Source of the DNA: Planctomycetota bacterium
GTDB taxonomy: Bacteria; Planctomycetota; E44-bin39
Assembly (NCBI GenBank): GCA_004376375.1
Contig: SOJX01000079.1
Span: forward strand, 54,454 to 118,453
DNA length: 64,000 bases
Direction of reading: 5' to 3'
This document shows, in pieces, positions 1-64,000 of this stretch. The notes beneath the pieces are model-generated. The model saw only the letters and a program-made list of their open reading frames with translations. It was not told the DNA's origin and did no database searches. Every line of letters begins with the position of its first letter. Within the stretch, counting starts at the first letter, position 1. The translations under genes and the position numbers were made by a program.

Positions 1-1
1 G

Positions 2-985
2 ACGGGCGCCGATTGCACGCGGGCGAATTTCAGCCGGGCGCGACTACCCGGAGCAATTATCACGAAAGCAACGCTGATCGAGGTCGATTTCACCGGCGCT
101 GATCTCGAAGGCGTCAACCTGGGCCGAATCTCCGATGAAGAATTGCTTACGATAAAAGGGCTTGATGAAAGCAAGGCCGGTGGAACACCGGCGTCCGCCG
201 CGGGGAAAAAACCTTCCGCAAAGCCCGCGGAAAAACCGCCGGTGGAGACGGCCGGGCAACAGGCCGTCTTATCGGAGAAAATCCCCGTTCCCGATTCGCC
301 GACGCCTCCTTATCCGCTTCCGCCGCAGGTTGTGGTTCAGCGCTCGGTGGGCAAAAGCATTCTGGAAAGTTTTATTAACACTCTGACTTTCGAGCTTGAC
401 AACGCATACCTTCTTTCCAGCGACCTAGAGGGTATTTTTCACGATATGAGTTGGATGTTCAACAAGGTTATCTGTACGAGGGAGGGGCTGCCGAGCTCCG
501 ACCTTATTCCGGAAAAGAGCAAGCTCCAGGTCCGGCAGATTTCTTCAGGACCTATTTCCACGATCGTTTTCGGCGAGCCGCCCCGCAAGGGCATCAGGCT
601 CGCCGACATCAGCGAATCAAACCTCATGCAGGTCTCGGCCCTCGCGGTGATGAGCGCGGTCTTCAAAAGCGTCGCCGGGTACAATTTCGAGTCGTATAAC
701 CGGATGTCCAACAAGCTCAATTTCTTCCAGACCAACCAGGTGACCGCGGGTGGAGGGATGTCGATCCCCGATAAGATGCACCGGGAGATGCAGAAAGTGC
801 AGGAGTCGTGGAAGGGACTTACCGAAAAGGTCTATTCCTGCCTCGAGACCGTTTTCCTTTCCGTGCGCGAGAAGGAGATACGCGAATTCATCGAGAAAGT
901 GCTTTTGATGATCGCAAACTGGGTCGCCCGCTCGAACTTCACGGCCATCTTCATCGACGGCTCCGTCATCAAGGAAAAACGATAA
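2..985 (+). CDS. Pentapeptide-repeat-containing protein, 5'-truncated by the window edge
   Basis: The frame of ORF 143..985 is open back to position 2 and reads TGADCTRANFSRARLPGAIITKATLIEVDFTGADLEGVNL (A(D/N)LxxA-type pentapeptide repeats), then a Pro/Ala linker and an unknown C-terminal domain. Confidence 0.75.
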   Translation, partial: TGADCTRANFSRARLPGAIITKATLIEVDFTGADLEGVNLGRISDEELLTIKGLDESKAGGTPASAAGKKPSAKPAEKPPVETAGQQAVLSEKIPVPDSPTPPYPLPPQVVVQRSVGKSILESFINTLTFELDNAYLLSSDLEGIFHDMSWMFNKVICTREGLPSSDLIPEKSKLQVRQISSGPISTIVFGEPPRKGIRLADISESNLMQVSALAVMSAVFKSVAGYNFESYNRMSNKLNFFQTNQVTAGGGMSIPDKMHREMQKVQESWKGLTEKVYSCLETVFLSVREKEIREFIEKVLLMIANWVARSNFTAIFIDGSVIKEKR

Positions 986-990
986 AAAAA

Positions 991-1076
991 CAGGTATCAG
1001 GTCTCAGGTTTCAGGTTTTAGCATATTCCATAATATTTTCCAATACCTGAAACCTGACACCTAACACCTAACACCT
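991..1076. repeat. Inverted pair of 7-bp tandem arrays (CAGGTWT x4 / AHACCTR x5)
   Basis: caggtat caggtct caggttt caggttt ... atacctg aaacctg acaccta acaccta; lies between convergent stop codons. Confidence 0.8.
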
Positions 1077-1079
1077 TTT

Positions 1080-2072
1080 TTAATACCTTACCTTTCCAAT
1101 CTTTAGCATCAGCCTTCGTTTCATATCGGCCATGTAGGTCGCGACCGCGAGTGAGTTGAAGCGAGTCACCGGCGTGTCGGCGCGCGAGGTTACGACGACC
1201 GGTTTGGTCGTTCCGATGAGGACTCCCGCCATCGGGATGTCGGCGAGCCATACCAGCGCTTTTGCGAGTATGTTTCCCGACTCGATGTCGGGCATGACGA
1301 GGACGTCGCACCTGCCGGCTATGTCGCCCGAGATGTGTTTTTTACGCGCGGCGATGACGCTTATCGCGTTGTCCAGTCCGAACGGACCGTCAATCTCGCA
1401 CGGCTCGCTGAACTGTCTGCGTTTGGCCATGGTGGAAAGGCATGACGCCTCGATCGTCGCCGGCATTGCGGGGTTTACGACTTCAACCGCGGCGAGGATG
1501 CCGACTTTCGGTTTTTCATAGCCGAGGTGACGCGCCAGGTATACGGCGTTCAAGGCGATGGTTGCTTTCTGTTCGAGCGTGGGCTCGATGTTCATAGCGG
1601 AATCGGTCACAAAGATCAGCCGGTTCTCGGCCCGGTTCTCGGCGATGAAGACGTGGCTCATCATGACGCCGGGCACGCGCAGGCCGATTTCCTTGTCGAG
1701 GATTGCCCGCAGGAAATCGTCGGTGTGTATATACCCTTTCATGAGTATGTCGGCCTTGCCGTCGCGGACCAGTTTAGTGGCGGTGCGCGCGGCTTCGACC
1801 GCGTTGTCGGCGTGGACGATTTCGAAGATGTCGGTTTCAATGCCGCAGTCCCTTGCGGCTTCGCGGATCTTTTCCTCGTCGCCCACGAGTATGCCCTTGC
1901 CCATGTCTTCGGCGTGGAACTGGCGCATCGCTTCCAGCACGTCCGGGTCGTTGGCCGCCGCGACCGCGACCGTGTTCGGTTCATACTTTTTTACCGCGTC
2001 GATGATGTCGGCAAAGCGCGTCATGCGCCTTTTTTTCAGGATTGTCACACGGGTATAATCACGCATTACCAT
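1080..2072 (-). CDS. Phosphate butyryl/acetyltransferase (PTA_PTB family, Ptb-like)
   Basis: Motifs VAVAAA.D, ADILMKG, DGPFGLDNA, PDIESGNILAK, PVVVTSRAD; GGAGG RBS; downstream of acetate kinase. Confidence 0.9.
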   Translation of the reverse strand: MVMRDYTRVTILKKRRMTRFADIIDAVKKYEPNTVAVAAANDPDVLEAMRQFHAEDMGKGILVGDEEKIREAARDCGIETDIFEIVHADNAVEAARTATKLVRDGKADILMKGYIHTDDFLRAILDKEIGLRVPGVMMSHVFIAENRAENRLIFVTDSAMNIEPTLEQKATIALNAVYLARHLGYEKPKVGILAAVEVVNPAMPATIEASCLSTMAKRRQFSEPCEIDGPFGLDNAISVIAARKKHISGDIAGRCDVLVMPDIESGNILAKALVWLADIPMAGVLIGTTKPVVVTSRADTPVTRFNSLAVATYMADMKRRLMLKIGKVRY

Positions 2073-2088
2073 GGTAGCCTCCTATCCT

Positions 2089-2193
2089 GGTCCTTCGGTC
2101 TATTGGTCTCTCGGTCTCTCGGTCCTCCGGTCCCCTGGTCTATCGGCTTTTTTTATTGACCGAAAGACCGAAGGACCGAAGGACCAGGAGACC
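2089..2193. repeat. Inverted pair of 8-bp tandem arrays (GGTCNNTC x7 / GACCGAAG x4)
   Basis: ggtccttc ggtctatt ggtctctc ggtctctc ggtcctcc ... gaccgaaa gaccgaag gaccgaag gaccagga; abuts the ackA stop. Confidence 0.8.
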
Positions 2194-2194
2194 T

Positions 2195-3415
2195 TTATAT
2201 TTTTTCTATTCGTTTCGTTTTCTCGCCCCGCAGGCGCTTGACTTCGAGTGCGATCATCAATTCTTCGTCAGTCGGAATTACCAGAGCCTGCACCACTGAG
2301 TCGGATGTGGTAATAGTCCGTTCCTCGCCGTTGTCAAGACCGTTGGCTTCGCGGTCCAGTTTCAGACCGAGCCATTTCAGTTTTGAGCAGACTTTTTCGC
2401 GAACGAGAGAAGAATGCTCTCCTATGCCGCCGGTGAATATTATTGCATCCGCTCCCTCGAGAACGGCTGCGTAGCTTCCGATATACTGACGCAGGCGGTA
2501 GCAGAAGATGTCGTGGGCCAGAGTCGCTTCTTCGTCACCCTCTTTAACTTTTAATTCGATGGTGCGCATATCGCTCCCGGCGCCGGAAAGCGCGGCCAGG
2601 CCGCATTCGCGGTTGAGCGCGCGTTCGATCCGCTCGAGGTCGAGTCCGGCGCGGCTTTCGAGGTGAAAGATTACCGTGGGGTCGAAATCGCCGGGGCGCG
2701 TCCCCATGACGAGGCCGGGGAGAGGAGAAAAACCCATTGATGTATCAACGCTTTTCCCGCCACCCACCGCCGCTACCGATGCGCCGTTGCCGAGGTGGCA
2801 GGATATCAGCCGTAGTCCGGTTATGTCGCGCCGGAGGATCGCTGCGGCCCGGAGCGTCACGTATTTATGGCTTGTCCCGTGAAAGCCGAAGCGGCGAACG
2901 CCGTAGCGCTCGTACCATTCTTTCGGCAGCGCGTACCTGTACGCGACCGGCGGAATAGTCGCATGGAACTGCGTGTCGAATACGGCGATGTTCGCGGCAT
3001 GCGGCAGCAGCCTCTGCGCGGCCTCGATGCCCGCGAGGTTGTGGGGGTTGTGAAGCGGCGCCAGCTCGCAGAGGTCGCGGATAGCCGCTATCACCTTTTC
3101 GTCTATTGCGGACGACTCGACGAACTTCTCGCCGCCGTGGACTACGCGGTGGCCGACGGCTGCGATTTCCGAAAGGTCGTCCATCTCGCAGGAAGGTTCG
3201 GATATGAGCGTACGGAAGACGGCGTCAAGCGCGGCGTCATGGTCCGGCAGCTCCCGTTCTTCGCCGAGCTTCGTTTCGGGGGTTTCCAGTTTAATGCGGG
3301 AACGGCCGGTGCCGATTTCCTCTGCAACGCCCTCGGCGATTCGCTCTTCCCGGCTTGCGTCGAACAGGGCGAATTTGACCGAAGAACTGCCGGCGTTGAG
3401 TACAAGGATTCGCAT
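2195..3415 (-). CDS. ackA: Acetate kinase
   Basis: ILVLNAGSSSVK, VGHRVVHGG, APLHN, RRFGFHGTSH, CHLGNGAS, MGTRPGD, FTGGIGE, IPTDEE; start moved to the ATG of MRILV. Confidence 0.95.
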   Translation of the reverse strand: MRILVLNAGSSSVKFALFDASREERIAEGVAEEIGTGRSRIKLETPETKLGEERELPDHDAALDAVFRTLISEPSCEMDDLSEIAAVGHRVVHGGEKFVESSAIDEKVIAAIRDLCELAPLHNPHNLAGIEAAQRLLPHAANIAVFDTQFHATIPPVAYRYALPKEWYERYGVRRFGFHGTSHKYVTLRAAAILRRDITGLRLISCHLGNGASVAAVGGGKSVDTSMGFSPLPGLVMGTRPGDFDPTVIFHLESRAGLDLERIERALNRECGLAALSGAGSDMRTIELKVKEGDEEATLAHDIFCYRLRQYIGSYAAVLEGADAIIFTGGIGEHSSLVREKVCSKLKWLGLKLDREANGLDNGEERTITTSDSVVQALVIPTDEELMIALEVKRLRGEKTKRIEKI

Positions 3416-3425
3416 TTTTGGTTTT

Positions 3426-3477
3426 GTAGGGGCGCCTTCGCCCCTGTATCCGGTACGACAGACATTCCTGTCTGTCG
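3426..3477. repeat. Two REP-like palindromes
   Basis: GTAGGGGCG-CCTT-CGCCCCT and CGACAGAC-ATTCCT-GTCTGTCG. Confidence 0.6.
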
Positions 3478-3536
3478 AATACATGAACTAAATAAGGAAT
3501 AAGATAGCAAGTTGACAAGGCAACAAGGTCTTTTTC

Positions 3537-4157
3537 TTATTCCCTTGTTCCCTTGTTTCCTTGTTCCCTTGTTTCCTTCTTCCGATTGCGGAGTCCGAGT
3601 ATCAGTTTTATCTCGCCTTTGGGCATCCCGGTCTCGCGGGCTATCGAGACCAGGTCAGTTCCGGAGTCGGCGAGCTTGAATATCTTCTCAAAGCGGGGGT
3701 CGTCTTCCAGGGGTTTATCCGTGCCGTCCTGTTTAGCTTCAGTTGCCGGTTCGGGCTCCACCTGTTCACCGCTGTCGGGTATCACGACCGATGAGACGTC
3801 GGGCCCGGCTTGAGGCTTTTTCCGTTCTGAGGTTGACTTTTCGCTTGTTTTGGCGTCAGGGGGGCTTTTCGGCTCGACTTTTTCTAATTCGTTTATTTTA
3901 TCGTCCGCTTCGATGAGCAGTTCATTGAGGACGTGGATTTTAGTGTCGAGCCGCGCCGTGATGTCCCGGCACATTGCCTCGATATCTATGAGCAACTGCT
4001 CGAGTTCGCGCCGGACGGTGTGCGTCTGGGTGCGGTCTTCGTCGGGGTCGTGATAGGTGGAGCCGAGGTCCGCGATGCGCCTGCGCGTCCTCAGAAGCAT
4101 GGCCAGCAGCGCGAAAAGGGCGATGATTAGTGCCGCGACGCCGATCCATTGCTGCAC
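3537..4157 (-). CDS. Membrane-anchored coiled-coil protein with a C-terminal HTH-like motif
   Basis: N-terminal TM, coiled coil, IFKLADSG.DLVSIARETGMPKGEIKLIL; the last codons are formed by an 8-bp repeat (TTCCCTTG). Confidence 0.65.
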   Translation of the reverse strand: MQQWIGVAALIIALFALLAMLLRTRRRIADLGSTYHDPDEDRTQTHTVRRELEQLLIDIEAMCRDITARLDTKIHVLNELLIEADDKINELEKVEPKSPPDAKTSEKSTSERKKPQAGPDVSSVVIPDSGEQVEPEPATEAKQDGTDKPLEDDPRFEKIFKLADSGTDLVSIARETGMPKGEIKLILGLRNRKKETREQGNKGTRE

Positions 4158-4169
4158 TTCATTGCTCCT

Positions 4170-5852
4170 TTACAGCGCTTCCTCGGTGAAGCGGCGGCGC
4201 AGCCTGCTTTGCAGTATCAGAAGGATAACGGAAAGAAGCGCCGCGGATACGCAGTAAAAAATCAGGGCCGCCAGGAGATAGAATACTCGTCCGACCGATA
4301 TGGAAGCCGCGACCTTGGCCCCGCAGCAGGTGGTGACTATTCCCCTTATCGAAACGCCGGCGTCGGGCAGCGCGGGTAAGACGGCCGTGAACGGGTTGAG
4401 CACGAAGAAGACAGCGCGGTTTACAATACCGGTGAAGTTAACGAACAGGAACGGTACTATGAAAAAGACGCAGAATATCGCAAGAGCGTAAACCTTCCCG
4501 GAGCGCTCACCGGCCAGCGACAGAGACCCCGTCAGCGCCGCATAGAATATTGCAATAAGCGTTGTAAGCCCCCAGGCCGCCAGCAGGTCGTAGCCGATTC
4601 GGCGGGCCTCGATGTTCCTTCCGATATCGGTGAGATAGCCGCTCGGAATGAGGAACGCGAAGACCAGAATCACGGCGACCATAAGGCCGTTGAGGAACGC
4701 GGTCGGGAGAATACTCGCGCCCGTGCCGAACAGGTAATGCAGTAAGCCGCGTTTCGATTTCCTGAGCGGGTCGTAGTAACGCTTGTAATCCATAAAAGTG
4801 GGCGCGGTGGCAAAACAGAAGAGTATCCATCCCGCAAGGTTTATAAGCAGCACCAGCTCGATCAGGCTGAAAAACGCGGTGCGTTTTTCAGGATTCGCCC
4901 ACCATGAAGTGGAGGAGGATGCGGCACCGAGCGTGCGCTGCCATGAGAGTGCGATGACGAGGAGCGACACGCACGCCAGCGCAATCAGTACTTCGAGTTT
5001 TGTAACCGGCACGTCGTCGGGCCGCTGGAATTTCCGCGCCGCGATTGCAATAAAACCCAGCCCGAGGAAGACCTGGATGATGAATGAAAGCAGGTAAAGC
5101 AGGTAAGGTGATTTCGAACCCAGCCCGAAGAAAGTCGGCGCCCAGCCTGCTGCGGCCGCGCTCTTTAATGGGAAAAAAGACATTGCGAAGCTCGAGGGGC
5201 TGAACGCGGCCAGGTTCGATAGCGGCGAGGGCGCGAACGCGAAGAAACCGATCCCGAAGTACACCCCGATAATAATCAGCGTTATCAGGAAAGCGCCGAG
5301 GCGTTTTTCCAATACTACGCTCGCCAGAAGGGCGAAGCCGTGGAGAAAGAACACACCGCCGGCAAGAACGATTATATGGTTTGCGAAGTCGTGCCAGCTG
5401 ACGGTCTCGCTGCTGGTGAAGATGACGGTGAACGCGGCAAAGACAAGCCCGAGTATTGTCAGAAAGTAGGCGTAAAGGGGAGCGCCGAGCACGTTGCCCA
5501 GCGCGAAACTCCACGGACTCCGGGGTGCGATGCGCTCGAAGTCGAACGCGTTATCTTCCTTGAGCCCTGCTACCGATTCCGCCACGCAGAGGGTGCCGTA
5601 AACCAGCAGGAAAAAGTACGTGAGCGAGATCAGCACGCCGAAGTAGACTCTGAGCGCGGGGTCGAGCGGGTTGAGGGCGAGCGGGTCGACCGTTCCCAGG
5701 CGGTCGCGGAGCGCGTAAACGGCGATGAAGAGGACGCCGCAAATCGCGATGAACGTGCCCGCACCGAAGACGACCCACGGGTTTTGCAGCCTGAACTTGG
5801 ACTGATAATTTCGAAGGATTACGGCATTCAGCACAATCCGACCCTCCCGCAC
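4170..5852 (-). CDS. Polytopic membrane protein, ABC-2 permease-like
   Basis: About 12 hydrophobic segments; AESVAGLKEDNAFDFERIAPRSP resembles the ABC-2 permease loop. Confidence 0.6.
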   Translation of the reverse strand: MREGRIVLNAVILRNYQSKFRLQNPWVVFGAGTFIAICGVLFIAVYALRDRLGTVDPLALNPLDPALRVYFGVLISLTYFFLLVYGTLCVAESVAGLKEDNAFDFERIAPRSPWSFALGNVLGAPLYAYFLTILGLVFAAFTVIFTSSETVSWHDFANHIIVLAGGVFFLHGFALLASVVLEKRLGAFLITLIIIGVYFGIGFFAFAPSPLSNLAAFSPSSFAMSFFPLKSAAAAGWAPTFFGLGSKSPYLLYLLSFIIQVFLGLGFIAIAARKFQRPDDVPVTKLEVLIALACVSLLVIALSWQRTLGAASSSTSWWANPEKRTAFFSLIELVLLINLAGWILFCFATAPTFMDYKRYYDPLRKSKRGLLHYLFGTGASILPTAFLNGLMVAVILVFAFLIPSGYLTDIGRNIEARRIGYDLLAAWGLTTLIAIFYAALTGSLSLAGERSGKVYALAIFCVFFIVPFLFVNFTGIVNRAVFFVLNPFTAVLPALPDAGVSIRGIVTTCCGAKVAASISVGRVFYLLAALIFYCVSAALLSVILLILQSRLRRRFTEEAL

Positions 5853-6173
5853 TTCATCCTGCTTTCGGGCATTTTAGCCGTGATTGCGGCCGAACGCAAG
5901 GCTTTTTCGATATAAGGAGCAGAGATAAGATTATTACTTTCCGAGGATTTGTTTTGCTTGACAAGAAGGGCCGCCTGTGATAATTTTTTCGTTCCGCAAC
6001 ATGTTCGGTACCACAGACTTGGGAGCTGACCATGGTCTTTCCGTTTAAGAAATGCAGGGGCGCAGACGCCTTAAAGGGTGTTACTTTTTTTCCATTGTGA
6101 AATGCACGGCAGCTCAACCTGTCAATTATGGTAAACCGCCTAACGGCAAAAATAGATGAGTAAGGAGAAAACA

Positions 6174-7310
6174 ATGGCAGAAAAAACAGGCAAAGAAGCC
6201 GACCTCGCCGGACCCGGCATCAGCACATACGAGGAAGTGGAGAAAATCCTTCCGACCGGTTATGAGCCACTCCTCAGCAGGAAAGATACGCAGAAGGCAA
6301 TCGCGGGCGTAAAGAACTATATCGAGGAAGGGCTCTGCAAAGAGCTGAACATCTTCCGCATCGAGAGCCCGCTGATAATGGAAACGGCCAGCGGGATGAA
6401 CGATTACCTCGACCGCGACGGCTCCCGCACGCCAATCGACTTCCAGTGCGGACTCGGCCTCGAAAAAAAGATCGACGCGCAGGTCGTTCAGGCCGCCACG
6501 AAATGGAAACGCTGGGCGCTCACGCAGTTCGAGTGCGGTGTCGGCGAAGGCATAATGACCGACATGCGCGCCGTCCGCAAGGATTACTTCCTCGACCACG
6601 ACCACAGCTCGTACGTCGACCAGTGGGACTGGGAAAGGGTGATAACGGCCGGGGACCGTAACCTCGATTTCCTGAAAGATATTGTCAAGAAGCTCTACAA
6701 GGTCATAAAGGGCGCGCAGGATTTTGCGTTCTCCAAGTACCCCGCGCTGGTGACCGACAAGTATCCGCCGCTGCCCGACGAACTCAAGTTCATCCACGCC
6801 GAGGAAATCCTCGAGATGTTCCCGGACCTGCCCCGCAAGCAGCGCGAGACGGCAATCCTCCAGGAGTATCCGGCGGTTTTCATTATCGGAATCGGATGGG
6901 TGCTCGACGACGGCTACCCGCACGAGATGCGCGCCGCCGACTACGACGACTGGTGCACCCCGGTCACCACGGAAGCCGGCAAACCGGCGCACGGCCTCAA
7001 CGGCGACATCCTCATCTGGAACCCGGTAACCAGGCGCCGCCATGAGCTGACCTCGATGGGTATCCGCGTCACGAAGGATACGCTCAAAGAGCAATTGAAA
7101 ATCACGGGCCAGGAGCACTTCCTTGAGCTGCCGTACCATAAGATGATTCTGAACGACGAGATTCCGCTTTCAATCGGAGGCGGTATCGGTCAGTCGCGTA
7201 CCTATATGTACATTCTCAGGAAAGCGCACCTCGGCGAGTGCAGCGTTACCGTCTGGCCGAAACAGCTCAGAGATATCTGCGCGGCGAAGAAAATACACGT
7301 TTTACAATAG
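6174..7310 (+). CDS. asnA: Aspartate--ammonia ligase (AsnA)
   Basis: KWKRWAL, GIMTDMRAVR, HSSYVDQWDWE, HEMRAADYDDW, LNGDIL, SMGIRV, SIGGGIGQSR; AAGGAG RBS before the ATG at 6174. Confidence 0.93.
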   Translation: MAEKTGKEADLAGPGISTYEEVEKILPTGYEPLLSRKDTQKAIAGVKNYIEEGLCKELNIFRIESPLIMETASGMNDYLDRDGSRTPIDFQCGLGLEKKIDAQVVQAATKWKRWALTQFECGVGEGIMTDMRAVRKDYFLDHDHSSYVDQWDWERVITAGDRNLDFLKDIVKKLYKVIKGAQDFAFSKYPALVTDKYPPLPDELKFIHAEEILEMFPDLPRKQRETAILQEYPAVFIIGIGWVLDDGYPHEMRAADYDDWCTPVTTEAGKPAHGLNGDILIWNPVTRRRHELTSMGIRVTKDTLKEQLKITGQEHFLELPYHKMILNDEIPLSIGGGIGQSRTYMYILRKAHLGECSVTVWPKQLRDICAAKKIHVLQ

Positions 7311-7385
7311 GTACCGAGTACCGAGTACCGAGTACCGAGTACCGAGTACCGAGTACCGAGTACCGAGAACCAAGCACCAGGTACT
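7311..7385. repeat. Heptamer tandem array (GTACCGA)n starting immediately after the asnA stop
   Basis: About 8 perfect units followed by degenerate units. Confidence 0.95.
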
Positions 7386-7389
7386 GACT

Positions 7390-7420
7390 AAAGGTGAGCC
7401 TGACCGGCTCGCCTTTTTTT
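7390..7420 (+). terminator. Rho-independent terminator after asnA
   Basis: AAAGGTGAGCC-TGACC-GGCTCGCC followed by a T7 tract. Confidence 0.75.
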
Positions 7421-7503
7421 ATAGATAAACCTGATATGTTTTTGTATGGTATAAAATTACAGGTAAAATATGTGAATATGTTCCGGAGCAAATCGTCAAA
7501 ACC

Positions 7504-8106
7504 ATGGCGGAAGACCTGGATAGAGATCGGGAACGGGAACTGGTGCGCCTGGCCAAGAGCGGCGATAAGGAGGCTTTCGGCGCGCTCTTTACCGCTTATC
7601 GTGAAAAGGTTTACGCAGTCGCCCGCAAGTACGTGAAAAACCGGGAGGCTGCGCTCGACATCGTGCAGGAGGCGTTTCTTCGCGCCTTTCGCAGCATCGG
7701 CAGTTTCAAGGGCGATTCGCTTTTTTACACCTGGGTCGTGCGGATCGCGATAAATCTGGCAATCGACGCCGGGCGCAGAAAGCATGCCGACGGCAATATC
7801 CCGTTCGACAAGTACGTCGAAGGCGGCGATATCCGCCCGGTAAAGGAACGCCCGGCCCAGAGTCCGGGCGAGGCTGCGGAACTGAGCGAAATGGAAGAAG
7901 CGCTGGCCAGGGCGATAGAGGAGCTTTCGGAAAACCACCGCGGCGTTTTCCTGCTGCACGCGGCCGAGGGACTGGCATACAAGGATATAGCTGAGGCGCT
8001 CGGGATATCAATCGGCACGGTGATGAGCCGGCTGCACTACGCGCGGAAAAAGCTGCGCGAAATGCTGGCGGGACATCTGGGACGATCAAGGTTCGTAGGT
8101 ATGTAG
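7504..8106 (+). CDS. ECF-type sigma-70 factor
   Basis: DIVQEAFLRA, FYTWVVRIAIN, region 4 YKDIAEALGISIGTVMSRLHYARKKL. Confidence 0.93.
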   Translation: MAEDLDRDRERELVRLAKSGDKEAFGALFTAYREKVYAVARKYVKNREAALDIVQEAFLRAFRSIGSFKGDSLFYTWVVRIAINLAIDAGRRKHADGNIPFDKYVEGGDIRPVKERPAQSPGEAAELSEMEEALARAIEELSENHRGVFLLHAAEGLAYKDIAEALGISIGTVMSRLHYARKKLREMLAGHLGRSRFVGM

Positions 8107-8216
8107 GTTCGTAGGTTCGAAGGTTCGAAGGTTCAAAGGTTCGAAAGTTCAAAGGTTCGAAGGTTCTTTTGAACCTTCTAACGTTCTAACTTTCTAACCT
8201 TCGAACCTACAAACCT
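8088..8216. repeat. Inverted pair of 8-bp tandem arrays (AAGGTTCG-like x~9 / AACCTTCT-like x~6)
   Basis: The left arm overlaps the sigma stop codon; the right arm approximates its reverse complement. Confidence 0.8.
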
Positions 8217-8274
8217 ATTTTGAGTTTGTGGATTGAAGACCCATGTTATATAATTAAACGTATGGAGGCTTGCT

Positions 8275-8808
8275 TTGGCGACTGAGTCATGCAAATTTTC
8301 GGGCGAAGAGCTTTCCGCGTTCGTAGACGGCGAGCTCGAGGGTGAGCGCGCAGACGCGATTGCCGCGCATCTTACGGATTGCGACGCGTGTGCGAAGGAG
8401 GTCGCGGAGAACCGCAGGCTCGATGAAGCGGCCCTGAAAATCCATGCGAAATACGGCAGGACCGCGGGTGAAGTCCCGGCCGAGCGGTGGGACCGGATGT
8501 GGCGGGACATCTCGGACCGGATGGACCGCCCGGGAAACGTTCACGGCCTGCCGAAGCCGGTGAAGCTCAACGCGTGGCGCGCCATCGCCGCCGTCGCCAT
8601 CATACTTATTGCGGTGGTCCTGCTTTTTGCCCTTCCCTGGGGCGGCGAGGTCAAGAACGGGGGGGGAGTCGTTGAGGTAGAGCCGGCGGAAGAGGGGCCC
8701 ATGTGGGATATTTATGTCAGTGACGATTACGAAGTAACCATCGACCCGATGGGTGACTCTATTGACATAAGCATGGTCAAGGTCGTAGACGATAAGGAAG
8801 GTTCATAG
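8275..8808 (+). CDS. Zinc-finger (ZAS/zf-HC2) membrane anti-sigma factor
   Basis: LSAFVDGEL...HLTDCDAC (HxxxCxxC), single TM; follows the ECF sigma; TTG start with GGAGG. Confidence 0.88.
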   Translation: MATESCKFSGEELSAFVDGELEGERADAIAAHLTDCDACAKEVAENRRLDEAALKIHAKYGRTAGEVPAERWDRMWRDISDRMDRPGNVHGLPKPVKLNAWRAIAAVAIILIAVVLLFALPWGGEVKNGGGVVEVEPAEEGPMWDIYVSDDYEVTIDPMGDSIDISMVKVVDDKEGS

Positions 8809-8810
8809 CC

Positions 8811-9209
8811 ATGAAAACATGCCTTCTCACTATCGGGATTGCCGCGGTTCTCGTTTTCGCTATGACCGCGAATGCCGACGATAAAGTAAAAATCAAATAC
8901 TACGTCATCAAGGCGACCGAGTCGGGCTCGATTCCCAAGGAACTCAAGTTCCTGAAAAAGAAAATCGAGGCCAAGGGTTACAAGGGCGCGGAGCTCATCA
9001 AGTCGGACACGGGGGAGGGTACCGTCGAGGTGAAAACCCACGGCTACAAGATCACCATGAAGTTCTCGGGCAACAAGGTAAGGCTGATTCTCAAAAAAGG
9101 CGAGGAGACTATTTTCGACGGTTCGGTGACGGTCAAGAAGAAGCCTTATAATATCTGGGGCCCCGAAGTCGACGGCGGCCAGCTTCTTTTCATTTTCAAA
9201 AAAGCGTAA
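8811..9209 (+). CDS. Exported hypothetical protein
   Basis: Signal peptide (ANA cleavage), operonic spacing. Confidence 0.7.
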   Translation: MKTCLLTIGIAAVLVFAMTANADDKVKIKYYVIKATESGSIPKELKFLKKKIEAKGYKGAELIKSDTGEGTVEVKTHGYKITMKFSGNKVRLILKKGEETIFDGSVTVKKKPYNIWGPEVDGGQLLFIFKKA

Positions 9210-9220
9210 AGGTTTTTTAA

Positions 9221-10981
9221 GTGCGCTTTCCCATCTTTTCCATCCTGATTATTCTCTTTATAGCGGCGCCGGTCGCGGGTGGTGAGGAGTTCATCGAGCG
9301 CGAAGCCACGTATTGGTACGAGATGTGGTTCCTCGGCAAGCGCGTGGGCTATATGACGGATCACGTTAACCTCGTGCGGCTTGACGGCCGGGAAGTATGG
9401 AAGATATACCGCGAGGAGACCCATTTCCGCAAAGGACCGGCCGGTCTTATCAAATTTTCCGCCGTATATGTTGATTACGTAACGAGGGATTTTTCCCTCA
9501 TTCGCGCCCTCCAGGCCGAGTTTGACGCGGACCAGGTCAAGACCACGAGCATCGAGGTTACGGGCAATACCGCGCTGGTTACCGTTTCGCTTGAGGGGCG
9601 GTCGACGTCGTTTTCCGTGCCCGTCGTTCCCGGAACGGTTACCGCCACCTCCGGCTTTCAGCTCTGGAAGTCCGACCTTCTGCGGGAAAACACCACCTTG
9701 CGTATTCCGGTCCTTGTCCCCGAGGAGCGTAAAGTATTCAAAGAGGTAATCCGGATCGGGACTTCCGAGTGCGTCGCCTTCGGCAACAGTACGTACAGGA
9801 TGTTTAATTCGCGCACCTCCCGCGCCGACCTTGCGGGGCTCGAGGATGAAACCATTTACGGAGAAGACGGCACGGAAATACTTCTGAAAATGGGCGGCAT
9901 GGAGCTGAGGTCGTCGACCCGCGAAGCCGCGCTTACGCAGCTCCCGGATGGTTTCGACGATATTGACGTTTCGATCAAAGTCGATGCGCAGCGGGACGAC
10001 TATCTCAAAGCCGACGATTTCGTCGAGTTCGTATTTGAAGTGACTGTAGAGGGTATAGACAACGCCTCGGCACTTTTCGAGCCGCATCCGGGAAGCGAGT
10101 TCATAAACGATTCGTTCGTGAGACTGTCGGAGGTTATGCCGATAATCGAAGGCGACATTATACCGGACGAAGTCAGGGTTTTCCTCGAGCCGTCGCTGAC
10201 CGTCCAGTCCGACGATCCTGAAATAGTTGAGACGGTAAGACGCATCCTTGGAGGCGAGGCGCACTCGCCCGTCGAAACCGCCGTGCGTCTCATGAACTGG
10301 GTATGCCGCAGCATGCGGTTCGACAGGGGGGGACCCGCCTCCAAAACAGCGCTTGCGGCCCTGCGCGAGCTGGGGGGGGATTGCTCGGAGTACGCGGTGC
10401 TTTTCACGGCGCTTTGCCGCGCTTCGGGAGTTCCCGCGCGGTCGGTCATCGGTCTTCTTCTCGAAAACGGGGAAATGACCTACCACCAGTGGGCCGAAAT
10501 CTATACTGACGGCCGCTGGATTCTCTGCGATCCGACCCGGCCGATGCACCCTGATCTTGCCGTGCTGCCGAAATATCTTGCGATCTGCCTCGACCGCGAG
10601 GACCGGGCCGGTACCAATCCCATTTATCGCCAGACCGCGCTGCAGGGACTTACGACCGTGCGCCTGGTGTCCGGCGTCACGATGGATGGAAATGTGATCG
10701 ATTTTACAAAGCCGCGGAAATCAAAATACCCGCCCCGCCTCGCGCTGAGAAAAGGTAAATACGGGCCTCCGCCTAAATTGAAGGAAAATATTTATCCGCC
10801 GTTTACCACGATCAAGAAGGGATTCTACCCCCCTTACACCGGCCCGGAGGTTTACAGGCACGCCCCGATAATTGAAACCGAGCAGCGCAGCTATCCCCGC
10901 CACCCGATCCCGATGCTGCCTTCGCACCGTGTTAAACGGGTCGAAGATCAAGAGAAAGAAAACAAGGGAATAAGGGAATAA
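9221..10981 (+). CDS. Exported transglutaminase-like (Cys-His-Asp) protein
   Basis: Signal peptide; GDCSEYA, RASGVPAR, YHQWAEIY, WILCDPT; Pro/Tyr-rich tail. Confidence 0.85.
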   Translation: MRFPIFSILIILFIAAPVAGGEEFIEREATYWYEMWFLGKRVGYMTDHVNLVRLDGREVWKIYREETHFRKGPAGLIKFSAVYVDYVTRDFSLIRALQAEFDADQVKTTSIEVTGNTALVTVSLEGRSTSFSVPVVPGTVTATSGFQLWKSDLLRENTTLRIPVLVPEERKVFKEVIRIGTSECVAFGNSTYRMFNSRTSRADLAGLEDETIYGEDGTEILLKMGGMELRSSTREAALTQLPDGFDDIDVSIKVDAQRDDYLKADDFVEFVFEVTVEGIDNASALFEPHPGSEFINDSFVRLSEVMPIIEGDIIPDEVRVFLEPSLTVQSDDPEIVETVRRILGGEAHSPVETAVRLMNWVCRSMRFDRGGPASKTALAALRELGGDCSEYAVLFTALCRASGVPARSVIGLLLENGEMTYHQWAEIYTDGRWILCDPTRPMHPDLAVLPKYLAICLDREDRAGTNPIYRQTALQGLTTVRLVSGVTMDGNVIDFTKPRKSKYPPRLALRKGKYGPPPKLKENIYPPFTTIKKGFYPPYTGPEVYRHAPIIETEQRSYPRHPIPMLPSHRVKRVEDQEKENKGIRE

Positions 10982-11231
10982 GGGGAAAGAAGTACCGAGT
11001 ACCGAGTACCGAGTACCGGGTACCGGGTACCGGGTACCGGGTACCGAGTACCGAGTACCGGGTACCGGGTACCGGGTACCGGGTACCGGGTACCGAGTAC
11101 CGAGTACCGAGTATCGAGTACCTGGTACTTGGTGCTTCTTTAGGGCTGAATGCTGATGGCTGAAAGCTGAAAGCTCAAAGACCTGCTCCCTGTTTTTTTA
11201 ACTTATAACTTTAAACTTATAACTTTTAACT
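10961..11231. repeat. Composite intergenic tandem arrays: AAGGGAAT x3, GTACCG(A/G) x~20, GCTGAAA x~5, AACTTAT x~4
   Basis: Seen directly; the ends of the GTACC array are inverted (AAAGAAGTACCGAGTACC / GGTACTTGGTGCTTCTTT). Confidence 0.9.
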
Positions 11232-13557
11232 ACTTCTTCTCCAGGTCCGCGAATCGGGTCTTGCCGTACCTTTCCACCAGGAACCGGATGGTTTTCTTTG
11301 ATTCGTCTTTCAGCGCCTCGGCAATCAGGCCCTTGAAGTGATCGAGGCTTCGAATGGGAACGCCGTCGACCTGGCGGACTATTTCGAACGTTCTCAGCTT
11401 TGCGATTTCAGCGGCAGACCCGGTTTCCACTTTCGATACGACGACGCCCTGCGCGTCTTCGGGGAGTTTGTGGAAGAAGCGGGCCTCGTATGTCAGCTCT
11501 TTCATGGTGAACCCGAGCGCTTCGTCCTTGTATTTTTCGGCCGAGTTGAAATCCGCGGGCGCGTCCTCTATGGTGAGGGAGACTGTTTTCGTTTCGTATC
11601 CTTCGGTGCCGGTTTTCCTGAGAAACGAAATTTCGATCCGGCGGTCCTTTCCTATCCACGTCATGAGCTCGGTGAGCGTGTTTTTCCGATTGCGCCACGG
11701 CGTGGGCGCCATACGGCCGCCGCCGTAGCGGGAACGGCCGCCGTATCCGTACGACGGTCTGTAACCGCGGTACCCGCCTCCGTATCCGGTCAGCTCGTAT
11801 GAAGATTTTTCATCGACCGGTTTCACCGAAAGGAGGATATCGCCTTTCCTGAGGTTGAGCCGTTTCGCCGGCGAACCGGGGTATATGTGCACGACAAGCA
11901 TTCCCAGCATGCCGTTCTTCGTAGAGTCGAGTATTTCGAGGTGCTTGGCGAGGTCGTGCTGCATCGACTGGTACTCGACCCCGAGCCATGCGGATTTCTT
12001 GGCCTGTTCGCGGGTAAGGACTTTATACGCCGGGTCGAAATGCTGGCCCGGCAGGTCGAACACTTCGGCCAGGTCGTTGAAGAAGAAGAAGCGGGGATAA
12101 CCCGTTTTACGGGATGCGGATGCCGCCTGTTTTGTTCCCTTGGGCCCTGAAGAATATTCCTGGGACTTGAAGCCGACCACGCATCCTTCCGGGTCGATGA
12201 GAAAGCCGCCGGGCCCCATGCTTTCCATGAAAGACGGGACCGGCTTGTCTTCAAGCCCGGCGTGAAAGTCCGAGACCCTGTTCGGGGTGAAATAGATGTG
12301 CCGTCCGCCGTAGCTGTGGGAAACCTGCGCGGTATAGAAGAGTCTGCCGCGCTGGGCGGACACGCTGCGCCTGACGGCGGGCGCGGCGGAGGCTTTGAAG
12401 TCTTTGACCGTGAGCAGGATTCCTTCGAAGTTCTGGAAATTCCCCTCGAAGTGGGCGTTGCTCGTCGTTTCGCCGTACTTGACGGTGATGCGGTCAATCA
12501 GCTTCGTACGCTCCACGGTGAACGAGTGGGGAACGAGCAGCGTGCCCTCGCCGTCGAGGAATACCCCGTAGAGTTTCACCTCGTCGAGCAGCCCGCTTCC
12601 GGAATAATATCCATAGCCGGGCTGGTCGTCTTCTTCCACCTCGGGGCGGAAGACAAAGGTTACGAGCGGGAGCGTGTTCGGGGCGATATCGTCCCGGAAC
12701 TTTTCCCATAACCCCAGCACGTCCTTGATCGCGTACTGCTTGCCTCTTTGAATATCGGTGCCGTCGTATGACGTGCGGTTATTTTTTTCACGCCAGAGAA
12801 ACCAGCTGGTCGATACGCCGTAGGGTTTTCCGTCCTTGTCGAGCAGCAGCGACGGGATGTTGCTCGAGCCCGCCCCCAGTATGCGGGTATCGCCGTCCGC
12901 ATTCTTGCTTGTTACCGTCTGCACGGAAACCTGGATCATCCAGTTGCAGTTGCGCCTGTACATATATCCGACCGCGTGCATGTCGCCGAGCCCCGTCGGC
13001 GGTTTGCCGTTGAAGCGGGGCGCGTCCAGCTTGCCCGAGGAAGTGTCGACCTTGAGGACGTAGCCCCTGAAGCCGTCGAGCAGGCCGGCGGGCACGGCGG
13101 TGTGTTTCTTGCCCGCGGACGTGACGACTTCGATGGACTCGACGTCTTCGGGCCGAAGAAACGTGATATCCACAAGCACACGGTCGGGTCCTATTACCAC
13201 GCCGCCTTCGTGCAGAAGCGTCGACATGCGCCTGTACCGTTCGAGCATTCTGCGGTAGGATGGATGGAGGTCCTTGAGCTCCCTGTCGTCCGACGGCGGA
13301 GGGGTGAAGCTGATGGAAACGCCCACGCAGTAGCGCCTGGCGGCCTCGGATGCTTTTTTGAAAAGGTCCTTCTCGGGGTCGGCGGCCAGTTTTTTTGCAG
13401 CCGGGAACGGTTTCAGCCTCGGCCCGACCGGCAGTTTTTCCGGCTCGCCCGACCAGACGGTCGGCGCCGCCGCGAGTATGAGCGCAGCCGCCCCGACGAA
13501 AAGAAAAGTGGTAATAAGTAAAACAAAACGGGTCCGGTTGGTTTTATTTTTCTTCAT
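11230..13557 (-). CDS. Exported HtrA-like PDZ protein with degenerate (likely inactive) protease domains
   Basis: Signal peptide; two trypsin-like remnants lacking TNxHV/GNSGG; WLGV plus two PDZ domains (PGSPA..L..GDIL; GSAAEIAKL). Confidence 0.7.
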   Translation of the reverse strand: MKKNKTNRTRFVLLITTFLFVGAAALILAAAPTVWSGEPEKLPVGPRLKPFPAAKKLAADPEKDLFKKASEAARRYCVGVSISFTPPPSDDRELKDLHPSYRRMLERYRRMSTLLHEGGVVIGPDRVLVDITFLRPEDVESIEVVTSAGKKHTAVPAGLLDGFRGYVLKVDTSSGKLDAPRFNGKPPTGLGDMHAVGYMYRRNCNWMIQVSVQTVTSKNADGDTRILGAGSSNIPSLLLDKDGKPYGVSTSWFLWREKNNRTSYDGTDIQRGKQYAIKDVLGLWEKFRDDIAPNTLPLVTFVFRPEVEEDDQPGYGYYSGSGLLDEVKLYGVFLDGEGTLLVPHSFTVERTKLIDRITVKYGETTSNAHFEGNFQNFEGILLTVKDFKASAAPAVRRSVSAQRGRLFYTAQVSHSYGGRHIYFTPNRVSDFHAGLEDKPVPSFMESMGPGGFLIDPEGCVVGFKSQEYSSGPKGTKQAASASRKTGYPRFFFFNDLAEVFDLPGQHFDPAYKVLTREQAKKSAWLGVEYQSMQHDLAKHLEILDSTKNGMLGMLVVHIYPGSPAKRLNLRKGDILLSVKPVDEKSSYELTGYGGGYRGYRPSYGYGGRSRYGGGRMAPTPWRNRKNTLTELMTWIGKDRRIEISFLRKTGTEGYETKTVSLTIEDAPADFNSAEKYKDEALGFTMKELTYEARFFHKLPEDAQGVVVSKVETGSAAEIAKLRTFEIVRQVDGVPIRSLDHFKGLIAEALKDESKKTIRFLVERYGKTRFADLEKK

Positions 13558-15022
13558 CTTTTTTATCCTGCTTACGGTAATCGAGGACGAGGTAATAGTG
13601 ATAAACCTGCCGCTGAATTTCCATAAGCGCTTTTCGTTCGTCGGCAGGACGGGTTATCAGTTCTTCGTACACCTGTTTCATCTCGGAGAGGGATTCCACG
13701 GCGCGCCCATCGATCTTGACGATTATGTCTCTCCGCCTAAGGCCGGCGGCCGAGGCCGCGCCCCCGGGTTTGACGCCCTGTATGTAGACTCCCTTCGGGC
13801 GGTAAAAGGAGATTACGGGGTCGGCGTGTTTCGAGATTTCCTTTACCGTGAATTTCCATTTCTTGCACTCGAAGTCGGAGCCTTCGCTTTTACCGCGCTC
13901 GATCGGGGTTATTATTATCTGTATCAGCTTGCCGCCCCTTTCCACGTCGAGGGTGGCCTGGTCTTCAATGGGAAGGGTCGCGAAGCGGAGCCTGATACCG
14001 GGAAGGGCGTTCTTGTAAATCGCGTCGACCGGTTCGCCGTTGAGCTTGAGGATAAGGTCGCCCGCCAGGAGGCCGGCGCCGTAAGCCGGTGAGCCGGGCT
14101 CCACGGAGGCCACGATTACACCGCGTTCAAGGATTGATGAGATGTCTTTTGAAAAATCGCGGAGGGCCTGGAACTTTATGCCGTTCCAGGCGCGGACTAT
14201 GCGCTTGTTTTTTCTCAACTCCTCGTAAATGGGTTTTACAAGTGAAGCCGGGATGGCGAAGCCGATGTTGTCGCCGAACATGATTTTCCGCGCGTTTATG
14301 CCGACTATCTTGCCGTTCGAATCCACCAGCGGTCCGCCGGAGTTCCCGGGGTTTATCGCCGCGTCGACCTGGACCCAGAGCGTGTACGGCTGGTCGTTGT
14401 CTTCCAGCGAGCGGTTCGTGCATGATACGACGCCGACCGAAATGGACCGGTCGAAGCCGAACGGGCTGCCCATCGCCATGACGTGCTCGCCTTCCCTGAG
14501 CTCCGAGCTGTTGCCGAAAGTGGCGAACGGGAGGCGGAGCTTTTCGCCCTTTTTCAGCTTGCCGCTCTTTCTGCGGATTTCCTCGAGCGCGTCTAGGTCC
14601 AGCTTCAGGACGGCGATGTCGGTTTCGCGGTCGAGGCCGATGATGGTCGCGGGGATTTCCTCCTTGGTGGCGAGGACGCACTTGATACGTTTCGCCTTTT
14701 CGGCGACGTGGTTGTTCGTTATGACGAATCCGGCAGGGTCCACGATGACGCCGGACCCGAAAATCTGCCGGCTTCTGCGTTCGCCGCCCGAGAATTCTTC
14801 CTGGACCGGTTTGACGAAAACCAGGGCCGGGAAGACCTTTTCCTTGGCCTTGAGGATTATGTCGCCGAACCGGCTGTCGAGCAGTTTCTTCACGTCTTCG
14901 GCGAACGGCCCGAATTCCTTGCGTTTTATCGGCTCCTCCTCCTTCGGGATTACCCTGCCCCAGCAGCCGGGGGAAAAGCCGAGGCCGGTCAGAAGGAAGA
15001 TACATATTATTCGTTTCAGCAT
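13544..15022 (-). CDS. HtrA/DegP-family serine protease (2 PDZ), possible lipoprotein
   Basis: GSGVIV, TNNHV, TDIAVLK, DAAINPGNSGGPL, two PDZ domains. Confidence 0.93.
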   Translation of the reverse strand: MLKRIICIFLLTGLGFSPGCWGRVIPKEEEPIKRKEFGPFAEDVKKLLDSRFGDIILKAKEKVFPALVFVKPVQEEFSGGERRSRQIFGSGVIVDPAGFVITNNHVAEKAKRIKCVLATKEEIPATIIGLDRETDIAVLKLDLDALEEIRRKSGKLKKGEKLRLPFATFGNSSELREGEHVMAMGSPFGFDRSISVGVVSCTNRSLEDNDQPYTLWVQVDAAINPGNSGGPLVDSNGKIVGINARKIMFGDNIGFAIPASLVKPIYEELRKNKRIVRAWNGIKFQALRDFSKDISSILERGVIVASVEPGSPAYGAGLLAGDLILKLNGEPVDAIYKNALPGIRLRFATLPIEDQATLDVERGGKLIQIIITPIERGKSEGSDFECKKWKFTVKEISKHADPVISFYRPKGVYIQGVKPGGAASAAGLRRRDIIVKIDGRAVESLSEMKQVYEELITRPADERKALMEIQRQVYHYYLVLDYRKQDKKDEEK

Positions 15023-15070
15023 GGGTCCTCCGTATCGATTTGATTGCTGAATGCGGGAAATCGGAGTGCT

Positions 15071-15099
15071 ATTTTATACATGTCGGGGGAGTATGTCAA
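15071..15099 (-). promoter_or_regulatory. Sigma70-like promoter upstream of htrA
   Basis: TTGACA-17nt-TAAAAT on the minus strand. Confidence 0.55.
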
Positions 15100-15120
15100 A
15101 CAAATCACATTGCTAAAATC

Positions 15121-15657
15121 TCAGTAACGCTCCTCATCATAAGTGCAGAAGGTTCTTCCGCCTTTCCGGATAAGTGAAAATTTCCAGTATGGTCCTTTGG
15201 ACTTTGCCTTTTCGCTGTCTGCAATCGAGAATATGAAAAATCCTTCGTGCTCCATGGACGCGTTCACCTTTTCCGCCGATTCCGGGTTGAGGGATTTCAG
15301 GCCGGAGTATGCTTCCTTCAGGCTCATCGGGCCTTTTTTCAGAATGCCCTCGAAATACATGTTGAGCGCCGACTTTATTTTTTCGCCTTTTTCCAGGTCG
15401 ACTATTATCTCTTTCCATACATGGTCGGGCAGTTTCTTGTTGTGACTGTTATCTAACGGGATGTATACCCGATGTAATGCTTTTCCGGAGTCATCCGCCG
15501 GGTACTGCAAAACGGCCCTGTCGATAACCGACCACCTCTTGGGAGATAAATCATTTAAAGTCTGACCTGACCGGCAGCCAACCTGAAATAAACAGCAGAT
15601 AACCGCTATCGCTCCAGGGGATGTTATACGTTTTGCGATTTTTGAAAAGAATTGCAT
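15121..15657 (-). CDS. Hypothetical lipoprotein
   Basis: Hydrophobic N-terminus with a QVGC lipobox-like motif; 7 bp after tldE. Confidence 0.6.
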   Translation of the reverse strand: MQFFSKIAKRITSPGAIAVICCLFQVGCRSGQTLNDLSPKRWSVIDRAVLQYPADDSGKALHRVYIPLDNSHNKKLPDHVWKEIIVDLEKGEKIKSALNMYFEGILKKGPMSLKEAYSGLKSLNPESAEKVNASMEHEGFFIFSIADSEKAKSKGPYWKFSLIRKGGRTFCTYDEERY

Positions 15658-15664
15658 GCCTGTT

Positions 15665-16969
15665 TTAGAACTCTGTCGTGCTCGTGAAATTGAAATCCCG
15701 GGTTTTCACCGCAGGAATGAGCATGCCGAAGTATTCTCCCGTGCGCTCGGGCGGACTCAATGCCTCGACGCGGCTGAGCACGTCGAGCAGCCGCACGTTG
15801 AAGCGGAGGTGCTTGAGCGGCTTTGCGATTTTGCCGTTCTCGATTAGAAAGAGGCCGTCGCGGGTCATGCCGGTTACGAGCGGCACCATCGGATCGACGG
15901 TACGTATGTACCAGAAGCGCGTGACCAGGATGCATTTATCGGTTGAGGCTATCATCTCGTCGACGGATGTATCGCCGCCTTCCATTAATATATTCGAAGG
16001 CCATCCCGTCGGCTCTTTTCCCTTTTCTTTGGCCCAGTAGCGCGAGTAGGACAGGTTTTCCACGACGCCGTTCTTTATCCAGTTGAGCTTCCGCGAGGCC
16101 AGGCCGTCGCCCTGAAACGGGCTTCCGGGGCAATTCGGGTCCGTATGGTCCGAATAGATGGTGATGTTTTCGCCGCAGATTTTCGTGCCGAGCTTGTCGC
16201 GCAGGAAAGTCCTGCCTTCATCGGTTGCCTTCGCATCGAACCCGCCCCAGAACATGAACATGAGCAGCTCTGCGACCGCGGCGGGGCGAAGTATCACTGT
16301 GTATTCGCCCGGCTCCGACGCGGCCGGGTCCTGTGAATTCTCGGCAATCCTGAGGGCCGTCTCCGCCACGCTCGTGGCGTTGACGTCTTCCACATTTTCG
16401 GAAATCTTCTCCGCCCAGCCCGAGCTGGTGGGCGTGAGCACCGTCATATGGGTCTCGGCGTTCGTGCTCCGGTGGTATGCCCTCAGACCGGCCGAGTTGG
16501 CCATCGCATGAAAGCCGTAACCGCTGCTGAAAGCCCCGGAGAGCTTGAGGTCTTTCTTATTAACCATCCCTATGGCCGTGCTAATGTCTCTTGCCCTGGA
16601 GATAGGATCATATTCGACAGTCTTATCGAAATGGGCCTTTACGTCCGTATACTTCCCGCTTTCTGCCGCGTCGACGGGGGGCATGTGCTCCGGGTCAGGC
16701 GGTGAAATCTTTGCAATGTCCTCGGCGCGTTTTACGAGCGCTTTGAGGGAACCGTCGCTCAGGTCATTCGTGGATGCGCTGCCGTGGCTTTGACCGTAGG
16801 CGCTGGTCACGTTAAGCGAGATGTCGTTCTGGCTGACGTTCTGCGTGATGGCGTTATCGGAGAACCTCGTGGAGTCGCTTACGCCTCCGTGGACGGCCGC
16901 TACCGTTTCTTCCGCGTCCGCGTAGCCGAGAACTTTTTCCAGAATCTGAGTCGCTTCGGATTTATTCAT
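15665..16969 (-). CDS. TldE/PmbA-family protein
   Basis: TRFSDNAITQN, PGEYTVILRPAAV, LVTRFWYIR, TGMTRDG; no HExxH; overlaps tldD. Confidence 0.88.
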   Translation of the reverse strand: MNKSEATQILEKVLGYADAEETVAAVHGGVSDSTRFSDNAITQNVSQNDISLNVTSAYGQSHGSASTNDLSDGSLKALVKRAEDIAKISPPDPEHMPPVDAAESGKYTDVKAHFDKTVEYDPISRARDISTAIGMVNKKDLKLSGAFSSGYGFHAMANSAGLRAYHRSTNAETHMTVLTPTSSGWAEKISENVEDVNATSVAETALRIAENSQDPAASEPGEYTVILRPAAVAELLMFMFWGGFDAKATDEGRTFLRDKLGTKICGENITIYSDHTDPNCPGSPFQGDGLASRKLNWIKNGVVENLSYSRYWAKEKGKEPTGWPSNILMEGGDTSVDEMIASTDKCILVTRFWYIRTVDPMVPLVTGMTRDGLFLIENGKIAKPLKHLRFNVRLLDVLSRVEALSPPERTGEYFGMLIPAVKTRDFNFTSTTEF

Positions 16970-18411
16970 TTCGTGGCACCTCCCACGTCAATCTGTCTGA
17001 ACCGCGCAGGAGCGGAACCGTGTGTCATATAGGCAACCTGCATCGGATCCCCTTTTCCGCACCCCATTATGCCGTAAGGTATCCAGAACCTTTCGTCGCA
17101 GACGGCGTCAAGCGAGCCCCAGAAATCGGTGGTTATGGCCTGGTATGTGACGTCCTTGAGGATCGCGCCCAGTTTGCCGTCCTTGATTTCCCAGAAGCAG
17201 TCGCCGCCGAACTGGAAGTTCTGACGCTTCTGGTCGATGGAGAACGAGCCCATGCCGTCGATGAAAATCCCGTCCTTTGTGTCCGCGATCAGTTCTTCGA
17301 GCGTAAGCGGCTCCGTACCTGCGGCAAGGCCGATATTGGACTGCCTGACAATCGGTATCGATTTCCACGAATCGGCCCTGCAGCTTCCATGCGAGCGCTT
17401 TGCGCCTATCGCGTGGCTCACCTCGCGCCCGGTCATATAGTCCACGAGGATGCCGTCCTTTATGACGTGCCACTTCTGGCTTTTGACGAAGTCGTCGTCG
17501 TAACCTTTCGTGGCGAGGCCGTTCGGCATGGTGTTGTCGCAGATAATATTCATAAGCGGCGAGCCGTATCTCAGGCTGCCGAGCTTGTCAATCGTTGCGA
17601 AACTCGAGCCGGCAAGGCTTTCCTCCATGCCGAGCACGCGGTCAAGCTCGGTGGCGTGGCCGATTGACTCGTGCATGGTGAGCGCGAGGTGGGACGGGTG
17701 AAGGACGAGGTCTTTCTTCCCGACCGGGCATGGCTTGCCTTTGAGCTGCGCGACCGCCTCCTCGCCGACGCGCTGCGCCTCCGCGAGGAGCGGCGTATTC
17801 TCGATATGCTCGTAACCGATGTTCAACGGAATTGCTTCAAAGTAGCGGGTCTTTGCGGTGGTTTCTCCCACGGCCGTGGCGTCGTACTGTGCGCTGCTTA
17901 TTACTATTTCGCTTTCGAGCACGCTTCCTTCGGAGTTGGCGAGGTAGCGGTGCTCGCCTTTGAAGTGCATGTAGGAGTGGCATTTGCTGACGCCCTTGAC
18001 TCCCAGCACTTCCTTGTTGATCGACAGGAGGAGATTTATTTTTTCCTCGAGCGGCACCTCAAACGGGTCTTTCTCGAAAGCCGTTCTGAACGCATCCTGA
18101 TGGGGCTCCTCCTCAGCCCAGTGGATTCCGTCGGGTGCCGGTGCCAGCGCGCTGGCTCTGGCGATATTAACCGCCAGCGAAGCGATGCGTTCGATTTCAT
18201 TTTTTTCAAGGACCGCGCTTGCGGCAAAACCCCAGGCCCGGTCGGCAATCACCCTTACCCCGATTCCCATGGAGTCGGAGTCCTGGATTCTCGCGACGCG
18301 CTCGTCTTCGGTTGCGACGAACTGGGTGCGCATCCTGACGATACGTGCGTCGGCGTATGTCGCGCCTTTCTGCTTCGCGATTTCGAGAGCGTGCAATAGT
18401 AAGTCCTTCAA
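16966..18411 (-). CDS. tldD: TldD-family metalloprotease
   Basis: GATYADARI, HESIGHATELD (HExxGH), SFSIDQKR.NFQFG, CGKG; TTG start with AGGAG. Confidence 0.9.
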   Translation of the reverse strand: MKDLLLHALEIAKQKGATYADARIVRMRTQFVATEDERVARIQDSDSMGIGVRVIADRAWGFAASAVLEKNEIERIASLAVNIARASALAPAPDGIHWAEEEPHQDAFRTAFEKDPFEVPLEEKINLLLSINKEVLGVKGVSKCHSYMHFKGEHRYLANSEGSVLESEIVISSAQYDATAVGETTAKTRYFEAIPLNIGYEHIENTPLLAEAQRVGEEAVAQLKGKPCPVGKKDLVLHPSHLALTMHESIGHATELDRVLGMEESLAGSSFATIDKLGSLRYGSPLMNIICDNTMPNGLATKGYDDDFVKSQKWHVIKDGILVDYMTGREVSHAIGAKRSHGSCRADSWKSIPIVRQSNIGLAAGTEPLTLEELIADTKDGIFIDGMGSFSIDQKRQNFQFGGDCFWEIKDGKLGAILKDVTYQAITTDFWGSLDAVCDERFWIPYGIMGCGKGDPMQVAYMTHGSAPARFRQIDVGGATK

Positions 18412-18529
18412 GTGAGTCTTCTCCTAACATAATGAAAGCGGTTATCTCATGTTGGGAACAGATGCCAAGAGTATCAACCAGCGGCGGCAATCTGTCAAGA
18501 AAAATTGTGATGGTGGTTTATTGGGAAGC

Positions 18530-19780
18530 TCAAGGAAATTCAGCGAGCCTGACTTTGAGTTCAATTTCCCAGCCGTCGCGTAATGCCGAGAGATAAACCA
18601 CTTCCCCGGCACTATGCCTCCGGATGAGCCTTGCCAATACAGCGCGGCTGGTGGTTTTTCTGCCATTAAGCGCGATGATGATGTCACCAACTTTCATTCC
18701 CGCCTTATAGGCAGCGCTGCCCGGGAAAATAATCCTGACGACAGGGCCTTCCACGGTTTCTTCCGTTCCGATGGCCATAAGCGGGGTGTGCATATATCCC
18801 GGAATAGTATATTCTGCAGTCGTGGTGATAGTCGTCGTTATTCCTCCCTCGCCCGTCTTCTCCTGGTTATCGAATATGAGCGTAAGCAGACCGAGGATCA
18901 GGCCGATAAACAGGATTAATGCAACTGCGCTTCCCGAGGTGCTTAATTCCTCAGTGCTGCTCGCTCGGAGCCTCGACTGAGTGCTGCCCTCCGGGCGGGG
19001 AGGGGAGAATTCGGCTGAAAGGCTTGCCATGTCTTTATAACGCTTTTTCAGGCGTGCGCAACACCTGAAATAAAGCGTGTCGCAGCGTTTGGGCAGGCCG
19101 CTCACCAGTTCGCTGGGCCTGTCGCCGGCTCCCATGGGCCGTTCTCCCGTCAGCATTTCAAACCAGATAATGCCCAGTGCGTAGATGTCGGCCCTCTCAT
19201 CCAGCTTTTTGCCTTCCTTCTGTTCCGGCGACATGTACACGAGAGTGCCTACGAGTTTTTTGCCTTCAACCGACACCAGCTCTCCCGACAGCTGAAGCTC
19301 CGCGGTCGACGGCGCGTCTTTTGCCAGGCCGAAATCGCTTATCTTTACGTTCCCTTCGGAGTCAATTAGTATGTTCTCGGGCTTGAGGTCGCGGTGGATA
19401 ACGCCTTTGCCGTGGGCGTACTGGAGGGCTTCGCAAATTTTGCAAAACAGGTCGACGGCCTCGTTTTCCGGCAGTTTTCCGCGCTCGTTCAGGAGAGTCC
19501 GGAGGTTCTTGCCGTCGACATACTCCATAATGAAGTGGGGCGGGTCAGTATGAAGCGAAAGGTCAATCGCCTTTACTATGCCGGGATGGTCGAAGTTGTG
19601 CTGGAAGATAGCCTCTTTTTTCAGGTCCCTGATATACTCGAGGTCATTGGGTATTTTAATCGCGACAACTTTCCCCGTGATGTCGGCGTGTTCGGCCTTC
19701 CACACCTCACCGAAACCGCCTTCGCCCAGTTTCTCCTTCAGGATGTAATTACCGATATTATCGCCAGGTTTGCACGGCAT
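18530..19780 (-). CDS. Hanks-type Ser/Thr protein kinase with TM and C-terminal PDZ domain
   Basis: LGEGGFGEV, VAIK, HRDLKPEN, DFGLA, YMSPE; TM segment; PGSAAYKAGMKVGDIIIALNG. Confidence 0.92.
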   Translation of the reverse strand: MPCKPGDNIGNYILKEKLGEGGFGEVWKAEHADITGKVVAIKIPNDLEYIRDLKKEAIFQHNFDHPGIVKAIDLSLHTDPPHFIMEYVDGKNLRTLLNERGKLPENEAVDLFCKICEALQYAHGKGVIHRDLKPENILIDSEGNVKISDFGLAKDAPSTAELQLSGELVSVEGKKLVGTLVYMSPEQKEGKKLDERADIYALGIIWFEMLTGERPMGAGDRPSELVSGLPKRCDTLYFRCCARLKKRYKDMASLSAEFSPPRPEGSTQSRLRASSTEELSTSGSAVALILFIGLILGLLTLIFDNQEKTGEGGITTTITTTAEYTIPGYMHTPLMAIGTEETVEGPVVRIIFPGSAAYKAGMKVGDIIIALNGRKTTSRAVLARLIRRHSAGEVVYLSALRDGWEIELKVRLAEFP

Positions 19781-19886
19781 TTTAACAACCTTGAATCAAA
19801 CAGAAAAGATAATACAAGTTTACCTCTCTATCATGATAGCGCGGCGAATTTGTGTTCGCAAGCGGAAAGCGTAAACGACCGGCTCG

Positions 19887-22421
19887 CTACTGTTTCAGGT
19901 ACTGGAACGAGAGGAGCGCCATGGCCGTTCCACAGTTGTGGCCCATCATGGGATTGTCCACGTAACAGCCGCCGACCGTCCTTGTCCCCAGCACAAGCTC
20001 GTACAGCGTGTTTCGGTATTTTCCCCGCTCGGCTTTCGGCAGCTCGCTAACCGCACCTGCGGCGTTGAAGTAGTCGAACAGCAGGTAATGCGATCCCTGT
20101 CCGTGTCTTCCCGTGTGCATCAGCGCTTTGCCCTGCTGTCTCGAAAGCCCGTGGCGGTACCTGACGAAGATGTCCAGGCCGTCGCGGATGCGCTTCAGGC
20201 TGCCCCGTTTCCCGCGGTAAAGCGCGAGCTCGCAGAGCGGAACCCGGCCGGACGAGCCCGGAAGATTGTTGTCACGGCCCGCATTATTTCTGTGGTCGTA
20301 GAAGTAGGTGAAACTGCCGTTGGGGTTTCTCATGTTTTCGAGGCAGTCAAGCGTCTTTCGAAGCATCTCCCTGGGGACGGGGACGCCGCTCTTCTTCGCC
20401 TCCAGTAGACCGAGGGCAACGCCGGCCGTTGTAAAGCTTATTGATTTATCGTCGGCTTTGTAACCCTTGCTCAGGTTCGCCGAGATATAGTAGCTCCAGC
20501 CGCCGCCCGGCCTCTGCTTCTGCTCCAGTTCCTTTATGAGTTCTTTCATCGTGGATTTAAGGGCGCTTTTTTTCCCGACGCCCGCTTCGATGCACCGCGC
20601 GAAGAACATGAGCATGCAGCTGTGGCTCCAGCAGGTATAGTCCATGTAATACTCGCCGGGCTCCTTTTTCTTTTTCTCGCGGTGCGATTTGAGGAGAAAC
20701 TTTATCGACTTTGTCACCGCTTTTGCGGCTTCAGAGTTTTTCCTGTACTCGAGAAGCGCGGCCCCGCACAGGGCGTTTATCGCGTCGCGCAGCGGGATGC
20801 TCGAATCGGATATCCCGCCTAGTTCAACCGGTGTGAACCAGGAGCCGTCGTCCTTCTGGTTCTGGAGAAGAAACGATACCGCTTCTTCTTCCGCTTCCTT
20901 TATTCTCTGAAGGCTTTTTGCCTCCTGTTTGCGAACGCGCACCGCTTCCAGGTCCGCCTCGTCGGGCCATTCGGGTCTGGCGGGGCGCGATCCCGTCGCC
21001 CCGGTGAGGAGGATGCTTGCCGCAGCCATCCAGGCCCAGCGGCTCGCGGGATGCGCCTCGGTCAGCTTTTCCCACAATTCCTCTTTATCGTAACCATCAT
21101 CCAGTACGCGCCGGCATGCTCCAAGCCAGTACATGGCCTCGGGGATACGTTTACTTTTCGGATGCTTTTTAATTACTTTCGAAAACTGTGCGACCGCTTC
21201 TTTGGTTTTACCCATTCTCATCAGCAGGATTGCTTCATCCATCTGAAACCCGGCTTCCATACCGGATTTCTTCTTTGACTTCGCCGCCTTCAGGGCTTCG
21301 AGCGCTTTCTCTCCCTGACGCATCCTGCGAAAAAGAGATGCCTTCAGGCGCAGGCCTCTGAACGTCGACGCGTTTTCCAATAGCTCGGAGGCACGCTTCA
21401 GTTCTCCACGCTTCAGAAACGCTTCCGCGCGAAGCAGCCGATTGCCTGTTTTATCCACGGGATTGCCGGTGAATTCGGGGTGGGCGTTGAGGGTTTCGAT
21501 CGCGTAATCGTAAAGATGAAATGGATTATAGCTGAAAGTATCGCCGACGACCTGTCCGTCCGGCCTGACGAACAGGAGAGCTCTTCCGAAAGTATTCGCA
21601 CCCATTCCATACAGATGCTCGGACCTGAAGGGAACGTCGGAATTCTTCATGAGCTTCATGATGATGAAGCGCTCCCCGGCAAGTTCGATCAGGTCGGGGT
21701 CCGTGAACGGGCCGACCCTTGCGAAATCGATTGCCTGCATTGAAAACCCGCTGTAGAACTGGGCGGTAACGATGATGAGTTTTTTCTCCTCCCGTGCGCG
21801 CTTGGAGGCCGTTTCCCAGTCGGTCAGCCATTCGACCTCGCCTCCGCACCGGCCTGCAAGCCCGGTCAGGCCTTGAGGGGTCTGGGTTGAAATCTTGATA
21901 AAAGAAAAGGTTTTCAGGGTCTTCTCGAACGCGGCGGAGAATTTTTTATATTCTTTCTGATGCGCGTAGCATTGCAGCGTGTAGAGATATGAATTTCTGG
22001 CGAGGTAGAACTGGGTCAGGGTGTAGAGGATTCCGTTGGCATCCCTGGTATCGACGACCAGGCCGGGCGCTTTCTCTCCCGCAATCTTTTTCCGGCCTTT
22101 TTTCAGGTTGGAGTACTTGGGATCGTCCTTCAATTTCATAATTTTATTGTCACGGTATGCGGTAGTATCGGTATCGCCGATCACGGGTGAAACCTGGACC
22201 AGGACGACTGCTTTGGAAGTCGGGTCGATCATGTATAAATCGAACCTGTTGTTTTCCGGGGAAGGTTTTTCCTGGATTTTCCAGCCGGGTCCGGGCCGTT
22301 TTATCTTGAAGCCGTAGGTTTTGTTGACGTAGGTGTTCGAGTCGTCGTCAGCGGCAAGGAAGCCGGCCGTACAGAGAAGTAGTGCAGATGCACACAGTAA
22401 AACAATGCGCGTTTTCAGCAT
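19887..22421 (-). CDS. Exported multidomain protein (thioredoxin-like region, TPR, prenyltransferase/terpene-cyclase-like alpha-barrel)
   Basis: Signal peptide; VEWLTDWETA..RAREEKKLI; TPR PEAMYWLG; QW-like repeats QKDDGSW, QRPGGGW, RNPNGSF. Confidence 0.65.
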   Translation of the reverse strand: MLKTRIVLLCASALLLCTAGFLAADDDSNTYVNKTYGFKIKRPGPGWKIQEKPSPENNRFDLYMIDPTSKAVVLVQVSPVIGDTDTTAYRDNKIMKLKDDPKYSNLKKGRKKIAGEKAPGLVVDTRDANGILYTLTQFYLARNSYLYTLQCYAHQKEYKKFSAAFEKTLKTFSFIKISTQTPQGLTGLAGRCGGEVEWLTDWETASKRAREEKKLIIVTAQFYSGFSMQAIDFARVGPFTDPDLIELAGERFIIMKLMKNSDVPFRSEHLYGMGANTFGRALLFVRPDGQVVGDTFSYNPFHLYDYAIETLNAHPEFTGNPVDKTGNRLLRAEAFLKRGELKRASELLENASTFRGLRLKASLFRRMRQGEKALEALKAAKSKKKSGMEAGFQMDEAILLMRMGKTKEAVAQFSKVIKKHPKSKRIPEAMYWLGACRRVLDDGYDKEELWEKLTEAHPASRWAWMAAASILLTGATGSRPARPEWPDEADLEAVRVRKQEAKSLQRIKEAEEEAVSFLLQNQKDDGSWFTPVELGGISDSSIPLRDAINALCGAALLEYRKNSEAAKAVTKSIKFLLKSHREKKKKEPGEYYMDYTCWSHSCMLMFFARCIEAGVGKKSALKSTMKELIKELEQKQRPGGGWSYYISANLSKGYKADDKSISFTTAGVALGLLEAKKSGVPVPREMLRKTLDCLENMRNPNGSFTYFYDHRNNAGRDNNLPGSSGRVPLCELALYRGKRGSLKRIRDGLDIFVRYRHGLSRQQGKALMHTGRHGQGSHYLLFDYFNAAGAVSELPKAERGKYRNTLYELVLGTRTVGGCYVDNPMMGHNCGTAMALLSFQYLKQ

Positions 22422-22451
22422 GATATCACCTGCCTTGATTTCCATAAACAC

Positions 22452-22481
22452 AAAAACCCCCCGGCGTCTCCAGAGGGTTTT
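22452..22481 (-). terminator. Terminator just 3' of the duplicated tRNA end
   Basis: Minus strand AAAACCCTC..GGGGGGTTTTT hairpin with T tract. Confidence 0.6.
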
Positions 22482-22484
22482 CTA

Positions 22485-22511
22485 TGTGCGGAAGGCGGGA
22501 CTTGAACCCGC
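22485..22511 (-). repeat. att-like 27-bp duplicate of the tRNA-Leu 3' end
   Basis: TGTGCGGAAGGCGGGACTTGAACCCGC, identical to 28675..28701. Confidence 0.92.
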
Positions 22512-22834
22512 TGGAACACCGACCTAACTATACTATATTAAAAAGGGTTGCGAGTCCAGCTTTAGATAGAGACAACAGAAAAGACAACACAGACCTGGCA
22601 CCTATAATTTTTTTATTAGACAACAACTGGCATTTACTGTCTGAAGAAATACGTATCACTATTTCAACAATTATTGAACGCCTTATAGGCCCAGGTCAAA
22701 CCTGCGGTGAAAAAAACCAAAATAATGGTTGCTCCGGAGAAACCCTTTTAGTAGTTAAGAAGGTTGACAGTACATATACAGTCCGGATAAAAAGCTCTTT
22801 CCTCAAGGCCGCATGATTTAGGGGTATTGGCGCT

Positions 22835-24754
22835 ATGATTCCAAAACGGATGAAAGAGTTCCTTTTCGGCGCTCTGCCAAGCCAGGCGCTGGTAAAACGG
22901 CGGAATCAGGTCGGTCCTTTCATCTTCATGGAGTTTGGGAGAAAGGATACGGAACTTCTCAAGGTCCTTGGAATCGAAACGGACGAAATCGGGCCCATGA
23001 AGGTTATCTGCATGTGGGACGAGGAACACGAGCTCGAAATCGGCGGATACCTGGTCGTGGACAATATCGACATGGGCGCACCCGCCCTTGGCGGCATCCG
23101 CTTCCTCGACCCGCCCGGAAAGCACCACACCGCCACCGACCCGTGCGCCGTCTTCAACCTGGCCCGTGGAATGACTCTGAAAAACGCGGCCGCCGACCTG
23201 AACTACGGTGGCGGCAAGGCGGGAATCGTCAGACCCGACAAACTGGACGAAGGCAACAAGAGTATCATTGTTGCGCGCTTCGGACTGATGATACGGCGTT
23301 ACGCCGACCTTTACAACCCGGGACCGGACGTAGGCATCAACGATCAGGATATGAAAACCATCGCCATCGTCAACGGCCTCGACAACGTGGTTTCCAAGCC
23401 GTCGGATATGGGGGGCAACCAGATCGACATGGAAGGCGGTGCTGCACGAGGAGTCGTCGTCGCTATCGAAAAACTCCTGGAAAAGTATTACCTACTGACA
23501 AAGCTTCCCCAATTCAAAGGAGTGGACGCGCCGCGAGGCAAAGACCTGACTGTGATGATACAGGGGTTCGGCGCGGTAGGGGCGCACACGGCGAACTTCC
23601 TGCTCTCCGGCAAAAAACCCGATGACCAGCCGAAAATCGTCGGCGCAAGCGACAGGTACGGTTTTATTTACTCGGAAGAGGGGCTTCCTGCAAAAGAATT
23701 GTTCGAAGAATGGTTTGAAAAAATGGAAAATAACGAAAAAGACCCGCTCGTGGTCACGCCCTACATCAGGAAGGTCACCCAGCAAACTTCGACCGATGAG
23801 GAAAGCGGTGTATATTTCTCGAACAATGCCAACAATCTGATGCGGGAGTCGGCCTTCTGTTTCGTGCCCGCCACCCCCGTCAGGAATTACCTGGACGTTG
23901 ATTCGTCGACAAAACCCCTTATGACCACGGGCAAGATGGGCAAATGGAGAATGATTGTCGAAGGAGCCAATACCTACGCGCCCGACGAGGAAAGCAGAAA
24001 GATCAGAAAACGCGTGGAGCGGGAAGTCTATCAGAACAAGGGAATAATGATTGCCCCCGATTTCCTTGTGAACTCGGGAGGCGTAATACTCGCCACCTAC
24101 GAGAAAATCATCCCGACTCCCCCGGATCTGCTCTTACCGGACGATATAATCGGCGACCGCGCAGCCGTCGACAAATGGCTCGAAGACCACAAAGACCAGT
24201 TCGCCGAGCTGGCCGGGAAGCGCCTGAAGGCGGCCGTCGAGCACCTGGAGAATATAATCAAAAAGAATATCACCGAGCTCGTGGATCTGCTCGTGAGCGA
24301 CCCGAACCTTCTCCCGTGCGATGCCGCGGAGCTCATCGCGATAAACAGAATCAACGACAAGAAAAAACGGCTCCTCGCAAAAGACATTATGGAAGAAATA
24401 CCCGCCATCCCTGAAAACGCATCGAGATCACAGGCGGCGAAAACACTTATCGAATCAAAAAGCGACATCCTGGCCGTTATCTCCCGCGAAGGCAGATTGA
24501 CGGGTGTTCTAACCCACTGGGACCTGACGAAATCGTTTGTCGAAAACCAGACGGACGACGTGCCGGTGAAGGATTTCATGACCGCAAAGCCCGTCACCGT
24601 GCAGTCGGACGAAACCGTCGAGGGGTGCGCCCGCGCCCTCGAGACCTACAGCATCTCCGCCATGCCGGTCGTGGACGGCGAGCAGGTCGTCGGTGTCGTC
24701 GGCGGCGACATCCTCGCAAAATGCACGCTGAGTAAGACCACGGGATTCAATTAG
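22835..24754 (+). CDS. Glu/Leu/Phe/Val dehydrogenase (Leu/Val-type pocket) fused to a C-terminal CBS pair
   Basis: ALGGIRF, MTLKN, YGGGKAG, PGPDVG, QGFGAVG, EGAN, PDFLVNSGGV; CBS motifs LTGVLT.WD and ISAMPVVD. Confidence 0.88.
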   Translation: MIPKRMKEFLFGALPSQALVKRRNQVGPFIFMEFGRKDTELLKVLGIETDEIGPMKVICMWDEEHELEIGGYLVVDNIDMGAPALGGIRFLDPPGKHHTATDPCAVFNLARGMTLKNAAADLNYGGGKAGIVRPDKLDEGNKSIIVARFGLMIRRYADLYNPGPDVGINDQDMKTIAIVNGLDNVVSKPSDMGGNQIDMEGGAARGVVVAIEKLLEKYYLLTKLPQFKGVDAPRGKDLTVMIQGFGAVGAHTANFLLSGKKPDDQPKIVGASDRYGFIYSEEGLPAKELFEEWFEKMENNEKDPLVVTPYIRKVTQQTSTDEESGVYFSNNANNLMRESAFCFVPATPVRNYLDVDSSTKPLMTTGKMGKWRMIVEGANTYAPDEESRKIRKRVEREVYQNKGIMIAPDFLVNSGGVILATYEKIIPTPPDLLLPDDIIGDRAAVDKWLEDHKDQFAELAGKRLKAAVEHLENIIKKNITELVDLLVSDPNLLPCDAAELIAINRINDKKKRLLAKDIMEEIPAIPENASRSQAAKTLIESKSDILAVISREGRLTGVLTHWDLTKSFVENQTDDVPVKDFMTAKPVTVQSDETVEGCARALETYSISAMPVVDGEQVVGVVGGDILAKCTLSKTTGFN

Positions 24755-24803
24755 ATCGGGAAATAAAACATAGTTTATCCTAAAATCCTGGGGGCAGGTC
24801 CAC

Positions 24804-26318
24804 GTGCCTGATGATCGAAAACGAATGCCACTTCTATGGAAAATCGGGTTGCTTATTGCAATCTGCCTCGTGCTTGGCATAGTTCTGAACTGCCTCCTGA
24901 TCGGTTATGTTGATAATGACGGTCAAGAAACAGGCTGGAAAGACATACTCGCAAATTTATCGGGTTTGTTCCTTTGTACTTCCGTACTCATATTTCTCAT
25001 ATGTTATAAATACTGGCGCTGGCAGAAAATAAAGCAGTCCCTTGATATACAAAAAGCAAATAAACTCAAAATGAAACACCTGATTACCGGAATTGCATCA
25101 GGTGTCGTTGTTTTATTGCTTGTTATTTTCAGAATCATCGTTGTTCTATTCATACCACTGCAACCATCCGAATGGACGCTGGAATCGATCTCCTTCCTGG
25201 GATTGGTGATGTTAGGTGCCCCGTTACTTTTGGTTTCCATTCTCTCTTTTGTATGGCTTCTACTGATACGCATGGAATTTGGTAAATCGGACTGCGAGGC
25301 AATAGATCCCTCCCTGATCTCACGGAAGAGACATTATTTTTATGTGCTTATATTCTCGCTTACGGCATGGCTGTTCACTGCAGAAACAATTGGCGCGTTT
25401 ATTCCTTATTATATAGAGAGGGGGATATGCCAATGTAAATTTCATGACCAATACTACAACATAAGTTCTCTGGTCTTTGGTGCCGGCGGAATAATCTGCG
25501 GAATAATATTCTCATTCCCTCTGCATAGATGGGGATTGGTAAGTGTGGCAAAACCGGAGGACAAGGGAGTTAAGCTATCCGGAATGGCTGCGCATGGCAA
25601 AACTCTGCTGGGCTGGCGGGGATTAGTTGCTCTGGCTGTAATTGCAGCCATCTATCTTTCATGCGAATACATGTTTCGTGATATAACAAAAGAACATAAA
25701 TTATGGGGTTCGGATGCTACTCCCTTACTATGTGCGGCAAGTCGGGGTGAGATGGAAACCGTAGCTAATGAACTCGGTAAAGGCGAAGATGTTAATGTTA
25801 AGGGATGGTTCGGTGTAACGCCTTTACACGGCAGCGCCTATCACGGAAGGCTCGAAGTTGTAAAATACTTGATCTCAAAAGGCGCGGATGTAAACGCAAA
25901 GAGCGACTTAAAGCTAACCCCACTTCATTCTGCCGCAGAGAAAGGTCATGTAGAAACAGCTTCGCTACTTCTTGAAAAAGGCGCAAATATAGATGCAACA
26001 GATTATGCTGGAGCAACTCCACTCATGCGAGCGATTAATAACAACCATAAGGTTTTTGTAGAATTTCTGGTCGATAAAGGCGCCGGAGTAAACAGTAATA
26101 GTAAATTATCCAGTAGCCCGCTTCACCGCGCAATAGGCACTTGTCATAAAGACATACTGAAGCTTCTCATAGAAAAAGGCGCTGATATAAACGCCAAGGA
26201 CCCGAATGGTAGAACTCCCCTTGATTGGGCTCTGGAGATAAACGAGAAAGAAACCGCCGATCTCCTCCGCGCCAACGGCGCAAAAACGGGGAAAGAGTTG
26301 GGAAAACAAAAAAAATAA
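24804..26318 (+). CDS. Multi-TM membrane protein with C-terminal ankyrin repeats
   Basis: About 7 TM segments, then TPLH..A..G repeats; lower GC than neighbours. Confidence 0.85.
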   Translation: MPDDRKRMPLLWKIGLLIAICLVLGIVLNCLLIGYVDNDGQETGWKDILANLSGLFLCTSVLIFLICYKYWRWQKIKQSLDIQKANKLKMKHLITGIASGVVVLLLVIFRIIVVLFIPLQPSEWTLESISFLGLVMLGAPLLLVSILSFVWLLLIRMEFGKSDCEAIDPSLISRKRHYFYVLIFSLTAWLFTAETIGAFIPYYIERGICQCKFHDQYYNISSLVFGAGGIICGIIFSFPLHRWGLVSVAKPEDKGVKLSGMAAHGKTLLGWRGLVALAVIAAIYLSCEYMFRDITKEHKLWGSDATPLLCAASRGEMETVANELGKGEDVNVKGWFGVTPLHGSAYHGRLEVVKYLISKGADVNAKSDLKLTPLHSAAEKGHVETASLLLEKGANIDATDYAGATPLMRAINNNHKVFVEFLVDKGAGVNSNSKLSSSPLHRAIGTCHKDILKLLIEKGADINAKDPNGRTPLDWALEINEKETADLLRANGAKTGKELGKQKK

Positions 26319-26429
26319 GGCTTTCATTCATGCTGAGCTTGCCCCTGCAAAAGAAGGAGGCAGGAATCCATGATGGATTTTCATTTGAAATCGGCTGGCC
26401 CGGGTGTTACATTTGCATTTCCGTGAAAA

Positions 26430-26516
26430 GTCATTGCGAGGAGCAATCCTTGAAAAATAATATCGTTTGCGACGCGGCAATCTCATGTAGGGGCAAGGCA
26501 TGCCTTACCCCTACAT
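26430..26516. repeat. Palindromic repeat remnants (GTCATTGCGAG...GCAATCTC type and a GTAG-REP)
   Basis: gtcattgcgaggagc...gcgacgcggcaatctc and atgtaggggcaaggcatgccttacccctacat. Confidence 0.6.
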
Positions 26517-26536
26517 TAAGTTGAAAAGGAAAAACA

Positions 26537-27391
26537 ATGCCTAAAAAGAAAATGATCCACGACTTCATGAAGATGAAAAAAGAGGGCGAGAAGATCACCT
26601 GGATCACTTCCTACGATTACCCGACCGCACAGTTCGCCGAGGCCGCGGGCATCGAGATGATACTGGTCGGGGACTCCCTCGGCATGTGCGTCTACGGCTA
26701 TGAAGGCACCGTGCCCGTAACGATGGACCAGTGCATCGTCCACTGCGAAGCCGTCCGCCGCGCAGCCCCCGACACTTTCGTAATGGGCGACATGCCGTTC
26801 ATGAGCTACCAGACGTCGGACACGGCTGCCGTTGAAAACGCGGGCCGGTTTCTGAAAGAGGCGAACGTCGACGCGATCAAGCTCGAAGGCGGCGTTCGCG
26901 TTATCTCAAAGATCAAGGCCATACTCGACGCGGGTATCGTCGTGTGCGGGCATATCGGCCTTACGCCCCAGAGCTCGGGACAACTCGGCGGCCACAAGGC
27001 GCAGGGCAGAACCGTCGAATCCGCACGGCTGGTAATCGAGGACGCGCTGGCTATCGAGGATGCCGGCGCGCAGATGATACTTCTGGAAGCGATACCGCCG
27101 GAAGTCGCGGGATTTATCACCAGAAAGCTTTCCATCCCCGCTTTTTCCATCGGCGCGGGCGCGGACTGCGACGGCCAACTCCTGATAGTTTCCGACCTGA
27201 TAGGCCAGTTCCAGGCCTTTACCCCGAAGTTCGTCAAGAAATACGCCGACGTGGCCGGCGTCGTGACGAACGCGCTCAAGGAGTACGCCCGCGAAGTAAA
27301 GGCAGGCGAGTTCCCAAAGGACGAGCACTGCTACCACATGATCGAAGGCGAAGCCGAGAAGTTCGAGGCTTTGATTAAAAAGTTTGAATAA
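26537..27391 (+). CDS. panB: 3-methyl-2-oxobutanoate hydroxymethyltransferase
   Basis: TSYD, ILVGDSLG, DMPFMSY, IKLEGG, GHIGLTPQ, IGAG..CDGQ.L, PKFVK. Confidence 0.96.
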   Translation: MPKKKMIHDFMKMKKEGEKITWITSYDYPTAQFAEAAGIEMILVGDSLGMCVYGYEGTVPVTMDQCIVHCEAVRRAAPDTFVMGDMPFMSYQTSDTAAVENAGRFLKEANVDAIKLEGGVRVISKIKAILDAGIVVCGHIGLTPQSSGQLGGHKAQGRTVESARLVIEDALAIEDAGAQMILLEAIPPEVAGFITRKLSIPAFSIGAGADCDGQLLIVSDLIGQFQAFTPKFVKKYADVAGVVTNALKEYAREVKAGEFPKDEHCYHMIEGEAEKFEALIKKFE

Positions 27392-27410
27392 CCCGAGAGG
27401 AGACCTTTCG

Positions 27411-28667
27411 ATGAAGGAAGACCTCAGAAAGAAACTGAAAATCGACGCGAAAAAGCTCGACGATTTGAACGCGCTTCTCCTCGATCCCGGGAACCCGGTG
27501 ATAAACGGTTTACTGGAAATCGTCGAAAAGTTCGGCGGGCCCGAGGAAATCAACCGGAAGGCCGCCGAGGCAAGGAAACTGGATAACCTCCTCGCAAGAC
27601 TGAAGGAAGAAGGCTCCCCGTACCTCGCCGACCTCGAGTGGCTCACGGAGCAGCGCGATAATAAGAGCTTTGTTTCCTTTAAAGACTGGCAGAAGAAAAT
27701 AACCGGCGAAAACGCGCCCGTCGATATGGACAGGGGCGTAACCCTCGAGATCAGCGCCCTCCAGTTTTTCCCGTGGCTTATCGCGGAAGCGAAGAGATCC
27801 ATCGAGAACGGCGAACTCATGCCCGGGCGCTACATCCGTGTACGTAACATGAAGGAACAGGTCCAGGACCAGGGTGATATCCTCGCGATAGCCGCGGCGA
27901 TGCAGATTATCGGCGCAAGCTACGTTGAAACCCTGGACACGAAAGGCACCGACGGGTCGAACGTCCACCTCGGTGGGCCGGCGACCATCGCGGGATACTT
28001 CGGCGGCGTCGGCCAGCCGAACGATTATCCGTTCAAGTGGGTCGAAGAGTTCCTCCATTACTACACAACCTACGGAATCAAACAGGTGCTGAACATCAAC
28101 CCGGGCACCATCCTCGCGGGGTACATACTGCATAAGCTCGGCATCGACAACGAGTTCAAGATTTCAGTTTTCATGGGGAACGACAATCCGCTGGCCGTTA
28201 TGTGGACGCTCGCGGGTGCGAAACTTTTTTCACGCGACGACGACATGACATCGCTCATCGGTTTCAACTTCTCCAATTCTGTGAACAACGACACCATCCG
28301 CGATTCCTCGTGGGTGCGGGGACGGCTGGGCTTTGAAGAAGTGGTTCGCTTCGAGCACCACATCACGGAGACCTTCAAGTCCATAGTCGTGCAGCCTTAC
28401 AACCGCCGGGACGAGCTTGTCGAGATCGCAAAGGAAGTGCCGAACATCTCCGCGAAGCACGAGGGCAACGATCCGGAAATCGACGGCGCACAGGAGCACC
28501 CGTCAGACATCCTCGATTATTTCGCGCCGAAGGAAGACATCGAGAAGCAGGGGCTGATGGAAGCAATGATGAACAACTACCTTGGAAAACACGACGCCTG
28601 CAACCGCTCGGCCGAGGTGCTCATCAAGGCTGGGATCGCAGTCATATACGCGCAGAACCTGCATTGA
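27411..28667 (+). CDS. Hypothetical soluble protein downstream of panB
   Basis: GAGAGGAG RBS, host-like codon usage, Gly/His-rich motifs (ETLDTKGTDGSNVHLGG, EHH, KHEG); no family recognised. Confidence 0.85.
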   Translation: MKEDLRKKLKIDAKKLDDLNALLLDPGNPVINGLLEIVEKFGGPEEINRKAAEARKLDNLLARLKEEGSPYLADLEWLTEQRDNKSFVSFKDWQKKITGENAPVDMDRGVTLEISALQFFPWLIAEAKRSIENGELMPGRYIRVRNMKEQVQDQGDILAIAAAMQIIGASYVETLDTKGTDGSNVHLGGPATIAGYFGGVGQPNDYPFKWVEEFLHYYTTYGIKQVLNINPGTILAGYILHKLGIDNEFKISVFMGNDNPLAVMWTLAGAKLFSRDDDMTSLIGFNFSNSVNNDTIRDSSWVRGRLGFEEVVRFEHHITETFKSIVVQPYNRRDELVEIAKEVPNISAKHEGNDPEIDGAQEHPSDILDYFAPKEDIEKQGLMEAMMNNYLGKHDACNRSAEVLIKAGIAVIYAQNLH

Positions 28668-28676
28668 TAAAATTTG

Positions 28677-28762
<86 letters not shown>

Positions 28763-28788
28763 AGGCTGGGAGCATTCGCTGCATTTCG

Positions 28789-28816
28789 ATTATACACGCG
28801 TGGAATTCTGAGTCAA
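28789..28816 (-). promoter_or_regulatory. Sigma70-like promoter of tRNA-Leu
   Basis: TTGACT-16nt-TATAAT. Confidence 0.65.
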
Positions 28817-28824
28817 GATTTTTT

Positions 28825-28872
28825 AAGAAGTACCAAGTACCGAGTACCGAGTACCGGGTATCAAGTATCGAG
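28825..28872. repeat. AAGAAG-led (GTACCRA)n heptamer array
   Basis: aagaag taccaag taccgag taccgag taccggg tatcaag tatcgag. Confidence 0.8.
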
Positions 28873-28913
28873 AAAATTATTTAATCAAGGATTAATATTT
28901 TTCTCTGTACCTA

Positions 28914-29861
28914 TTACTTCTTCAGTTTGCGCTTTCCGGAAATGTTGGCCTTTTTCTTGCGCAGAAAACCGTCTAATTCTTCCAGCGTGGGCATTGCGGC
29001 GCGTGCGCCCAGCTTTGTGCATTTCATTGCTGCGGCCGCCGCGGCGACCTCGACGCAGTCGGACATGTTGAAATCCTGGACAAGCCCGAAGGCGTAAGCG
29101 CCGTGGAAGACGTCTCCCGCTCCCGTTGTGTCGATTGCGGCAACCGGAAACGCCCGTTGGTAGTGCAGGTGTTTCCTTTTTAGAAAGAAAACGCCCTTTT
29201 CGCCCGAAGTGATTGCCACATGCCTGAAGCCCTGTTTTGAAAACTCGAGAAGCGCGGCGCCGGGGTCGTCGTGGCCTGTGAATTCTTCGGCAAATATCTG
29301 TGACGCGATCAGATGGTCGACGTATTCAAGAAGTTTCTCCGTGTCCGGCTTCATGCTGCCGGCGTCGAATACCACGGGGACGTCGTGCTCTCTTGCGGTC
29401 CGCGCAGCCGCAATCGACGCGTCCATGTGGTGTCCGTCGACGAGGAGGCATTTTGCGTTTCCGATTATTTCGTTATCGATTTCATTCGGTGAGAGGACGC
29501 CGGAAGTTCCGCGCGACCAGATTATCGTCCTGGTGGCGGCAAGCGGCTGGACAATTATAAGGCTTAGCGGTGACGATGTGCCGGGGCGGGTTATAAGACC
29601 CGAGATATTCACGCCGTCTTTTTCGAACTCGTTTTTGATGAACTGGCCGTAAAAGTCGTCTCCGACCGTGCCGAGAAATGCCGTCCTGACTCCCAGCCTC
29701 GACGCGGCGGCCGCGGCCGTGGCGGCCGGACCGCCTCCCTGGAGAGAGAGTTCTTCCGCAAGCAGTTTCGTATCCGGCTCGGGGAAAGTGCCGACCTTTG
29801 TTCCGATATCAACGGCTGCGTGGCCGAGAGTGACGAGTTCGGGTCGTTTGTCGGCGTTCAA
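28914..29861 (-). CDS. PfkB/ribokinase-family carbohydrate kinase
   Basis: GGGPAATAA.A..RLG, VGDD, DTTGAGDVFHG; start placed at a TTG behind AAGGAG. Confidence 0.9.
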   Translation of the reverse strand: MNADKRPELVTLGHAAVDIGTKVGTFPEPDTKLLAEELSLQGGGPAATAAAAASRLGVRTAFLGTVGDDFYGQFIKNEFEKDGVNISGLITRPGTSSPLSLIIVQPLAATRTIIWSRGTSGVLSPNEIDNEIIGNAKCLLVDGHHMDASIAAARTAREHDVPVVFDAGSMKPDTEKLLEYVDHLIASQIFAEEFTGHDDPGAALLEFSKQGFRHVAITSGEKGVFFLKRKHLHYQRAFPVAAIDTTGAGDVFHGAYAFGLVQDFNMSDCVEVAAAAAAMKCTKLGARAAMPTLEELDGFLRKKKANISGKRKLKK

Positions 29862-30091
29862 AATCAAGAACTCCTTCGTCGCGAATATTTGTAGTTCGAA
29901 ATGCATTGTAGCTGCCGTTTTACAGGGTGTCAAGGACGGAAGAAAAGGAGTGCCGGTGTCTGCGGCCACGCCGGCGCTGCGGTTTATACATTGCATAATA
30001 CCTGGAAAAACCTGTTTTTTCAGTGAACGAAACAGATGTAACGTTGCTTTTCATAATAGAGATGGATATTATTGATTATGAGAGGAAAGGA

Positions 30092-31594
30092 ATGATGCGT
30101 ATAAATGCCATATATATTTTATCGTTCTGCGTCCTTGTGCTTCAAACACAACCCGCCTATGCGAAAATCTACCACTACAGCCTTCTCGAGCTTGTGGAAA
30201 AAGCGGATTACATCGTAACCGGAAAGGTTGTGGAGGTTGGAGACACGACAGCTGTTGTAAAACTTGACCAGGTCATAGAAGGCAGGATTACTGAAAAGCA
30301 GATAACGGTAACGGGTATTTATGCTCATCACTGCCTCGGGAAGACGAAGAATTTCACAAAAGGTGACAATGTTCTTCTGTTCCTCAGCGCACCGAAGGGC
30401 GGGGTATACAAGGTTATCTGCGGCGGGCAGGGGAAAATCACATTACATGATGGCGTGATAAAAGCCTATTACTTTACTTCGGCGAAGGAATACAAGGTAA
30501 ACGACTTCATAAAATCCGTCAAACGGCTTATTGAAATATCCGAAATCAGTGACGGGGATGCGAAAATCCGAATCCTGTTCGACCTGTGCGAGTCTCCGGA
30601 CCCCGTACTTCGCCGCTCGGCCTGGAGATATATCAGAATGAAGGTTTACAGGTCGGGAAAATCCACTGAATTGAGAAAGAATGTTATTAAGATGCTTTCA
30701 AGCAAATATCCTGATACGCGGATTGAGGGTGTTAACCTGCTCGCGTGTTTCAAGGATGCCGAAGCTGCTAAACTTATCGTCAAGGCGGCATGGGACCCCG
30801 ATTATAACGTTGTGGCCAACGCCATCCTCACCCTCTATCGGATTGACAGGCCGAAGGCGGTGGAGATACTTGTCGGACTGGGTAAACACAAGGACCATAT
30901 GGTCAGGACGTTCGCCTGCCTCGAGCTTTACAGGAACGGGCACCCCGGCCACAAGGAGGCGTGCAGAAAGCTCTTTGCAAGTAAGGATGAGAAGGTGCTG
31001 ATAGCTGCCGCGAAAATGCTCACACGGGCCGGGGTGAGGGGTGAGGCCGTAAAGGAAGTAATCTATCCAAAGCTCGTCGGCATGCTCGACAATTCTTCGG
31101 AAGAGCTTTTGTCCGCAGCCCTTTTCGGCCTCTCGGCATGCGACGAGCCGGAAGCGCTCAGATTACTTATGCCCTTTCTGGTGAAGAAGGAAACCAGCGG
31201 GAAAACCAAGGCTGAGGTTGTCCGGGGGATCCACCATGTTCTGCTCCGCACCAAGGACGAGTACTTTGCCGGTAACCCGGACCTGAAAAAATACCTGCAT
31301 GAAAATCTTCACCTCGTCATCGAGCACCTGGAGGGCGATGGCCTTAATCCTAAATCCGCAATTTCCATCCTCCGAATAGTCGGAACTCCCGTGGCCATTG
31401 AGGCGCTTAAACGGGCTGTAAAAAACCATCCAGACCCGACCGTCAGGCAGTTCGCCGAGGCAAGCCTTAAGGAAAAACGTGAGGTTAACGGCGGGTGCGC
31501 GTCTGGAAGCGGCGCTAAAATTGCGTTGTTATTACCGCTTCTTCTGCTGGTTTTCTTTGCGGTTTTTCGAAAAAAGATATTCAAGACCCGCTAG
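30092..31594 (+). CDS. Exported HEAT-repeat protein with a C-terminal GGC-TM-basic sorting signal
   Basis: Signal peptide (AYA); HEAT-like repeats; tail NGGCASGSGAKIALLLPLLLLVFFAVFRKK. Confidence 0.75.
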   Translation: MMRINAIYILSFCVLVLQTQPAYAKIYHYSLLELVEKADYIVTGKVVEVGDTTAVVKLDQVIEGRITEKQITVTGIYAHHCLGKTKNFTKGDNVLLFLSAPKGGVYKVICGGQGKITLHDGVIKAYYFTSAKEYKVNDFIKSVKRLIEISEISDGDAKIRILFDLCESPDPVLRRSAWRYIRMKVYRSGKSTELRKNVIKMLSSKYPDTRIEGVNLLACFKDAEAAKLIVKAAWDPDYNVVANAILTLYRIDRPKAVEILVGLGKHKDHMVRTFACLELYRNGHPGHKEACRKLFASKDEKVLIAAAKMLTRAGVRGEAVKEVIYPKLVGMLDNSSEELLSAALFGLSACDEPEALRLLMPFLVKKETSGKTKAEVVRGIHHVLLRTKDEYFAGNPDLKKYLHENLHLVIEHLEGDGLNPKSAISILRIVGTPVAIEALKRAVKNHPDPTVRQFAEASLKEKREVNGGCASGSGAKIALLLPLLLLVFFAVFRKKIFKTR

Positions 31595-31677
31595 AGTATC
31601 CTTGCCCGAAATTCCCTTCACATTTTGCTGATTCCAAGTATAGTGGAAGAAGTACCGAGTAACGAGTATATCCGCTT

Positions 31678-32868
31678 ATGAAAGTTCTTGTAGATTTAAG
31701 GCCTCTTCAGTCGCCGGATTTTGCCGAGCGCGGCATCGGGACATACGCGCGCAATATGCTGCGTGTCCTGAACAGCCGTTTCGAGGGGAGTATGGACGGG
31801 CTTTCCGCCGACAACTTTCCCCGCCCCGATTCGCCTCTCCCTGAAAGCAAGGCCCGGTTCTACAGGCCGAAGTTCCGAAAGCTCGTGCCGTTCAACTGGC
31901 TTTTCGACCGCATTGTTATCTCGGCCAAGCTGTGCTGGTCCGATTATGACCTCCTGCACATCCTCGAGCCGTTCCGCCACGCGCTTACTCTCCCGCGCAG
32001 GAGCAGGACGCGCGTGGTCTGCACGGTGTACGACCTTATTCCGATAATTTTCCCCGAGCATTATTTCCCGGGCGGGATTCGGGGCCGCGTGTGGAGCATG
32101 GGCGAGCGTTTCAATTCCCGGCTCATTCCCAGGATCGACCGCATAATCGCCATCAGCGAGAATACGAAACGCGACCTGGTTGAGCGGCTCGGCGTGGAGG
32201 AATCGCGCATTTCGGTTGTCTACCAGTCGGTTGACGGGGAAGTCCTGAAACCGGACGGCGACCCGGAACGCGACAGGGCCGTTCTTGACGGGTTGAACAT
32301 TCCTGAGAAATTTATCCTTTACGTCGGCGACGTCGACTGGCGAAAAGACATTGCATCTCTTGCCCGCGCGCTGGCGCGGCTGAAATCTCCCGGGGACAAA
32401 GATGTTCCGCTCGTGATGGCGGGGGGAACGATTGCCGAGAGGGAATCGCATGCCGCGCGGGGGGCCTGGGAAGCAATTAATAACGCAGGTGTCGCCGGGC
32501 GCGTCATAACGCCGGGATTCGTCCCGCAGGATGAGCTTGCTTCGCTGTACAGGTCGGCCGCGTGTCTTGTTTTTCCGTCCGTTTACGAGGGCTTCGGCCT
32601 GCCGCCGCTGGAGGCTATGGCGTGCGGATGCCCGGTCGTCACGACGGATGCGTCCAGCCTGCCGGAAGTAGTCGGCGATGCGGGAATCCTTTTTCATCCG
32701 GGAGATGATGCGGCATGTGCCGAAGCGATTATGAAGATTCTTGACGACGGGGAGACAGCCTCAGAGATGCGGGATGCGGGTCTCAAACGTGCAGAGAGGT
32801 TCTCGGATGAAAATTTCGCAGGGGGGGTAATCGCCGCCTATCATGCGGCGAAAAAGAGAGCCGTCTAG
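31678..32868 (+). CDS. Glycosyltransferase family 4
   Basis: RGIGTY, TVYDLIP, FPSVYEGFGLPPLEAMACGCPV, SSLPEV. Confidence 0.93.
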   Translation: MKVLVDLRPLQSPDFAERGIGTYARNMLRVLNSRFEGSMDGLSADNFPRPDSPLPESKARFYRPKFRKLVPFNWLFDRIVISAKLCWSDYDLLHILEPFRHALTLPRRSRTRVVCTVYDLIPIIFPEHYFPGGIRGRVWSMGERFNSRLIPRIDRIIAISENTKRDLVERLGVEESRISVVYQSVDGEVLKPDGDPERDRAVLDGLNIPEKFILYVGDVDWRKDIASLARALARLKSPGDKDVPLVMAGGTIAERESHAARGAWEAINNAGVAGRVITPGFVPQDELASLYRSAACLVFPSVYEGFGLPPLEAMACGCPVVTTDASSLPEVVGDAGILFHPGDDAACAEAIMKILDDGETASEMRDAGLKRAERFSDENFAGGVIAAYHAAKKRAV

Positions 32869-34196
32869 TGTTCCTCTTCTTCGTCTTCTTCAAGATCTAT
32901 TTTATACTTGCCGCTTTCGCGCTTCTTTTCCATCTGGCGGATATACCATGTAGTCGAGTGGACCGGCTTCGTGCCTTCCGCCGGAGCTACTTCCTCCAGT
33001 TCTTCGATTTCCTCGATAATGACATCCTGGTCGACTATTCCCGGGTCGGAATCGCTGAGGATCAGTTCATCCGGCTTTGCTCTCAGTGCGGCTTTGAAGT
33101 CCGTGACCGGCGGAGGCGTCAGGACGAAATCGTCGTCCCAGGTCTCGGCCTGGCCCTGTTCCGGGGTGCCGCCCCGGTATGGAAGATCTATGGTTTCGTC
33201 GTCGTGCTCGCGCGGTGCGCCGGACGCGGCCTTGCGAGGCCGCGCGGCCGGCTCCTCGGTGTCGACGTCGCACGTCCCGTATTTTGCCGCTTCGCCTGTG
33301 TCGTCCGGGTCGGGCATGTCCAGGTTCTTGATGGCCTCTTCGACGAAATCTTCGTCGTCGGCATCCGACGTGAGCTCCTGGGTCTCGGCGGCGGATATGC
33401 CCGTGTGTTTTCCCTTTACCATCTCAAGGCATGAGCCGTCCTGGAGGTAGTTGACGTGGTCTGCGGCGCTTAGAATAAGGCGGATGCCGAGTCCGCCGAC
33501 TTTTCCTTCGCTTACCCGCCTGCGCACCGCATCGACGGCGGAGCCCTGCTTGCTTTCCAGCAGGACGCGGCCGAAGTCGAACCCCGGCCCCTCGTCCTGC
33601 ACGACGACTTTTAATTCCTTGGGGGCGTCGTGAAATGCCAGGACGATTTTCTTCGCAGGGTCGTACTTGTTGCCGTGGATTTCCCCGTTGCCGACCGCTT
33701 CGCGCATGGCGGCGGAAAGCAGATCCTTGTCGTACGCGGAAAGACCCTTGCGGGTGTAGATATATCTTTCGCCGATCTTGTTCATCTTGTCCAGCACGTC
33801 GCGCTCAGTAGGGCCTACAAGTCGGATTGCATTCAGGGCGGCGAGGCGTGCGAACATTTTTGGGACGTCGGTTTCATAGTCGACCTGCACGATGTTTTCC
33901 GGCGCGACCACTTCCTCGGTCGCCTCGAAGTGCATCGTGATTTTCCCCATTCTTATTTCGTCTTTGTCGGTCAGGATCTTCTCTTCAATACGCTCCTCGT
34001 TGACCTTGACGCCGTTGGCGCTGGCAAGGTCGACGATTTTCACTACTTCCGAGACCTCGAACCGGGCGTGGATGCGGGAGACCGAATTGTTGAGGAGTTG
34101 AATCGCGCAAGTGGGGTCGCGGCCTATAGTGGCGCCGTCGTGCACTTCGTAGATGCGCCGCAGATTCAGGGTGATATTTACCGTTATCCGGGCCAT
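32865..34196 (-). CDS. FHA domain + RsbW-like HATPase_c domain + acidic tail
   Basis: FHA IGR...VSRIHA...DLASANG; EAVGNGEIHG, DEGPGFD, GGLGIRLI. Confidence 0.82.
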   Translation of the reverse strand: MARITVNITLNLRRIYEVHDGATIGRDPTCAIQLLNNSVSRIHARFEVSEVVKIVDLASANGVKVNEERIEEKILTDKDEIRMGKITMHFEATEEVVAPENIVQVDYETDVPKMFARLAALNAIRLVGPTERDVLDKMNKIGERYIYTRKGLSAYDKDLLSAAMREAVGNGEIHGNKYDPAKKIVLAFHDAPKELKVVVQDEGPGFDFGRVLLESKQGSAVDAVRRRVSEGKVGGLGIRLILSAADHVNYLQDGSCLEMVKGKHTGISAAETQELTSDADDEDFVEEAIKNLDMPDPDDTGEAAKYGTCDVDTEEPAARPRKAASGAPREHDDETIDLPYRGGTPEQGQAETWDDDFVLTPPPVTDFKAALRAKPDELILSDSDPGIVDQDVIIEEIEELEEVAPAEGTKPVHSTTWYIRQMEKKRESGKYKIDLEEDEEEEH

Positions 34197-34300
34197 TTAT
34201 TCGGGACCTTTCCAGCCGCAATTCCTGCTATTATAGTGAGTGCCCGATTTATTTGCAAGACGTTTCTGATAAGAAAGTATCGAGTATTATTAATCCGGAG

Positions 34301-34320
34301 GGCGGACATTCCTGTCCGCC
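34301..34320. repeat. REP-like palindrome (ATTCCT-loop family)
   Basis: GGCGGAC-ATTCCT-GTCCGCC, same loop as 3456..3477. Confidence 0.6.
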
Positions 34321-34383
34321 AATAATGCGCGCTGTTCATTAAAACCGACGAACCGGAGAACTGAAGAGCCAACGAACTGATAC

Positions 34384-35328
34384 TCAAGCGTTGACGAAAT
34401 AGCTTACGCTTTCACGTGTTATGACTTTTATGTGACCAGAAGACTCGAGTTCTTCCAGGAGTTTTTCAGCTTCCTTTTCCGGAATTCCAAGCCCTCCGGT
34501 GATGTCGGCAAGAGTGCACGGGCGGCGCTCGAGCATGGAGAGGAGAGCGGTTGTTCCTTCTTTCAATCCCGTATCGACCGTCGATTTATCTTCAGGCGCC
34601 CGGCCGATGACAACGGCGTCCGGATGAATCCGCATCGCAATCTCCTGGAGCCGGGTGACGGGAATTGGAACCGCGGATTCCTCCGCCGGCGGGCGGACCG
34701 GAGAATTAATTTCGACGATATCGGGTTTGATGCGCCTTACGATCGCGGCGAGCGCGCTTATCTCCTCATCGCTCACGCCGCCGAGGAGCATTATTTCCAG
34801 GTGGTATTTTCCGGTAAACTCGTTTCGAAACGCGATAAGCCCGTCGACGGTTTTTTCGAATGAAAGCGAATCATGCGGCCGGTTGATGCGTCGAAACATT
34901 TCTTCGTTAGCGGCGTCGAGCGACGGTATTACGAGGTCCGCGCCCGCGCAGGCCTCGCGCACCTCGGGCATCCACAACAGCGAACCGTTGGTTATTACGG
35001 CCACGGGGATTTCAGTCAGCCGCCTGATGCCGCTGATGATTCTCCCGAGACCGGCGTGGAGCGTCGGCTCCCCCGAGCCCGAGAAGGTTATATAGTCCGG
35101 CTCAGAGTTTTCGCGGAGATAGGCATCGATTTCCGCGAGCGCTTTTTTCGCGTTTGCGTATTCTCTGCGTTCGACGGTTTTGTCGGTGGTGTGTCCGATC
35201 TGGCAGTAGATGCAATCAAAGGTGCAGGTCTTCAGCGGTACGAGGTCGACGCCGAGCGAGCGGCCAAGCCTGCGCGAATAGACGGGACCGAAGACATATG
35301 ACTTTTTTTCTTTATCAGTCACAGCCAT
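34384..35328 (-). CDS. Radical SAM protein (COG0731-like Fe-S oxidoreductase)
   Basis: FGPVYSRRLGRSLG, CTFDCIYC, SGSGEPTL, ITNGSL, SLDA. Confidence 0.9.
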   Translation of the reverse strand: MAVTDKEKKSYVFGPVYSRRLGRSLGVDLVPLKTCTFDCIYCQIGHTTDKTVERREYANAKKALAEIDAYLRENSEPDYITFSGSGEPTLHAGLGRIISGIRRLTEIPVAVITNGSLLWMPEVREACAGADLVIPSLDAANEEMFRRINRPHDSLSFEKTVDGLIAFRNEFTGKYHLEIMLLGGVSDEEISALAAIVRRIKPDIVEINSPVRPPAEESAVPIPVTRLQEIAMRIHPDAVVIGRAPEDKSTVDTGLKEGTTALLSMLERRPCTLADITGGLGIPEKEAEKLLEELESSGHIKVITRESVSYFVNA

Positions 35329-35557
35329 GAAACTCACGGCAGGAGTTCGGTCAGCCGACCGAAGTGTTGCGCGATTCACCGCTGCCCTTGCAGAACGCCG
35401 GGCCGGGGCTTTTTATGATTATTCCCATTCCGCCGGTGAAGGCCTTGCGCACCGGTCCGCCGCACTCGGGGCATTTATCCGGGTCCGGCTCGCTGATTGC
35501 CTTGAATACCTCAAAGCAGTGGTCGCATGATTCGCATGTATAATCGTAGGTCGGCAT
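35315..35557 (-). CDS. FmdB-family zinc-ribbon protein; ends at 35351 unless the UGA is read as Sec (extended end shown)
   Basis: MPTYDYTCESC...CPECG; after the UGA it reads PNSCREFHGCD then TGA TAA; SECIS-like hairpin at 35324..35340. Confidence 0.75.
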
Positions 35558-35559
35558 GG

Positions 35560-35805
35560 TTACTCCACCTTACCGATTCTTCTGCTTTCGGGCGTGTGCC
35601 TGAATCGACCGCTTTCGCGGCTCTTATCCTTCCGCGCGTTGTTGACGATTTTTTCGACGACGGGGTGCAGGCAGAACGGCACTTCGCTCATCGCCCGGTG
35701 GAACTTGATGCAATCGCAGCACGTACCGATACGCGGACAGCCCGGATTCAGCGTCACGCACGGGCAGTCCTTCGCAATCTCGTCTTTGAACGGGCAGTCG
35801 TACAT
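35560..35805 (-). CDS. Small Cys-rich protein (DUF6485-like)
   Basis: CPC....CPR.G.CC.C..FH....EVP.C pattern; operonic with selD. Confidence 0.7.
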   Translation of the reverse strand: MYDCPFKDEIAKDCPCVTLNPGCPRIGTCCDCIKFHRAMSEVPFCLHPVVEKIVNNARKDKSRESGRFRHTPESRRIGKVE

Positions 35806-35809
35806 GTTA

Positions 35810-36865
35810 TTACGGGTTCACGACAATATGTTTGTCTGTTCTTTCAGTCAGCTTGCCGATAATCCTCGCATCGGTTATTCCGCGGCCCTGAATATCTTCC
35901 AGATACGCTTGCGCATTCTTCTCAGGCAGCGCGACCAGCAGGCCGCCGGACGTCTGCGCGTCGAAAAGCACGTCCGCGACCGGCACGGGGATCGAGGCGT
36001 CAACGTCCACGGATTCCTGGATAAACTGGCGGTTCTTTATCGAGCCGCCGGGAAGAATTCCCATCTCGCAGAGCTCGACGGCTTCCGGGAAATACAGGAT
36101 TTTCGATACCTCGATTTCCGCGGTTACGTTGCTCCCGTCGACCATTTCATACATGTGTCCGAGCAGGCCGAAACCGGTCACGTCCGTGCAGGCGTGGACG
36201 CCGTGCTCGAGCATGCGCTCGGACGGGATTTTGTTGAGCTGCTCCATCACGTCCGTTATTTTCCGCGCAAGCTCTTTCTTTACAATGTCTTCCGAGCGCA
36301 TCGCGGTCGTGATGATTCCACTTCCGAGCGGTTTGGTGAGCACGAGCGCGTCGCCCGGTTTCGCGTCGGCGTTGGTTATGACTTTATCGGGATGCACCCA
36401 GCCGAGGACGGCAAGGCCGTAGTTTATCCGCTCGTCGTCCATGGTGTGGCCGCCGATGCAGACCATTTCGGCTTCCCGCATTTTCTCGGTCGCGCCTTTC
36501 AGTATTTCGCTGATTGTCTCCGACGGCACGACCGCCATGGGAAATCCGAGCAGGTTGAGGCAGGCGAACGGCGTCGCGCCCATGGCATAAACGTCGGAAA
36601 CGCAGTTCGTGACCGCGATCAGCCCGTAGGTGAACGGGTCGGGCACCACGGGCGGAAAAAAGTCGGCGGTGAAGACGAGCGCACGGTCGTCGTCGATCCG
36701 GTATACGCCTGCGTCGTCGCACGTATCGACGTCGACGAGCACGTTTTCATTAACGAGCTTCGGCAGGCCTAGCAATACCTTACGAAGGATTGCCGGATCG
36801 AGCTTGCCCGCTCACCCCGCGCACTTGGCGAATTCGAGTATCTTGACTTCGTTCGGGTCGAGCAT
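35810..36865 (-). CDS. selD: Selenide, water dikinase (selenophosphate synthetase), Sec-containing form
   Basis: MLDPNEVKILEFAKCAG-UGA(36812..36814)-AGKLDP in frame with DDAGVY, DFFPPV, SDVYAMG, GGHT, TDVTGFGLLGH, DAQTSGGLL; AAGGA RBS. Confidence 0.95.
36772..36793 (-). promoter_or_regulatory. Candidate bacterial SECIS element of selD
   Basis: GCAAT-CCTT-CGT-AAGG-T-ATTGC hairpin; GU in the apical loop, 27 nt 3' of the UGA. Confidence 0.7.
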
Positions 36866-36906
36866 GCAGTTTTTCCTTGTTGCGATGAGAGCGTCCCCAA
36901 AACTTT

Positions 36907-36935
36907 ATATTACAACTTATTGTGCGGACAGTCAA
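36907..36935 (-). promoter_or_regulatory. Sigma70-like promoter of the selD operon
   Basis: TTGACT-17nt-TAATAT. Confidence 0.5.
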
Positions 36936-36946
36936 GGGGCTTATAA

Positions 36947-37003
36947 GTGCTGGGGTGCTGGCGTGCTGGTGTGCTGGCGTTAGCGGCCGCGCTTGCGCGG
37001 CGC
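36947..37003. repeat. GTGCTGGN x4 array plus a TTAG-REP hairpin overlapping the ankyrin gene stop
   Basis: gtgctggg gtgctggc gtgctggt gtgctggc gttagcggccgcgcttgcgcggcgc. Confidence 0.7.
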
Positions 37004-37921
37004 TGATTCCCTTATTTCTTTCCCCGTCTTCCCGCCGTGCGCGCGGAGAAGGGATTTCATATTAATATTTGTCGCAAATTCCAGCGGCGTTCCACAAATA
37101 TTCGTGCCGTCATCTGGGATACCTACATCCTTTATAGGCATTTTACCCTTGTTCCGCGCGTTCACATCCGCACCTTTTTCAATCAGGAGTTTAGCGGATT
37201 CCATGTGCCCAAGCAGCGCAGCGAAATGAAGTGGCGTCCGGCCCCAGTTATCATGCACATTCACATCAGCCCCCTCTTTAACCAAGTGCCTGGCAATGTC
37301 TGTATGGCCTTTTATCATTGCGCAATGTAGAGGTTGGTAGCCTCTTCTGCCTTTTGCGTTTACGTCTGCGCCGCGTTTGATAAGAATGTTTACGATATTA
37401 CCAAGCCCGTTTTTTGCCGCCAGGTGTAAAGGTGAATAATCGTGCACGCTGTCTTTGGCATTTACATAAGCGCCATTCTCAATCAGCTCCCTGACAATCT
37501 CTTTATTCTTACAGAGTATCGCCAGCATTAGTAGGGTAAATTGCCGACCACCATTCTCATTAACGTCTGCACCGCTGCTGATCAGGAGTCTGGCGGCTGA
37601 TCGATAGTCATTCCTGATTGCCCAATACAGAGGACTACCTTTAGCTATATTCTCACCCGGTTTATTATTTCTACGCCAGTGCTTTGCAAGGAATTCAATC
37701 TCTTTTTCACTTACCTCAAGTTTATCCTGTAGAACTTTTTTCCCGCTCTGGCCCATTCCCAGCAGCACATCAACGGCCGATACCTGCTCCTTTGGATTAT
37801 CCGAGTGCAGCTTGCTGCCATAATACCGTATCTTCACCGGTGTCCATGCAAGGCAGGTTGCGATCACCGCTGCGAAAAGCAGGATTATGAAGATGGTGAG
37901 TTTGAAGGGAAGAGATTTCAT
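36980..37921 (-). CDS. Membrane-anchored ankyrin-repeat protein
   Basis: N-terminal TM; SPLHLAA, QPLHCA, TPLHFAA, GADVN repeats. Confidence 0.9.
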   Translation of the reverse strand: MKSLPFKLTIFIILLFAAVIATCLAWTPVKIRYYGSKLHSDNPKEQVSAVDVLLGMGQSGKKVLQDKLEVSEKEIEFLAKHWRRNNKPGENIAKGSPLYWAIRNDYRSAARLLISSGADVNENGGRQFTLLMLAILCKNKEIVRELIENGAYVNAKDSVHDYSPLHLAAKNGLGNIVNILIKRGADVNAKGRRGYQPLHCAMIKGHTDIARHLVKEGADVNVHDNWGRTPLHFAALLGHMESAKLLIEKGADVNARNKGKMPIKDVGIPDDGTNICGTPLEFATNINMKSLLRAHGGKTGKEIRESAPRKRGR

Positions 37922-39603
37922 TTCTTATTCTCTGTATTCTCGGGCTTCAGATAGTATTTCCGTTTATCCGCGTTCCACGCAATTCGGCGGCTGTGCGTTT
38001 CGAACCATTTTTTTACGGCTTTCGCCTGTTTTTTACGCGTTCTGTATTTTGCCTTGAAGTCATATTCGGGGAAATTTTCCGGCATACGGGAAAACACGTC
38101 CCTGTAGAACACCAGGCATATGGTTGATTCATGCGGCAGTTCATACAGGATCGCTTTTAGGTTTTCGACTTTGCCCCACCTTGCGAGTGCGAGGTGCCGG
38201 AATTGCCAGCTGCTGGTGCAGTAGAGAAAGTCGCTGGATGTACCTCCCACAAGTACAAGTGGGCCCTGCGCAAATGAAAGTGGTTCCCCAAAAGGAGGGT
38301 CCACGCCGTCGGGACTTTTCTCCCAGATCGTTACGGTTGTAAGCTCGCTGATGGCCGCCATCGAGTGGATTTCATTACTGCTGTTCGCAGCCGTTTCCTT
38401 TATTGCCGGAGAATCGATGGCTGCAAGCGCGATTACGGCCCATCCGTTTACCGTCGGCCTGCAGTGTTTTTCCTTGAGTGTTTTCATCAGGTCGCGCTCG
38501 GCCCTGATATCGCCAAGCGCGCCGAGCGCCATTATTACGCCTCTATGTTTCCAGTAGCCGTCTGTATCGTGAATTATCTTGAGCAGCGGTTCAACCGCCC
38601 GCCGGTCTCCCAGCTTTCCCAGCGCAATCGCCGCCGCTCCGTCACTATTGCCATATTTTTCTCTCAAATTTTTTATCAGAGGCTCTATTGCCCGCGGGTC
38701 GCCGATTTCACCGAGAGCTTCAGCGGCTACCCTTTGCCTGTCTGAGCCGGAGCTGTTCTGAAGCGCGTTTATGAGCGGCTCGACCGCTCGCATGTCGCCG
38801 ATAAAACCGAGGGCGTAGGCGGATTGCGAAAACACGAAGTTCTCGGGATCATTTACAAAAGCATTTATCAGCGGTTTCACCGCACGCTCGTCGCAGATTC
38901 CGCCAAGTGCCCCGGCTGCCAGGCCGCGTACACCGGTGTCGGAATCGTTTTCAAGCGCTTCTATCAGCGGTTCCATAGCGCGGATATCCCTTGTTCTGCC
39001 GAGTGCTCTGGTGACATTACATCGTGCTCTGGAGTCGGGTTCGTTTTTGAGCGCACTTTTCAGCACCCGGACGGCGTGCTCGTCGCCGATCAGGCCGAGT
39101 TCGTTTGCGACGCGCCAGCGCAGGTTGGCATCTGTCGAATTGCCGAGCAGGTAAATACATATATTTCTTTTCGCGGCCTTCTGTTTTGAAAAATACTTCC
39201 ACCTCATTTCAGGTCCCATGCCTTCTCTGTAGGCCGGAATCGCGCGACAGGCGACGACGGATGCAGCGTCCGTCAGCTTCGAGGGATTACCTTTCAGGAT
39301 TGACTCAAGCTCGGGCAGCGCTTTCTCCCATAAATCGCCTTCCATCCTGTCCAGTGCAAGACATGCCCAATGCGTCAGCTTCTCATCGTACGATATCAGC
39401 CACCGGCGCACGTAAGGAATTGCTTTTAAACCTTCTGCGGCGACTTTCTTTACGGCGTTTGCGCGGACCGTCTTATCGTCGGAGCGCAGATGCGATCTGT
39501 AGCGCATATATCTCACCGGTGTCCAGAGCATGCAGGTCGCGATTACCGCCGCGAAGAGCAGGACGATGAAGATGGTGAGTTTGAGGGGGAGGCTGAGTTT
39601 CAT
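37918..39603 (-). CDS. Membrane-anchored HEAT/PBS-lyase-repeat protein
   Basis: Repeated A..ALG.IGD.RAVEPLI.AL units; N-terminus nearly identical to that of the downstream ankyrin protein. Confidence 0.9.
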   Translation of the reverse strand: MKLSLPLKLTIFIVLLFAAVIATCMLWTPVRYMRYRSHLRSDDKTVRANAVKKVAAEGLKAIPYVRRWLISYDEKLTHWACLALDRMEGDLWEKALPELESILKGNPSKLTDAASVVACRAIPAYREGMGPEMRWKYFSKQKAAKRNICIYLLGNSTDANLRWRVANELGLIGDEHAVRVLKSALKNEPDSRARCNVTRALGRTRDIRAMEPLIEALENDSDTGVRGLAAGALGGICDERAVKPLINAFVNDPENFVFSQSAYALGFIGDMRAVEPLINALQNSSGSDRQRVAAEALGEIGDPRAIEPLIKNLREKYGNSDGAAAIALGKLGDRRAVEPLLKIIHDTDGYWKHRGVIMALGALGDIRAERDLMKTLKEKHCRPTVNGWAVIALAAIDSPAIKETAANSSNEIHSMAAISELTTVTIWEKSPDGVDPPFGEPLSFAQGPLVLVGGTSSDFLYCTSSWQFRHLALARWGKVENLKAILYELPHESTICLVFYRDVFSRMPENFPEYDFKAKYRTRKKQAKAVKKWFETHSRRIAWNADKRKYYLKPENTENKK

Positions 39604-39621
39604 AAAACCGTTTTGATTCGG

Positions 39622-39660
39622 CTTAAACTTTTTACTTACAACTTAAAACTTATAACTTTA
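39622..39660. repeat. AACTTAT-type heptamer array
   Basis: aaacttt ttactta caactta aaactta taacttt; same family as 11200..11231. Confidence 0.65.
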
Positions 39661-39888
39661 TTATTTCTCATCCATCAGCCGCATATAGGCGACTTCCTCG
39701 ATGCGGAAGGAGATGCCGCTGACGTTGATGAAACCGCGGGTCATGTCCTTGTGCATTACCATGCGGACGATTTTCTGGAACGCTTTTTCTCTCGTCTTGG
39801 CCTTGTCTTCTTCCTTGGCGGGCGTGGCGTCGAACTCGACGACCTGGTCGTGGCCGTTTTTGAAGCCAAGCAGCACATGTATTTTCAT
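39661..39888 (-). CDS. Small hypothetical protein
   Basis: MKIHVLLGFKNG..., host-like codon usage. Confidence 0.6.
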   Translation of the reverse strand: MKIHVLLGFKNGHDQVVEFDATPAKEEDKAKTREKAFQKIVRMVMHKDMTRGFINVSGISFRIEEVAYMRLMDEK

Positions 39889-40031
39889 GGCAGACCCCGT
39901 TTCATCGGCAGGTAAGGTTATCGATATTGTACAGCCCAAATAACAGAATTCAACCGGAAAGCGTTTTGCGTCGGGGTACCACCTGTAATATAATACCGGC
40001 GATTGCAATCGAGGCCGCGGAGGAGAAAACC

Positions 40032-41207
40032 ATGCGTAATCTTGACAGCGCCCGAAAATACATGCTGGAAAACGGAATCGACTGCTGGCTGGTCTACGAC
40101 TTCCGCGGCAGCAATCCCGTCCTCGCGCAACTGCTTGAGGCCGGCGTCGCCACCTCGCGCAGAAGCTTTCTTGTCATACCCGCGAAGGGCGAGCCGGTGA
40201 TACTCACGCACGTTATTGAGAGCACGTCGTATCCCGACATGCCGGTCGAGATTGAATATTACGTGAGCTGGGAAGAGCTGAAAGAAAAGCTCGGCGAAAA
40301 GCTCAAAGGCTGTAAGAAAGTTGCGATGGAATACTTCCCCGAGGGGATGATCCCCACGATGTCCATCGTCGACGGCGGTACGCTCGAGCTCGTCAGGTCG
40401 CTCGGGGTCGAGGTCGTTACATCGGCTGACCTTTTCCAGCTCGCCGCGGCCACCTGGGACGAGACCGGCCTGAAGTCGCATCTCTCCGCGGCGGACATTG
40501 TGACAAAGGTTATCGGGCGCGCTTTCAGTTTTATTGGAGAAACCCTTCGGGAAGGAAAGAATCTGACAGAATACGATGTGCAGATGTTTATCCGGGACAG
40601 GCTGGTTAACCGGGGTTTCGAGCCTCCCGGCCATCCGATCGTCGCCGTGAACGAAAACAGCGGCAACCCGCATTACTTCCCCACTGAGGAGAAGCACTCG
40701 CCCATCACCGCCGGCGACTGGGTCCTTATCGACATGTGGGGGAGGCTTAAAGGAGAGCAGACCATCGCGGCGGACATAACGTGGGTCGGCTACGCCGGCA
40801 AGGATATCCCGCAGAAGATGCAGGAAATCTTTGATATAGTCGTCGACGCCCGCAACCTCGTGGTGGAGCGGCTGAAACAGGCCTGGTCATCCGGCGAGAA
40901 ACTCAAGGGCTATATGCTTGACGACGTCGCGCGGGAGAGGATCCGCGGGGCCGGTTACGGCGAATATTTTACCCACCGCACGGGCCACAACATCGGGCCG
41001 GGAGATTTTTCGCACGGGCTCGGCGTGAACCTGGATAATCTCGAAACCCACGATGCGCGGGAGATATTGCCGGACATCGGTTTTTCCGTCGAGCCCGGAA
41101 TATATCTGCCCGAGTTCGGCGTCCGCTCGGAAATCGACGTATTCATGTCCCCCGACGGCCCCCTCGTCACAACCTCCCCGCAGAAAGAGATCATTAAAAT
41201 ATTGTAG
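40032..41207 (+). CDS. M24-family Xaa-Pro aminopeptidase
   Basis: NSGNPHY, LIDMW, ADITW, FTHRTGH, FSVEPGIY, GVRSE; GGAGGAG RBS. Confidence 0.92.
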   Translation: MRNLDSARKYMLENGIDCWLVYDFRGSNPVLAQLLEAGVATSRRSFLVIPAKGEPVILTHVIESTSYPDMPVEIEYYVSWEELKEKLGEKLKGCKKVAMEYFPEGMIPTMSIVDGGTLELVRSLGVEVVTSADLFQLAAATWDETGLKSHLSAADIVTKVIGRAFSFIGETLREGKNLTEYDVQMFIRDRLVNRGFEPPGHPIVAVNENSGNPHYFPTEEKHSPITAGDWVLIDMWGRLKGEQTIAADITWVGYAGKDIPQKMQEIFDIVVDARNLVVERLKQAWSSGEKLKGYMLDDVARERIRGAGYGEYFTHRTGHNIGPGDFSHGLGVNLDNLETHDAREILPDIGFSVEPGIYLPEFGVRSEIDVFMSPDGPLVTTSPQKEIIKIL

Positions 41208-41385
41208 GAGCCTGGTACGCCAGGCTCGAATTGCAGGTGCGCAACGCGCTGCGCCCGATACGGGAACATGCATAGGTTTTACGAAGTAAAACCGGCGCGT
41301 GTCCCCGGAAATTAATGGATTATGCAATCCCGGGAGATTTGTTTTGATTGGCATATCATCATAAATGTCGGTATAATTCCCACGC

Positions 41386-41961
41386 ATGGCGAAAAAGAAG
41401 AAACGAAAAACACGCGTCTTTAAAATACCGCGCCTGATTCAGCTGGACGGTGCTGCATTTCTCGCCCTTATTACTGCGGCCGCGGAGGTTTACAAGAAAG
41501 AATGCTATGGTTTTCTGGTCGGTTTCAGGCGAAAAGCACGGATTCGTATCAAGGCCGCGATAGCCGTCCAGACGGCTGAACGGCATTTCCGAGAAGTTCA
41601 GATCCCCTGGGACCGCTACCGCAGCATCCAGCGTATTATGAAAGATCTGCCCCGCCGCCAGGTCGTCGGCGAATTCCACAGCCATCCGTCATGGGGAACA
41701 CTCCGCGGGGTAACAAAGCTTTCGCGATGGGACCTGGTTGACAATGAGGTCGGCAGCGTTCAGATCGTGATTGCCGTGAATGACCGCCGCCGGAAGGCGC
41801 CGTGGCGTATTACAAAAAAAGGTATGATTACCGGCATCCTGGGAAACGTGCATCTGCAACTGAAGGGATATTACATCGTAGCCACGCCTGAAGGCAAAAA
41901 AAAGGGTGTGCCGGTAAAACTGACGTGCGACCTTCTCAAGCCTCGCAGTACTAAAAGCTGA
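41386..41961 (+). CDS. JAB/MPN (Mov34) domain metalloprotease
   Basis: KECYGFLVG and VVGEFHSHP...LSRWD (E...HxH...S..D). Confidence 0.8.
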   Translation: MAKKKKRKTRVFKIPRLIQLDGAAFLALITAAAEVYKKECYGFLVGFRRKARIRIKAAIAVQTAERHFREVQIPWDRYRSIQRIMKDLPRRQVVGEFHSHPSWGTLRGVTKLSRWDLVDNEVGSVQIVIAVNDRRRKAPWRITKKGMITGILGNVHLQLKGYYIVATPEGKKKGVPVKLTCDLLKPRSTKS

Positions 41962-42056
41962 TTGATCATTATATGACTTTACCTGTTGTGAGTATTCAGG
42001 TATATAAGATTAATGCCCGCCAATAATGATTTCGGTATTTTCCAACTGGAGGAATT

Positions 42057-43178
42057 GTGGGTAAGACATCCGAATCGCTTGGATCCATGAATATCACCAG
42101 GCCTGCGCTGATTCTCGACAGGAAAAGGGTGATAAGGAATATTGAAAAGATGGCGCGCAAAGCTAATTCTGCGCGAATCAGGTTCAGGCCGCACTTCAAG
42201 ACGCACCAGTCGGCTGAGATCGGCAAATGGTTCAGGGAATTCGGCGTAGAGGCGATTACGGTTTCCTCGGTTGATATGGCGGAATACTTCGCCAGGAGCG
42301 GCTGGTCGGATATCACTGTCGCATTCATTGCCAATATTGTTCAAATGGAGGAAATCAATTCGCTGGCAGGCAAGGTGAAGCTGAACCTGGTTGTGGATTC
42401 CGCCAGGACTGCGACAGCGCTTGAAGAACATCTGAATCACAAGGTCCGCGTCTGGATAAAAGTAAATGCAGGCTATCCGAGAACAGGGATACTGTGGAGC
42501 CGGTTTGAGGAGATCATTTCGCTCGCACGTTTTCTGAAAAGTTCTTCCAGGCTTGACCTTTGCGGACTGCTCACCCACAGCGGTCACAGCTACCATTCCT
42601 CCGGAGCGGACGAGATTATCGGGATCCACAAGGAAACAGTATCGCGCCTGTCGGAGGTGAAAGAAAAGCTCGAGGCCGCAGGCGTTCAGCCTGTCGAAAT
42701 CTCAATCGGCGATACTCCAACGTGCAGCATTGTGGACGATTTTGCGGGAGTTGACGAGATAAGGCCGGGCAATTTTGTGTTCCATGATCTGATGCAGCTC
42801 GAGCTCGGCACCTGCGCGGACGAAGCTATTGCCCTTGCAGTGGCCTGCCCGATAGTCGGCAGGTACCCCGAGCGTAACCAGATTGCAATCTACGGGGGTG
42901 CGGCACACCTGTCGAAGGACTACATTCTTGACAGGGATGGAAAGGCGATATTCGGCTGCCTGACTTCACTCGAAGGCGGGACGTTCGGCCCGGCGGACAT
43001 GAAAGCGCGCATCGTATCTCTTTCACAGGAGCACGGTACAGTACAGTTGGACGGCGGCTTATTTGAAAAATATGCAAATGAAGATTTTGCCCTGGTTTTT
43101 CCGGTCCATTCGTGCCTGACTGCTCTCATGCACAAAGGGTACAGGACAATGGATGGGGAAACTGTTCCGATTCTGTAG
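42057..43178 (+). CDS. PLP-dependent D-threonine aldolase/D-serine dehydratase-like (alanine racemase fold)
   Basis: RPHFKTH, HSGHSY, GDTP, EIRPGNFVF.D, LSQEHG, HSC. Confidence 0.88.
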   Translation: MGKTSESLGSMNITRPALILDRKRVIRNIEKMARKANSARIRFRPHFKTHQSAEIGKWFREFGVEAITVSSVDMAEYFARSGWSDITVAFIANIVQMEEINSLAGKVKLNLVVDSARTATALEEHLNHKVRVWIKVNAGYPRTGILWSRFEEIISLARFLKSSSRLDLCGLLTHSGHSYHSSGADEIIGIHKETVSRLSEVKEKLEAAGVQPVEISIGDTPTCSIVDDFAGVDEIRPGNFVFHDLMQLELGTCADEAIALAVACPIVGRYPERNQIAIYGGAAHLSKDYILDRDGKAIFGCLTSLEGGTFGPADMKARIVSLSQEHGTVQLDGGLFEKYANEDFALVFPVHSCLTALMHKGYRTMDGETVPIL

Positions 43179-43255
43179 AGATGAAGGAACAGGTTGACCG
43201 AGTGATGAAATGCAGGCGAGCGTCCTGCAACAAGATGGTTATTGCATAAGTATTT

Positions 43256-44134
43256 TTATATTGGAGCAACACCACCGGCGGCGATTCCCATGCCGTTCGG
43301 CGGTCCGGTTACCGTGCGGTGTTCAGCAGGTTCGGCGGCGGGCGCCGTTGTTCCGCTTCTGACCGCGCTCGGTGCACCTCCGGGCTGAATGAGAGGCGGG
43401 GGAATTGTCTGCGTAAAGCCCGGCTGCGGCTGCCCAGGAAGTGCGGCTCCGTTTCGTGGCGGCGGCTTAATTGCCGCTGTGCGCGCATCCCCGAAGACCG
43501 GGCGGCCGCAGAATTGGCAGTCAACCTGCGGCGCGGGCAGCTTGTTTTTGCAATGCGGACACGTGATCGTGGTTGGTTGAATTGTTTCCTCTTCCTCTTC
43601 TTTTTCAGTCGCCAGCGATAATCCGAGAAGTATCAGGCTCATAATAAGGCCGCCGAGCCCGCCAAAAGCAAGTGCGGTTATCGCCCCGACGGATGCTTTT
43701 GCGCAGAGCATTGCAATAAGCACAATACCCAGTCCCCACCAGATAAAGGGGAATTTTCCAAACTCGGGCTGGCGGCGTTCCTGTTCGACCGCTTCCTCGA
43801 GCGCCAGCGCATCGTGTACCCGTCTGATTACTCGGTCACGTTTCTTCTTTTTGTCGGTGGCCTGGGCAAGGTTGTAAAGATATGTCCTGTATCGCTCAAT
43901 ATCGGCAGCGTCAATATAATAGGTAAAGTTCTTTCGCTCGCGCATCTTGTCGCGTATCTGCTGCGTGAGGACTTTGCCGCGTTTGACATACAGTATGAAA
44001 TTGTCAGTGCCCCGCGCCTGCGCGTAGATTGGAAAGAGCAATCTTCGACCGACTTCGAAGTCGGTGACTGATATTTTTACATATCTAATGGCCATAATTA
44101 CGCCTTTTAGTCCTCCATTTTCGTTATCGGCCAT
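43256..44134 (-). CDS. Hypothetical membrane protein with zinc ribbon and Pro-rich tail (start uncertain)
   Basis: Two TM segments, CPHC...CQFC. Confidence 0.65.
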   Translation of the reverse strand: MADNENGGLKGVIMAIRYVKISVTDFEVGRRLLFPIYAQARGTDNFILYVKRGKVLTQQIRDKMRERKNFTYYIDAADIERYRTYLYNLAQATDKKKKRDRVIRRVHDALALEEAVEQERRQPEFGKFPFIWWGLGIVLIAMLCAKASVGAITALAFGGLGGLIMSLILLGLSLATEKEEEEETIQPTTITCPHCKNKLPAPQVDCQFCGRPVFGDARTAAIKPPPRNGAALPGQPQPGFTQTIPPPLIQPGGAPSAVRSGTTAPAAEPAEHRTVTGPPNGMGIAAGGVAPI

Positions 44135-44226
44135 TACGCGCAAACGCTTCAGGAAATCCTTAACCGCTGAAGCCGGATCGGATTATGTACATTTATCGGC
44201 TTGTTTTTCCTTTACGGCCGTGTTGA

Positions 44227-44266
44227 TGCTATTCCGCTTGACAAGGTGCTATTCCCACATTATAGT
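44227..44266 (+). promoter_or_regulatory. Sigma70-like promoter with a TGCTATTCC direct repeat
   Basis: TTGACA(44238)-17nt-TATAGT; TGCTATTCC at 44227 and 44247. Confidence 0.55.
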
Positions 44267-44306
44267 GGTATCAATTGGTTTTCCGGAAGGGAGAATCTGT
44301 ATCTAC

Positions 44307-45890
44307 ATGGACGAGTGGAATTTCCCATTATCGGTCGTGGTGGTTATCGGCTTTATCGTCGGCGGTATCCTGTTTACCGGAGCATTGGGGCCGCTAACAT
44401 CCCGACCGTCGGACGTTGCTGAAGATGCAACCCTGGAGCAGACCGCAGCTTCCGTCATATGGCGGGAGGCGGTTCCGTCTTTCGTCGGTGTAGCCGGGAA
44501 TAAGAAACTTTCCCTCGGAGAGAAGCATCTGGTGCGCAGCCAGGAATTTTATGACCTGGCAAATATGCTGCACGATCTGGCCCTGATCACCCGCCCGCAT
44601 AACCCTGAGGTTACTCCTTTCACTCAGAAGGAAGATCCGCGTGCCGCGGCGTTAAGGGAAAAAATTGATGCCGCCGGCCCCTTGCTCGTAAAGCCGGTTC
44701 AGGTCCTGGTAAAGCTGACTTACTTTTCCAAAGAAATTTCGGCGCTGAATAATGAACTGGCTCAACTTGATGAAGAACTGAAAAAGGTTTCGGACAACAG
44801 GAAGAAATCTGAATTAAACAGAAAAAAAGGGAGCCTGCGTAAAGAGAGAAATGAATTTATCAGAAAAGGGGCCATCATACAGCAGTGGGTGGCGGTTACG
44901 TTGGGTGTCGCGGGGGAGCACTGCGGCGACTGGTTTGCGGAGGAGCTTGCCGGGCATATCAGCAAAACCACGGCACGCGACGTGGACGATATGAACCCGA
45001 AGGCCCGCGAGCTTGCGGGCGAGCTTGCCGCTCTTTCTGACAAGCCTTTGCCTGCGGACATTCGTATCATTTCAGGACCGGCCCGGGAGATTGTCCGAAA
45101 GCTTGGAAAGATGCCGGAATCTGAGGCGTGGGCGTTTCTGGCTGCGGTGTATTCCGACGACTGGAAGAATCGTCCATGGTTGAAGATTATCGGCGCATGG
45201 TTTGCCGGAAACTTTTTGTTTGAAAGCGCCTGGGAATGGTTCGGGGAAAAGAGAAATAATTCCGAAAGGCCGAAACCGTTTGTGCGAAACCTGCTGGTTT
45301 ATTCCATTAGCAGGATCCCCGGCGGGAGGGAAATGCTGCTCGAGAAGTTACCCGCATTGACCGAGCCCGGTGACAGAAGGTCTGTTATTCAGGCGCTTGC
45401 CCGCGGCAAATATATGCCTGCTTTGCCGGTACTCAAACGCATGGCCCATGCAAAGACTTCGCACATTGAAGGCTTTGGCGGTCCCGAGGCCGCGAAGACG
45501 TCCAACCAGATTAATGCGGCTATTGCGCTGCGCCATTTCGCGACTGCTGATGTCGCATCCTTCTGCCGCTCATTGTTTGATAACGAGAACATTCGCAGAG
45601 ATGCGCGTGGGCACGCGCTGGAATCTTTCGCCGCCATTGTGCAGGAAAATGCGATTGACGACCTTGCCGGGATCTTCCATTTGAAGGATGATGAGGAGGA
45701 AAAACTGGCGGTAGTCGGCGCCTTGTGGCAGATAAAGACCGTGGAAGCTTTTCAGTTCCTGGACGAGGTTTCTCTTTTTGATCCGAGTGTCAGGATCCGC
45801 GGCAGGGCTGAGGCCGGGGCAAACAAGCTTCGCGGGGAAATCGGCGATAAACTGGAAAATACGGAGAGCGGACAGCCGGGAACGCCTTAG
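44307..45890 (+). CDS. Membrane-anchored HEAT-repeat-like protein
   Basis: N-terminal TM, coiled coil, C-terminal HEAT-like units (DPSVRIRGRA). Confidence 0.65.
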   Translation: MDEWNFPLSVVVVIGFIVGGILFTGALGPLTSRPSDVAEDATLEQTAASVIWREAVPSFVGVAGNKKLSLGEKHLVRSQEFYDLANMLHDLALITRPHNPEVTPFTQKEDPRAAALREKIDAAGPLLVKPVQVLVKLTYFSKEISALNNELAQLDEELKKVSDNRKKSELNRKKGSLRKERNEFIRKGAIIQQWVAVTLGVAGEHCGDWFAEELAGHISKTTARDVDDMNPKARELAGELAALSDKPLPADIRIISGPAREIVRKLGKMPESEAWAFLAAVYSDDWKNRPWLKIIGAWFAGNFLFESAWEWFGEKRNNSERPKPFVRNLLVYSISRIPGGREMLLEKLPALTEPGDRRSVIQALARGKYMPALPVLKRMAHAKTSHIEGFGGPEAAKTSNQINAAIALRHFATADVASFCRSLFDNENIRRDARGHALESFAAIVQENAIDDLAGIFHLKDDEEEKLAVVGALWQIKTVEAFQFLDEVSLFDPSVRIRGRAEAGANKLRGEIGDKLENTESGQPGTP

Positions 45891-45910
45891 AGCTATAAAG
45901 GAGGCTTTTT

Positions 45911-46348
45911 ATGAATAAATGTCGTCTCTTTTTTACAGCGGCTTTGATTGCCGTTGCCCTTTCCATCGCGATGGATTCTGCCATGCCTGACGATGAAAGT
46001 CCTACCGCAAAGCAGATCGGCCGCCATATGAAAAAATACCTGGGGGAAGAACTCACCTTCAGAGACGAGATCGGTTACATCTTCAAGCGGTCGAGGAAGT
46101 GGGAAGGATTTTTCCGTTTTGACACCGAGTACGTCCCATGCCGCATCTCCGATGAAATGAAAGATGAAATTGAGCTTATCAAGGAGATGATGCGCAGAGA
46201 GGTGGAGCCTAACTGGATTGCGCTTACAGGCAACGTTGTCATTCCCGGAAAGTGCCCCATTGAATATGTTTTCGATGTCTCCGGGGCCACGCGTCCGGTC
46301 TACCCGCGGGACGACCTCAAGAAAGACGAGCCGGAAGGCGGGCAGTAG
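45911..46348 (+). CDS. Exported hypothetical protein
   Basis: AGGAGG RBS, signal-like N-terminus. Confidence 0.65.
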   Translation: MNKCRLFFTAALIAVALSIAMDSAMPDDESPTAKQIGRHMKKYLGEELTFRDEIGYIFKRSRKWEGFFRFDTEYVPCRISDEMKDEIELIKEMMRREVEPNWIALTGNVVIPGKCPIEYVFDVSGATRPVYPRDDLKKDEPEGGQ

Positions 46349-46354
46349 AAAGAA

Positions 46355-46702
46355 AGTATGAAGTATGAAGGCTGAAGTATGAAATAAAGAAATACTAATT
46401 TTCTTATAGGGGTATCTCCTTCACTCCAGTATATCACAAGGTGTAGCGGGTTTGAGATTAGCAGAACCACTACATATGGTGGCTACTTGAGTCAAAGGGA
46501 TACCCCTATTTTCTTAATTCATCCTTCATCCTTCATCCTTTATCCTTCATCCTTCATACTTCCCCCTCCGTGGCTCCGCGGTGAAATTCTTCAATCGAAA
46601 ATCCCAAATCGACAATCGAAGAACGCGCCGAGCAAGCGCGGCGGCTAAATGTATTATTAACATATTCTTAATTTCATACTTCATCCTTCATACTTCATAC
46701 TT
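46355..46702. repeat. Nested intergenic repeat cluster (TGAAGKA / TMCTTCA heptamer arrays, AAATCGA units, TTAG-REP)
   Basis: Inverted arrays at 46355..46384 and 46518..46562; REP at 46626..46648; array at 46673..46702. Confidence 0.8.
46407..46508. mobile_element. MITE-like element, 102 bp, with 8-bp target duplication TTTTCTTA
   Basis: Termini TAGGGGTATC...GATACCCCTA, ~45-bp imperfect inverted repeats; TTTTCTTA at 46399..46406 and 46509..46516. Confidence 0.75.
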
Positions 46703-46705
46703 TCT

Positions 46706-47458
46706 TTAGTGGCCTTCTGCGAGGCGCTGGCCGGAGTCGTTGGGCAGGCCGTTTATGTAGAACACGGTGTCAATGGCGGTTTTCACGTCATACGGGATAC
46801 GGCGGAAGTAAAACCCGTCGTCCCCGACGAGGACGTAGCACGCTCTGATGTCGCCGTCACGGGGCTGTCCGACCGAGCCGGCGTTGATAATCATCTTGCG
46901 GGAGCCGAGCTTAGGCATCTTGGGAGAGGAGGAGTGAAGGAACCGTACTTTTCCGTTATCCTTGAAAAACACGCCCCCGACGTGCGTGTGGCCGACGAAA
47001 AAAGTCTGTACGCCGTACTCGTCGCCGTCGAGCAGTTCTTCCGCGACTTCGGGATTGTCGATGTAGTCGAAGTAGCTGTCCGGCGTGCCGTGGGCGAAAA
47101 TTGTGTCCTGGATCTGCACGAAGCGTTTGAGCTTACTGCGCATGAAGCTCCAGCGCTTGCGGGCTTTCGGGCCCGAGTGCTGGTGCGGCAGCAGCAGTTC
47201 ACGCGTCCAGTAAACGGCTTTCGCGGCAATGATATTGAATTTTGATGGAACCTTGAAGGTGACTGCGTCGTCGTGGTTTCCGCGCAGGCAGAAGGTGAAG
47301 TCCATTGCAAGGTCTATAACTTCACGCGGGGTGCCGCCGTAGCCAACAAGGTCTCCGAGGCAGAAAATATTCCTCACGTGGTGCCGCTCGATATCCTCCA
47401 GCACCGCTTCAAGCGCCTCGAGGTTTGAGTGGATGTCGCTTATGACCGCATACCGCAT
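46706..47458 (-). CDS. Calcineurin-like metallophosphoesterase
   Basis: ISDIHSN, LGDLVGYG, RGNHD, HG, GHTH, NAGSVGQPRD. Confidence 0.92.
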   Translation of the reverse strand: MRYAVISDIHSNLEALEAVLEDIERHHVRNIFCLGDLVGYGGTPREVIDLAMDFTFCLRGNHDDAVTFKVPSKFNIIAAKAVYWTRELLLPHQHSGPKARKRWSFMRSKLKRFVQIQDTIFAHGTPDSYFDYIDNPEVAEELLDGDEYGVQTFFVGHTHVGGVFFKDNGKVRFLHSSSPKMPKLGSRKMIINAGSVGQPRDGDIRACYVLVGDDGFYFRRIPYDVKTAIDTVFYINGLPNDSGQRLAEGH

Positions 47459-47459
47459 T

Positions 47460-48326
47460 CTAGAAGGCTCCGCATTCGTCGACAATGGCGGCGCGGTAGT
47501 TCGCCATGAGCTTGCGCGTAATCTTTCCGGGAACGTTTTCGAAGAGCTCGTTCTCGTCCAGCGACCGAATCGGGATGACGCCTATGATCGCGTTGGTCAG
47601 GAAAGCCTCTTCCGCATTGGTGAAATCGTGCTTGTGTATTGCCCGCTCTTCTACCTGCTGGTGGAGTTTCTTGGCCAGTTCGAAAACCACTTTCCGTGCG
47701 ATACCCGGAACCACGCCGAGGGATGACGGCGGTGTAACCAGCCTTCTCCCGGTGAGGGCGAAGATATTTGCGCCCGCGCCTTCAAAGTACTCGCCTGCGC
47801 TGTTGGCGTAGAGGCGCTCGAACTTTCGGTCCGCGATGGCTTCGCTTCGAGTCAGGAGGTGTCTCTCGTAACTGAGGGATTTGCCGGGTTGCGAACGGCC
47901 GGGGCCGTAATCGTACGAAATCACCGTGCCGACGGCGACACCTTCCCGGTAAAATGAATCGGGCGGCAAAACGAGCTTGACCATCTGAAGGAACCAGTTG
48001 GGGTTTGCCGGCTTGTACCAGGGGCCGGGGCCGTCGCCTGCCGTTACGGTAAGCCGTGCCCGCCCGGCTTCAAGGCCGTTGGCCTCATACAATGCTTTTG
48101 CCTTTTCAGTTATCATCTCGTCGCGAACGGGAAAGGCGATGTTTCTTTCCTTGCACGCGTTACGCAGCCGGGCCAGGTGATCTTTCAGACGGAAAATAAC
48201 GCCGTTATGGACACGCATTGTTTCAAAAAAGCCGAATCCGTGCGTCAGGCCGCGGTCGGTAATCGAGACTTTGGCCTCGGATAAGGGCACAATCTGACCG
48301 TTGATGCAGACCGTTTCGCTGCTCAT
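47460..48326 (-). CDS. Class IV aminotransferase (aminodeoxychorismate lyase PabC-like)
   Basis: DRG..HG.G.FETMR, HLARL, GKSLSY, EGAGANIF, PGIAR, EEAFLTN; directly after pabB. Confidence 0.85.
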   Translation of the reverse strand: MSSETVCINGQIVPLSEAKVSITDRGLTHGFGFFETMRVHNGVIFRLKDHLARLRNACKERNIAFPVRDEMITEKAKALYEANGLEAGRARLTVTAGDGPGPWYKPANPNWFLQMVKLVLPPDSFYREGVAVGTVISYDYGPGRSQPGKSLSYERHLLTRSEAIADRKFERLYANSAGEYFEGAGANIFALTGRRLVTPPSSLGVVPGIARKVVFELAKKLHQQVEERAIHKHDFTNAEEAFLTNAIIGVIPIRSLDENELFENVPGKITRKLMANYRAAIVDECGAF

Positions 48327-49753
48327 TTGCCGGTTACTCCTGAGACCGCTTCAAACATTGCTTTGGCTTTGTCGAGCGTTTCCTGGTATTCCAGGTCCGG
48401 GTCGCTGTCGGCGACTATGCCTCCGCCAACCTGCAGGTAAACCGTACCATTCTTCAGCAGCATTGTGCGGATGGCGATGTTCAGATCCATGGAGCCGTTG
48501 AATCCGATATATCCGATTGCCCCGGTGTATGGTCCGCGGGCGGTAGGCTCGAGTTCGTCGATTATCTCCATGGCGCGGATTTTGGGTGCGCCTGTAATCG
48601 ATCCGCCCGGGAAGGTGGCGCGGACCAGGTCGATCAGGCTTTTGTCTTCGTGCAGTTTACCCATTATCGTCGCGACCAGGTGGTAAACGGTCGAGTATTC
48701 CTCGAGTACCCGCGGCTCCGTAACGGCGATCGACCCGTAATCGCAGACCCGTCCGAGGTCGTTGCGCTCGAGGTCGACTATCATCGCCAGCTCGGCATTG
48801 TCTTTTTCGCTTGCTATAAGTTCCGCCTTCGCGTGCTCGTCCGCTTTCTCGTCGCCGACACGGGGTCGAGTGCCCTTGATCGGACGGGTTTCAACAAGCC
48901 TGCCCCGGACTCTCAAAAAACGCTCCGGCGAGCTCGAAAGAATTGAACGATCGCCCATGGAGAGGAACGCCGCAAACGGCGCGTTGTTGGCTTCTCTGAG
49001 GCGCCGGTAAAGAGCCTGGGGTGAAAGTGAGGTCTTTCCCTCGAACCTTTGAGAGAAATTCACCTGGAAGATATCGCCTGCGGCAATGTACTCTTTTGCT
49101 TTAGCGACGGAAGCAAGATATTCTTCGCGCTCGATATTGGGCACCAGTTCAGTTTGCGTAGAGGAAGCCGGTGATTTGCCGTCATCGCCCGGGAGCGGCG
49201 GTGGTTTTTCGGAGAAACGGCGGTTGCATATGGCCGCCCAGGCGCCGATTTCGTCACGGAACGCACTCATCCCCATGTTCCTGAGGTCGGTGCCGCCCGC
49301 CGTCCAGGTTTCCTCTTTGTGATCGTAAACCAGGAAGCGGTCGTAAAACGCGAAGTAGATATCGGGAAACGCCATATCGTCCCGGACGGAGCGCGGGAGT
49401 TTTTCGACAAAGTGGCAGAGGTCGTAGCCGAAATACCCGATAGCGCCGCCGAGAGCGGGAACGGGGATGTCTTCGACAGGCGAGCTGAATTTCTCTATCT
49501 GAAGCGCAAGCTCGTCAAACGGGTCCGCGGACCGCGCGATGGCGAACTCCTCGCGCTGGTACCGCACGACGTCGGCCTTTGAGGAAAGGACGAAGTAGGG
49601 GTTGCTGCCGATTATGGAGTAAGAACCAAGCTTCTCCGACTCCATCGCCGAGTCCAGGAAGAATAATCCCGGCTCGCCCGCGAGGTGGCAGAAAACGTCG
49701 AAAGGTTCGGCTGATAAAGGGAGTTGTTCCCAGTAGACAGCTAGAGACTTCAT
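48323..49753 (-). CDS. pabB: Aminodeoxychorismate synthase component I
   Basis: GDIFQVN, SSSPERF, TRPIKGTR (PIKG typical of PabB), MIVDLERNDL, FPGGSITGAPK, GGGIVADS. Confidence 0.88.
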   Translation of the reverse strand: MKSLAVYWEQLPLSAEPFDVFCHLAGEPGLFFLDSAMESEKLGSYSIIGSNPYFVLSSKADVVRYQREEFAIARSADPFDELALQIEKFSSPVEDIPVPALGGAIGYFGYDLCHFVEKLPRSVRDDMAFPDIYFAFYDRFLVYDHKEETWTAGGTDLRNMGMSAFRDEIGAWAAICNRRFSEKPPPLPGDDGKSPASSTQTELVPNIEREEYLASVAKAKEYIAAGDIFQVNFSQRFEGKTSLSPQALYRRLREANNAPFAAFLSMGDRSILSSSPERFLRVRGRLVETRPIKGTRPRVGDEKADEHAKAELIASEKDNAELAMIVDLERNDLGRVCDYGSIAVTEPRVLEEYSTVYHLVATIMGKLHEDKSLIDLVRATFPGGSITGAPKIRAMEIIDELEPTARGPYTGAIGYIGFNGSMDLNIAIRTMLLKNGTVYLQVGGGIVADSDPDLEYQETLDKAKAMFEAVSGVTGK

Positions 49754-49941
49754 TATACCTTCTTGTTGGTTTACCTCTTGACGTAATACGCCATAATACG
49801 CACAGAAGCACCCCGTGTCAAGGGGAAAGGTTGTTTTGCATAATTCCATTTGGGCGCTTATTTTCGATTTTTCGGTTGCAAAGCTCCAGAACCGACTTAT
49901 AATAATTTCTACTGCCGGGATAGTATAAAAAAGGAGGCGGT

Positions 49942-51429
49942 ATGCGCTACCGCATAGGTGTGTTAATCAGCATAACGTTGTTTGCGTTTGTGGTTTCAGG
50001 CTGCGGGGACCCGAGTGAATATTCTCTGCCAATTGATTCCAAGACGGGGAAACCCTACGTCGCCGGCAGGATGTTCACGCAGCAAAAGCCTGAGAAAGAC
50101 AAAGAGGGAGAATATCCGCCGCACAACATTATCGAGCCGGTGAAAGCCTGGCAGTACAAAAGGAAGAAATCCCAGGAAGGCAATCCCGAGTCGGAAGAAA
50201 AAGTCCGCGACCTGGAAGTTGTGGATTACCTGAAACGCTATCGTGGGACTCAGTGGCACCTTGCTGAAAACAGAGACGTTATAGACGATATAACGGGAAT
50301 AAACGAAGGCAAAATCAAGCACATCGAAAACATTTCATATTTCGACACGACCGCTTTAGACTCGGCCGGGCAACCGGATCCGAACGAGGTTTACTACGTC
50401 CACCCCAACCGCCTTGCCGAAAACTCGGCCAAGGTTTTCGTGAACGAGCGGGAAGAAATCCAGAAGCTTTACAGGGACGAGTACCCGAGCGATTTTTACC
50501 TTGACCGCGAAGTAAACAAGAACCGCAAGGCGATGGGGGCCTATGACCCGATAACAAGGCTTAACTGGCCGGAAGAGCTCGAAGCCGGCCTCAAAGACCC
50601 GGACGGACCGGGCGGCACGATAATGAAGAAAACCAGGGAGTTCGACTTTTCCACGGAAGCCGCAAACAGCGATGACCTGAAGTCCGAGTTCTTCAAAGAG
50701 CTGCAGGTGCTTTTCACCAACCTTGCACAGCATATTCGCAACGTTGAAGCGCAGATCGTGCCGTATCCCGATCCGCCTTTCAAGACAAAATCCACATCCG
50801 CTAGGGCCACCGACCTTGAGTCAAACTACAACATAGAGAGCGCGGACAAAATCAAGAGGCTGAACCTTTCGCAGCGAAAGGAATTCGAGCTTTTCGGGCA
50901 TGTTCCTATCGAGGTCGACCCCGGTTCGATGGAGGCACTGGGCATCAAGTACGTCAAGGACATGTTCTTCGAAATATGGAACCAGATTAATGCCGCCCCC
51001 GGCGAGGAGCGCGAGCCACTGGATCCGAAGGAGGAAACGAAGGGCCTCAAGGAGCTGCGGCAAAAACTCAGGCTTGACCCCAAAAGCGGCGACGGAACCC
51101 AGGGCGCGCTTTTTGGGATGAAATCCGAGGTTACGCCGAAAGAGACGGAAGTGATTAATGCAATAAAGAAATTTGTCGACGAGCTGCTGGATGAGGTCCG
51201 TTTGCTCCAGGATCAGAAACAGCTTATCAAGAAATCGGAAATTGACGTGCCTGATATTGAAGGCGAAGAGGACGAGGAGTTTTTTGAAGAAGAGTCTGAA
51301 CCTGGCACGGAAGAAGAAACTGAATCTGACACGGAAGAAGAAACTGAATCTGACGCGGAAGAAGAGGCTGAGTCTGATACGGATGAAACCGAAGGTGAGT
51401 CGGACACGGACGAGAAAAGCGGCGAATAG
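49942..51429 (+). CDS. Hypothetical lipoprotein with an acidic repeat tail
   Basis: AGGAGG RBS, VSGC lipobox; EEETESD(T/A) repeats. Confidence 0.8.
   Translation: MRYRIGVLISITLFAFVVSGCGDPSEYSLPIDSKTGKPYVAGRMFTQQKPEKDKEGEYPPHNIIEPVKAWQYKRKKSQEGNPESEEKVRDLEVVDYLKRYRGTQWHLAENRDVIDDITGINEGKIKHIENISYFDTTALDSAGQPDPNEVYYVHPNRLAENSAKVFVNEREEIQKLYRDEYPSDFYLDREVNKNRKAMGAYDPITRLNWPEELEAGLKDPDGPGGTIMKKTREFDFSTEAANSDDLKSEFFKELQVLFTNLAQHIRNVEAQIVPYPDPPFKTKSTSARATDLESNYNIESADKIKRLNLSQRKEFELFGHVPIEVDPGSMEALGIKYVKDMFFEIWNQINAAPGEEREPLDPKEETKGLKELRQKLRLDPKSGDGTQGALFGMKSEVTPKETEVINAIKKFVDELLDEVRLLQDQKQLIKKSEIDVPDIEGEEDEEFFEEESEPGTEEETESDTEEETESDAEEEAESDTDETEGESDTDEKSGE
51286..51410 (+). repeat. In-frame 24-bp tandem repeat encoding EEETESDx
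   Basis: GAAGAAGAAACTGAATCTGACACG-like units, about 4-5 copies. Confidence 0.8.
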
Positions 51430-51472
51430 AACCGTTTTACCATGATAATTTGCTTCCCGGATGTGTAAATAC

Positions 51473-51506
51473 AAACGCGAGAATTACAATTCTCGCGTTT
51501 TATTTT
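51473..51506 (+). terminator. Rho-independent terminator
   Basis: AAACGCGAGAATT-AC-AATTCTCGCGTTT followed by a T-rich tract. Confidence 0.7.
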
Positions 51507-51537
51507 GCAGTGAAGCGATTACGTGAAAAGTTGAATA

Positions 51538-52122
51538 ATGCCGGAACCGGGGCTCATACATTATTATTTCGGCACAGGTAAGGGGAAAACGACCGCATCC
51601 CTCGGGCTGGCGCTAAGGATGCTCGGGCACGGTGGCCGGGTCGCGAGCTATCACTTCATGAAGTCGTCGAACCGCTATGGCGAATTCCGCGGCGCGGCCG
51701 GGTTTGACGATTCGTGGAGCCTGGTTCTTGCAGGACCGCCTTGCGTGAATCCGGGTGCGGTTGAGCCCGATTTTATCTGTGAAGGATGCATGGCATGCCA
51801 CGTTGCGCCGGGCAATCCGAAGCCCGAGGATATTGAAGCTGCCGAAAAAGGTCTTGCCGGGGCCGCCGGGATACTTGAAGCAGGCAATGCAGACCTGGTT
51901 ATCCTTGATGAGGTCGGTTACGCAGTTGAGCTGGGACTGCTGGATGTTTCCGCTGTTCTCGAGGCAGTCAAAACACGCGCGACAGGTGTGGAAGTAGTGC
52001 TTACCGGCGGGAGGAGCAGGAATTCAGAGTTTGCAGCGCTTGCCGATTACGTTACGGAGATGGTCGAGCAGACGCACCATTATAAAACCGGACGCATAGA
52101 AGTTGAAGGCATAGACTTTTAA
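51538..52122 (+). CDS. cobO: Cob(I)alamin adenosyltransferase (CobO/BtuR type) with a Cys-rich insert
   Basis: G.GKGKTTASLGLALR, FMK, LVILDE, EVVLTG, ADYVTEM, GIDF. Confidence 0.85.
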   Translation: MPEPGLIHYYFGTGKGKTTASLGLALRMLGHGGRVASYHFMKSSNRYGEFRGAAGFDDSWSLVLAGPPCVNPGAVEPDFICEGCMACHVAPGNPKPEDIEAAEKGLAGAAGILEAGNADLVILDEVGYAVELGLLDVSAVLEAVKTRATGVEVVLTGGRSRNSEFAALADYVTEMVEQTHHYKTGRIEVEGIDF

Positions 52123-52262
52123 AAGTATGAAGGATGAAGTATAAAGGATGAAGTGAAGAATATTAAAATATATTTAGCCGCCGGGCTTGCCCGGCGTGTC
52201 TTTTTAAAGGCTGAAGTATGAAATCTTATGCTTTCATACTTCAGCCTTCATACTTCATACTT
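52121..52262. repeat. Composite TGAAGKA array + TTAG-REP, followed by an inverted TGAAGTA/TACTTCA hairpin
   Basis: 52121..52198 closely matches the reverse complement of 46622..46703. Confidence 0.8.
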
Positions 52263-52927
52263 TCTTTTGTAATGTCGGTAAATACGAAGCCGTCGCGGTC
52301 TACTGTCTTGCCGACTTTTGCTTTAATTGCATGCCTGAACATCGGGCCGTTGAAAACGAAAGTGTGAAATTCCCCGTTTTCACCGCATGGATCTGTGTTT
52401 TCAGGCAGGTCTTCGAGGAATTCTGAATTATATTCCCGCCCGGCAAAATCACGCGGCAGTTTCCCGGGATCGAGGCAGGTAACATAAGCGCGTAGCCCGT
52501 TTGCAATCATTTCACGGGCCAGTTTCCCGGTATCCAGCTTCCACAGCGGGAAAACGCCGGTCATTCCAATTTCCGCCAGTCTGTCCTCGCGATAAGAACG
52601 AATGTCTTCGAGAAAGACGTCGCCGAAGATCACGTGCGTGATGCCGTCTGCAGCGGCGCTTTCCATTGCCTTGCGCATGGTATTGTTGTAATCTTCGTCA
52701 GTGCAGGAGGCGGGGATATTGACTCGATAGAGCGGAAGATCGAGAGCTTCGGCCTGTGCTTCGAGCAATTCTTCGCGAACGCCGTGCATGGAAACGCGGC
52801 CGTAGGTCTCGGTTACGGTCGTCAACAATCCGGCGATTTCGTATCCGCCGCCCTGTTGAGTCACATGCAGAGCCCACGCGCTGTCTTTGCCGCTGCTCCA
52901 GGCGATTAGAACTTTTGGCCCGGTCAT
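52241..52927 (-). CDS. PP-loop ATP-binding protein (MJ0570/diphthamide-synthase-like)
   Basis: WSSGKDS, RVSMHG, FGD.FLED, DPCGENGEFHTFV. Confidence 0.88.
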   Translation of the reverse strand: MTGPKVLIAWSSGKDSAWALHVTQQGGGYEIAGLLTTVTETYGRVSMHGVREELLEAQAEALDLPLYRVNIPASCTDEDYNNTMRKAMESAAADGITHVIFGDVFLEDIRSYREDRLAEIGMTGVFPLWKLDTGKLAREMIANGLRAYVTCLDPGKLPRDFAGREYNSEFLEDLPENTDPCGENGEFHTFVFNGPMFRHAIKAKVGKTVDRDGFVFTDITKESMKYEG

Positions 52928-53121
52928 ATGATGCTTCAGCCTCCGGCTTGTTGTAATAAATCAAATGTATTAAACCCTGTCAACAGTTTAGCTGCACGGA
53001 TGCGCGGTTACATATGGAAAAATCTTGATTTAAACGCTTTGACGTGCTATTCTTAAAGAACGGTAAATGTACGCGGTTGCGGTTTGCGTGCAGGACGGAC
53101 ACATCCCAGAGGAAAACTGAA

Positions 53122-54237
53122 ATGGCTTGGTTCGGAAAGAAAAAATCGCGTGAAGACAGGGTCAAGAAGTTTTCTGAAAGAATGATCGCTGCGCGAGACA
53201 GTGATGATGAACCTGCCGAGAAAAAAGAACAACCCAGAGTATCGGACCAGTTCAATATACCCGACCTGAGTGATGACCTGGATCTTGCCGATGATGTGGA
53301 CCTGTCCAATATCGATCCACAATCCGATCTGGCGGAAACGGCGCTGCCTGACTCGCCCGGTGGCGATGATGGCCGTTCTGCGGCAGATATCCTTAAACAG
53401 TTGAACAGTCCTCAACAGGCGGCCACAGGGCCGGCGATTGACCCATTGGGTATCGGCGACGTTATCGATGATGATCTGGTTATCGATACTCCGGATGATA
53501 AGACCGGTTCTCGCGATCATATAGCCGAGGTGGACCTCGAGCTTGAAGATGATATTGAACTGGATGATCTGGATGACATTGATATAAGCGTGAATTTAAC
53601 GCCTAAAACCGCACCGGTGCCGCCTGCTGCTCCCGTTTCAGCACCTGGTAAAGAGATGAGCGATAACCAGACAAGGATTGGACGCCTGCTTCTGGCCGAA
53701 GGCCCGTTTACCCGTGATGCACTTCGCTCGGAACTTGAAAGTGCGGGAAGGCTGGCGAGCCCGATCGCGCAGGTGCTGTTGAATACCGGGGCTCCGGAGG
53801 AATCGGCGCTGTTTGTGCTACTGCTGAAAAATTACAGAATACCGAAAGTACGGCTCGACGGATTCCGCATTCCTCAGCAGCTTCGGACGGTTATACCGCC
53901 GGACCTTGTGCAAAGATTTCGGATGATTCCCATCGACCTCGTAGGCGATATCCTCTGCATCGCGGTCGAAAACCTGTACACGTTACCTTCCAAGGCGCTA
54001 CTTGAGCTGCGGGAACGGACCGGTTACCGGGTCAAGGTCTTCGCAGGCGATGCGGCAAACGTTTCCCGTCTGCTTGGCTCACCCGCCGCGGGCCGTGTGT
54101 TGAAACCCCGAAAAGTCCGTTTGGACGATCTGGGGGGCCTTGCGCCGATTTCGCCCGAGCCCGGTCATTCTGCTGCCGCTTTTCGATATGGCTATTGCGG
54201 ACCCGGGACGCTCATGCCTGTTCCGGCGAAGCCCTGA
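53122..54237 (+). CDS. Acidic-linker protein with an MshEN/T2SSE_N-like domain and no ATPase
   Basis: RIGRLLLAEG...IAQVLL..G and IP..L..RFRMIPI...GDILCIAV. Confidence 0.6.
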   Translation: MAWFGKKKSREDRVKKFSERMIAARDSDDEPAEKKEQPRVSDQFNIPDLSDDLDLADDVDLSNIDPQSDLAETALPDSPGGDDGRSAADILKQLNSPQQAATGPAIDPLGIGDVIDDDLVIDTPDDKTGSRDHIAEVDLELEDDIELDDLDDIDISVNLTPKTAPVPPAAPVSAPGKEMSDNQTRIGRLLLAEGPFTRDALRSELESAGRLASPIAQVLLNTGAPEESALFVLLLKNYRIPKVRLDGFRIPQQLRTVIPPDLVQRFRMIPIDLVGDILCIAVENLYTLPSKALLELRERTGYRVKVFAGDAANVSRLLGSPAAGRVLKPRKVRLDDLGGLAPISPEPGHSAAAFRYGYCGPGTLMPVPAKP

Positions 54238-54347
54238 AACACCGTTTTTGTAAACCTTATTTCTCCTTGCAATCCCATACTGTTTCAGTACAATTAGAAC
54301 GTTCGTTTTCCAAGGCCAGACTATAGTATGCAATTCCGAGCGGAATC

Positions 54348-54902
54348 ATGATTGCCAATGAGATCAAGCCGAACGACGTGCTGCTTATGGACGGAGAGCT
54401 TTACCGCATCACCTCGGTTACCCATATAAAACCGGGCAAGGGCGGCGCATTCGTCAAAGGCAAGAAGAAAAACCTCAAGACGGGGGCCGTTACGGATTAT
54501 TCTTTCCGCTCTGCCGAGAAGGTCGAGAAACCTTTTCTTGAAAAGAAAGGCATGGAGTTCTCCTACCGTGAAGGTGATTTCTTATATTTCATGGATACGG
54601 AGACGTACGAACAGACGCCGATCACAAAGGAATCACTGGGCGACATGGCCCTGTTTCTCGTGGAGGGCGTCGAGGTTAACGCGTTGTATCACGGAACCGA
54701 AATCATCACTATCGACCTGCCGGAGACCGTTGTCCTCGAGATAAAGGAAACCGAGCCCGGCTTCAAGGGGGACACGGCCCAGGGCGGCAACAAGCCGATT
54801 ACATTCGAGACCGGGCTGACATCGAACGGTCCCATGTTTTTGAATATCGGGGACAAAGTCAAGATAGACACCCGGACCGGAGAATATCTCGAGCGGGCAT
54901 AG
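54348..54902 (+). CDS. efp: Translation elongation factor P
   Basis: HIKPGKGGAFV, FMDTETYEQ, PGFKGDTA, ETG, DTRTGEY. Confidence 0.97.
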   Translation: MIANEIKPNDVLLMDGELYRITSVTHIKPGKGGAFVKGKKKNLKTGAVTDYSFRSAEKVEKPFLEKKGMEFSYREGDFLYFMDTETYEQTPITKESLGDMALFLVEGVEVNALYHGTEIITIDLPETVVLEIKETEPGFKGDTAQGGNKPITFETGLTSNGPMFLNIGDKVKIDTRTGEYLERA

Positions 54903-54956
54903 CCGGACTGTTCCGCGGGGAGGAACGTCGACTTCAGGGAAATCCCAGGGTAAACG

Positions 54957-54980
54957 CGGCGCCATACCGGGCGCCGTTTT
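54957..54980 (+). terminator. Possible terminator between efp and the accB-like gene
   Basis: CGGCGCC-ATACCG-GGCGCCG-TTTT. Confidence 0.45.
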
Positions 54981-55010
54981 GCCAGACAGTAAAATTCCGA
55001 ATGTGAGAGG

Positions 55011-55508
55011 ATGGCGATGAAATTCGAATTTGACAAGCTTCGGGAGCTTATCCGGTTCATGGACGAGAACGGCCTCGTCGAGGTAGAGCTTTCCGATTCC
55101 TCGGAGCAGATCCGACTTCGACGACCCGAAATAATGCAATACGAAATCGAGACCGAAACGGAAGATGTGAAAATAAATCCCGCAACCCCCGAGGCGGCCT
55201 CTGAAAAGGCGAAGGAGCCGGCGGCGGAACCTGTGCCGGAGCCGGAACCGGAGCCCGAGGCAGTTGATTTTACAGCCACAATGGTCGGTACGTTCCGCCG
55301 TGCGGCGCCCGGCGGTGAACCGTTTGTCGAAGTCGGCAAAGAGGTAAACCCGAAAACCGTTTTGTGCGTTATCGAGGCCATGTCGGTGCCGAACGAGATA
55401 CCTGCGAAGGTTTCAGGAAGCGTTACAGAAATTCTCGCGGAGGATGGACAGTCGGTGGAGTTTGGAACTCCGCTTTTTCGCATTGCAATATCACCGAAAA
55501 AAGGATAA
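55011..55508 (+). CDS. AccB/BCCP-like protein lacking the biotinylation lysine
   Basis: BCCP architecture (LRELIRFMDENGLVEVEL, Pro/Ala linker, MVGTF.RA..PG.EPFV.VG, EDGQSVEFG.PLF), but IEAMSVPNEI replaces IEAMKxxNEI. Confidence 0.85.
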   Translation: MAMKFEFDKLRELIRFMDENGLVEVELSDSSEQIRLRRPEIMQYEIETETEDVKINPATPEAASEKAKEPAAEPVPEPEPEPEAVDFTATMVGTFRRAAPGGEPFVEVGKEVNPKTVLCVIEAMSVPNEIPAKVSGSVTEILAEDGQSVEFGTPLFRIAISPKKG

Positions 55509-55570
55509 TCAGATTTTCTCCCGAAGGCTCGCAATAACTGCCGTCGGGAGACGCGAACGGGAGGCGTGAA

Positions 55571-56896
55571 GTGTTCGGTCGCATACTGGTTGCAGCTCGC
55601 GGAAAGACGGCATTCAACATAATTCGTACATGCCGCGAACTCGATATTGAAAGCGTTGCCGTTTATGCCGAAAAAGACCGGCAGGCACCCTATTTGAGGC
55701 TCGCCACCGACGTTATCTGTATCGGCCCTCGCAGCGTTTACCAGAATGAGAGCCAGATTCTTGCAGCTGCCGAAATCGGGGACGTTGAGGCTATACATCC
55801 GGGAATCGGGCCGCTCGCGATTAATGCGCACTTTGCTGAAATATGCGAAAGCCATGAACTCGCTTTTGTCGGACCGCCTTCAAAAGTGCTCGCGCGCCTG
55901 ACGAACAAACTGGAGGCGCGACGCTCCGCAGGCGAAATCGATGTTCCGGTCCTGCCTGCAAGCGAGGAGCCGGTAGTGGAGAAAAGCGCATCGCTTGCCA
56001 TTGCCGATGAAATCGGCTATCCCGTTCTGGTGCGGGCTATTGAGACGGGAAGCGGTTTTGGCGTTCGTATTGCGGAGGATGAACAATTACTGGTTGATGC
56101 CCTCACCGCAGCCGCCGGCGACTTGGCCAGGCCTGGCGGAATATATCTGGAAAAGTATCTGCCCAATGCAAGGCATATAGAAGTATGTGTGATTGCAGAC
56201 ACGCACGGCCACGTGGTTTCGCTTGGCGAACGAGACGAGTCGCTTCAACGCGGCCATAGAACTCTGGTCGCGGAAGCCCCGGCCCCGGGGATTGCCGCAC
56301 AGCACAGTAAGGCGATGCAGACGGCAGCGATTGACTTCACCAGGTCCCTGGGTTTCCACGGCGCCGGCTCGGTACAGTTTGTTTTGGATGGGAGCGGGAA
56401 TTTCTATTTCTGCGGATTCAGGCCGGTCATGACCGCGATGCCGAGCGTTACGGAAGCCGTTACGGGCATAGACATGCATTCTCAGGAGCTGCGGATTGCG
56501 TCCGGCGAACCGCTGGAGTTCTCACAGGAAGATGTAAGTATTTCGGGCGCCGCCATAGGATGCAGGATAACTGCCGAAGATCCACAAAAGCGTTTCAGCC
56601 CCACTGGCGGAACACTGTCCCTGTTTTCACCGCCCAGCGGTCGCGGCATCCGCGTCGACACATCCGTCTGGACGGGGATGGAGGTGGAGCCGGGGGCCGA
56701 AGGCGCGCTCGCTCAGATAACGGCCCATCGAATGGAGCGGGGCGAAGCTATTGCGGTCCTTCGAGTCGCCCTTGACGAGATTGTGCTGGACGGCGTGACG
56801 ACCACTCTTCCGCTGGTGCGTGACCTTTTCGGCCACACGCGCTTCGTAAAGGGCGAGGTCGATACGCATTTTGTCGAGGAGTATTTCGCCGGGTAA
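55571..56896 (+). CDS. AccC/biotin carboxylase-like protein with a degenerate active site
   Basis: Full-length BC fold (AIHPG, EKYL..ARHIEV, CRITAEDP, G.GIRVD, GVTTT), but catalytic motifs are replaced. Confidence 0.85.
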   Translation: MFGRILVAARGKTAFNIIRTCRELDIESVAVYAEKDRQAPYLRLATDVICIGPRSVYQNESQILAAAEIGDVEAIHPGIGPLAINAHFAEICESHELAFVGPPSKVLARLTNKLEARRSAGEIDVPVLPASEEPVVEKSASLAIADEIGYPVLVRAIETGSGFGVRIAEDEQLLVDALTAAAGDLARPGGIYLEKYLPNARHIEVCVIADTHGHVVSLGERDESLQRGHRTLVAEAPAPGIAAQHSKAMQTAAIDFTRSLGFHGAGSVQFVLDGSGNFYFCGFRPVMTAMPSVTEAVTGIDMHSQELRIASGEPLEFSQEDVSISGAAIGCRITAEDPQKRFSPTGGTLSLFSPPSGRGIRVDTSVWTGMEVEPGAEGALAQITAHRMERGEAIAVLRVALDEIVLDGVTTTLPLVRDLFGHTRFVKGEVDTHFVEEYFAG

Positions 56897-56900
56897 AGTA

Positions 56901-58727
56901 TCAGGACTGTTCAGGCTTCGACTGCGGGGTTGCGGCACCGCGCAGCGGAAGCGTAATGGAAAAGGTCGATCCCTCTCCCTCCTCGCTTGTAAGATTTATC
57001 GATCCACGGTGTGTTCGCACGATTTTCTTCACGATGGCAAGCCCGAGCCCCGAACCGCGGCTGCCTTTTCTTGCGGAAAAAAACGGCTCGAATACTTTGC
57101 CTCGGATTTCCATTGGGATCCCTGATCCGTTGTCTTTTACGCGGATTATTGCGGCACGTGTTTCAGGCGATGCCGGTTCACAGGTGATTATTATTCGATA
57201 AGGTTTTTTATCCATCGCGGCGACCGCATTTGTAATCAGGTTACCTACGGCCTGGCCAAGCAGGCGGGAATCGGCCTCAACTGTGTCTTCGAATTCGGCG
57301 AATTCTCTTACAACTTCAACGTCGTTGTCTTTTAAGTATCCTTCCATCTCATCAAGGCATTCTCCCAACACGCTCCTCAGAGATACGTAGGCCGGCTGGG
57401 GGAGGCGTTCTTCGGCGAACCTTGAAAGCTCATGGAGGATATGTTTCATTTTCTGCATGTTCCGCCCTATGACGTCGAAGAATTTTTCGGATTCCGGTCC
57501 CGTCCGGCAGTGGCGTTCGAGAAGCTCCACATGAGTCAGAATCGCGGCCAGGGGATTATTCAATTCGTGAGAAAGACCGGCCGCCACGACTCCGAGCGAT
57601 GCGATTCTCTCCTGTTCGGCAAGGTCCATTTCCAGACGCCGTTCCTGGGTAACGTCGTGTAAGAACAGCAGAAGCGACCGGGTGCCTTCGTAGGGAAAGA
57701 AAGAATATGAGATTCGCAGGATATTGAGCCGTTTGGAATCGGCTTCGAGCGTAATGTCATACTCACCGGAAGAACGAGGGCTGCTCTGGAATTCTCCCTC
57801 TCCGGGAGCAGTACTGAGATTTTTCTTGCCTCTGTCCTGAATTGTGATTTCGATTTCGCCAAAAGGCGATGCTCCTTGCAGGAATCGTTGGCGGCAGGAT
57901 TCCCTGTTCTCATCAGCCACAAGATCAATGAAATCTTCCAGCGGGCAGGGAGCAGTGAGGCCCGTCAGTTCGGTAAACCTTGGATTGCCGAGTTCTATCT
58001 GTCCTCCTCTGCAAAGCGCGATGCCTTCAATTGAATGCTCGATAAGCGCGGTCCATTTTGCCTCGGAGGCTTCAAGAGCTACCCGGCGGGAAATATTAGT
58101 GAGGTGTACCGAGATAAGGTTTGCCACGCTTCGGACGAGGTCGACATCCTCGCTCGTGAGGGGAGGGTCGGTTGACGAGCCTACAATGGCCAGGTTCCCG
58201 GCGACTTCACCGCTATTCAGAAATGGGGCGGCAATTATTGCATTGTATCCCGATATTCGAATTATGGTCTTCGGAGAGATAAATCGTAATGCGCGATGGA
58301 GTTTATGTTCCCGGGGAATGTAGTCTCTGACGAATTTTTCCATGGGAGCCGTAACCACGTCGTCGCTGACTCCCTGCGGAAAGACGACATTATCGCTTAC
58401 TATCACTTTGTGTTTGCCGAAGGCCTGGGTATAGATGTTTTCCTCGCTGGTTATATTAATCTTCCATTTTTCAAATGAGAATGATGGAAAACCCATTCCA
58501 TGCAGCTGGGCGTTAAGTATCCCGAGCCACCCGAGAGTGCCTGAAATACGAAGAGTTTCCGCCTGGGCACGGTCCGGAAGAACTCTGTTGAGTACAATAA
58601 GTTTCTTGTCCAGGCTTTGAAGGCTGTCGATTACGCGCTCGGCGATTCCGGCAAGAGTCGCCTCGTCCCGTAAAGCGAAGCCGAGCTTGACCAGGACTTC
58701 CCTTTCTGTATAACTCTTCGGTCTCAC
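56901..58727 (-). CDS. GAF/PAS sensor histidine kinase
   Basis: SHELNNPL, NLITNA, DNGSGI, FEPFFS, GSGLGL. Confidence 0.9.
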   Translation of the reverse strand: MRPKSYTEREVLVKLGFALRDEATLAGIAERVIDSLQSLDKKLIVLNRVLPDRAQAETLRISGTLGWLGILNAQLHGMGFPSFSFEKWKINITSEENIYTQAFGKHKVIVSDNVVFPQGVSDDVVTAPMEKFVRDYIPREHKLHRALRFISPKTIIRISGYNAIIAAPFLNSGEVAGNLAIVGSSTDPPLTSEDVDLVRSVANLISVHLTNISRRVALEASEAKWTALIEHSIEGIALCRGGQIELGNPRFTELTGLTAPCPLEDFIDLVADENRESCRQRFLQGASPFGEIEITIQDRGKKNLSTAPGEGEFQSSPRSSGEYDITLEADSKRLNILRISYSFFPYEGTRSLLLFLHDVTQERRLEMDLAEQERIASLGVVAAGLSHELNNPLAAILTHVELLERHCRTGPESEKFFDVIGRNMQKMKHILHELSRFAEERLPQPAYVSLRSVLGECLDEMEGYLKDNDVEVVREFAEFEDTVEADSRLLGQAVGNLITNAVAAMDKKPYRIIITCEPASPETRAAIIRVKDNGSGIPMEIRGKVFEPFFSARKGSRGSGLGLAIVKKIVRTHRGSINLTSEEGEGSTFSITLPLRGAATPQSKPEQS

Positions 58728-58742
58728 GCTTTCTCCGTTTAC

Positions 58743-59588
58743 TTAAAGCTCAACCGGTTCCGATAAAACAAAATCACCATCTTTAGACTCGGCGCGGCAT
58801 GCCGCGATGTCCGGGTCGTGCGTAAAAAACAGAATCCAGCCTTCAGCCGCGGCGGATGTGAGGAATTGCTTTTTTTCCTCGAGGGTTCGGATTGCCTCTA
58901 TATCGAAGCCCATAATGAACGGCAGCCTGATATGGGCGCGGGTCGGTATCAGATCGGCCACGAAGACCAGAGTCGTCGATCCGTCTGAAATCCGCGCCAT
59001 CTGCATGCCTCGTGTATGTCCGTCCGCCACCATTATGTCAATGCCGGGGAAAAGCTCTCCCGGTCCGTCGTGAAGCTCGAGCAGTCCGGCCTCTTCGATC
59101 GGGGTAATGTTATCCAGGAGATAAGATGCCTGCTCTCTTTCGTTTTGAGCCAGAGCCCATTCCCGGTTTTTCCGCTGAATATGTACGCGGGCTTCCGGGA
59201 ACGTGGGAACGAGCGTGTTTCCCGGTCTTTTGTCCGTAAGACCGCCTGCATGGTCGAAGTGCAGATGGCTTATTATTATATCGGTAACGTCGTCGGGTGA
59301 CACGTTATGATCTGAAAGCGCTGATAGAAGTTTCTCGTTGCTTCCGTCAATGCCGTAGATATCGCGTTCCCTGTCGGTCCATTTGTCCCCGATACCGATT
59401 TCACAAAGGATAGTGCGGCCTTCTCCTCTAACCAGGAGCGTTCTCAAGGCAAGTGTGATGCGATTCTTCTCGTCGGCGGGAAAAACCCGTTCCCATATCG
59501 TCTTCGGAATGGACCCGAACATCGAGCCGCCGTCAAGCCGGAAACGGCCCGCATCGATTGCAGTCAGCTGGTAAGGCCCGATATGCAT
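58743..59588 (-). CDS. MBL-fold metallo-hydrolase (YtnP-like)
   Basis: LDGGSMFG, SHLHFDHAGG, GHT.G, ADL.P, HDP. Confidence 0.92.
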   Translation of the reverse strand: MHIGPYQLTAIDAGRFRLDGGSMFGSIPKTIWERVFPADEKNRITLALRTLLVRGEGRTILCEIGIGDKWTDRERDIYGIDGSNEKLLSALSDHNVSPDDVTDIIISHLHFDHAGGLTDKRPGNTLVPTFPEARVHIQRKNREWALAQNEREQASYLLDNITPIEEAGLLELHDGPGELFPGIDIMVADGHTRGMQMARISDGSTTLVFVADLIPTRAHIRLPFIMGFDIEAIRTLEEKKQFLTSAAAEGWILFFTHDPDIAACRAESKDGDFVLSEPVEL

Positions 59589-59656
59589 TATGGTTTTCCA
59601 ACTCCAACGCCGTTGGTTTTTATTCGTATAATATAATAGTTACGGGGGAAATCAGT

Positions 59657-59720
59657 GTTAGCCGCCGCGCTTGCGCGGCGAGTGTGTCGAAAACCGCGCG
59701 CCGCAAGCGGCGCGGCTAAC
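59657..59720. repeat. Inverted doublet of TTAG-REP hairpins (REPIN/BIME-like)
   Basis: gttagccgccgcgcttgcgcggcg ... cgcgcgccgcaagcggcgcggctaac. Confidence 0.75.
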
Positions 59721-59836
59721 ATCCGCCCCTACAACTGACGGGTTACCCTGTAAATCCGTTTTCGCTGGACTCGTTAACAAATGCCAGTATAATAAAATTT
59801 GGTCCGAACGTCAATAAAACCTCTTGAAAGGCAGTC

Positions 59837-62800
59837 ATGAGCACAAGAAAAAACCGCGATATCCTGGCAGGTATCTTTTTACTATTCGTTCTCCTCTGGA
59901 CATTTCCTGCATTGTCCGGCGAATCCGCGCCCAAACCCGATGACTCGGATGAAGATATTGTCGCCGATGGCTGGAAAGCCTACCGCGAAGGCAAGTACAA
60001 GGACGCGGGGGAGCTTTTCGAGGAAGCCCTGGAAGAAGACCCGTCGGACGTCAAGGCCATGGAAGGCATTCTGGAAGTTGAGCTTATTACGGGGAAATAC
60101 AAGACGGCCCAGAAACGGGCGGAAGAATGGCTGAAGAAGAACGGGAAGGCCGACCGCGTATGGACCGTCCTGGGAGAGATCGGGAATACCGTCGGAAATT
60201 ACGACAACGCCATGCAGGCCTTTCGCAAGGCTATCGAGATAAAGAGCGACAACTTCCGCGCCCAGGCCGGCCTTGCCGAGGTGCTGCAATACGTGGGCTT
60301 GAAAGAAAATTCCTCCGAAATCATTCTCGAGCTCTACGACATATTTTCCGAAGAGGCTGGGCCCGGTAAATATTCCGCCGAGGATTACGTATCGGTCGGG
60401 CGCGCATGCATCGTCCTGGGCGAGCCTGAGCTGCTGCACGATACTAATGATGTATTGTTCGAAAAGGCGCTCGAGCTTGATCCGGCCTATGCTCCGCTTT
60501 TCGTTTCCTGGGGCATGTTATTTCTAAACAAGTATAACTACCCGCATGCCAAGCAGACATTTAAGGAATACATTGAGAAAAACGACAACCACCCGGATAT
60601 AAATTTCGGCATGGCGCTCGGCACGCTTCAGACGCGATACCTGGGGCAGAAGCGGATCCCCGAGGCGATGAAGCTCGTTGATAAAGTCCTCGCAGTAAAC
60701 CCGAACCATATTGACTCGCATATTCTGCTTGGCTATCTCGCGCTCGTGGATACCCTGCACGACGAGGCGCGCGACCATCTGAACGAGGCGCTGAAGATAA
60801 ACCCGAACCGGCTTGACGCCCTCGGGATGCTTGCGGCAAGCTACTGGCTTCGCAGGGAAATGGCGCAGCACGACCGGCTCGCCAAACGCGCGCTGGAAAT
60901 CAGTACGCGCCCGGCCGAATTCTATGACACCGTTGCAGGGGTTATCCAGAACAAATTCCGCTACCGCGAGGCCTATGAATACGCCAAAAAGGCCATATCC
61001 AAGGACGACACATACTGGCCGGCTTATTACACGGCGGGCGCCAACGCGCTTCGCCTCGGCCTGACCGAAGAGGGGCGCTCGTACCTGGAAAACGCGTTTG
61101 AGACCGACACGTTCAACGTCCGTTGTTATAACGCGCTCCAGCTTATGGATTACATGGATCGCGAATACGAGACAATTCGCGGCAAGCACTTTACTCTGCG
61201 CATGAAAACTTCTGAAGTCCTGTTTCTGAAACACATTGCCCAGGCGCATCTCGAAAGCTACCTTGTGGACATGACCAGGAGATACAAGATGACGCCGCGG
61301 TATCCGATTACCGTTGAGTTTTTTGCCGACCACAAGGATTTTTCTGCACGTACGGTCGGGTTGCCGGGCATAGGCGCATCCGGAGCCTGCTTCGGCGAGC
61401 TTGTTACCCAGATTTCGCCCCGTGCAATGTCGCCCGCCATCGCGAGCTGGATAGTTACCATGCGGCATGAGTTTGCGCACGTTATCACGCTGCAGAAGAC
61501 CAGGAACCGCATCCCGAGATGGTTTACGGAAGGTTTGTCGGTATATGAAGAGGTGCAGTTCAAGTCTTCCTGGCAGCGGCTCGATGATTACATGTTCCTG
61601 AGCGCGCTCTTCGAGGGAAAACTGCTGCCGCTTAAGAAGCTGGACAGCGGTTTCACAAAACCGAAATGGCGGATGCAGGTCCTGCTGTGTTATTATCATG
61701 GATACGTAATCGTCGAGTTCATTAAGCAGAAGTACGGTTTTGAAAAGATAAACGAGCTGCTGGCCGCGTTTGGAAAAGGGCTTGTGCTCGAAAAAGCGAT
61801 TGAGAGCGTTTTCGGGCAGACGCCCGACGAGTTTGACGAAGATTTCTTCGCCTACGCGAAAAAGCGTTACGGCAAATACCGGGTGGCGCCGCATATCTGG
61901 CCCGACACGGTCAGCCGGCTGAAGATTTCAATTGAAAAGGAAAAGACGGTGGAGAAATATGCAAGGCTCGCGAGAGCGTACCTGCGCAGCGGGAAGGACG
62001 CGGACGTCGAGATCAACCTTCACCGGGCAATGAAAATCGATAAGGATTCCCCGGAAGTCCATCTCGTGCAGGGCCTCCGTTTCATGGGGAAAGGAGAGCG
62101 GGGAAAGGCAAAGAAAGCCTTTAACAAAGCTATTGCAATGGGTGTGCATGACCTTTTCACTGCGCACGTTAATCTCGCCCTGATTGCCAAGAAAGAGGAA
62201 AAACCCGAAGTGCAGGAAAACGAACTCCTGGCCGCGTTAGAGGCTTTTCCGCGCGCGGCGCGTCAGCCTGTAAACGTTTACGCGATGCTGGTCGCGCTTT
62301 ACAAGAAGCAGAATCAGAATGATAAAATGATTGATATGCTTGAAAAGTGGTGCGCGCTCGATTACAAGCGCCTCGGGCAGAGGAAGATTCTGGCAAAACA
62401 CTACCTCGAGAAAAAGATGTATGAAAAGCTCGAGCCGATTCTCGAAGACCTGACTTTCCTGAACCCCTTCGACAACAGCATTGCGCCGATGATGGTCGAG
62501 TGTTACTACGCGGGCGGGGAATACGAAGAAGTCGTCAGGCTCAGCGACCTGATGGCCAGGCAGAAAATTTACAAACTTTCCGCCAAAATCCTTATCATGC
62601 AGGCCGAATCCTACGAGAAAACCGGGCGCAGAAAAGATGCCATAAAATCACTCCAGGATGCCGTTACAAAAGAGCGGGACAACGAAAAAGCCAAAAAACT
62701 GCTTGAAGAGCTGGGCGGGGAGATGCCGAAGCCTCCTGAAGAAAAAGAAGACGAAGAGCCGGAGGAGGGGGAGGAAAAAGAGAAGAAAGAGAAAGTAAAG

Positions 62801-62878
62801 CAACCGGATAAAGAGCCCGCCGAGCGCCCCGATTATGAAAAACCGGATAAAGACCCTGACGAGCAAGAAAAGGAATGA
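59837..62878 (+). CDS. Exported TPR protein with a central peptidase-MA-like zincin domain
   Basis: Signal peptide, many TPRs, RHEFAH...PRWFTEGLS. Confidence 0.85.
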   Translation: MSTRKNRDILAGIFLLFVLLWTFPALSGESAPKPDDSDEDIVADGWKAYREGKYKDAGELFEEALEEDPSDVKAMEGILEVELITGKYKTAQKRAEEWLKKNGKADRVWTVLGEIGNTVGNYDNAMQAFRKAIEIKSDNFRAQAGLAEVLQYVGLKENSSEIILELYDIFSEEAGPGKYSAEDYVSVGRACIVLGEPELLHDTNDVLFEKALELDPAYAPLFVSWGMLFLNKYNYPHAKQTFKEYIEKNDNHPDINFGMALGTLQTRYLGQKRIPEAMKLVDKVLAVNPNHIDSHILLGYLALVDTLHDEARDHLNEALKINPNRLDALGMLAASYWLRREMAQHDRLAKRALEISTRPAEFYDTVAGVIQNKFRYREAYEYAKKAISKDDTYWPAYYTAGANALRLGLTEEGRSYLENAFETDTFNVRCYNALQLMDYMDREYETIRGKHFTLRMKTSEVLFLKHIAQAHLESYLVDMTRRYKMTPRYPITVEFFADHKDFSARTVGLPGIGASGACFGELVTQISPRAMSPAIASWIVTMRHEFAHVITLQKTRNRIPRWFTEGLSVYEEVQFKSSWQRLDDYMFLSALFEGKLLPLKKLDSGFTKPKWRMQVLLCYYHGYVIVEFIKQKYGFEKINELLAAFGKGLVLEKAIESVFGQTPDEFDEDFFAYAKKRYGKYRVAPHIWPDTVSRLKISIEKEKTVEKYARLARAYLRSGKDADVEINLHRAMKIDKDSPEVHLVQGLRFMGKGERGKAKKAFNKAIAMGVHDLFTAHVNLALIAKKEEKPEVQENELLAALEAFPRAARQPVNVYAMLVALYKKQNQNDKMIDMLEKWCALDYKRLGQRKILAKHYLEKKMYEKLEPILEDLTFLNPFDNSIAPMMVECYYAGGEYEEVVRLSDLMARQKIYKLSAKILIMQAESYEKTGRRKDAIKSLQDAVTKERDNEKAKKLLEELGGEMPKPPEEKEDEEPEEGEEKEKKEKVKQPDKEPAERPDYEKPDKDPDEQEKE

Positions 62879-62900
62879 TATTTTCGGTAAATTTTATTAG

Positions 62901-62957
62901 AAACGGGAAACGAGAAACAGGGAACGAGAAACGAGAAACCAGAAACCAGTAACGGGA
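62901..62957. repeat. AAACGAG-type heptamer array between convergent genes
   Basis: aaacggg aaacgag aaacagg gaacgag aaacgag aaaccag aaaccag taacggg. Confidence 0.8.
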
Positions 62958-62959
62958 AT

Positions 62960-63445
62960 TTACCATCCCGGCGTGCTGGTGTCGGGGCCTTTGAGCTGTT
63001 CCCATTCCGCGCTTGATATTTTCCATTCACCTTCGATCTTGCGAAACCCGGTCTTCATCTGGTAGGCATGGTCGCCTTTCAGCCAGCCTTCTTTCGGGAA
63101 GTTTGCGTCGAGCCGGAATTCTGCAATTGCCGTTTCGCCTGAAATATTGATATCAAGGCCGGTAATAACAAGCGTGGGTTTTCCGCCTCGTTCCCAGGCG
63201 ACGTTTATTAATCCGGGAGTTTGCCCGCGGTTTGCGCCTGCCGAGCAGGTAAAGTCTTTTGTCAGGTGGTCGGTTATAAAGACTGATCTGGGCCTGCTTC
63301 CGGACTCAATGATCTCCATGCATTCTTCCAGTACGGCCCGGATTCGGTCTTCCTCGGTTGTGAAGATGCACGAAATCCCGGCGTAGATGATGTAGGTCAG
63401 GATCGAAATCCCGGCGATTATAAGCACGATGCGTTTCAGGTTCAT
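62960..63445 (-). CDS. Membrane-anchored NTF2/SnoaL-like protein
   Basis: N-terminal TM, TEEDRIR, C-terminal FRKIEGEWKISSA. Confidence 0.6.
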   Translation of the reverse strand: MNLKRIVLIIAGISILTYIIYAGISCIFTTEEDRIRAVLEECMEIIESGSRPRSVFITDHLTKDFTCSAGANRGQTPGLINVAWERGGKPTLVITGLDINISGETAIAEFRLDANFPKEGWLKGDHAYQMKTGFRKIEGEWKISSAEWEQLKGPDTSTPGW

Positions 63446-63449
63446 CAGG

Positions 63450-63998
63450 TTATTCCTTTTTCAGATAGTATCTTTGCTTACCCGGGTCCCAGGCCAACCT
63501 GGACTTGTTTTCCTTGTACCATTCCATCATGGTCTTGGCCTGTTTATCTCGCACGGAGTAATTTGCTTTGAAGTCGAATTTTGGACATTCTTCCGGCATG
63601 CGCATGAGAACGTCCTCGACAAGCCAGTGCGGAGTATTGCGCCCGTAACAGTTGCCAATAACGTTACTGATATAATTCACCTTGCCCCAGCTAGCTTCTG
63701 CAAAGCCGAGAATAAGATGGTAATAACTTTCGCCTGCACGTATATTCCGTGCTGCGGCAAGATCGGGCCCGCCGTTGCGCCATCCAAGTGCGATGGCTGC
63801 ATAATTATTTCCATTTTTCAGTGACGACCGCAAAATATCATTAACAGATTCACCTTCGATATTGGCAAGTGCAACCGCGGCACACGTACGTAATCTTGGC
63901 CTCTCAGTTTCTCCCAATATTTTCGCCAGGCTGGAAATTGCCTCTGTAGCGCCAAGGCGCCCAAGCGCATTGATCGCGGACCTCTTTGGATTGGTGAA
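63450..63998 (-). CDS. HEAT-repeat protein, 5' part outside the window
   Basis: Frame open to the edge (SAINALGRLGATEAISSLAKIL); C-terminus homologous to 37918..39603. Confidence 0.8.
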   Translation of the reverse strand, partial: FTNPKRSAINALGRLGATEAISSLAKILGETERPRLRTCAAVALANIEGESVNDILRSSLKNGNNYAAIALGWRNGGPDLAAARNIRAGESYYHLILGFAEASWGKVNYISNVIGNCYGRNTPHWLVEDVLMRMPEECPKFDFKANYSVRDKQAKTMMEWYKENKSRLAWDPGKQRYYLKKE

Positions 63999-64000
63999 AT

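What the first reader, a model, noticed from the sequence alone, without database searches (positions are those of the whole stretch)
55011..56896. Concerted pseudo-enzyme pair: a non-biotinylatable AccB and a catalytically dead AccC at the efp locus
Seen: both ORFs are intact and full length, in the usual efp-accB-accC order. The BCCP motif is EAMS (TCG at 55383..55385, at least two substitutions from a Lys codon, so not a single miscall). In the carboxylase, NRGEIA>ARGKTA, HPGYGFLSEN>HPGIGPLAIN, KASGGGGG>RAIETGSG, HQK>HRT, VEF>VQF and FIEMNTRIQVEH>FCGFRPVMTAMP. Established: E. coli BCCP K122 carries biotin, and BC K238, E276, E288, N290, R292 and E296 handle Mg/ATP, bicarbonate and catalysis. 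Residues matching K116, E201/K202, H209, Q233, H236 and R338 appear retained, and K159 is R. Plant BADC proteins are lysine-less BCCP paralogues that regulate ACCase. Inference: both subunits lost their chemistry together without frameshifts, which suggests a repurposed non-catalytic complex (nucleotide sensor, scaffold or ACCase regulator) rather than random decay.
Basis: partly seen in the sequence, partly recalled or inferred. Interest (0 to 1): 0.85.

Follow-up and report, generated by a model that had tools for sequence, protein, structure and literature searches.

The report
Conserved dead biotin carboxylase and carrier pair
A deep-branching sediment planctomycete keeps its only biotin carboxylase and biotin carrier genes intact and conserved although both have lost the residues needed for their chemistry, which suggests a non-catalytic role and an ATP-free way of making malonyl-CoA.

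Summary
The carrier (55017/55011-55508) has EAMS in place of the biotinyl-lysine motif. The carboxylase (55571-56896) keeps the fold but has lost the glycine loop, K238, E276, E288, N290, R292 and E296.

It is not decay. Four carboxylase and five carrier sequences from metagenomes (72-87% and 54-88% identical) share the same replacements, and no intermediates were found. On one relative's contig the carboxylase is 75% identical, against 77% for EF-P. Against a 99%-identical strain the pair shows 9 synonymous and 5 conservative non-synonymous changes, pN/pS 0.18.

The pair is the only carboxylase and only AccB-type carrier in a 93.8%-complete genome. That genome keeps bona fide accA, accD, birA and fabF, and also has a Na+-pumping methylmalonyl-CoA decarboxylase and 5S/12S carboxyltransferases with lysine-bearing carriers.

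Seven of 150 other Planctomycetota genomes have no carboxylase at all, yet all seven keep accA and accD and have the Na+ decarboxylase.

Best reading: a selected, non-catalytic scaffold or regulator of the carboxyltransferase, with carboxybiotin supplied without ATP. The function itself is untested.

The parts
54348..54902 (+). efp (elongation factor P), the upstream neighbour. It serves here as the yardstick for sequence conservation.
   Evidence: TIGR00038 scores 214.8 bits against a cut-off of 185.8. The orthologue P0197 on the relative's 107,761-nt contig is 77% identical.
54949..54983 (+). Stable GC-rich hairpin followed by TTTT, between efp and the carrier gene. It may be a terminator or attenuator.
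   Evidence: Folding gives -23.5 kcal/mol, z = -3.0, with 1 of 200 shuffles folding as well. The consensus terminator scan did not call it, because only 4 T follow the stem.
55017..55508 (+). AccB* : a BCCP-like protein without the biotinyl lysine. The alternative start is 55011. It has an N-terminal BC-binding-type segment, a Pro/Ala/Glu linker and a biotinyl-domain fold.
   Evidence: PF00364 scores 63.8 bits. TIGR00531 scores 107.4 bits, below its cut-off of 115.2. It aligns to E. coli BCCP 4hr7_B over residues 6-156. The SD sequence GAGAGG lies 6 nt before 55017.
55383..55385 (+). TCG, the Ser codon at the position of the biotinylated Lys (E. coli K122).
   Evidence: Of 75 AccB homologues, 70 have K at this column and 5 have S, and those 5 are exactly the clade members. 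No difference is listed at this codon in the independent X2 contig, which covers it.
55571..56896 (+). AccC* : a full-length biotin-carboxylase fold without the catalytic residues (GTG start).
   Evidence: Pfam finds Biotin_carb_N, CPSase_L_D2 and Biotin_carb_C. TIGR00514 scores 409.8 bits against a cut-off of 626.5. The AF2 model has pLDDT 91.5 and pTM 0.91, and Foldseek gives TM 0.95 to BC-ADP structures. The SD sequence GGGAGG lies 5 nt before the GTG.
55592..55612 (+). AARGKTA, replacing the canonical ANRGEIA (N9A and E12K equivalents).
   Evidence: E12>K is fixed in all 4 clade members, and N9>A/T differs from the canonical residue in all 4.
55796..55825 (+). HPGIGPLAIN, replacing HPGYGFLAEN. 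The Y82, F84 and E87 equivalents are lost.
56033..56068 (+). RAIETGSGFGVR, replacing K159-A-x-GGGGRGMR. This is a degenerate glycine-rich ATP-phosphate loop.
   Evidence: K>R, G>T, G>S and M>V are each fixed in all 4 members.
56255..56263 (+). H-R-T, replacing H236-Q-K238. H236 is kept and K238 is lost.
56375..56377 (+). Gln at the E276 position, a Mg/ATP ligand.
56408..56443 (+). FCGFRPVMTAMP, replacing FIE288-M-N290-T-R292-IQV-E296-H. The Mg ligands, the bicarbonate site and the catalytic base are all lost.
   Evidence: E>G, N>R, V>A, E>M and H>P are fixed in all 4 members.

Best explanation
These are the ancestral accB-accC genes of a lone, deep-branching Planctomycetota lineage. Both proteins lost their chemistry in one burst of change. 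The carrier cannot take biotin, and the carboxylase cannot ligate Mg-ATP, bind bicarbonate or deprotonate it. Since then both have been held under purifying selection as a non-catalytic pair.

Shown:
- the losses themselves;
- their conservation across the clade;
- selection on the pair;
- that this is the sole BC and AccB-type gene in the assembly;
- that accA, accD, birA and fabF are intact.

Inferred, step 1. ATP-driven biotin carboxylation has become dispensable. Carboxybiotin for AccA/AccD would come from the lineage's other biotin enzymes. Candidates are a 5S OadA/PycB-type carboxyltransferase fused to a lysine-bearing carrier, a 12S or MmdA-type carboxyltransferase, and a Na+-translocating decarboxylase with its own 72-aa carrier. 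They would act by transcarboxylation from oxaloacetate or methylmalonyl-CoA, or by running the Na+ pump backwards.

Inferred, step 2. The dead pair survives for the non-catalytic work that BC and BCCP already do in the E. coli holoenzyme. There the BC dimer binds the AccD N-terminus and the AccA N-terminal helices, and the BCCP N-terminus binds BC. The pair would therefore be a scaffold or regulator of the carboxyltransferase, possibly still binding a nucleotide.

My odds: selected non-catalytic pair 0.8; carboxybiotin from an ATP-independent route 0.5; scaffold or regulator of AccAD specifically 0.35.
For: LOSSES. See the observation check. Both proteins score below the NCBIfam equivalog cut-offs, 107.4 against 115.2 and 409.8 against 626.5. 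AccA (465.8 against 319.3) and AccD (379.9 against 317.45) score above theirs.

FOLD KEPT. The AF2 model has pLDDT 91.5 and pTM 0.91, and TM is 0.95 to BC-ADP crystal structures.

CLADE.
- Among the best 120 listed of 3268 hits (8000 candidates scored), the closest are 87, 75 and 72% identical. The next is 47% or less.
- All four share the replacements.
- Of 128 columns that are at least 97% conserved in 116 canonical AccC, 37 differ in all four members, and 28 of those are fixed to one new residue.
- A profile of the four, run against 1.84 billion representatives, finds one cluster at 902 bits. The next hit (468 bits, P0316) has canonical motifs.
- All five AccB-like members have EAMSVPN, and 70 of 75 homologues have K at that column.
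- A quick tree places the clade at SH-aLRT 100. Its stem is about 2 changes per site, while branches inside the clade are 0.08-0.35. The tree used 43 of the 120 sequences: the 4 clade members plus every third canonical one.

SELECTION.
- Against the 99%-identical X2 contig: accB* 4 synonymous and 0 non-synonymous, accC* 5 and 5 (V/I, S/T, I/V, I/L, G/S), efp 5 and 3.
- pN/pS for the pair is 0.18, one-sided binomial P = 0.0019. Table 3 listed 22 of the 25 differences, and those 22 were classified.
- On one relative's contig EF-P is 77%, AccC* 75% and AccB* 57-61% identical.
- Under substitution-only neutral simulation the frame stays open in 12.8%, 1.0% and 1.0% of runs at 87, 75 and 72% identity for accC*. 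For accB* it stays open in 12% and 3.7% of runs at 73 and 55%.
- Both genes have good SD sequences.

ORTHOLOGY. accB lies directly upstream of accC in 28 of 29 canonical Planctomycetota loci.

SOLE COPY. The TIGR00514 scan of the genome's own assembly gives one hit at 409 bits and the rest at 43 bits or less. Local tblastn with 3 canonical AccC and 3 canonical AccB finds only this locus, plus ATP-grasp enzymes at 25% identity or less.

REST OF THE PATHWAY. Present: accA, accD, birA, fabF, a 652-aa OadA/PycB-like protein ending in ...EAMKMQN, two MmdA-type carboxyltransferases, a 72-aa carrier with AMKV, and a Na+ decarboxylase beta subunit. birA sits beside methylmalonyl-CoA mutase, an epimerase and a 12S-type carboxyltransferase.

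PRECEDENT IN THE PHYLUM.
- Of 150 other genomes at least 90% complete, 7 have no BC at E <= 1e-40.
- All 7 of 7 have accA over its cut-off and accD over its cut-off.
- The 2 of 2 tested have fabF.
- All 7 of 7 have the Na+ decarboxylase beta subunit, against 25 of 143 genomes with BC. Fisher P = 1e-5. Counting one genome per family (4 families) gives about 0.002, and kin are not independent.

SCAFFOLD LEAD.
- In E. coli ACC tubes, AccD residues 2-23 plus the Zn domain bind the BC dimer interface and BCCP. AccA N-terminal helices contact the BC C-terminus. BC dimerisation mutants are active but do not support growth (PMC11160672, sections 6, 7 and 9 read).
- G000 AccD keeps the N-terminal motif and the Zn ribbon.
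- R19 and E23 of BC are kept. That they are dimer-interface residues is recalled; PDB titles name an E23R mutant.

COMPLEX PREDICTION, AccC* with AccB*: weak support.
- Score 0.60, best of 3 controls 0.00.
- The mark was reached by 58 of 80 solved complexes and 2 of 110 mismatched pairs. At 0.60 or under it was reached by only 7 of those 80 and by both mismatches that passed.
- The runs agree in at least 40% of contacts, and the partner's pLDDT is at least 64.
- A like complex (4HR7) is solved, so the pass may come from memory.

NUCLEOTIDE LEAD. Of 7 adenosine-side residues, 6 are identical and 1 is K>R. Of 7 Mg, bicarbonate or base residues, 0 are kept (Fisher P = 0.002). Apart from E296 and R338, the residue roles are recalled. 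Those two come from the introduction of bioRxiv 10.1101/2024.04.30.591959 (passage read).
Against: - No biochemical datum exists. Loss of activity and loss of biotinylation are inferred from residues.
- No RNA or protein evidence of expression.
- The genome is 93.8% complete in 157 contigs, so a canonical accBC in the missing part is not excluded. The relatives' genomes could not be inspected.
- The selection test at DNA level rests on 14 differences to a single strain contig. No DNA of the 72-87% relatives was obtained, so there is no between-species dN/dS.
- Seven BC-less genomes have dropped both genes altogether, so the carboxyltransferase can evidently do without a BC/BCCP scaffold. This weakens the scaffold reading.
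- The AccD N-terminal motif is also largely kept in 3 of the 7 BC-less genomes (G014, G050, G134). Its retention in G000 is therefore weak evidence.
- Nothing links the pair physically or genomically to accA, accD, the OadA-like gene or the Mmd genes. These lie on other contigs.
- The stable hairpin after efp could lower transcription of the pair.
- The complex prediction is weak and may reflect memory of 4HR7.
Confidence: 0.6

Rival explanations
1. BADC-like accessory. A canonical accBC exists in the unassembled part of the genome, and this pair is a diverged negative regulator that competes with the active BC/BCCP.
For: The genome is 93.8% complete in 157 contigs. Many Planctomycetota carry 2-5 BC homologues. 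Plant BADCs are lysine-less BCCP relatives that regulate ACCase; I saw the abstracts in the search listing (for example PMC12706156), and the rest is recalled.
Against: The pair sits where the orthologue sits, since accB-accC adjacency holds in 28 of 29 canonical loci. No second BC domain or AccB-type fragment was found, even at contig ends. Both missing genes would have to fall in the 6% gap. Seven BC-less genomes show that the phylum can live without BC. No dead BC partner has been described for BADC.
Confidence: 0.1
2. Neofunctionalised module unrelated to ACC. AccC* would be a nucleotide- or metabolite-binding sensor, or an ATP-grasp enzyme with new chemistry. AccB* would be its adaptor, acting on targets other than AccA/AccD. 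Possible examples are operon autoregulation through the AccB N-terminus, or PII binding.
For: The replacements are fixed and conserved, not random: 28 of 37 changed columns share one new residue. Adenosine-side residues are kept while Mg and catalytic residues are lost. In E. coli the AccB N-terminus represses the accBC operon, and BCCP is sequestered by GlnB (PMC11160672, section 9 read). There is no genomic link to accA or accD.
Against: Without E276, E288 and N290 an ATP-grasp reaction is unlikely. No new partner gene is conserved beside the pair, whose neighbours are efp and a histidine kinase on the opposite strand. With only four sequences no new functional site can be defined.
Confidence: 0.2
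3. Pseudogenes in slow decay, or an assembly or sequencing artefact.
For: Catalytic residues are lost in both genes. Both score below the curated family cut-offs. No RNA evidence exists.
Against: Frames are open in 4 and 5 independent sequences down to 72% and 54% identity. Neutral simulation keeps the frame open in about 1% of runs at 72-75% identity. pN/pS is 0.18, P = 0.002. AccC* is as conserved as EF-P, 75% against 77%. An independent contig from another study carries the same motifs and has no gaps.
Confidence: 0.04

Closest known systems
Biotin carboxylase AccC of heteromeric acetyl-CoA carboxylase (E. coli or P. aeruginosa BC; PDB 1bnc, 2c00, 3g8c)
   Same: Full-length three-domain fold, with TM 0.95 and 35-39% identity. 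The gene lies directly after accB. K116, E201, K202, H209, Q233, H236 and R338 are retained, and so are R19 and E23.
   Different: The Gly-rich loop is degenerate. The equivalents of K238, E276, E288, N290, R292, Q294 and E296, and of Y82, are replaced. It scores 409.8 bits against the 626.5 cut-off. A stem of about 2 changes per site separates it from every canonical sequence.
Biotin carboxyl carrier protein AccB (E. coli BCCP; PDB 4hr7_B, 1bdo)
   Same: An N-terminal BC-binding-type segment, a Pro/Ala-rich linker and a C-terminal biotinyl-domain fold. It aligns over residues 6-156.
   Different: EAMSVPNE stands in place of EAMKMMNQ, so there is no lysine to biotinylate. The two residues after that position have also changed and are fixed in the clade. 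It scores below the equivalog cut-off.
Plant BADC proteins (biotin attachment domain-containing; lysine-less BCCP paralogues)
   Same: A BCCP-like protein without the biotinyl lysine that is conserved rather than decaying.
   Different: BADCs are extra paralogues beside active BCCP and BC, and they modulate an active enzyme. I saw the abstracts in the listing; the rest is recalled. Here the carrier is the only AccB-type gene, its BC partner is dead as well, and no active BC was found in the assembly. No BADC sequence was fetched or compared.
Biotin-dependent transcarboxylase and Na+-translocating decarboxylases (12S/5S/1.3S; OadAB, MmdABCD)
   Same: These enzymes load biotin with CO2 without ATP or BC, using a carboxyltransferase and a small carrier. 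The genome encodes such parts.
   Different: None is known to feed the AccA/AccD carboxyltransferase. The link to AccAD here is inference.

Membership tests
AccC biotin carboxylase (TIGR00514 equivalog) | Three-domain BC/ATP-grasp fold (Biotin_carb_N, CPSase_L_D2, Biotin_carb_C) | tested here: met
   Pfam scores are 105.5, 152.4 and 91.9 bits. The AF2 model has pLDDT 91.5, and TM is 0.95 to BC structures.
AccC biotin carboxylase (TIGR00514 equivalog) | Score above the curated equivalog cut-off | tested here: not met
   409.8 bits against 626.5. NF006367 scores 429.8 against 597. In the phylum sample 132 of 151 genomes have a match over the cut-off.
AccC biotin carboxylase (TIGR00514 equivalog) | Mg-ATP ligands E276, E288 and N290, and an intact glycine-rich loop | tested here: not met
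   The residues are Q, G and R, and the loop reads ETGSGF. All are fixed in the 4 clade members. The roles of these residues are recalled.
AccC biotin carboxylase (TIGR00514 equivalog) | Bicarbonate and catalytic residues K238, R292 and E296 (the base) | tested here: not met
   The residues are T, V (I in one member) and M. The role of E296 is taken from bioRxiv 10.1101/2024.04.30.591959 (passage read).
AccC biotin carboxylase (TIGR00514 equivalog) | R338, which stabilises the biotin enolate | tested here: met
   Arg is retained at window residue 332 and is invariant in alignments A1 and A3.
AccB / BCCP (TIGR00531 equivalog) | Biotinyl-domain fold | tested here: met
   PF00364 scores 63.8 bits over residues 86-158.
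AccB / BCCP (TIGR00531 equivalog) | Biotinylated lysine in the (A/V)MK(M/L/V) motif | tested here: not met
   The residue is Ser, codon TCG at 55383-55385. The column holds K in 70 homologues and S in 5.
AccB / BCCP (TIGR00531 equivalog) | Score above the curated cut-off | tested here: not met
   107.4 bits against 115.2.
AccB / BCCP (TIGR00531 equivalog) | Binds the BC subunit through its N-terminal segment | tested here: inconclusive
   The N-terminal segment aligns to 4hr7_B. The complex prediction gives weak support: 0.60 against a best control of 0.00, and it may reflect memory of 4HR7.
Plant BADC-type regulator | BCCP-like fold without the biotinyl lysine | tested here: met
Plant BADC-type regulator | Acts beside an active BCCP and BC in the same organism | tested here: not met
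   No other BC or AccB-type gene was found in the 93.8%-complete assembly. Absence from the uncovered 6% cannot be shown.
Plant BADC-type regulator | Common descent with the plant BADC clade | not tested
   No BADC sequence was fetched. The nearest relatives found are bacterial AccB proteins.
Pseudoenzyme (general sense) | Homologue of an active enzyme that lacks catalytic residues yet is kept by purifying selection | tested here: met
   for the losses. for selection. Catalytic inactivity itself cannot be tested with these tools.

The most novel reading that the evidence does not exclude
A biotin-carboxylase-independent acetyl-CoA carboxylase. In this lineage, and in the Planctomycetota that have lost BC outright, AccA/AccD would take carboxybiotin from a decarboxylase- or transcarboxylase-type carrier. 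That carrier would be loaded from oxaloacetate or methylmalonyl-CoA, or by a reversed Na+ pump. Malonyl-CoA would then be made without ATP. The dead BC*/BCCP* pair would be the retained docking scaffold, perhaps nucleotide-gated, that lets the foreign carrier reach the carboxyltransferase.
Probability: 0.2. Interest if true: 0.88.

Novelty: new variant of a known kind. Interest (0 to 1): 0.72.

Why it matters
Acetyl-CoA carboxylase is taken to be the universal, ATP-spending entry to bacterial fatty-acid synthesis. Here a free-living 5.7-Mb bacterium keeps the carboxyltransferase half and FabF, but its only biotin carboxylase and carrier are chemically dead and still under selection. Several related lineages have no biotin carboxylase at all.

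If this holds, it matters in three ways:
1. It is the first bacterial pseudo-BC/pseudo-BCCP pair. It would be a natural separation of the structural and regulatory roles of BC/BCCP from their catalysis.
2. It points to an energy-saving, BC-independent route to malonyl-CoA in anaerobic fermenters. That route can be tested by reconstitution.
3. It warns that genome annotation calling 'accB/accC present' can be wrong about function.

I found no description of such a pair in the held literature. Subscription journals and supplementary files were not searchable.

Tried and rejected
DNA of close relatives. So no DNA of the 72-87% relatives was obtained, and no between-species dN/dS could be computed. 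I used strain-level differences from laid contigs instead.

GTDB relatives. The genome is the only species of its class among those held, so the genome search gave only phylum-level kin.

Expression. No RNA holder was listed. The one RNA run laid (X11, contigs, from the same study as X2) placed 0 records on the stretch. This is no evidence either way.

Runs X3 and X4. They hold only short pieces. One 278-nt X4 contig over 54863-55140 has 8 differences, 4 of them listed (1 synonymous and 3 non-synonymous in accB*), at depth 2.6. That is too little to use.

Other low-scoring BC hits in the phylum sample (G062, G034, G059, G049, G145). They turned out to be cut at contig ends or to be fused long forms, not further dead copies.

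P0316, the second-best hit to the clade profile. It has canonical motifs and is not an intermediate.

AccD N-terminal motif as a test of co-evolution with BC. The motif is kept in G000 and has diverged in 4 BC-less genomes (G026, G075, G092, G056). It is also largely kept in 3 others (G014, G050, G134), so the test is inconclusive. In 4 of 35 loci my pattern found no Zn-ribbon ORF, and those were left out.

Neighbouring genes in the window. They are corrinoid adenosyltransferase, a chorismate-binding enzyme, a class IV aminotransferase, a GAF histidine kinase, a metallo-beta-lactamase-fold protein and a TPR protein. They give no functional link.

Promoter and terminator scan. It found one promoter-like site before efp, which is no more than shuffles give.

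Literature. Ten searches found no bacterial dead BC or lysine-less AccB, and no BC-independent ACC. Papers giving the roles of BC residues were mostly not held, so most residue roles are recalled. The tree is the quick tree, because the careful search did not finish.

Full report
WHAT IS THERE. Three co-directional ORFs lie at 54348-56896: efp, a BCCP-like gene (55011 or, more likely, 55017 to 55508) and a biotin-carboxylase-like gene (55571-56896). Pfam recognises the biotinyl domain and all three BC domains. NCBIfam places both proteins nearest to AccB and AccC but below the curated equivalog cut-offs, at 107.4 against 115.2 bits and 409.8 against 626.5 bits. EF-P passes its own cut-off. Both genes have a good Shine-Dalgarno sequence at proper spacing.

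- Against E. coli BCCP (4hr7_B, 1bdo_A) the carrier reads IEAMSVPNE where the enzyme has VEAMKMMNQ. The Ser codon is TCG at 55383-55385.
- A contig from a run of a different study (X2, 11,952 nt) covers the whole stretch at 99% identity without gaps. None of its listed differences falls in the motifs, so the changes are not miscalls of one assembly.

NOT DECAY BUT A CONSERVED CLADE.
- The word-indexed search of 5.8 billion proteins returned three close relatives of the carboxylase, at 87, 75 and 72% identity. After them comes a jump to canonical Planctomycetota AccC at 47% or less.
- All four sequences share ARGK, HPGIG, (E/G)TGSGF, RGHRT, VQF and FCGFR..AMP.
- Of 128 columns at least 97% conserved in 116 canonical sequences, 37 differ in all four, and 28 of those are fixed to one new residue. 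Another 14 differ in some members and 77 are unchanged.
- A profile of the four, run over 1.84 billion representatives, finds one cluster at 902 bits. The next hit, at 468 bits, has intact motifs, so there are no intermediates.
- The carrier has four relatives at 54-88% identity, all with EAMSVPN. The other 70 of 75 homologues have Lys.
- A quick ML tree puts the clade at SH-aLRT 100. Its stem is about 2 changes per site, against 0.08-0.35 inside the clade. The tree used 43 sequences, and the careful search did not finish.

This pattern is a burst of change followed by constraint.

SELECTION.
- Three proteins lie on the relative's 107,761-nt contig. EF-P is 77%, AccC-like 75% and AccB-like 57-61% identical to the window's.
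- In six canonical pairs EF-P is 43-48% and AccC 57-64% identical. The dead carboxylase is therefore somewhat less constrained than a working one, but about as constrained as EF-P.
- Against the X2 strain contig the pair shows 9 synonymous and 5 non-synonymous differences, all conservative. pN/pS is 0.18 and P = 0.0019, while efp gives 0.18. Only 22 of the 25 differences were listed and classified.
- Substitution-only neutral simulations keep the carboxylase frame open in about 1% of runs at 72-75% identity. Indels were ignored, so this is conservative.

GENOMIC SETTING.
- The genome has 5.68 Mb in 157 contigs and is 93.8% complete. It is the only species of its class among those held, and its kin are Planctomycetota.
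- The pair is the only BC and the only AccB-type carrier in the assembly.
- It lies in the orthologous arrangement: accB sits directly before accC in 28 of 29 canonical loci of the phylum.
- The carboxyltransferase half is intact. AccA scores 465.8 against 319.3, and AccD scores 379.9 against 317.45 with its Zn ribbon.
- BirA and FabF are present, along with several further ketosynthase genes.
- Other biotin enzymes exist that need no BC:
  - a 652-aa OadA/PycB-type 5S carboxyltransferase fused to a lysine-bearing carrier;
  - an MmdA-type carboxyltransferase followed by a small membrane protein, a 72-aa carrier (AMKV) and a Na+-decarboxylase beta subunit;
  - a second 12S-type carboxyltransferase in a birA - methylmalonyl-CoA mutase - epimerase cluster.

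A WIDER PATTERN.
- Among 150 other Planctomycetota genomes at least 90% complete, 7 have no BC at E <= 1e-40.
- All 7 have accA and accD above cut-off.
- The two tested have fabF.
- All 7 have the Na+-decarboxylase beta subunit, against 25 of 143 BC-containing genomes. They fall in 4 families, and kin are not independent.

So in this phylum the carboxyltransferase persists where ATP-dependent biotin carboxylation is gone, and only in lineages that have decarboxylase-type biotin enzymes. The window's lineage fits this functionally, yet it keeps the two proteins.

MECHANISM.

Shown: the loss of the lysine and of the Mg, bicarbonate and base residues; retention of the fold; conservation; and selection.

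Inferred, step 1. Carboxybiotin for AccAD comes from an ATP-independent source, either transcarboxylation from oxaloacetate or methylmalonyl-CoA or a reversed Na+ pump. The latter is recalled from Dimroth and Hilpert 1984, which I did not see here.

Inferred, step 2. The pair is kept for non-catalytic roles.
- The E. coli ACC tube structure gives a concrete lead. AccD residues 2-23 plus the Zn domain bind the BC dimer interface and BCCP. AccA N-terminal helices touch the BC C-terminus. Dimerisation-deficient BC is active but does not support growth (PMC11160672, sections 6, 7 and 9 read).
- G000 AccD keeps its N-terminal motif, and BC R19 and E23 are kept.
- The complex prediction for AccC* with AccB* gives weak support. 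The score is 0.60 with a best control of 0.00. The mark was reached by 58 of 80 solved complexes and 2 of 110 mismatched pairs. At 0.60 or under it was reached by only 7 of the 80 and by both mismatches. The runs agree in at least 40% of contacts, and the partner's pLDDT is at least 64. It may reflect memory of 4HR7.
- The adenosine-side residues are kept while the Mg and catalytic residues are lost (6 of 7 against 0 of 7). This fits a nucleotide-binding pseudoenzyme, but most residue roles are recalled.

AGAINST THE SCAFFOLD READING. Seven lineages dispense with both genes. The AccD motif is also mostly kept in three of them. The pair is not linked to any partner gene.

COMPARISON AND NOVELTY. 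The carrier works like a plant BADC in that it is a lysine-less BCCP. It fails the BADC context test, because no active BC or BCCP stands beside it. The carboxylase has no described counterpart that I could find (subscription journals and supplements were not searchable). I file it as a new variant of a known kind: pseudoenzyme derivatives of ACC subunits.

Two things are unusual. Both partners died together, and they are the organism's only copies while the downstream half of the enzyme lives on.

LIMITS. There is no expression or biochemical evidence. There is no DNA of the deeper relatives. The genome is incomplete. The tree is the quick one.

Noticed in passing
G014, G026, G050, G056, G075, G092, G134 (handles): Seven of 150 sampled Planctomycetota genomes (at least 90% complete) have no biotin carboxylase domain at all. 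All seven keep accA and accD above cut-off and all carry a Na+-translocating decarboxylase beta subunit. This suggests a BC-independent way of feeding the ACC carboxyltransferase.
   Followed up: partly
window 54949-54983: A stable hairpin (-23.5 kcal/mol, z = -3.0) followed by TTTT lies between efp and the carrier gene. It may be a terminator or attenuator that uncouples the pair from efp transcription.
   Followed up: partly
G000 contig C25:59082-72916: A cluster of six or seven ketosynthase-like (FabF-related) genes lies side by side, scoring 348.7, 344, 325.9 and 225.3 bits plus weaker pieces. It suggests a polyketide, polyunsaturated or other unusual lipid pathway that would also need malonyl units.
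   Followed up: no
G000 contig C48:56904-62252: birA is directly followed by a methylmalonyl-CoA mutase large subunit, an epimerase-like glyoxalase-fold protein and a 12S or MmdA-type carboxyltransferase. The biotin ligase is thus embedded in the succinate-propionate pathway.
   Followed up: partly
G056:C34:19978-20946: In one BC-less genome the accA match lies in a 940-aa open frame, which may be a fused or extended AccA. Its AccD lacks the usual N-terminal motif.
   Followed up: no
window 53044-54237: The ORF upstream of efp has a long acidic low-complexity N-terminal half and a C-terminal MshEN domain, scoring 28.2 bits against a cut-off of 23.1.
   Followed up: no
window 49942-51429 and 62960-63445: Two ORFs, of 495 aa and 161 aa, have no Pfam match at E <= 1e-4.
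   Followed up: no
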